Positions 1-20,000 of a DNA stretch of 20,000 bases are shown one piece after another. Source of the stretch: an uncultured virus (IMG/VR IMGVR_UViG_3300044640_001752) (Duplodnaviria; Heunggongvirae; Uroviricota; Caudoviricetes); the IMG/VR virus record IMGVR_UViG_3300044640_001752; one strand, written 5' to 3'. The position numbers and the translations under genes are program-made. The first letter of the stretch is position 1, and the number at the start of each line of letters is the position of its first letter. The notes beneath the pieces are model-generated. The model worked only from the letters and a program-made list of their open reading frames with translations, made no database searches and was not told the DNA's origin.

Positions 1-2
1 TA

Positions 3-2030
3 TATGGGTACTATGTACCCCCAAACTTGTATGAAATTGTATGCAAGAATGTAGCTACTGGTGTTTATACTCCAGAACTGCTGATATGGTACACCGAAGA
101 AGACTGGACTCGTATGGACAGTATGATCGATCACGACAAGGACGAGCAGTATGGTTATGCTGCTATCGAACAGTTAATCGAAAAGTATTTGGTACGTAAT
201 CGTACCACTAAAGAAACATACGAAACACCACAAGTGCGTTACATGGTTGCTGCAGCCACAGTATTCCACGGCGAAGAACCCAACACAGCTCGCATGCGCT
301 ATATCAAAGAATATTACAATGCAGCCAGCGACGGGTTGTTTACTCTTGCTACTCCTGTGCTGGCAGGCTTGGGTACTCCAACAAAACAATTTAGCAGTTG
401 TGTATTGATTCGCAGTGATGACAATCTTGATTCAATCTTTGCATCTGGAGAAATGATGGCCAAGTATGCGGCCAAACGTGCTGGTATTGGATTAGAGATT
501 GGCCGCTTACGCCCACTTGGTGCACCTATTCGCGGCGGCGAAATACAACACACCGGCATGATACCATTCTTAAAGAAATGGTTTGGCGATCTGCGTAGTT
601 GTTCGCAAGGCGGTATTCGCAATGCATCAGCCACAGTGTTCTATCCCATATGGCATTATCAGTTCGATGATCTTATTGTACTAAAAAACAATCAAGGCAC
701 TGAAGAAACTCGCGTTCGCTTCATGGACTACGGTGTTGTACTGAGTGCTTTCTTTTGGAGACGTTTTAAGAACAAAGAAAACATAACATTCTTTGATCCC
801 AATGAAGTTCCTGATCTGCATCAAGCTTTTTACAGCAACACTGCAAGGTTTGAAGAACTTTATGTAAAATACGAAAAACGCAAAGACCTGCGTAAGAAAA
901 CAATCAGCGCCGAAGAAGTGTTTAAGTCAGGACTACTTAAAGAACGAACAGACACTGGCCGTATCTATCTTGTGTTTATTGACAATGTACAGAGTCAAGG
1001 CCCTTTTGATCCTGAGTTCCACACAATCTTCCAGAGCAACCTGTGCTGTGAGATTCTATTGCCTACAGTACCGTTCCAACGCTTAGATGACGACAACGGG
1101 CGTATTGCGCTGTGTACCTTGGGTTCGCTGAACTGGGGTGCATTTCGTAATCCCGAAGACATGCGCCGAGCTGCACGTATCCTACATCGTAGCTTAAACA
1201 ACATTTTGGATTACCAAGATTTCTTAAGCGTACAAAGTAAGTTAAGCAATGACGAAATACGTCCCATCGGCATTGGTATCACTAACTTGGCATATTGGCA
1301 CGCCAAACGTGGATTAAAATACGGCGAGAAAGAAGCACTAGCCGAAGTCAAATCGTGGATGGAGCATCAGGCATACTACCTAACAGAAGCCACAGTTGAA
1401 TTGGCTCGGGAACGTGGTCCGTGTCTACACAGTGACAAAACACGCTATGGCCAAGGTACATTTCCTTGGGAACTACGTGCCACAGGCGTCAATGAACTTG
1501 CTGACTTTACACCTGAACTCGATTGGGAAACCCTACGTACTCAAATGAAAGAACACGGTGTACGCAATGCCACACAAATGGCCATTGCTCCTGTGGAGTC
1601 TAGTTCAGTTGTTATTAACTCAACCAACGGCATTGAGTTGCCTATGAGCTTGATCACAGTTAAAGAATCAAAAGCAGGATCGTTAGTGCAGGTAGTACCA
1701 GAATATCAAAAGCTGAAGTCACGGTATCAACTAATGTGGGAACAACAAGACTGCGATGGTTACCTAAAAACCGCAGCAGTGTTAGCAGCTTATGTTGATC
1801 AAAGTATTTCAACAAACACTTTTTACAATCCAGCACACTTTGCAGATCGTAAAGTACCAACTACATTGATTGCAAAGAACTTGATGCAGGCACATGTATG
1901 GGGATTGAAAACATTCTACTACAGCCTAATCAACAAACAAGGATCCAAGGCTACAGCAGAAGATGTACCAACGATGTTAGAAGCAATTGACTTTGACGAC
2001 GCAGAAGACTGCGAGGCATGTAAACTTTAA
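3..2030 (+). CDS. nrdA: Class Ia ribonucleoside-diphosphate reductase alpha subunit (5'-truncated by window edge)
   Basis: Frame is open from position 3 (YGYYVPPNLYEIV...), so TTG at 27 is not the true start. Motifs resemble E. coli NrdA: TPTKQFSSC (C225), SQGGIR, QSNLCCEI (N437/C439/E441), IALCTL (C462), GLKTFYY (Y730/Y731), C-terminal CEAC. Confidence 0.97.
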   Translation, partial: YGYYVPPNLYEIVCKNVATGVYTPELLIWYTEEDWTRMDSMIDHDKDEQYGYAAIEQLIEKYLVRNRTTKETYETPQVRYMVAAATVFHGEEPNTARMRYIKEYYNAASDGLFTLATPVLAGLGTPTKQFSSCVLIRSDDNLDSIFASGEMMAKYAAKRAGIGLEIGRLRPLGAPIRGGEIQHTGMIPFLKKWFGDLRSCSQGGIRNASATVFYPIWHYQFDDLIVLKNNQGTEETRVRFMDYGVVLSAFFWRRFKNKENITFFDPNEVPDLHQAFYSNTARFEELYVKYEKRKDLRKKTISAEEVFKSGLLKERTDTGRIYLVFIDNVQSQGPFDPEFHTIFQSNLCCEILLPTVPFQRLDDDNGRIALCTLGSLNWGAFRNPEDMRRAARILHRSLNNILDYQDFLSVQSKLSNDEIRPIGIGITNLAYWHAKRGLKYGEKEALAEVKSWMEHQAYYLTEATVELARERGPCLHSDKTRYGQGTFPWELRATGVNELADFTPELDWETLRTQMKEHGVRNATQMAIAPVESSSVVINSTNGIELPMSLITVKESKAGSLVQVVPEYQKLKSRYQLMWEQQDCDGYLKTAAVLAAYVDQSISTNTFYNPAHFADRKVPTTLIAKNLMQAHVWGLKTFYYSLINKQGSKATAEDVPTMLEAIDFDDAEDCEACKL

Positions 2031-2042
2031 AAGGAAATATAA

Positions 2043-2609
2043 ATGAAAAAATTATTACTAGTACTACTGGCAACAGTGACATTTAGTGTGCAGTCCAAAG
2101 ATACTGCTGGTATTACAGTGTGCAACGGTGAATATGCTTTGTGTGCGGCCAGCACTTGTAAGCCCACAGGTAAAACAATCACAGGTAACAATGGTGTTCC
2201 TTATCCAGAAGTAGTGTGTCGATGTCCTATTCTCAATGGTCATGCCATTGCTGATACCACAGCAGGCAATATGAAAGGATCCTGCGCACCAACGGATAGT
2301 AAACACGTATGGAGTTTGTTTGCCCCTAAGGTATATTATCCACAAGAAGCCAGCGGATTCAGCAAGAAACCCGAAGACATGCGAGCAGTGGTGCAAAAGT
2401 GTGATGCCAGCTTGAATCTTGGTGCCAAGTCCAGCAACTGTTTTAGTTGGAACTGTGTCAAAGGTGCTGACGGTATAGCTGTATGTTCATGCCCTACTGG
2501 TCAAGTTCCGGCAGCAACTACATTCTTAACTGAAGCCGGTCAAGGAAATCCCGACGCCTGTGCGCAATACCCTGTCAGCTTGCCTATACAGAACCCACCT
2601 GGTAACTAA
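2043..2609 (+). CDS. Exported cysteine-rich protein of unknown function (signal peptide, 12 Cys in two 6-Cys repeats)
   Basis: AAGGA SD upstream; N-terminus MKKLLLVLLATVTFSVQS looks like a Sec signal; 12 Cys; packed tightly between nrdA and the aldolase. Confidence 0.8.
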   Translation: MKKLLLVLLATVTFSVQSKDTAGITVCNGEYALCAASTCKPTGKTITGNNGVPYPEVVCRCPILNGHAIADTTAGNMKGSCAPTDSKHVWSLFAPKVYYPQEASGFSKKPEDMRAVVQKCDASLNLGAKSSNCFSWNCVKGADGIAVCSCPTGQVPAATTFLTEAGQGNPDACAQYPVSLPIQNPPGN

Positions 2610-2611
2610 TA

Positions 2612-3271
2612 ATGTTAGAAACAATATGCGACATAATGGTAGACGCTTACAAGCGTAATTGGATTACCAGTCGTGATGGCAATGTCAGTATACGTCATCA
2701 CGACCGTGATCACTTTTACATCACACCCAGCGGTGTCCGTAAACAAACTCTACAGCCGGATCAGTTTAAAAAAATCAAAATTGAAAAATGGATTAACAGC
2801 GGAGTTGGCTCTGAGGCTTACAATTATTCGTGGCGTGATCTAGAGTACACCGACATAAGTAAAAATTTAATTCCCAGTGGAGAGATACCCTTACATTTTG
2901 GTCTGCAGAAAGAAATGGGACAGCACCGGGATGATGTTCGTGTAGTTGTACACGTTCATCCTACCTACTGCATTGCTGCCATGCATGCCGGGATAGATCT
3001 TAGCACTATTAGTAATGCATTTCCAGAACTCAATCGTTACACACGAGTTGCACCCAACGTAGGTGATGTGCCTCCCATCAGTCAAGAACTTGCTGATCAA
3101 ACTTTAGAAAAATTACAGATAGACAGACATGGAAACGTACCATTTGACATCGTTGGTATCAAGGGCCACGGTGTTGTTGCAATTGATACTAGTCCGTGGC
3201 GTGCTTACGAACATATTGAACGACTTGAACACATTTGCAAGATTGTGCTGGCGTCGGGTAATTATAAATGA
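2612..3271 (+). CDS. Class II aldolase/adducin family protein (AraD/FucA/MtnB-like, metal-dependent)
   Basis: Motifs DGNVSIR, ITPSG, PSGEIPLH, VVHVHPTY, GHGVVA, ERLEH. Confidence 0.9.
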   Translation: MLETICDIMVDAYKRNWITSRDGNVSIRHHDRDHFYITPSGVRKQTLQPDQFKKIKIEKWINSGVGSEAYNYSWRDLEYTDISKNLIPSGEIPLHFGLQKEMGQHRDDVRVVVHVHPTYCIAAMHAGIDLSTISNAFPELNRYTRVAPNVGDVPPISQELADQTLEKLQIDRHGNVPFDIVGIKGHGVVAIDTSPWRAYEHIERLEHICKIVLASGNYK

Positions 3272-3288
3272 GTAAAGAGAAAAAATAA

Positions 3289-4392
3289 ATGTCAAAACAG
3301 CAATATAATCTATACACAAAGACAGACTATCTAAATCGCAAGATGTTTCTGGATCCAGCTGGTCCGGTCACTATTCAACGCTTTGAGGAAGTAAAGTACA
3401 ATAAGATTGCCAACTTTGAAACCACAGCTCGTGGATTCTATTGGGTACCTGAAGAGATCAGTCTCACCAAGGATGCCGGCGACTTCAAGGATGCTAGTGA
3501 TGCTGTTAAACACATCTTTACCAGCAATTTGTTACGACAGACAGCCTTGGACAGTTTACAAGGACGTGGCCCAGCACAGGTGTTTACACCTTGTGTGAGT
3601 TTGCCTGAGTTAGAAGCTCTAATGTATAACTGGAGCTTTTTTGAAACAAACATTCACAGTCGCAGCTACAGTCATATTATCCGCAACATCTACAACGTGC
3701 CCAAGGATGTGTTCAACACAATCCACGACACTGAAGAGATTGTTGGTATGGCAGCGAGTGTAGGCAAGTACTATGACGAGCTGCACAAGATCAATTGCTA
3801 TAAAGAAATTGATCCGCAAATGGCTGGCGAAGATGCACACATTAAAGCAATTTGGTTGGCACTACATGCCAGCTATGCCTTAGAAGCATTCCGCTTTATG
3901 GTTTCATTTGCCACCAGTTTGGCTATGGTTGAAAATCGTATCTTTATCGGCAACGGCAACATCATCAGCCTGATCTTACAAGACGAACTGTTGCATAAAG
4001 GTTGGACAGCTTTCTTAATTAATCAAGTTGTTAAAGAAGACCCACGCTTTGCTCGAGTCAAAGCCGAATGCGAAGCTGAAGTATATGAAATATACCGCGA
4101 TGTTATTCGTGAGGAAAAAGAATGGGCAGTGTACCTATTTAAGAAAGGACCAGTGATTGGTCTCAATGCCAATATCTTAATGGACTTTGTGGACTACACT
4201 GCAGTAGACGCACTCAAACAGATCGGTATCAAGTATCAAGGCACAGCACCACGCAGTACACCAATTCCTTGGTTCAACAAGCATACTGATATTCACAAGA
4301 AACAGTCAGCTCTGCAAGAAACTGAATCGACTAATTATGTGATTGGTGTTATGAGCGATGAGCTTGATTACAATCAGTTGCCAGCATTATAA
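3289..4392 (+). CDS. nrdB: Class Ia ribonucleotide reductase beta subunit
   Basis: FYWVPEEI (W48), LDSLQGR (D84), ETNIHSRSY (E115/H118/Y122), EAFRF (E204), DELLH (E238/H241), C-terminal QETESTNY (Y356). Confidence 0.97.
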   Translation: MSKQQYNLYTKTDYLNRKMFLDPAGPVTIQRFEEVKYNKIANFETTARGFYWVPEEISLTKDAGDFKDASDAVKHIFTSNLLRQTALDSLQGRGPAQVFTPCVSLPELEALMYNWSFFETNIHSRSYSHIIRNIYNVPKDVFNTIHDTEEIVGMAASVGKYYDELHKINCYKEIDPQMAGEDAHIKAIWLALHASYALEAFRFMVSFATSLAMVENRIFIGNGNIISLILQDELLHKGWTAFLINQVVKEDPRFARVKAECEAEVYEIYRDVIREEKEWAVYLFKKGPVIGLNANILMDFVDYTAVDALKQIGIKYQGTAPRSTPIPWFNKHTDIHKKQSALQETESTNYVIGVMSDELDYNQLPAL

Positions 4393-4410
4393 TTATTGGA
4401 AAATTGTCGA

Positions 4411-5589
4411 ATGAAAATTGCAATAGTAGGTGCAGGTATTAGTGGAATTATGGCTGCTTACTATCTGGTTAAAGCTGGGCACAACATCACAGTCATTGAT
4501 CAAGAAAGATATGCAGCCATGCGCACTAGTTATGCCAACGGCGGCCAAGTGTCTGTATCAAATAGCGAAGTTTGGAACACCTGGAGTAATGTAAAAAAGG
4601 GTGTCAAATGGATGTTGCGTAAAGACGCACCCTTGTTGGTCCGACCCAAATTTGAATGGGACAAAATCAAATGGATGACCAAGTTTTTGTACCATACAGT
4701 TCGAGGTGATTATGCAACGAATACTGCAGCGACTATTTGCTTGGGACTCGAGTCACGCAAGTTATATCAAGACTTGATCAACAACGAAGGTATTGCAAAC
4801 TTTGATCAAGCCAAGTGCGGAATCTTGCATTTTTACAAAGATCAACAATACTTTGATGCAGCCATACAAGCAAAAGACTTGTACGAATCAAACGGGTGCG
4901 AATGGAGTATCATGGACGCTCAAACTGTTGCTGCTACTGACCCTATGCTCATGGCCAGTGGTGTTGTAGGTGGTGCCTGGACTGCCGGTGACTGGGTTGG
5001 CGACATGCATAAATTTTGTCATCAGTTGTGCGAGGTATTAAATGAAAAATATGGTGTTGAATTTCATTATAACTACAAATTAAACGACTTAGAATCTCTG
5101 ACAATACAGTATGACGCAGTGGTAGTATCAGCCGGAGTTGGTTCAGTTCATTTGGCCAGCAGCATCGGCGATGTATTACCTATCTATCCTATCAAAGGCT
5201 ACAGTATCACTATCAACAATGTTGATCCAGAATTGTTGCCTCGTACCAGTTTGTTAGATGATCAAGCTAAAATAGTAGCCTCGCCTTTGGGCAATAGACT
5301 GCGTGTGGCCGGCACTGCGGAACTTACAGGTGAGAACTATGACATACGCAGAGACAGAATCGAACCTTTGTTGAATTGGGTACATGAAAATTTACCACAA
5401 ATCAACACAGATGATTATCAATCTTGGGCATGTCTGCGTCCAATGACCCCCGACATGATGCCCATAATACAACAAAGTCAAACAGACTCGCGAGTGTTTT
5501 ATCATACTGGTCACGGTCATTTGGGATGGACAGTTAGCCCCGCAACAGCAAAACAGTTGACACACTTGATAGAAACTGCTATAATCTAA
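4411..5589 (+). CDS. dadA: FAD-dependent D-amino acid dehydrogenase (DadA-like)
   Basis: ATG at 4411 gives MKIAIVGAGISG (Rossmann GxGxxG). Also TSYANGGQ, IYPIKGYSIT, RLRVAGTAE, WACLRPMTPD and TGHGHLGWT, all DadA-like motifs. Confidence 0.85.
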   Translation: MKIAIVGAGISGIMAAYYLVKAGHNITVIDQERYAAMRTSYANGGQVSVSNSEVWNTWSNVKKGVKWMLRKDAPLLVRPKFEWDKIKWMTKFLYHTVRGDYATNTAATICLGLESRKLYQDLINNEGIANFDQAKCGILHFYKDQQYFDAAIQAKDLYESNGCEWSIMDAQTVAATDPMLMASGVVGGAWTAGDWVGDMHKFCHQLCEVLNEKYGVEFHYNYKLNDLESLTIQYDAVVVSAGVGSVHLASSIGDVLPIYPIKGYSITINNVDPELLPRTSLLDDQAKIVASPLGNRLRVAGTAELTGENYDIRRDRIEPLLNWVHENLPQINTDDYQSWACLRPMTPDMMPIIQQSQTDSRVFYHTGHGHLGWTVSPATAKQLTHLIETAII

Positions 5590-5603
5590 ACTAGGAAATT
5601 GAT

Positions 5604-5846
5604 ATGTTAACAATATACACAAAAGATAATTGTCCGTTTTGCGATCGAGCAAAAGCACTAATTGAAAGCAAAGGAATTGAATATACTACCATCAATGTAG
5701 GTATTCGTACCGAAGCCCGTGAATTTTTAGTGGATCAAGGTTTGCGCAGTGTGCCACAAATTTTCAATGGCGACGCATTATTGCAAGGCGGATATCAGGG
5801 TTTGGCATCACAACCTGAAGAATTTTGGACACAACTTAAAGGATAA
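5604..5846 (+). CDS. Glutaredoxin (probable RNR hydrogen donor)
   Basis: IYTKDNCPFC active site, RSVPQIF cis-Pro motif, GGY; 80 aa; lies in the nrd operon. Confidence 0.93.
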   Translation: MLTIYTKDNCPFCDRAKALIESKGIEYTTINVGIRTEAREFLVDQGLRSVPQIFNGDALLQGGYQGLASQPEEFWTQLKG

Positions 5847-5848
5847 TA

Positions 5849-6151
5849 ATGAACATTGAAAAAGACGAGATTTTGACATTTAAACTGATCACCGGCGAAG
5901 AAGTTGTTGCCAAGGTTGTCAGCGTGGTTGATGGTATGATTGTGATCAAGCAGCCGGTTACTTTAGTACCAGGACAGCAAGGACTCCAAATGATGCCCAG
6001 CTTGTTCAGTGCCAATTTGGATCGCGATGTCTTGTTGTACGCATCTGGCATTTTAATGACCACAGAAGTGCGTGAAGATGTCAGAGCTGGCTATATCAAA
6101 GCAACAACCGGCATTGATGTGCCGGCTAAAAAGTCTATCATTACAGGATAA
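5849..6151 (+). CDS. Small Sm/LSm-like domain phage protein
   Basis: TFKLITGEEVVAKV N-terminal pattern typical of Sm-like proteins of T4-like phages; AAGGA SD upstream. Confidence 0.6.
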   Translation: MNIEKDEILTFKLITGEEVVAKVVSVVDGMIVIKQPVTLVPGQQGLQMMPSLFSANLDRDVLLYASGILMTTEVREDVRAGYIKATTGIDVPAKKSIITG

Positions 6152-6152
6152 C

Positions 6153-6176
6153 AAAAAGCCCCTAAGGGGCTTTTTT
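6153..6176. terminator. Bidirectional rho-independent terminator
   Basis: AAAAAGCCCC-TAA-GGGGCTTTTTT between two convergent genes, with an A-run and T-run flanking a GC stem. Confidence 0.9.
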
Positions 6177-6177
6177 A

Positions 6178-6927
6178 TTATTTCTTAACAAACAAGAAAA
6201 ACAATCGGTCTTGGTCTTTCTTCATCAACTCTAATGTAAGTCCGTGTGTTTTGGCCAGTTCGTGGGCTACTTCAAAACTCCAGGGAAATATTTCCACCCA
6301 CGGACCTTTGTTGGGAGTTTTAACTCCGTCGTGATCTAGCCCGGGATTGGCCCTCATCCACAGTTTACCTCCTGGCTTCAGCAATTCAACAGTCTTTCGA
6401 AATCTAATTTCAATGTCATCGCGACTGTTGAAATTGATACTGCCCAATGCAATGACATGGTCAAATGATTCTGGTTCTACATTGTAGTCAAGAATATCAA
6501 TCATGAAGTCTGCACAATTGTTATAAGGATCAATACCTACTAGATTGGGAATCCTTTCTTTAAATGGATTGTATCCGCAGCCTACATCTAGTACTTTAGC
6601 AGGCTTGGTCTTGTTGATTTCGTCAGCGATTCTCCAGCCGGTCCAGTGATACATGTCGGTTCTGGGTTTCCATGCTTCACCAAAAAACCAAGCCAGGTAT
6701 TGATCGTCGGTGCGATCGACCAGCTGTGCAACAGTGCCTGCAACATCAATTGCGACCCCAAACGTGCCTTCGAGGTCTGATTTGAATTTTTGCTTTTTCA
6801 CAGGAGTCCACGGCAGAGAATCTAATAATGTGTCTGCCTCTAGCGATTGTCTAATTGCACTGTGTTTGGGTAAATTCCAAGTTTCGTGTAATTTTTTTAC
6901 AATATGATTAAAAATTTTGCTATTCAT
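6178..6927 (-). CDS. Class I SAM-dependent methyltransferase with N-terminal extra (possibly ACP-like) domain
   Basis: VLDVGCG (motif I), VGIDP, ESFDHVIALGSINF, LLKPGGKL. Likely start is ATG 6927 (MNSKIF); the 21-aa extension to 6990 runs through AT-rich intergenic DNA. Confidence 0.85.
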   Translation of the reverse strand: MNSKIFNHIVKKLHETWNLPKHSAIRQSLEADTLLDSLPWTPVKKQKFKSDLEGTFGVAIDVAGTVAQLVDRTDDQYLAWFFGEAWKPRTDMYHWTGWRIADEINKTKPAKVLDVGCGYNPFKERIPNLVGIDPYNNCADFMIDILDYNVEPESFDHVIALGSINFNSRDDIEIRFRKTVELLKPGGKLWMRANPGLDHDGVKTPNKGPWVEIFPWSFEVAHELAKTHGLTLELMKKDQDRLFFLFVKK

Positions 6928-6946
6928 AGATTTTTTATAAAAAAGG

Positions 6947-6952
6947 TAAATA
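6947..6952 (+). promoter_or_regulatory. Possible T4-like late promoter core (TAAATA) upstream of the Bug/TctC operon
   Basis: GTAAATAAAT in the divergent intergenic region; resembles T4 TATAAATA, but the region is AT-rich. Confidence 0.35.
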
Positions 6953-7031
6953 AATTTACAAGACAGCAAAAAATTTTGTGTCTGTGACAATATCTAACTA
7001 TATATATCATAAATCTTGACAAGGAAAAATA

Positions 7032-8021
7032 ATGAAAAACTTTTTATCTGCTCTCCTGTTGGCAGCGGCAGCAATCGTACCATTTGCTGCTGCAGCTTGG
7101 GAACCCATCAAGCCAGTCACAGTGTATGTAGGCAATACTCCCGGGGCCGGCAACGAACTTGCATTTAGAAAATTAGCCGAATTGGTTCAACGCAATAATC
7201 CCAAATTTGTATATGTAGTACAAAACATTCCAGGTGCTGACAGTGTTATAGCACAGAACAGATTTCTTGATGCTGCACCAGATGGATACACTGCCAATTT
7301 GCCCAGCCATATGAGCACGTATGTCACCAACGATATATGGCAAAAAGATATTAAAAAGTTCAAATACAATGATTTTACTGATGTGCTGACCATGGGCAAA
7401 AGTCCACTGGTGTTGGTTGCCAGTCCTCGCAGTATGATAAACACTCCTGAAGATTTTATAACACTGATCTCGACTACTAAAAAACCCATCAGTATTGCAA
7501 CAGGTGGCGGTGCTCATAGAACTGCATTTGAATATCTCATGTACCGTGGGCAGGGAAACAAAGATCTGGTCAGGCCCATCAGATTCAATGGACCGTTGCC
7601 AACTGTTACCAGTGTGGCTGCATTTGATGGCAAATCTGGCACTGAATTTGGAATCATGCCAATTGCAGTTGCCAAGCCGTTGCTGGACGCGGGTAGAGTA
7701 AAAGCCATTGGATTTACTGGCAATAGAAAAATGGATCAATATCCCAAGATACCTTTATTAAATACTGTTGCTCCTGGTATCAATGTATATGCTGCTTGGT
7801 CCTTGCAGTTGCCACCTAACACCCCCGGTGACATTGTTGATTGGTATCAACGCGAGTTCTCTAAAGCAGTGCGTTCTGCAGAATACAAAGAATGGATGGA
7901 AAATCAAGTTGTATTTTATGAAGAATCAGAGTTAAAACCAGAAGGATTACGCAAACACATGAACGAATTGAGAGCCACATTTATACCTGTGTTAGAAACT
8001 ATTGATTTGACCAAAGAATGA
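7032..8021 (+). CDS. Bug/TctC family tripartite tricarboxylate transporter periplasmic substrate-binding protein
   Basis: Signal peptide ending AAAA-W; WEPIKPVTVYVGNTPGAGNE (cf. KPIxxxVPFxAGGxxD); VVQNIPGA, AAPDGYT, PLVLVA, GRVKAIG, YPKIP, PPNTPGDIV; 329 aa; AAGGA SD. Confidence 0.88.
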   Translation: MKNFLSALLLAAAAIVPFAAAAWEPIKPVTVYVGNTPGAGNELAFRKLAELVQRNNPKFVYVVQNIPGADSVIAQNRFLDAAPDGYTANLPSHMSTYVTNDIWQKDIKKFKYNDFTDVLTMGKSPLVLVASPRSMINTPEDFITLISTTKKPISIATGGGAHRTAFEYLMYRGQGNKDLVRPIRFNGPLPTVTSVAAFDGKSGTEFGIMPIAVAKPLLDAGRVKAIGFTGNRKMDQYPKIPLLNTVAPGINVYAAWSLQLPPNTPGDIVDWYQREFSKAVRSAEYKEWMENQVVFYEESELKPEGLRKHMNELRATFIPVLETIDLTKE

Positions 8022-8638
8022 AATACATCTTTATGGCAGGCGCTCCTGGATCCAAATGGTCCAGTGTGAGCAAGAACATTTATTTCAGCCCCGACATTGA
8101 TCGCACAGATTCTTCGTCTGCACGTGAGTATTGGCACAGTGCCTGGGGAGAACCTTTGTTGATGCACATGGGTGCATATTTTGATCCTGGCATGGAGTTC
8201 GGCGACCATTTTGATCGGTTGGATCAATATAGTCGTGAAGAAAACGAACAAGAGTTTGATAGACCGTTTTCTGGAACAGGTGTACGCATCATCAAGAGTC
8301 ATGTATTTTCACATCACATTGACTATCTAAAGCAGACATGGCCCGACTGCCCTGTAGTGTTAGTAGAGCGAGACGACGATGCTTGCCTAGGGTGGTGGGT
8401 CAAATGCGGTCACTTTGGTATTACCTATCCTGACTATGCTGAATACTATCAAAATCTTCCTGTAATGGCTCGTCGCATCTATAATCAAAATCAAGACATA
8501 CGCTTGGCACGTGAGAGATATTCAGGAAAAACAATCAATTCCAATGTAGTATTGGCAGCTCGTCTATACATTGCTACACCGCCGGAAGAGTATTTTCAAA
8601 GGTACGCCGAATATGATATCAAGGTAACATTAATATGA
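8018..8638 (+). CDS. Divergent sulfotransferase-fold / P-loop-like protein
   Basis: YIFMAGAPGSKWSSV resembles the 5'-PSB loop (IFIxGxPRSGT); IIKSH; WPDCPVVLVERD resembles the 3'-PB region; ATGA overlap with the upstream gene. Confidence 0.55.
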   Translation: MKYIFMAGAPGSKWSSVSKNIYFSPDIDRTDSSSAREYWHSAWGEPLLMHMGAYFDPGMEFGDHFDRLDQYSREENEQEFDRPFSGTGVRIIKSHVFSHHIDYLKQTWPDCPVVLVERDDDACLGWWVKCGHFGITYPDYAEYYQNLPVMARRIYNQNQDIRLARERYSGKTINSNVVLAARLYIATPPEEYFQRYAEYDIKVTLI

Positions 8639-9291
8639 AAAGTTCATGGGACTACACAAAAGCTCAAAGTCAGTATCATTTTGATTCAACCATAATGGAT
8701 CCGGCATACGATACAGTTATTAGACTGGGTCGTATTTCTCCTACGTGGGATACAGATCTTGCTGATATTGTCAGCAAATCAAAACCGGCAACATGGGCCA
8801 CTAGAGGATACAAGGGAGAAGGTGTCGAAGTTCCGTCTGCAGATCTCGAAGCCGAACGGCACGATATCGAGCGTGTCGGTGCAGATCCCGACATGATCAT
8901 CACGCACTTGAACTGGGTTATCCCCGATAGCTTACAAAAGATCAGTGATCTTTTTGGCTTAGATGATTGCATGAACCGCATACATGTACAACGACCTGGG
9001 GAAGTTTGGAATTTACACATAGATAAATTACAGAAATGGTGCCCGGAAGACCCCAGCCGTATCATGCGTATTATGATTCAATTAACTGACTGGCAACCTG
9101 GTCAATTCTGGGCATACGGCAACTATCATTATAATCAATGGCGTGCCGGTGATGTAACTACCTTCGACTGGGCAAATGTACCACACAGCACAGCCAATAC
9201 CGGGCACTATCCACGTGTGACATTTCAGATAACTGGTGTACGCACAGCCACGACAGACAAATTCCTCGAAGAATTGCAAAATTTACATTAA
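8635..9291 (+). CDS. 2OG-Fe(II) dioxygenase-like cupin (Asp/Asn beta-hydroxylase-like)
   Basis: PGEVWNLHIDK (HxD), WRAGDVTTFD, VPHSTAN (distal His), PRVTFQITG (2OG-binding Arg); ATGA overlap with the upstream gene. Confidence 0.75.
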   Translation: MKSSWDYTKAQSQYHFDSTIMDPAYDTVIRLGRISPTWDTDLADIVSKSKPATWATRGYKGEGVEVPSADLEAERHDIERVGADPDMIITHLNWVIPDSLQKISDLFGLDDCMNRIHVQRPGEVWNLHIDKLQKWCPEDPSRIMRIMIQLTDWQPGQFWAYGNYHYNQWRAGDVTTFDWANVPHSTANTGHYPRVTFQITGVRTATTDKFLEELQNLH

Positions 9292-10407
9292 ACAATTTTG
9301 TCGAATGAATGTTTCCACCAGGTTAGGATTGTTGCAATCTAAACAGGTGCCGTCGGACAGCAACACCATGTCGGCATCTATTCTTATTAAATGCTTGGGC
9401 GATCCCAGTTTGGATTTATAATTTAGATAATACGTGTCTTGATTTAGCTCGTAGATATACTGCTTTGCTGGCATCTTGTACAAATCATGCCTATCTGGTT
9501 TTATTGACTTGGGTCTGTCAGACAAGCTCCACAATTGATATTCGTCGCAATTGAACCACGGCATATAATTTTGTTTATATTGATTGTAGTTTGCAGTGTT
9601 TTTGATTGGAAATTGATTGTACCATATCAGCAGATGTTCTACCCAATGAAAATTAAAGTTAATCCACCAAAATAAATCGCCTATAGTAACAACTTCTATT
9701 CCTGCTTCGTGAATGTTTTGTGTCAATGAATCGTAGTACTCGACTGCTTGTTCTTTTGACATGTAGTTAGTTAGAAATTCAATAAACTTGCCACTGGTTT
9801 CTCTAAGAGATTTTTCCAAAGAACCAGCGCCGTACACTAATTCAAACTCAATAGCAATATTGACTATCCACAACTTATCTGCTGGTTCCCCATCAGTTAC
9901 AATATATTTGTCAAATACAGATTGTATGTCTTTGTTAGAAAAGTTTTTGAAATTTATAGTTTTTAATTGATATTGTTCTATCACTGAGTGATAAAATATT
10001 GGATTTTCAAAGTAACTCTGATTGTTAGCAAAGATTGTGATATTTTTTAGATCTGCTGTATCAAAATGTTTTATTATAGCCGATAATGCCAGGGTACTAT
10101 CTATTCCGCCTGACCAAAAAATAGCCAGTGGCAGATTTCTTTGCTGCATTGTTTTTTTAATTTCGATAGCTCTAGCGTCAGTTACTTCGCTAAAACTTTT
10201 GTTAAAACATTGCATCAATGGAGGACACGATACATAATCTGGATCATGATAAAAATTCCAAATCTTCGTTTTTCCGTATCTGGCACTGGAGATTGATTCA
10301 CATCCTGGCCAGAATTTTTGGTCAGCTAACAAAAATGTTTTCAGGCGTGCTTGTAGATCAATCGGTAACAAATTATAAAAATCGAAAGAAATTCGCAAAG
10401 GCTTCAT
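9283..10407 (-). CDS. PP-loop adenine-nucleotide alpha-hydrolase superfamily protein (asparagine-synthetase C-terminal-domain-like)
   Basis: AIFWSGGIDST (SGGxDS PP-loop), VTDGEPADKLW (cf. AsnB SGEGADEL), late YKMPAKQYI; no recognisable N-terminal glutaminase domain. Confidence 0.75.
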   Translation of the reverse strand: MKPLRISFDFYNLLPIDLQARLKTFLLADQKFWPGCESISSARYGKTKIWNFYHDPDYVSCPPLMQCFNKSFSEVTDARAIEIKKTMQQRNLPLAIFWSGGIDSTLALSAIIKHFDTADLKNITIFANNQSYFENPIFYHSVIEQYQLKTINFKNFSNKDIQSVFDKYIVTDGEPADKLWIVNIAIEFELVYGAGSLEKSLRETSGKFIEFLTNYMSKEQAVEYYDSLTQNIHEAGIEVVTIGDLFWWINFNFHWVEHLLIWYNQFPIKNTANYNQYKQNYMPWFNCDEYQLWSLSDRPKSIKPDRHDLYKMPAKQYIYELNQDTYYLNYKSKLGSPKHLIRIDADMVLLSDGTCLDCNNPNLVETFIRQNCLM

Positions 10408-10979
10408 AACAAGGTCTCGGCTATCTTACACAGTGGTTCAATTTTTTTCTTGGCAGAATTGTATTCGTTGTTTAGATAAATTGTTTGATTGCATATCATT
10501 TCTATTTCTTTTATCTGCGTAAACTCGTCAAACGGCAACTTGATCAGATTAGAAAAAATTCTATATTGACAATTTTTAGAAAATTTAAAAAGTTTTAAAA
10601 CATAATGTGCCAAGAAAGCAAAATTTTGAATTTCAACAAGATCTTTGTTGGGTTTTGATATCAAGTCCCCACATGTGTCAAGCAAGAAATTTTTTTTAGT
10701 TATTGGAAAATTAAATTTTGAATCTAGTGATCCAGCGGGCCAGTTGGTGATACTCCACTGGGAACAGCAAATGTTGTCTATTAAATCGATTTGAAAATTT
10801 GGAGCGAAGTGTAACGGAACAATCAACAGTCTGATTTTACTAGACAATAAAAACACTGCATGTTCAAACCATTGATAATCGTCGTCTACGCATACCAGTC
10901 TATCAACTACAGGACTGTACAATCCATACTGAACAGGCTTTCCGCAGCCCCAGAAAAAATACGTTTGGTCTAGTGTCAT
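10404..10979 (-). CDS. Hypothetical protein, translationally coupled to the PP-loop gene
   Basis: 191-aa ORF with ATGA overlap at 10404-10407; AATAAATA motif upstream on the same strand. Confidence 0.7.
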   Translation of the reverse strand: MTLDQTYFFWGCGKPVQYGLYSPVVDRLVCVDDDYQWFEHAVFLLSSKIRLLIVPLHFAPNFQIDLIDNICCSQWSITNWPAGSLDSKFNFPITKKNFLLDTCGDLISKPNKDLVEIQNFAFLAHYVLKLFKFSKNCQYRIFSNLIKLPFDEFTQIKEIEMICNQTIYLNNEYNSAKKKIEPLCKIAETLL

Positions 10980-11001
10980 TGAGTTTGATAATGTTGTCAG
11001 A

Positions 11002-11009
11002 TATTTATT
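11002..11009 (-). promoter_or_regulatory. Putative T4-like late promoter AATAAATA driving the 10979->9283 pair
   Basis: TATTTATT on the + strand, about 22 nt upstream of ATG 10979. Confidence 0.5.
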
Positions 11010-11058
11010 GAGTGCTTTGTTGACACAATAATTTTAAAAATTCGGGTATTTTTTTCCA

Positions 11059-11066
11059 AATAAATA
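11059..11066 (+). promoter_or_regulatory. Putative T4-like late promoter AATAAATA driving the PAAR operon
   Basis: AATAAATA 6 nt before ATG 11073, ahead of structural genes; same 8-mer as the divergent copy at 11002-11009. Confidence 0.6.
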
Positions 11067-11072
11067 CTTGAT

Positions 11073-11288
11073 ATGGCTCACAGATTTGTTGTCGTAATCA
11101 ATGGTTTACTGCATACGTTTACGGACTTTGCAGCGATACCTGCAGAGATCGATCATGTGATTGAATTTGTACCAGAGATTCCGCCTGAGCCGCATACTGA
11201 TGAACAGCACCGGGAAATTGATGCCTGGGGTGAGCGTTTTAGTACTTTATTAGAGAGAGAATATGCCAGCAGTGTCAAGAAAGGGTGA
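11073..11288 (+). CDS. Small conserved-type myovirus protein upstream of PAAR
   Basis: 71 aa; IPxxxDHVIEFxPxIPPxPHTxEQHxEI pattern recalled from PAAR-adjacent ORFs of T4-like phages; overlaps the PAAR start. Confidence 0.65.
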   Translation: MAHRFVVVINGLLHTFTDFAAIPAEIDHVIEFVPEIPPEPHTDEQHREIDAWGERFSTLLEREYASSVKKG

Positions 11289-11550
11289 TGCAGGACTAGT
11301 TCATTGCAGCGGTTACACTATTGCACAAGGCTCGCCGGATGTGCGTGTAAATGGCCGTCCAGTTGCTAGAGATGGTGATCTCAGCGACACACACAAAAAA
11401 CCAGGTGGTAAAAAATGCAGTATACACGCTGCTCCGATTCAAGCCAGCAGGTCAGTGCGTGTAAATGGTCGCCCTATTGCTTGCGTGGGTGATGCGTTGT
11501 CGGGTTGCACTCGAATTGCACAAGGCAGCGGCGATGTCTTTGCAGGATAA
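11263..11550 (+). CDS. PAAR-repeat baseplate spike-tip protein (T4 gp5.4-like)
   Basis: MPAVSRKGD, GSPDVRVNGRPVARDGD, SVRVNGRPIACVGD, IAQGSGDVFAG; His/Cys metal ligands. Confidence 0.92.
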   Translation: MPAVSRKGDAGLVHCSGYTIAQGSPDVRVNGRPVARDGDLSDTHKKPGGKKCSIHAAPIQASRSVRVNGRPIACVGDALSGCTRIAQGSGDVFAG

Positions 11551-11553
11551 CAC

Positions 11554-13437
11554 ATGAGTCCAGGTCCTTTAAGCCCAGTAATGATAATAGCCACGGATGG
11601 TTTTTTACAAGACCTAGGTCTGGCCATCAACGGCAATCTAACCATTGCAATCAACAACTATAATGCAACTACAGTGGTTGCATCTTATACAGATGTATTA
11701 ACCGACGCTGCTATCGCGATAGGTGTTGCCAACAATGAAATAACTCAAAGCACTTTTAGTACTTTGCAAAATCTTGCAGCCAATATTTTGCCTGCTGTGA
11801 CCAATGCTGTTCCGTCGGCTTACCTGGCCGATTTAGGGCCATTGGGCAATACCTATACCGGCGGATTTTCCGGTGTTGTTGTTGCACAAGCCAATGAGAT
11901 ATTGGGCAGCGGTGATTTGTCGATATTTTCTCAGGTGTATAATATTGCACAGTCCTATGTGACACAGACCAATCAGTACATCAATTCAGTAGTGAATTCC
12001 AACATACTAGACAGTACCTTTGTTGACATGGATGCCTTGACTACCGGCAATGTCAGCGAAGCCAACACTGACTTGCCGGCGTTTGGTGCAGACCTGGTCA
12101 AACTAGGGCAGACATGGGACTTGTCAAATCTGGACTATCTTGGATCACCGGCTGCCTTGCTGTATCAATTGATAAGGGTAGGCGGTCTGTTGCCCGAAGT
12201 GGCTAAAAAATTAACCGATGCCGGACTGTCCAGCACAGATCTAATAGCCTTACGCAACAATGGCGTACCGGTATTGGCCAACATTGATCTTTTGATATAC
12301 CGAGCCATGCTGACCGTGACTGGAGATTTGCTGGATCAAGTCAAGCTGTTGTTGGATGTGACCACCAGTGGACTTGTTACCATGGCAGATCTGCTGAATC
12401 CAGTGAAAACTTTGCCCAACAGCTACACAACATTGACAGTTAATTTTCCCACAGATGATTCTTCTGCTGCAGTGTTTCCTTATGTGTATCTGGAAAATGG
12501 CGGAGTCAATACTACTCTTGAACTGTTGTTTGTGGATGACGTTGAATATCAGAATCTGATCCGGGTAATACCACCAGACCAGGCCTTGGCCAACAAGGCC
12601 ATTGCCAGAAGTCTACAACAGATCAAAAATATCTTTAACTTGACCTTGCCAGAATTTGCAACGGCTGTGGTGGCATTAGAAACCAACACTGGCTTGCCTG
12701 CTATCAACACACTGATGCAGCCGGTACCAAATTCGATCCAGGTATCCTTTCTCAGCATGTTGGCAACCGGCACAGGACCCAATGGTACACTGACCTTGTT
12801 TGATTTCTTAGGTGTGCTTGCTGGATCACCTTATACCGACGAGTTTAACCAGGCCACTGCAACTCTGACTCAATTACAAAGTGGCGGACAGTTAGATACG
12901 CTGACAGATTCGGTGAATGGAGTATACACCATCATGATAAACACACTGAATGGCGACTACACCACTGTGATTGACCCAGGACCGCCGATTGATTTGACAA
13001 TCACTATTCCGCCGGGCCTGCCAGGCGAAGGCACATATACCAGTTTGGATTTGGCATTTACATCAGGCTTGATTCCAGCTGCTCAAAGTTTAATCGGTAA
13101 CATTGCCACTGTCAACACATCAGCTGCTGAATCGTTAAATTCCGACTTTGATGTCATGGCTCAGCAGCTGACTTATGAGACCACTAACCTAACCAAAGCT
13201 GGTGTAGACTTTGCTGAGCTAACTGGAAACGCAACCACATCCTTGTTGAGTCTGGGAACCAGTTTGCACGATATTGGACTGGACGAAGGTGACGACGGAC
13301 AAAATGCACTGTTCACAGCCATTGCAGACACCACCAATATCTACGGCCAAGCCGTGATCGCCAGCCTACGCGAAGGCCGAAACATTGCTGCATTAAATGC
13401 AGTAGGTATCAATACCGACACTCAAATCCCGTTGTAG
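11554..13437 (+). CDS. Large acidic hypothetical protein, probable virion component
   Basis: 627-aa ORF 3 nt after the PAAR stop, in a late operon ending at a terminator; rich in T/A/L/N/D, poor in K/R. Confidence 0.75.
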   Translation: MSPGPLSPVMIIATDGFLQDLGLAINGNLTIAINNYNATTVVASYTDVLTDAAIAIGVANNEITQSTFSTLQNLAANILPAVTNAVPSAYLADLGPLGNTYTGGFSGVVVAQANEILGSGDLSIFSQVYNIAQSYVTQTNQYINSVVNSNILDSTFVDMDALTTGNVSEANTDLPAFGADLVKLGQTWDLSNLDYLGSPAALLYQLIRVGGLLPEVAKKLTDAGLSSTDLIALRNNGVPVLANIDLLIYRAMLTVTGDLLDQVKLLLDVTTSGLVTMADLLNPVKTLPNSYTTLTVNFPTDDSSAAVFPYVYLENGGVNTTLELLFVDDVEYQNLIRVIPPDQALANKAIARSLQQIKNIFNLTLPEFATAVVALETNTGLPAINTLMQPVPNSIQVSFLSMLATGTGPNGTLTLFDFLGVLAGSPYTDEFNQATATLTQLQSGGQLDTLTDSVNGVYTIMINTLNGDYTTVIDPGPPIDLTITIPPGLPGEGTYTSLDLAFTSGLIPAAQSLIGNIATVNTSAAESLNSDFDVMAQQLTYETTNLTKAGVDFAELTGNATTSLLSLGTSLHDIGLDEGDDGQNALFTAIADTTNIYGQAVIASLREGRNIAALNAVGINTDTQIPL

Positions 13438-13456
13438 CAAAAAAACAACACTTTTG

Positions 13457-13480
13457 AGCCCTGGAAACAGGGCTTTTTTT
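13457..13480 (+). terminator. Rho-independent terminator
   Basis: AGCCCTG-GAAA-CAGGGCT stem with a GNRA loop followed by a T-run. Confidence 0.92.
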
Positions 13481-13481
13481 G

Positions 13482-13510
13482 TTGACCAATAATGCTATTT
13501 CGGCTATACT
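13482..13510 (+). promoter_or_regulatory. Sigma70-type early promoter 1
   Basis: TTGACC-17 nt-TATACT, followed by CAGGAG SD and ATG 13541. Confidence 0.85.
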
Positions 13511-13540
13511 AGTTAAACAGTAAACAAACAGGAGTAGATA

Positions 13541-13696
13541 ATGGGCTTGGATTTTGCAGATCTCAGAATTGGGCGTTTATTTCATCTAAACGGCTGCGAC
13601 TATATCAAACAGTCTACTCGCACTGCGAGGATGCTTAACAACGGACGTGTTTTTTACATCGGCAAGAGCGAGTACATTCTTCCTTTTGCTTACTGA
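13541..13696 (+). CDS. Small hypothetical early protein (51 aa, not in ORF track)
   Basis: MGLDFADLRIGRLFHLNGCDYIKQSTRTARMLNNGRVFYIGKSEYILPFAY*; AGGAG SD, own promoter, fills the gap exactly. Confidence 0.75.
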   Translation: MGLDFADLRIGRLFHLNGCDYIKQSTRTARMLNNGRVFYIGKSEYILPFAY

Positions 13697-13704
13697 TCTT
13701 TTGG

Positions 13705-13733
13705 TTGACCAATAATCCCAGATAGGCTATAAT
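13705..13733 (+). promoter_or_regulatory. Sigma70-type early promoter 2
   Basis: TTGACC-17 nt-TATAAT, followed by CAGGAG SD and ATG 13764. Confidence 0.9.
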
Positions 13734-13763
13734 GTTTATACAGTAGAAAAACAGGAGCAGTAA

Positions 13764-14045
13764 ATGACTACAGCAACTTACCAAGCACTAACAGAGCAAG
13801 AAAAGCGTGAAGTCCGTATGTTTGGCGTGACTGAAGCGGGCATGCGTGAAGCAATAGAGTCCAGCTCTACTTTTAAGTTTTCGGGCCCTGCAATGGTTGC
13901 GGCCGGTATGTTGAGTGATGCACAAGAGATGGTCAGTTATGGCCCGTATGACGGCGACACGCTGGCCAACCTTTTGGAAGACCAGCGTCAGCTGTTGAAC
14001 CGTGCCAAGTTCGTTTTGTTTGAATACTTCTCAGATCGGAGATAA
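13764..14045 (+). CDS. Hypothetical early phage protein
   Basis: 93 aa; strong promoter and AGGAG SD upstream. Confidence 0.8.
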   Translation: MTTATYQALTEQEKREVRMFGVTEAGMREAIESSSTFKFSGPAMVAAGMLSDAQEMVSYGPYDGDTLANLLEDQRQLLNRAKFVLFEYFSDRR

Positions 14046-14047
14046 TA

Positions 14048-14380
14048 ATGTCTGAATTTACTTTAGATCAAGTTCGTGCAATCCACCTTGAAGCCACAAT
14101 GGCCGCAAAGGCAGCCGAACAGAGTTTTATTGCCAAACACGGCGAACCTGGTTACTGTGGTTTTGCTTGGGTTAATGTTCCGGTCAAGGCAAGTACTAAA
14201 TTAGGCCGTGCTCTTAAAGAAGTAGGTTTCCGTAAGAGCTACTACGGTGGCTTGGACTTGTGGAACCCAGGCGGTAGTTTTACGCAAAGCATGGACATCA
14301 AAGAACACGGTGCTGTGGCTTATGCTCGCACTTTGGTGCAGTATGGTATTGATGCCCACATGTCAAGTCGTGCAGACTAA
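14048..14380 (+). CDS. Hypothetical phage protein (CGFAWV motif)
   Basis: 110 aa; GGAG SD; TAATAATG coupling; GYCGFAWV...QSMDIKE...SRAD pattern recalled from phage ORFs. Confidence 0.8.
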   Translation: MSEFTLDQVRAIHLEATMAAKAAEQSFIAKHGEPGYCGFAWVNVPVKASTKLGRALKEVGFRKSYYGGLDLWNPGGSFTQSMDIKEHGAVAYARTLVQYGIDAHMSSRAD

Positions 14381-14397
14381 TCAAATAAGGAGCTGTT

Positions 14398-14586
14398 ATG
14401 ACTGTTATCGAACGCATTGCCAATGACATTGCCATGCTTAGTAATCAAAGCCTGCGTGAATTGACCGATGTATTGACTAGGGATTATCCCACTCGTGCCG
14501 ACGCCTTGGAGCAGGCCATTGCTGTTGCTTGTCGCGAACAAATGACTGAGATTTATCGAGAGTTGGGAATTGATGATGTTGAATAG
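14398..14586 (+). CDS. Hypothetical protein
   Basis: 62 aa; TAAGGAG SD upstream. Confidence 0.7.
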   Translation: MTVIERIANDIAMLSNQSLRELTDVLTRDYPTRADALEQAIAVACREQMTEIYRELGIDDVE

Positions 14587-14797
14587 CATTTTAAAATGGA
14601 CAGCCACAGTGATTCTGATCATTGGCACTGGCGTTAATAGCCTGGGCTATTACCCCCAAGGTCCCTTGCTGTTGTTGCTGGGTGGCCTAATGTGGCTAGC
14701 AGTCAGCATACGGTGGCGTGAACCTGCACTAATTGTGACCAATGGTGTGATGAATTTGGTTGCCATTGCAGGATTAGCCATACACTTTTACGGTTAA
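14573..14797 (+). CDS. Small membrane protein (about 3 hydrophobic segments)
   Basis: LKWTATVILIIG..YPQGPLL..W..VSIRWREPALIVTN; start could be 14570, 14573 or 14576. Confidence 0.7.
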   Translation: MMLNSILKWTATVILIIGTGVNSLGYYPQGPLLLLLGGLMWLAVSIRWREPALIVTNGVMNLVAIAGLAIHFYG

Positions 14798-14806
14798 GGA
14801 AGTAAC

Positions 14807-14980
14807 ATGTGGAATTGTATCTTTGGATTGATTGTGTCTGCGGTATTTGCTGTTGTGGCATGGAACCTTTGGCCCATGATGACACGCGGCGAAGGACGTT
14901 ATTACAACTGCAGTCTAGCGGAAATACACCCAGATTATCCGACTGCTGTGCGCGAACAATGTAGGAAGTTAAACAAATGA
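14807..14980 (+). CDS. Small N-anchored membrane protein with a Cys pair (57 aa, not in ORF track)
   Basis: MWNCIFGLIVSAVFAVVAWNLWPMMTRGEGRYYNCSLAEIHPDYPTAVREQCRKLNK*; TAAGGA SD; ATGA overlap with the next gene. Confidence 0.75.
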   Translation: MWNCIFGLIVSAVFAVVAWNLWPMMTRGEGRYYNCSLAEIHPDYPTAVREQCRKLNK

Positions 14981-15354
14981 TAAATCAACATGTAATTTTA
15001 TTGCTACTGACAGCACTTGCAGTCAAGCATTGGTTGTGTGATTTTGTATTGCAAACATCGCATCAAGTTGCAACCAAAGGACAGTACGGTTCACTAGGCG
15101 GTATCAGTCATGCACTAACACACGGTGTTGGCACAGCCGTGGTGTTGGCTTTGTTTTTATTTGGCAGATTTGACATATATGAGATTGCTTTTTTGGCCGG
15201 CATGGATGCAGTATTTCACTATCACATTGACTGGTTTAAACAGCGAATGACACAGGGCATGATCCCAGCACATCCTAAGTTTTGGACATGGCTAGGCTTT
15301 GATCAACTGTTACACACCCTCACTTACATCGTAATCATTGCGCTGATTCACTAA
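14977..15354 (+). CDS. DUF3307-like membrane protein
   Basis: KHWLCDFVLQT, HALTHG, FHYHIDWFK, LGFDQLLH: His-rich membrane pattern of DUF3307. Confidence 0.75.
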   Translation: MINQHVILLLLTALAVKHWLCDFVLQTSHQVATKGQYGSLGGISHALTHGVGTAVVLALFLFGRFDIYEIAFLAGMDAVFHYHIDWFKQRMTQGMIPAHPKFWTWLGFDQLLHTLTYIVIIALIH

Positions 15355-15372
15355 TCATCTGGGCTTAAATAA

Positions 15373-16767
15373 ATGACAACAACAATCGACATTGATTCCG
15401 CAAAGTTTAATGGATTAACCATGGCAGCAGATTGGATACAGGACTTAGAATCGAGCGACAGCAGACTACACAAAGAATCTGTGATTGAAAAAGCATTGAT
15501 AGCTGCAAAGTTAGGTAGCACCAGTGCTCAATGCTTTTTATACAACTGCTATCAAGCCTACAATCCTTTTTATGTGTTTGGTGTTCGCCAAGTGCCCGAG
15601 ACCCAAGGGCTAGTTGGCCTGGCCAATCCATGGCCCCGATTCTGGGCCTTGTTAGAAAGCCTGCGTACTCGCAGCGTCACTGGGCATTCAGCCAGGGATG
15701 CCATTACAGAAGTCAGCCAGCTGTTTGATTCCGAAGAATGGAATCGAATGTGTCGCCGTGTGATCATCAAGGATCTGCGCTGTGGCATCAGCGATAAGAC
15801 TCTAAACAAAGTGCTGGGCAAGACTGAGTGGAAGATTCCTACCTTTACTTGTCAGCTGGCACAAGACAGCAACGATCATCCGGCCAAGCTGAAAGGTCGC
15901 AAACGCTTGGAAGTCAAGCTAGATGGTGTGCGTGTGATTGCTATCTGCTACAAGGAAGGCGGGGTCAACTTGTTTAGCCGCAATGGCAAGCCGTTCACTA
16001 ACTTTCCGCACATCGAAGAACAGTTGGGATCAATCTCACGTAAACTCAGTACTGCGGCGTTTGGGCAGTATACGGACTTTGTGTTGGATGGCGAAATCAT
16101 AGGTGAAAGCTTTCAGGCACTTATGAAGCAGGCACAACGCAAGACCAATGTCGATGCCAGCGACAGCAAGTACTTTGTATTTGATGTCATGCCCAAGGCC
16201 GCCTTCTTTGAAGGACACTATAATGCACAGCAGTACAAACGCATTGATACCTTACACCATATGTTCAATTCAGTAGATGACTCAACCCAAGCACCTGACG
16301 TACAGATCACTCCTGGCATCGAAGTGGACTTGGATACTGCTGAAGGGCATGACATCATGCGTCGCTATGCCGAAGATGCAGTAGCAGATGGGTTCGAAGG
16401 CATCATGATCAAAGATCAAGACGCACCATATGAATGTAAGCGTAGCAGTTTCTGGATGAAGTGGAAGCCCGTTATTACTGTAGACTTGAATATTGTTGGT
16501 TTTGAAGAAGGTACCGGTAAGAACCTAGGTCGTTTGGGTGCAATCGTTTGTGAAGGAACAGACAATGATAGACGTATTAATGTTAATGTTGGCAGTGGGC
16601 TCACTGATAGTGATCGCGATAGTTTCTGGGCAGATCGTGATCAGTTACTTGGTCGAGTGGTTGAAGTCAAAGCTGATGCGGTGACACAAAATCAAGACGG
16701 AACGTACAGCTTGCGTTTCCCACGCTTTGAACGATTTCGTGATGCACTAACCGGAGAGAAAGAATGA
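15373..16767 (+). CDS. lig: ATP-dependent DNA ligase
   Basis: EVKLDGVR (motif I, adenylated Lys), FSRNGK, VLDGEI, YFVFD, EGIMIK, WMKWKP, VGSG, SLRFPRF. Confidence 0.96.
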   Translation: MTTTIDIDSAKFNGLTMAADWIQDLESSDSRLHKESVIEKALIAAKLGSTSAQCFLYNCYQAYNPFYVFGVRQVPETQGLVGLANPWPRFWALLESLRTRSVTGHSARDAITEVSQLFDSEEWNRMCRRVIIKDLRCGISDKTLNKVLGKTEWKIPTFTCQLAQDSNDHPAKLKGRKRLEVKLDGVRVIAICYKEGGVNLFSRNGKPFTNFPHIEEQLGSISRKLSTAAFGQYTDFVLDGEIIGESFQALMKQAQRKTNVDASDSKYFVFDVMPKAAFFEGHYNAQQYKRIDTLHHMFNSVDDSTQAPDVQITPGIEVDLDTAEGHDIMRRYAEDAVADGFEGIMIKDQDAPYECKRSSFWMKWKPVITVDLNIVGFEEGTGKNLGRLGAIVCEGTDNDRRINVNVGSGLTDSDRDSFWADRDQLLGRVVEVKADAVTQNQDGTYSLRFPRFERFRDALTGEKE

Positions 16768-16973
16768 ATGAACTAATACAAAAACTAGCAGAGGATGCTG
16801 GACTTGATGCTAGAACTATGGGATTTGAGAACAACCATACCGCTCAATGGAATGCTAGAGTGACCAAACTTGCCCAGTTGACTGTTAAGGAATGTGCTAA
16901 CTTCTTGAAAGACACACTAGATGATCATTATGCGGCAGAACAGTTAGAAGAACATTTCGGAGTTGAAGAATGA
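16764..16973 (+). CDS. Small phage protein, MNE..LA...KFAELIV.EC...HFGVEE family, copy 1
   Basis: 69 aa; ATGA overlaps at both ends; paralogous to the next ORF. Confidence 0.75.
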   Translation: MNELIQKLAEDAGLDARTMGFENNHTAQWNARVTKLAQLTVKECANFLKDTLDDHYAAEQLEEHFGVEE

Positions 16974-17278
16974 ACGAACGAATTGAACAACTTGCTGGCC
17001 AGTTAGGTCCTGTTGCAACAATTGGTGATTGGGGCAGAGTTGAATGGGCAGATAACGTATATCCACAATTGGGTGATAAGATGTATGCGGCTGTTGACCT
17101 GGCAAAGTTCGCCGAGTTGATTGTTCGAGAATGTGTGGACATTGTTAAACACAACATATATGAACCCGACTATCGTGGGGGTAGTCAGATTCTAGAATCA
17201 TTTGAAAATTATCAAGCAAATCGTCGAGCAGAAGATATTCTCAATCAGATTAAACAACATTTCGGAGTTGAAGAATGA
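16951..17278 (+). repeat. 23-bp exact direct repeat AACATTTCGGAGTTGAAGAATGA at 16951-16973 and 17256-17278
   Basis: Read directly; encodes HFGVEE* and also provides the GGAG SD and ATG of the downstream gene. Confidence 0.9.
16970..17278 (+). CDS. Small phage protein, MNERI..LA...KFAELIVREC...HFGVEE family, copy 2
   Basis: 102 aa; shares N-terminal, central and C-terminal motifs with copy 1. Confidence 0.8.
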   Translation: MNERIEQLAGQLGPVATIGDWGRVEWADNVYPQLGDKMYAAVDLAKFAELIVRECVDIVKHNIYEPDYRGGSQILESFENYQANRRAEDILNQIKQHFGVEE

Positions 17279-17820
17279 GTCTAAAAGACATTACTAAAGA
17301 CCTCCATCACGAGGCAGAAACAACAACATTTGCTAAGATGTTACTCAGCGGCAAGATTGGTCGAGAAGATTACAAAAACTACCTGTATAACTTACTGGCA
17401 ATCTATGATCCTATTGAATGGTATTGCAAACGGCAAGGCTTTCTTGACACAATGCCGGGCCTTCCTCGCTTGAAAGGTATTTTAGCAGATTTCTTGGAGT
17501 TAGATGACGGCACCTATTGTTATCTAACTCCTGCTACCTTAGAGTATCAAGCCTATCTACACCAGCTAGGAAATGATGCAGACCGCAAACAGTTAGTCAA
17601 AGCTCATTTGTATTGCAGACACATGGGAGACCTGTTTGGTGGACAGATTATCAAGAAGCAAGTGGCACACATCAGCAGTGGCAAGTTTTATGACTTTGAA
17701 AATGGCGATGTTATGAAGACAGCCATTCGCCAGACACTTACAGACGACCTGGGCGACGAGGCTCGTGTGGCATTTGAGTATGCTATTAAAATGATGCGAG
17801 ACCTACACCATGGAGAGTAA
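17275..17820 (+). CDS. hemO: Heme oxygenase (HemO/Ho1-like)
   Basis: LKDITKDLHHEAE (proximal His helix), YLYNLLAIY..IE, AHLYCRHMGDLFGGQII (distal helix signature), DEARVAF. Confidence 0.92.
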   Translation: MSLKDITKDLHHEAETTTFAKMLLSGKIGREDYKNYLYNLLAIYDPIEWYCKRQGFLDTMPGLPRLKGILADFLELDDGTYCYLTPATLEYQAYLHQLGNDADRKQLVKAHLYCRHMGDLFGGQIIKKQVAHISSGKFYDFENGDVMKTAIRQTLTDDLGDEARVAFEYAIKMMRDLHHGE

Positions 17821-18493
17821 TGTATGGAACACGCTGATTAAAATCGAACAACAGCTGGAAGCTGCATTTTATGCTTCTGGCAGTATCATCCAAGAACCCG
17901 GCATGGATCGATTCAATCAACCAGGCTGGATCAACAAAGTGTGGACCAGCAGTCAGTATCGTCGGGCACACATTGATGTGGTAGACGCTCGAGAAACACG
18001 AGGACTGTGGATGATGCACTGTTGCGTATTTCCTCACTTGGACAATCCTGCACCTATTTTTGGATTTGATGTCATAGCCGGCAAGAACAAGATTACCGGC
18101 TGTTTTATAGACTACAGCCCAGCTGGCGATATTGATCATGCTATGATTGAATATTTTGGTAAAGAAGTGAGCCGATACGAGTGGAACAAGAAGCGAGTCT
18201 TACCAGAATGGGCACAGCGTATTTTTAGTCCGCACATGGTTGCAGCCGGCAATGTCAGTGACGAAACTGAGCTGAATCAAATCGCTAGTTTGGCAGGTAT
18301 ATTGGTCGATCATTATATCAAATGCGTAGGCGAAACAAGCGGCACTGTCGAAAACACTCGAGATTCTCAGAACTTCTATGCACAAAATCAAAAGCAAAAT
18401 CCACATACTCCAAAAGTAATGGTTAGTCTTGGGCTTAGTGAAGAAGATGTACAACTGTTTATACAAGAATGTTTGTTTCCTGAAATACAATAA
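17810..18493 (+). CDS. pcyX: Ferredoxin-dependent bilin reductase, PcyX-like (PcyA family)
   Basis: EPGMDRFN..GWINKVW, YRRAHIDVVD, GLWMMHCCVFP, APIFGFDVIAG, DYSP, LPEWAQRIFS, QNFY..NQKQNPHT, FIQECLFP. Asp rather than Glu at the PcyA Glu76-equivalent position, plus NPH, match PcyX as recalled. Confidence 0.8.
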   Translation: MESNVWNTLIKIEQQLEAAFYASGSIIQEPGMDRFNQPGWINKVWTSSQYRRAHIDVVDARETRGLWMMHCCVFPHLDNPAPIFGFDVIAGKNKITGCFIDYSPAGDIDHAMIEYFGKEVSRYEWNKKRVLPEWAQRIFSPHMVAAGNVSDETELNQIASLAGILVDHYIKCVGETSGTVENTRDSQNFYAQNQKQNPHTPKVMVSLGLSEEDVQLFIQECLFPEIQ

Positions 18494-18530
18494 ACATTAC
18501 GAAGTTCCACACAGTTAACGGAGTTGAAGA

Positions 18531-18704
18531 ATGAGCAAGCAAATTGAAGATATGACCGACAAAGATATAAAAGACTATCTTGAGTCGGATAGAGGTAGAG
18601 CGGCACAGCGTAGTGGATTTGATCAAGGTTTAAATGCCATTATGGAATGTTTACGTCGCAATCAAGAACAAAGTTCGAAATCTTTGGGGTCAAAGAATGA
18701 ATAA
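18531..18704 (+). CDS. Hypothetical protein (57 aa, not in ORF track)
   Basis: MSKQIEDMTDKDIKDYLESDRGRAAQRSGFDQGLNAIMECLRRNQEQSSKSLGSKNE*; GGAG SD inside the repeat. Confidence 0.65.
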   Translation: MSKQIEDMTDKDIKDYLESDRGRAAQRSGFDQGLNAIMECLRRNQEQSSKSLGSKNE

Positions 18705-18825
18705 ACCCTTGGTCAAAAGAAGTCTGGCAGAGTTAGACACTGTAATAGAGGAAATCATACAGCGTAACCCCGAATGGTACAAAGAAATTCAACAATTAAT
18801 CGAGGAGTCGAAGAATGAAAGATAA
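18697..18825 (+). CDS. Hypothetical protein (42 aa; likely start 18697 rather than 18634)
   Basis: MNKPLVKRSLAELDTVIEEIIQRNPEWYKEIQQLIEESKNER*; short overlaps with both neighbours. Confidence 0.55.
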   Translation: MNKPLVKRSLAELDTVIEEIIQRNPEWYKEIQQLIEESKNER

Positions 18826-18994
18826 AATTTTTGGATGGCTAGATCGAAATCAGCAGGCAATTGGATATACTATCGGTGGGTTGAATATAGCCAATAGTGT
18901 AATGTACTTCTTGCAAGGGCAACCGGTTGCAGGAATTTTGTTCTTGATGATTGGTATTCCCATCATCTTACTTACTTACGGAGTCAACAAATGA
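18815..18994 (+). CDS. Small two-helix membrane protein (59 aa, not in ORF track)
   Basis: MKDKIFGWLDRNQQAIGYTIGGLNIANSVMYFLQGQPVAGILFLMIGIPIILLTYGVNK*; GAGGAG SD; ATGA overlap with the next gene. Confidence 0.7.
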   Translation: MKDKIFGWLDRNQQAIGYTIGGLNIANSVMYFLQGQPVAGILFLMIGIPIILLTYGVNK

Positions 18995-19533
18995 TCACAA
19001 TGAAAGAATGGATGGAATTGGTTGATTATAAAATCACCGAAGGCAGTGATTATGGTTGGTCCTGCTACGGATCAAACAGCTACACACTAGATTCATGGAA
19101 TGGTGTTTACGGCACAGGTGGATATAGTTTTAGCATTGTGTTTAGTACCAAGACACAAAAGGTCTACGAAGTCAGTGTGTGCGACTATACCAACGATCGT
19201 GCTTATCGTATGATCAATCCTAAAAATGTTGAAAAGCATCGTAAAGAAGCAGAATCCAAAACTGTTCTGGCTAGTCAAGCATGGGACGATGTCGACTATG
19301 TAGATTTAGAAGTGGTCGATGACTTTATCCAAAAATGTCAAGCTATCAAGTTGGGACAAGAATATGATACTCGTGTATCTATTCCGGTTACCTTTTCAGA
19401 TGAGGACCTGTTGACGTATATGAAACTAGCACATGAAAAAGATATTACCTTCAATCAATTAATTGAACAGGCACTAATTGCAGCAATTGAAAAGTATTCT
19501 CCTGATTTAATCGATAGTACAACAACAGAGTAA
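18991..19533 (+). CDS. Hypothetical phage protein, possible C-terminal ribbon-helix-helix-like segment
   Basis: 180 aa; GGAG SD; C-terminal RVSIPVTFSDEDLLTYMKLAHEKDITFNQLIEQAL has a beta-alpha-alpha pattern. Confidence 0.75.
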   Translation: MITMKEWMELVDYKITEGSDYGWSCYGSNSYTLDSWNGVYGTGGYSFSIVFSTKTQKVYEVSVCDYTNDRAYRMINPKNVEKHRKEAESKTVLASQAWDDVDYVDLEVVDDFIQKCQAIKLGQEYDTRVSIPVTFSDEDLLTYMKLAHEKDITFNQLIEQALIAAIEKYSPDLIDSTTTE

Positions 19534-19548
19534 TCACCGGATGTAACA

Positions 19549-19983
19549 ATGACATCAACACCAGCACCAAAAGTTGAATACGATGGTTACTACTTGATTG
19601 ACGTGGTGGCCCGTGACGGATTTCGTCTAACTATTCCGTCACGTGGCTATAACCTGAAGTCTTGGTTGAATTTTGAAAAAAGCCTAGGTTCAACAGTTGA
19701 GTATCGTGCTGTGAGTGAACAGGAATGGACACGCTTGCACTGGACACAAACTCCTTACGAAGAGGACAGTGCAGGTTTCGCCATTTTGGCAAGAAAGGCA
19801 GCAAAGCAAGTAACAGAAAAGGCTGCTGCCAAAACCAAGCCTGCTTACCCAGCCGACGATGGTCCACTTACGGCCAAACAACTAAAACAGATCAAAAAAT
19901 CAGCGGCCAAACCTGCGGTAAAAAAAGCAAATAAAAAACCAGTAAAGAAAATCGCACCCAAGCGATCGCCTGCTAAAAAATAA
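19549..19983 (+). CDS. Hypothetical protein with Lys/Ala/Pro-rich (histone-H1-like) C-terminal tail
   Basis: 144 aa ending KKSAAKPAVKKANKKPVKKIAPKRSPAKK. Confidence 0.75.
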   Translation: MTSTPAPKVEYDGYYLIDVVARDGFRLTIPSRGYNLKSWLNFEKSLGSTVEYRAVSEQEWTRLHWTQTPYEEDSAGFAILARKAAKQVTEKAAAKTKPAYPADDGPLTAKQLKQIKKSAAKPAVKKANKKPVKKIAPKRSPAKK

Positions 19984-20000
19984 CACACACTTTAACCAAA

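Follow-up and report, generated by a model that had tools for sequence, protein, structure and literature searches.

A conserved cassette of methyltransferase, Bug-type binding protein, predicted sulfotransferase-fold and predicted dioxygenase genes in uncultured giant aquatic phages

Results

Organisation of the locus

The window analysed here is a 20,000-nucleotide stretch of DNA from an uncultured virus of the Caudoviricetes (IMG/VR IMGVR_UViG_3300044640_001752), and the features of interest within it are collected in Table 1. Three genes, for a Bug/TctC-type binding protein (Bug), a sulfotransferase-fold protein (ST) and a dioxygenase, are joined by the ATGA overlaps described in a first-pass annotation (8018-8021 for Bug/ST and 8635-8638 for ST/dioxygenase), and are translationally coupled, separate genes with no fusion. 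A fourth gene, for a methyltransferase (MT), diverges from them. Its start is most likely the ATG at 6927 rather than the TTG at 6990, because MNxKI opens 20 of 20 aligned homologues, and the divergent MT/Bug gap is therefore 104 bp, in agreement with the roughly 100 bp first estimated. The proposed boundaries were also borne out, with a hairpin that probably acts bidirectionally lying between an Sm-like upstream gene and MT on the left, and a convergent gene (9283-10407) overlapping the 3' end of the dioxygenase gene on the right. This convergent 374-aa PP-loop gene was considered as a cassette member and rejected, being present in 5 of 80 loci.

The four genes are intact and under purifying selection, with dN/dS values of about 0.04-0.16 (7 pairs). 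The TAAATA motif found in the divergent gap recurs in 117 of 132 distinct MT-upstream regions (mean 34 and maximum 48 in shuffles) and lies no more than 110 nt upstream of 19 of the 92 ORFs on the window's own contig; sharing of this promoter-like element suggests phage-directed expression, probably at a later stage.

Table 1. Positions of genes and candidate control elements in the window
Feature	Position	Strand	Basis
Intrinsic terminator-like hairpin	6153..6175		10 pairs, 5 G-C; A-run before, T-run after
MT, putative class I SAM methyltransferase, 249 aa	6178..6927	-	Motif I DVGCG, GIDP, ALGSINF
MT N-terminal ~75 aa, possible degenerate acyl-carrier-protein-like subdomain	6703..6927	-	LPWTP at phosphopantetheine-serine site
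TAAATA phage promoter-like motif	6947..6952	+	Divergent gap, 85 nt upstream of Bug start
Bug/TctC periplasmic binding protein, 329 aa	7032..8021	+	PF03401, E 2e-19
Predicted sulfotransferase-fold protein (ST), 206 aa, unnamed family	8018..8638	+	Predicted structure, conservation
Predicted Fe(II)/2-oxoglutarate dioxygenase, 218 aa	8635..9291	+	Predicted fold, HxD...H triad

Co-occurrence and distribution of the four genes

MT, Bug, ST and the dioxygenase form a conserved cassette in many uncultured giant aquatic phages, and their co-occurrence far exceeds chance. Among 83 dereplicated ST loci, nearly all from phages, a dioxygenase was found within 5 kb in 74, an uptake gene in 67 and MT in 77, the last count being inflated since the set was seeded with ST, MT or the diiron gene described below; all four roles occur together at 57 of these 83 loci, counted with enough flank. 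The best 80 ST loci in IMG/VR, truncated contigs included, gave 77 dioxygenase, 61 MT and 59 Bug-family genes, whilst the reciprocal count, from 59 loci seeded with MT and extending 5 kb or more upstream, returned ST 51, dioxygenase 50, Bug 43 and TctA 11 times. A neighbourhood survey had been named in the first-pass annotation as a check on its proposal, and absence of the four genes together elsewhere as a refutation; the wide co-occurrence supports a compact conserved phage module handling a small molecule.

MT is the core partner of ST. Among 150 distant representatives, 6 carry both in a single fusion protein (P0129 shows 39% identity over 194 aa in the MT comparison), the pair is kept in the cellular relatives L084, L085, L086, L090 and L095, and their distances correlate in a Mantel test that ignores phage relatedness (rho 0.37, p 0.002). 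The same test, again ignoring phage relatedness, gave a weak correlation for dioxygenase with Bug (rho 0.24, p 0.008) and none for ST with Bug across 38 quartets (rho 0.04, p 0.3); ST-dioxygenase, MT-dioxygenase and MT-Bug distances likewise gave no Mantel correlation. Given these uncorrelated distances, and since at 16 of the 83 loci the nearest 5 kb contain no uptake gene, the parts of the cassette appear to be shuffled and Bug may serve another purpose.

The ST family comprises 4,066 clusters at 90% identity, yet it has no close copy among 50,697 GenBank phage records, where the two distant matches both come from one marine virus single-cell assembly. We therefore regard it as widespread in large aquatic phages but overlooked among isolates. 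The window's ST falls within a phage clade, and local alignment puts it at only 37-46% identity to its named relatives in bacteria (Janthinobacterium lividum WP_152615373, Actinomadura vinacea WP_344587399), ruling out a recently captured bacterial catabolic operon. A GTDB scan for a matching bacterial operon, which detects close relatives only, returned a single match, a phage contig inside a Haliscomenobacter MAG that was for this reason left out of the cellular counts. No match was found on plasmids with a distant ST query, in PHROGs as a family for Bug, ST or dioxygenase, or, at a significant level, in a PDB sequence search with ST, dioxygenase, MT and diiron queries. Neither a description of the cassette nor a report linking phage, tripartite tricarboxylate transporter (TTT) and sulfotransferase was found in the literature searched, with most subscription papers outside its scope.

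Predicted enzymes of the cassette

ST scores under the cut-off against Sulfotransfer_3 (E 0.0095) and the dioxygenase has no relevant Pfam match, so both folds were examined by structure prediction. The five best fold matches to the ST model (pLDDT 88) are all sulfotransferases (VIA, Z 9.7-11.4), with TPST-1 at Z 11.4 and an rmsd of 3.5 over 168, and kinases follow close behind (Z 9.1 vs 11.4); ST neighbours in the Atlas are named sulfotransferase, and Foldseek gave no match at E <= 0.001. PAPS-dependent sulfotransferases have a canonical 5'-PSB loop, P-[KR]-S-G-T-T, together with a catalytic KxH and a 3'-PB Arg...Ser. Conserved features of ST are the loop PGSKWSS, H50, K93-S94-H95, R118, W126-W127 and YPxY. 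ST departs from the canonical loop, PGS[KR]WS being dominant in its family, such that relative to the TPST/SULT motifs Gly stands in for Arg/Lys and a Lys/Arg appears two places later. Across 99 sequences K93 is conserved in 85%, H95 in 98% and R118 in 75%, and the 3'-phosphate Ser position is Gly/Trp. The prediction is a tyrosylprotein-sulfotransferase-like fold with an altered, non-canonical PAPS site: ST shares its fold with the TPST/STF9/olefin-synthase/Cpz8 branch, and may share the Lys and His of KxH and the Arg of the 3'-phosphate strand, but differs in its ~12% identity, its altered 5'-PSB loop, the missing 3'-phosphate Ser and its own WW and YPxY motifs.

For the dioxygenase (model pLDDT 94.7) the closest folds are amino-acid beta-hydroxylases, including proline 3-hydroxylase (Z 12.1, rmsd 2.9 over 146); enzymes acting on free proline come first, closely followed by prolyl/aspartyl protein hydroxylases. 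H128-x-D130...H184 and R194 are invariant in 37 sequences, and the protein is predicted to be a proline-hydroxylase-like double-stranded beta-helix with its HxD...H triad and 2OG-binding Arg intact.

The Pfam match of MT is under cut-off (E 6e-5); DVGCG, GIDP and D144 are invariant in 20 aligned homologues, and motif I together with acidic residues after strands 2 and 3 marks it, on sequence grounds, as a probable class I SAM methyltransferase. Its N-terminal ~75 residues may be a degenerate acyl-carrier-protein-like subdomain, for which the data are suggestive only. Aligned to ACP with hhalign, this region scores 20.7 against a mean of 9.9 and a maximum of 19.8 in 200 column shuffles, at a probability of only 12%; the probability is 63% for two divergent non-LPW relatives, and the L095 relative matches AcpM at E 0.015 with D-S retained. 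In phage MTs an invariant LPWTP takes the place of the ACP phosphopantetheine serine. PF00550 had no match in 4 phage genomes, and an Atlas search with the MT N-terminus gave no usable match.

A replaceable uptake component

Bug matches PF03401 well above threshold (70.4 bits, cut-off 27) and is similar to 11 TTT binding proteins in the PDB (E 4e-10 to 2e-6). By a hydrophobicity measure its N-terminus (about residues 1-22) is signal-peptide-like, with a hydrophobic 12-mer of 2.68 in the first 30 residues and an AxA-W end, and it alone of the four proteins has such a leader, MT, ST and the dioxygenase being without an export signal. For the pincer motif P-F-x-A-G-G-x-x-D, given in the accessible text of PMC5812351, the window's Bug has GNTPGAGNE as a putative variant, and PG[AS]GxE/D occurs in 130 of 146 phage Bug-family proteins, which are diverse (median identity 57%). 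The window's Bug resembles the TTT proteins (BctCBA, BugD/E, Bug27, SlcHFG, TphC) in its TctC fold family, leader peptide and putative pincer loops, but it is phage-encoded and has GNE for xxD in the pincer. In the phages Bug stands as an orphan, or its place is taken by TctA together with a divergent binding protein.

Bug is a replaceable part of the cassette. Bug occurs at 54 loci and TctA at 10, with no locus having both, the TctA version having a divergent binding protein, never Bug, and no TctB seen. A sodium symporter occupies the slot in L105 and L162 (Pfam) and L222 (profile), and an SsuA-type ABC system does so in the bacterial relative L086. This interchangeable slot points to a small diffusible substrate. 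The accessible text of earlier work refers to tctA in viruses solely as a domain match in SUP05 contigs, for which no explanation is given (PMC4164917, PMC6359870).

Larger versions of the cassette

In its larger versions the cassette gains four further genes, which encode another ST-like protein, a fusion of APS kinase with adenylyltransferase, a ferritin-like diiron protein and a glutaminase resembling amidate hydrolases. Of 5 near-complete genomes, 4 carry the APS-kinase-like fusion, whose presence goes with that of the second ST-like gene (p 6e-5, phage relatedness ignored). No APS-kinase-like, second ST-like, diiron or glutaminase gene was found on the window's 73-kb contig, itself a fragment, and the window is a minimal, reduced form of the larger cassette. 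A search of GenBank phages with the diiron protein gave no match. Each of the 4 glutaminases tested has gamma-glutamyl-CDP-amidate hydrolase as its best NCBIfam family (E 6e-20 to 6e-14), at 53-72 bits, far under the cut-off of 250.

Bacterial ST-MT loci are accompanied by genes for a sulfatase, a protein resembling CoA ligases and an ABC importer. In L085 and L086 the sulfatase adjoining ST is AcmG-like, which ties these loci to the sulfamate genes of ascamycin (acm) and nucleocidin (nuc), AcmG being required for sulfamate antibiotics; it matches two AcmG peptides taken from published primers at 9/12 and 8/12 (L085) and 6/12 and 10/12 positions (L086); among 3,371 ORFs, L085 ranks top for the first peptide, and the two highest scores for the second belong to L086 and then L085. 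None of 5 near-complete phage genomes has the AcmG-like sulfatase, an IMG/VR scan sensitive to close relatives only did not find it, and a plasmid search with it gave no match.

Discussion

Starting from which genes make up the set, how well they are conserved, what folds they have, the fusion of ST with MT and the exchange of uptake genes, we infer a four-step pathway, and tentatively favour a reading in which the cassette brings a small anionic acid into the infected cell, where it undergoes hydroxylation, sulfation and methylation. Exported Bug would capture a carboxylate and pass it to a host TctAB-type permease, or to phage TctA in other versions. The dioxygenase would then add a hydroxyl, probably to an amino-acid-like substrate, and the hydroxylated intermediate would receive sulfate through ST, or else a related group carried by a PAPS-like donor, which either the host or the phage's APS-kinase/adenylyltransferase fusion would provide; MT would methylate the same intermediate. 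In the larger forms the diiron protein and the amidate-hydrolase-like glutaminase may add an oxidation and nitrogen branch.

The enzyme classes and the proposed logic of hydroxylation followed by sulfation and methylation are common to the beta-hydroxylase, MT, sulfotransferase and PAPS synthetase operons predicted by Iyer et al. 2010 (PMC2938197); in the accessible text of that paper those operons, unlike the cassette, are bacterial, co-encode collagen-like/tail-collar proteins and include phytanoyl-CoA-hydroxylase/MT fusions, and Bug/TctA is not mentioned there. The same text predicts hydroxylate-then-sulfate modification of the collagen-like/tail-collar proteins, and the main rival to our reading, conceivable if somewhat unlikely, is that the phage enzymes similarly hydroxylate and then sulfate and methylate virion (tail/fibre) proteins or a host surface glycan, with the transporter bringing in a source of sulfur or a cosubstrate, for instance 2-oxoglutarate. 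That the best ST folds are protein tyrosine sulfotransferases would fit, as would the high rank of protein hydroxylases for the dioxygenase, the weak dioxygenase-Bug correlation and the occurrence of TAAATA before a PAAR operon too. However, no collagen-like or tail-collar gene is among the recurring neighbours, the 15 of 80 loci at which PAAR/627-aa genes come after the cassette all belong to the window's own lineage, the three enzymes have no export signal, and the company kept by the bacterial ST-MT loci also argues against this. A signalling role, in which the enzymes make a diffusible phage-to-phage signal sensed by Bug (arbitrium-like, as the first-pass annotation had offered among its options, or for lysis timing), looks quite improbable. 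Arbitrium-type systems have a signal gene, an intracellular receptor/regulator and covarying pairs; here, no regulator or sensor family is among the recurring neighbours, ST-Bug and MT-Bug covariation is absent, true permeases (TctA, sodium symporter) replace Bug, and the enzymes are kept at loci with no nearby uptake gene. Bug diversity would suit such a role, and BctC-type proteins can signal via a host sensor kinase, orphan Bugs being common in betaproteobacteria according to the accessible text of PMC5812351, which also lists sulfolactate among the catabolic substrates imported by TTT systems. The latter, like the sulfatase and SsuA-type genes of bacterial loci, would be expected of a nutrient-scavenging module freeing sulfur or carbon from an imported compound, but the MT and ST folds build rather than degrade, the near-complete phage genomes have no such sulfatase and the GTDB scan gave no matching bacterial operon among close relatives, so that we consider catabolism very improbable.

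Our preferred reading of import and tailoring must also be set against one in which a sulfur-nitrogen (sulfamate) or phosphoramidate group is assembled or passed on by the cassette, which we judge distinctly unlikely. Here the glutaminase would free an amidate from a glutamyl carrier, the kinase/adenylyltransferase fusion would make a 3'-phospho-nucleotide donor, the altered ST would perform the transfer and MT would methylate. The acm/nuc clusters need sulfotransferases, an MT and rubrerythrin-like and amidinotransferase-like proteins (PMC4257720, PMC10946740), and similar classes recur around ST, as do two sulfotransferase-like genes and an APS kinase class; this likeness is at class level only, sequence-level comparison being confined to the sulfatase beside ST in the two bacterial loci and made via short peptides. 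Protein lengths differ (AcmQ 155 aa vs 231), NucK is a canonical sulfotransferase of 356 aa, the acm table has neither Bug nor a protein named dioxygenase, the AcmG-like gene is missing from the near-complete phage genomes, and no Streptomyces Nuc/Acm-named protein is among the best 120 ST homologues listed. The Campylobacter O-methyl phosphoramidate pathway comprises Cj1415-Cj1422. It supplies the nearest family of the accessory glutaminase and shares APS-kinase-like, nucleotidyltransferase and MT classes with the cassette; on the other side, the glutaminase scores lie far under cut-off and the PEP-utiliser glutamine kinase (PF00391) was found in 0 of 10 phage records, 5 of them near-complete, the control being found in 14 of 14. 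The host could supply this kinase. The window itself is without this branch. A role in tRNA or DNA modification, for which there were weak tRNA-MT and CmoB matches (E 9e-4 and 0.03), was set aside as less likely, as the uptake genes and amino-acid-hydroxylase fold fit it poorly.

If the cassette does make a small sulfated metabolite, phages would be direct organosulfur producers with their own uptake systems. A bolder proposal, to which we assign a low probability, is that giant aquatic phages run their own secondary-metabolite pathway, in which the full cassette would make a sulfamate-type (S-N) or phosphoramidate-type compound via a new PAPS-analogue donor and the altered sulfotransferase, with the phage transporter importing the precursor or recapturing the product. 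Were the sulfamate/phosphoramidate reading true, phages would be making a bioactive small molecule, and their cassette would offer a compact model in which to study how the sulfamate of nucleocidin and ascamycin arises, a step still unsolved. The enzymes are small and single-domain and have named bacterial relatives, which opens the question to experiment now.

Distribution and layout of the cassette

The block is a real, widespread and uncharacterised phage cassette. Its layout in the first-pass annotation, with three plus-strand genes joined by ATGA overlaps, a divergent SAM methyltransferase (MT), a left-side hairpin and a convergent gene at the right, was borne out in the sequence. The most likely MT start, judged by alignment, is the ATG at 6927, since 20/20 aligned homologues start likewise. 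GC content in the block is 40-44%, in line with the window; the virus record containing it is 73 kb, and relatives reach 330-525 kb at 95-100% completeness (CheckV).

An IMG/VR scan seeded with the sulfotransferase-fold protein (ST) confirmed 224 relatives, and among the 80 kept we found the Fe(II)/2-oxoglutarate dioxygenase in 77, MT in 61 and a gene of the Bug/TctC periplasmic binding protein (Bug) family in 59. When MT was the seed, 59 of 80 fetched loci had at least 5 kb upstream, and these held ST (51/59), dioxygenase (50/59), Bug (43/59) and TctA (11/59). A seed from the accessory diiron protein gave 50 loci above 12 kb, of 80, with MT in 48, ST in 45, dioxygenase in 38, a second ST-like gene in 36 and glutaminase in 35. 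Pooling yielded 320 loci, of which 279 had ST and 145 of those enough flank, leaving 83 at 90% identity; here MT (77/83), dioxygenase (74/83), an uptake gene (67/83) and all four roles (57/83) were counted with an upward bias for seed genes and with kinship ignored. ST is single copy in 5/5 near-complete genomes.

ST and MT are the cassette core. When 1.84 billion representatives were searched by profile, 345 relatives came up; of the 150 listed, six are ST-MT fusions (MT profile match E 1e-50 to 1e-17). Named relatives are from Actinomadura, Janthinobacterium, Desulfobacterales and Bacteriovorax. A metagenome scan using high-GC relatives supplied five loci that appear cellular from their GC and gene content (L084, L085, L086, L090 and L095; see table). 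In a 51-row tree, the window ST falls within a 13-row clade (97/96) alongside one unplaced representative and the 11 other rows from freshwater phages, separate from a clade of L085, L086, Actinomadura and Janthinobacterium (99/92); because the root is arbitrary, no direction of transfer is claimed.

Features of the window and of related records
Record	Position	Feature
Window	2043-2609	Cys-rich 188-aa protein, signal-peptide-like start, between nrdA and class II aldolase
Window	4396-5589	flavoprotein resembling D-amino-acid dehydrogenase (PF01266, E 1e-59), flanked by nrdB and glutaredoxin
Window	9283-10407 (-)	PP-loop/asparagine-synthetase-like gene
Window	17275-18493	heme oxygenase (PF01126), then ferredoxin-dependent bilin reductase (PF05996)
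G000:C1 (outside window)	~10700-21700	long glycosyltransferase/methyltransferase-like gene run, assigned by eye from translations
G000:C1 (outside window)	48224-48920	IscU/IscA-like pair, assigned by eye from translations
L018	7927-8769	280-aa fusion, APS-kinase-like + NMNAT-like HxGH domains
L082	8615-10804	amidinotransferase-like gene adjoining distant ST relative, psbA-bearing marine virus record
L123	6696-7364	cupin of ~221 aa adjoining second ST-like gene
L267	5002-5664	cupin, as in L123
L278	7248-7913	cupin, as in L123
L084		ST-MT
L085		sulfatase-ST-MT
L086		CoA-ligase-like, ST, sulfatase, SsuA-type ABC, MT
L090		binding protein-ST-MT
L095		ABC ATPase-MT-ST

The four proteins and their regulation

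The ST model (AlphaFold pLDDT 88) ranked Cpz8 and TPST first in Foldseek, with no match at E <= 0.001, and in fold ranking (VIA) the first five were sulfotransferases (TPST-1, Z 11.4), followed by uridylate kinase (Z 9.1). Compared with the usual sulfotransferase motifs, the family largely retains KxH and Arg118 but departs from them in its donor loop, PGS[KR]WS. The dioxygenase model (pLDDT 94.7) is closest to proline 3-hydroxylase (Z 12.1) and cis-4-hydroxylase (Z 10.8), and H128-D130-H184-R194 is invariant in its alignment. Bug matches 11 solved TTT binding proteins as well as PF03401 (E 2e-19), begins with a hydrophobic leader and carries a variant of the reference pincer motif given in PMC5812351. 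Class I motifs are invariant in MT, whose N-terminus is possibly, and only suggestively, a degenerate carrier-protein-like domain. Seven pairwise comparisons gave dN/dS of ~0.04-0.16, with dS near saturation in most.

TAAATA occurs upstream of MT in 117/132 distinct regions, against a shuffle mean of 34, and its complement in 77/132, against a mean of 32, an excess which suggests putative back-to-back phage promoters. The motif resembles the T4 late promoter. On the window's own contig it precedes 19/92 ORFs, with the PAAR operon and nrdA among its targets, and given its position upstream of nrdA it is not strictly late.

Uptake slot and larger cassette

Bug (54 loci) and TctA (PF01970, E 1e-83) with a divergent 353-aa binding protein (10 loci) were never found together, and sodium symporters fill the slot in other phages. 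The diiron gene (rubrerythrin by JGI naming) is tightly coupled with the glutaminase gene, 24 loci having both (p 5e-10). The same holds for the second ST-like gene and the APS-kinase/HxGH fusion (p 6e-5), which is two separate genes in some loci. Three loci (L016, L021 and L024) share the window's nrdB-glutaredoxin context and still have the diiron gene, so the window probably holds a reduced form.

Several loci without an uptake gene, L123, L267 and L278 among them, have the ~221-aa cupin (top PDB match 9ug7, E 5e-4) next to the second ST-like gene. Four low-GC versions (L088, L089, L119 and L144), likely from marine phage, have at least two ST copies and a truncated ~230-aa AMP-binding enzyme; L088 additionally has a B12 radical SAM protein.

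Possible function

That unrelated importer families stand in for one another next to the same enzymes fits best with a substrate that is small and diffusible. We tentatively favour a reading in which this substrate would be imported and then hydroxylated, sulfated and methylated, an order suggested by the enzyme folds, while giving it somewhat less than an even chance. Against a fixed pathway, 16/83 pooled loci have no uptake gene nearby, and only two of six pairwise distance correlations are significant (ST-MT, 0.37; dioxygenase-Bug, 0.24). The main rival, to which we attach perhaps half that weight, is that the enzymes decorate virion proteins or a surface glycan; PMC2938197 predicts such decoration for bacterial operons of a similar kind. 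Each enzyme class is already known, and the logic was predicted earlier for bacterial operons.

That the product is a sulfamate or phosphoramidate is unlikely, as is, to the same degree, a phage pathway of a categorically new kind that yields an S-N or P-N metabolite. Two AcmG peptides, derived from the acmG knockout primers of PMC4257720, are both matched by the L085 and L086 sulfatases in correct order and spacing; L085 ranked top among 3,371 ORFs for peptide 1, and L086 and L085 for peptide 2. PMC10946740 shows that the sulfamate requires PAPS genes as well as nucG, I, J, K, L, N, O, P and Q, and PMC9113183 describes the S-N step as unknown. At the sequence level the sulfamate-gene link is real for the bacterial loci L085 and L086 and would be indirect for the phage; an AcmG-like sulfatase was absent from the 5/5 phage genomes examined. 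The accessory glutaminase points to a putative second N-heteroatom pathway, that of O-methyl phosphoramidate; a search of 10 records did not turn up the glutamine kinase domain of this pathway. A signal as the product is more doubtful still, and catabolism highly improbable.

Other genes in the window and its relatives

Pfam and PHROG searches found no family for the Cys-rich protein. The flavoprotein gene is found in only some relatives. Neighbours similar to the amidinotransferase-like gene occur in four further loci (L034, L162, L196 and L238). PP-loop genes also lie 3' of the dioxygenase in L026, L036 and L042, and in other phages a 397-aa family akin to them accompanies a second, very divergent Bug paralogue. 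The heme oxygenase and bilin reductase form a phage bilin-synthesis pair, which we take to be hemO/pcyX-like.
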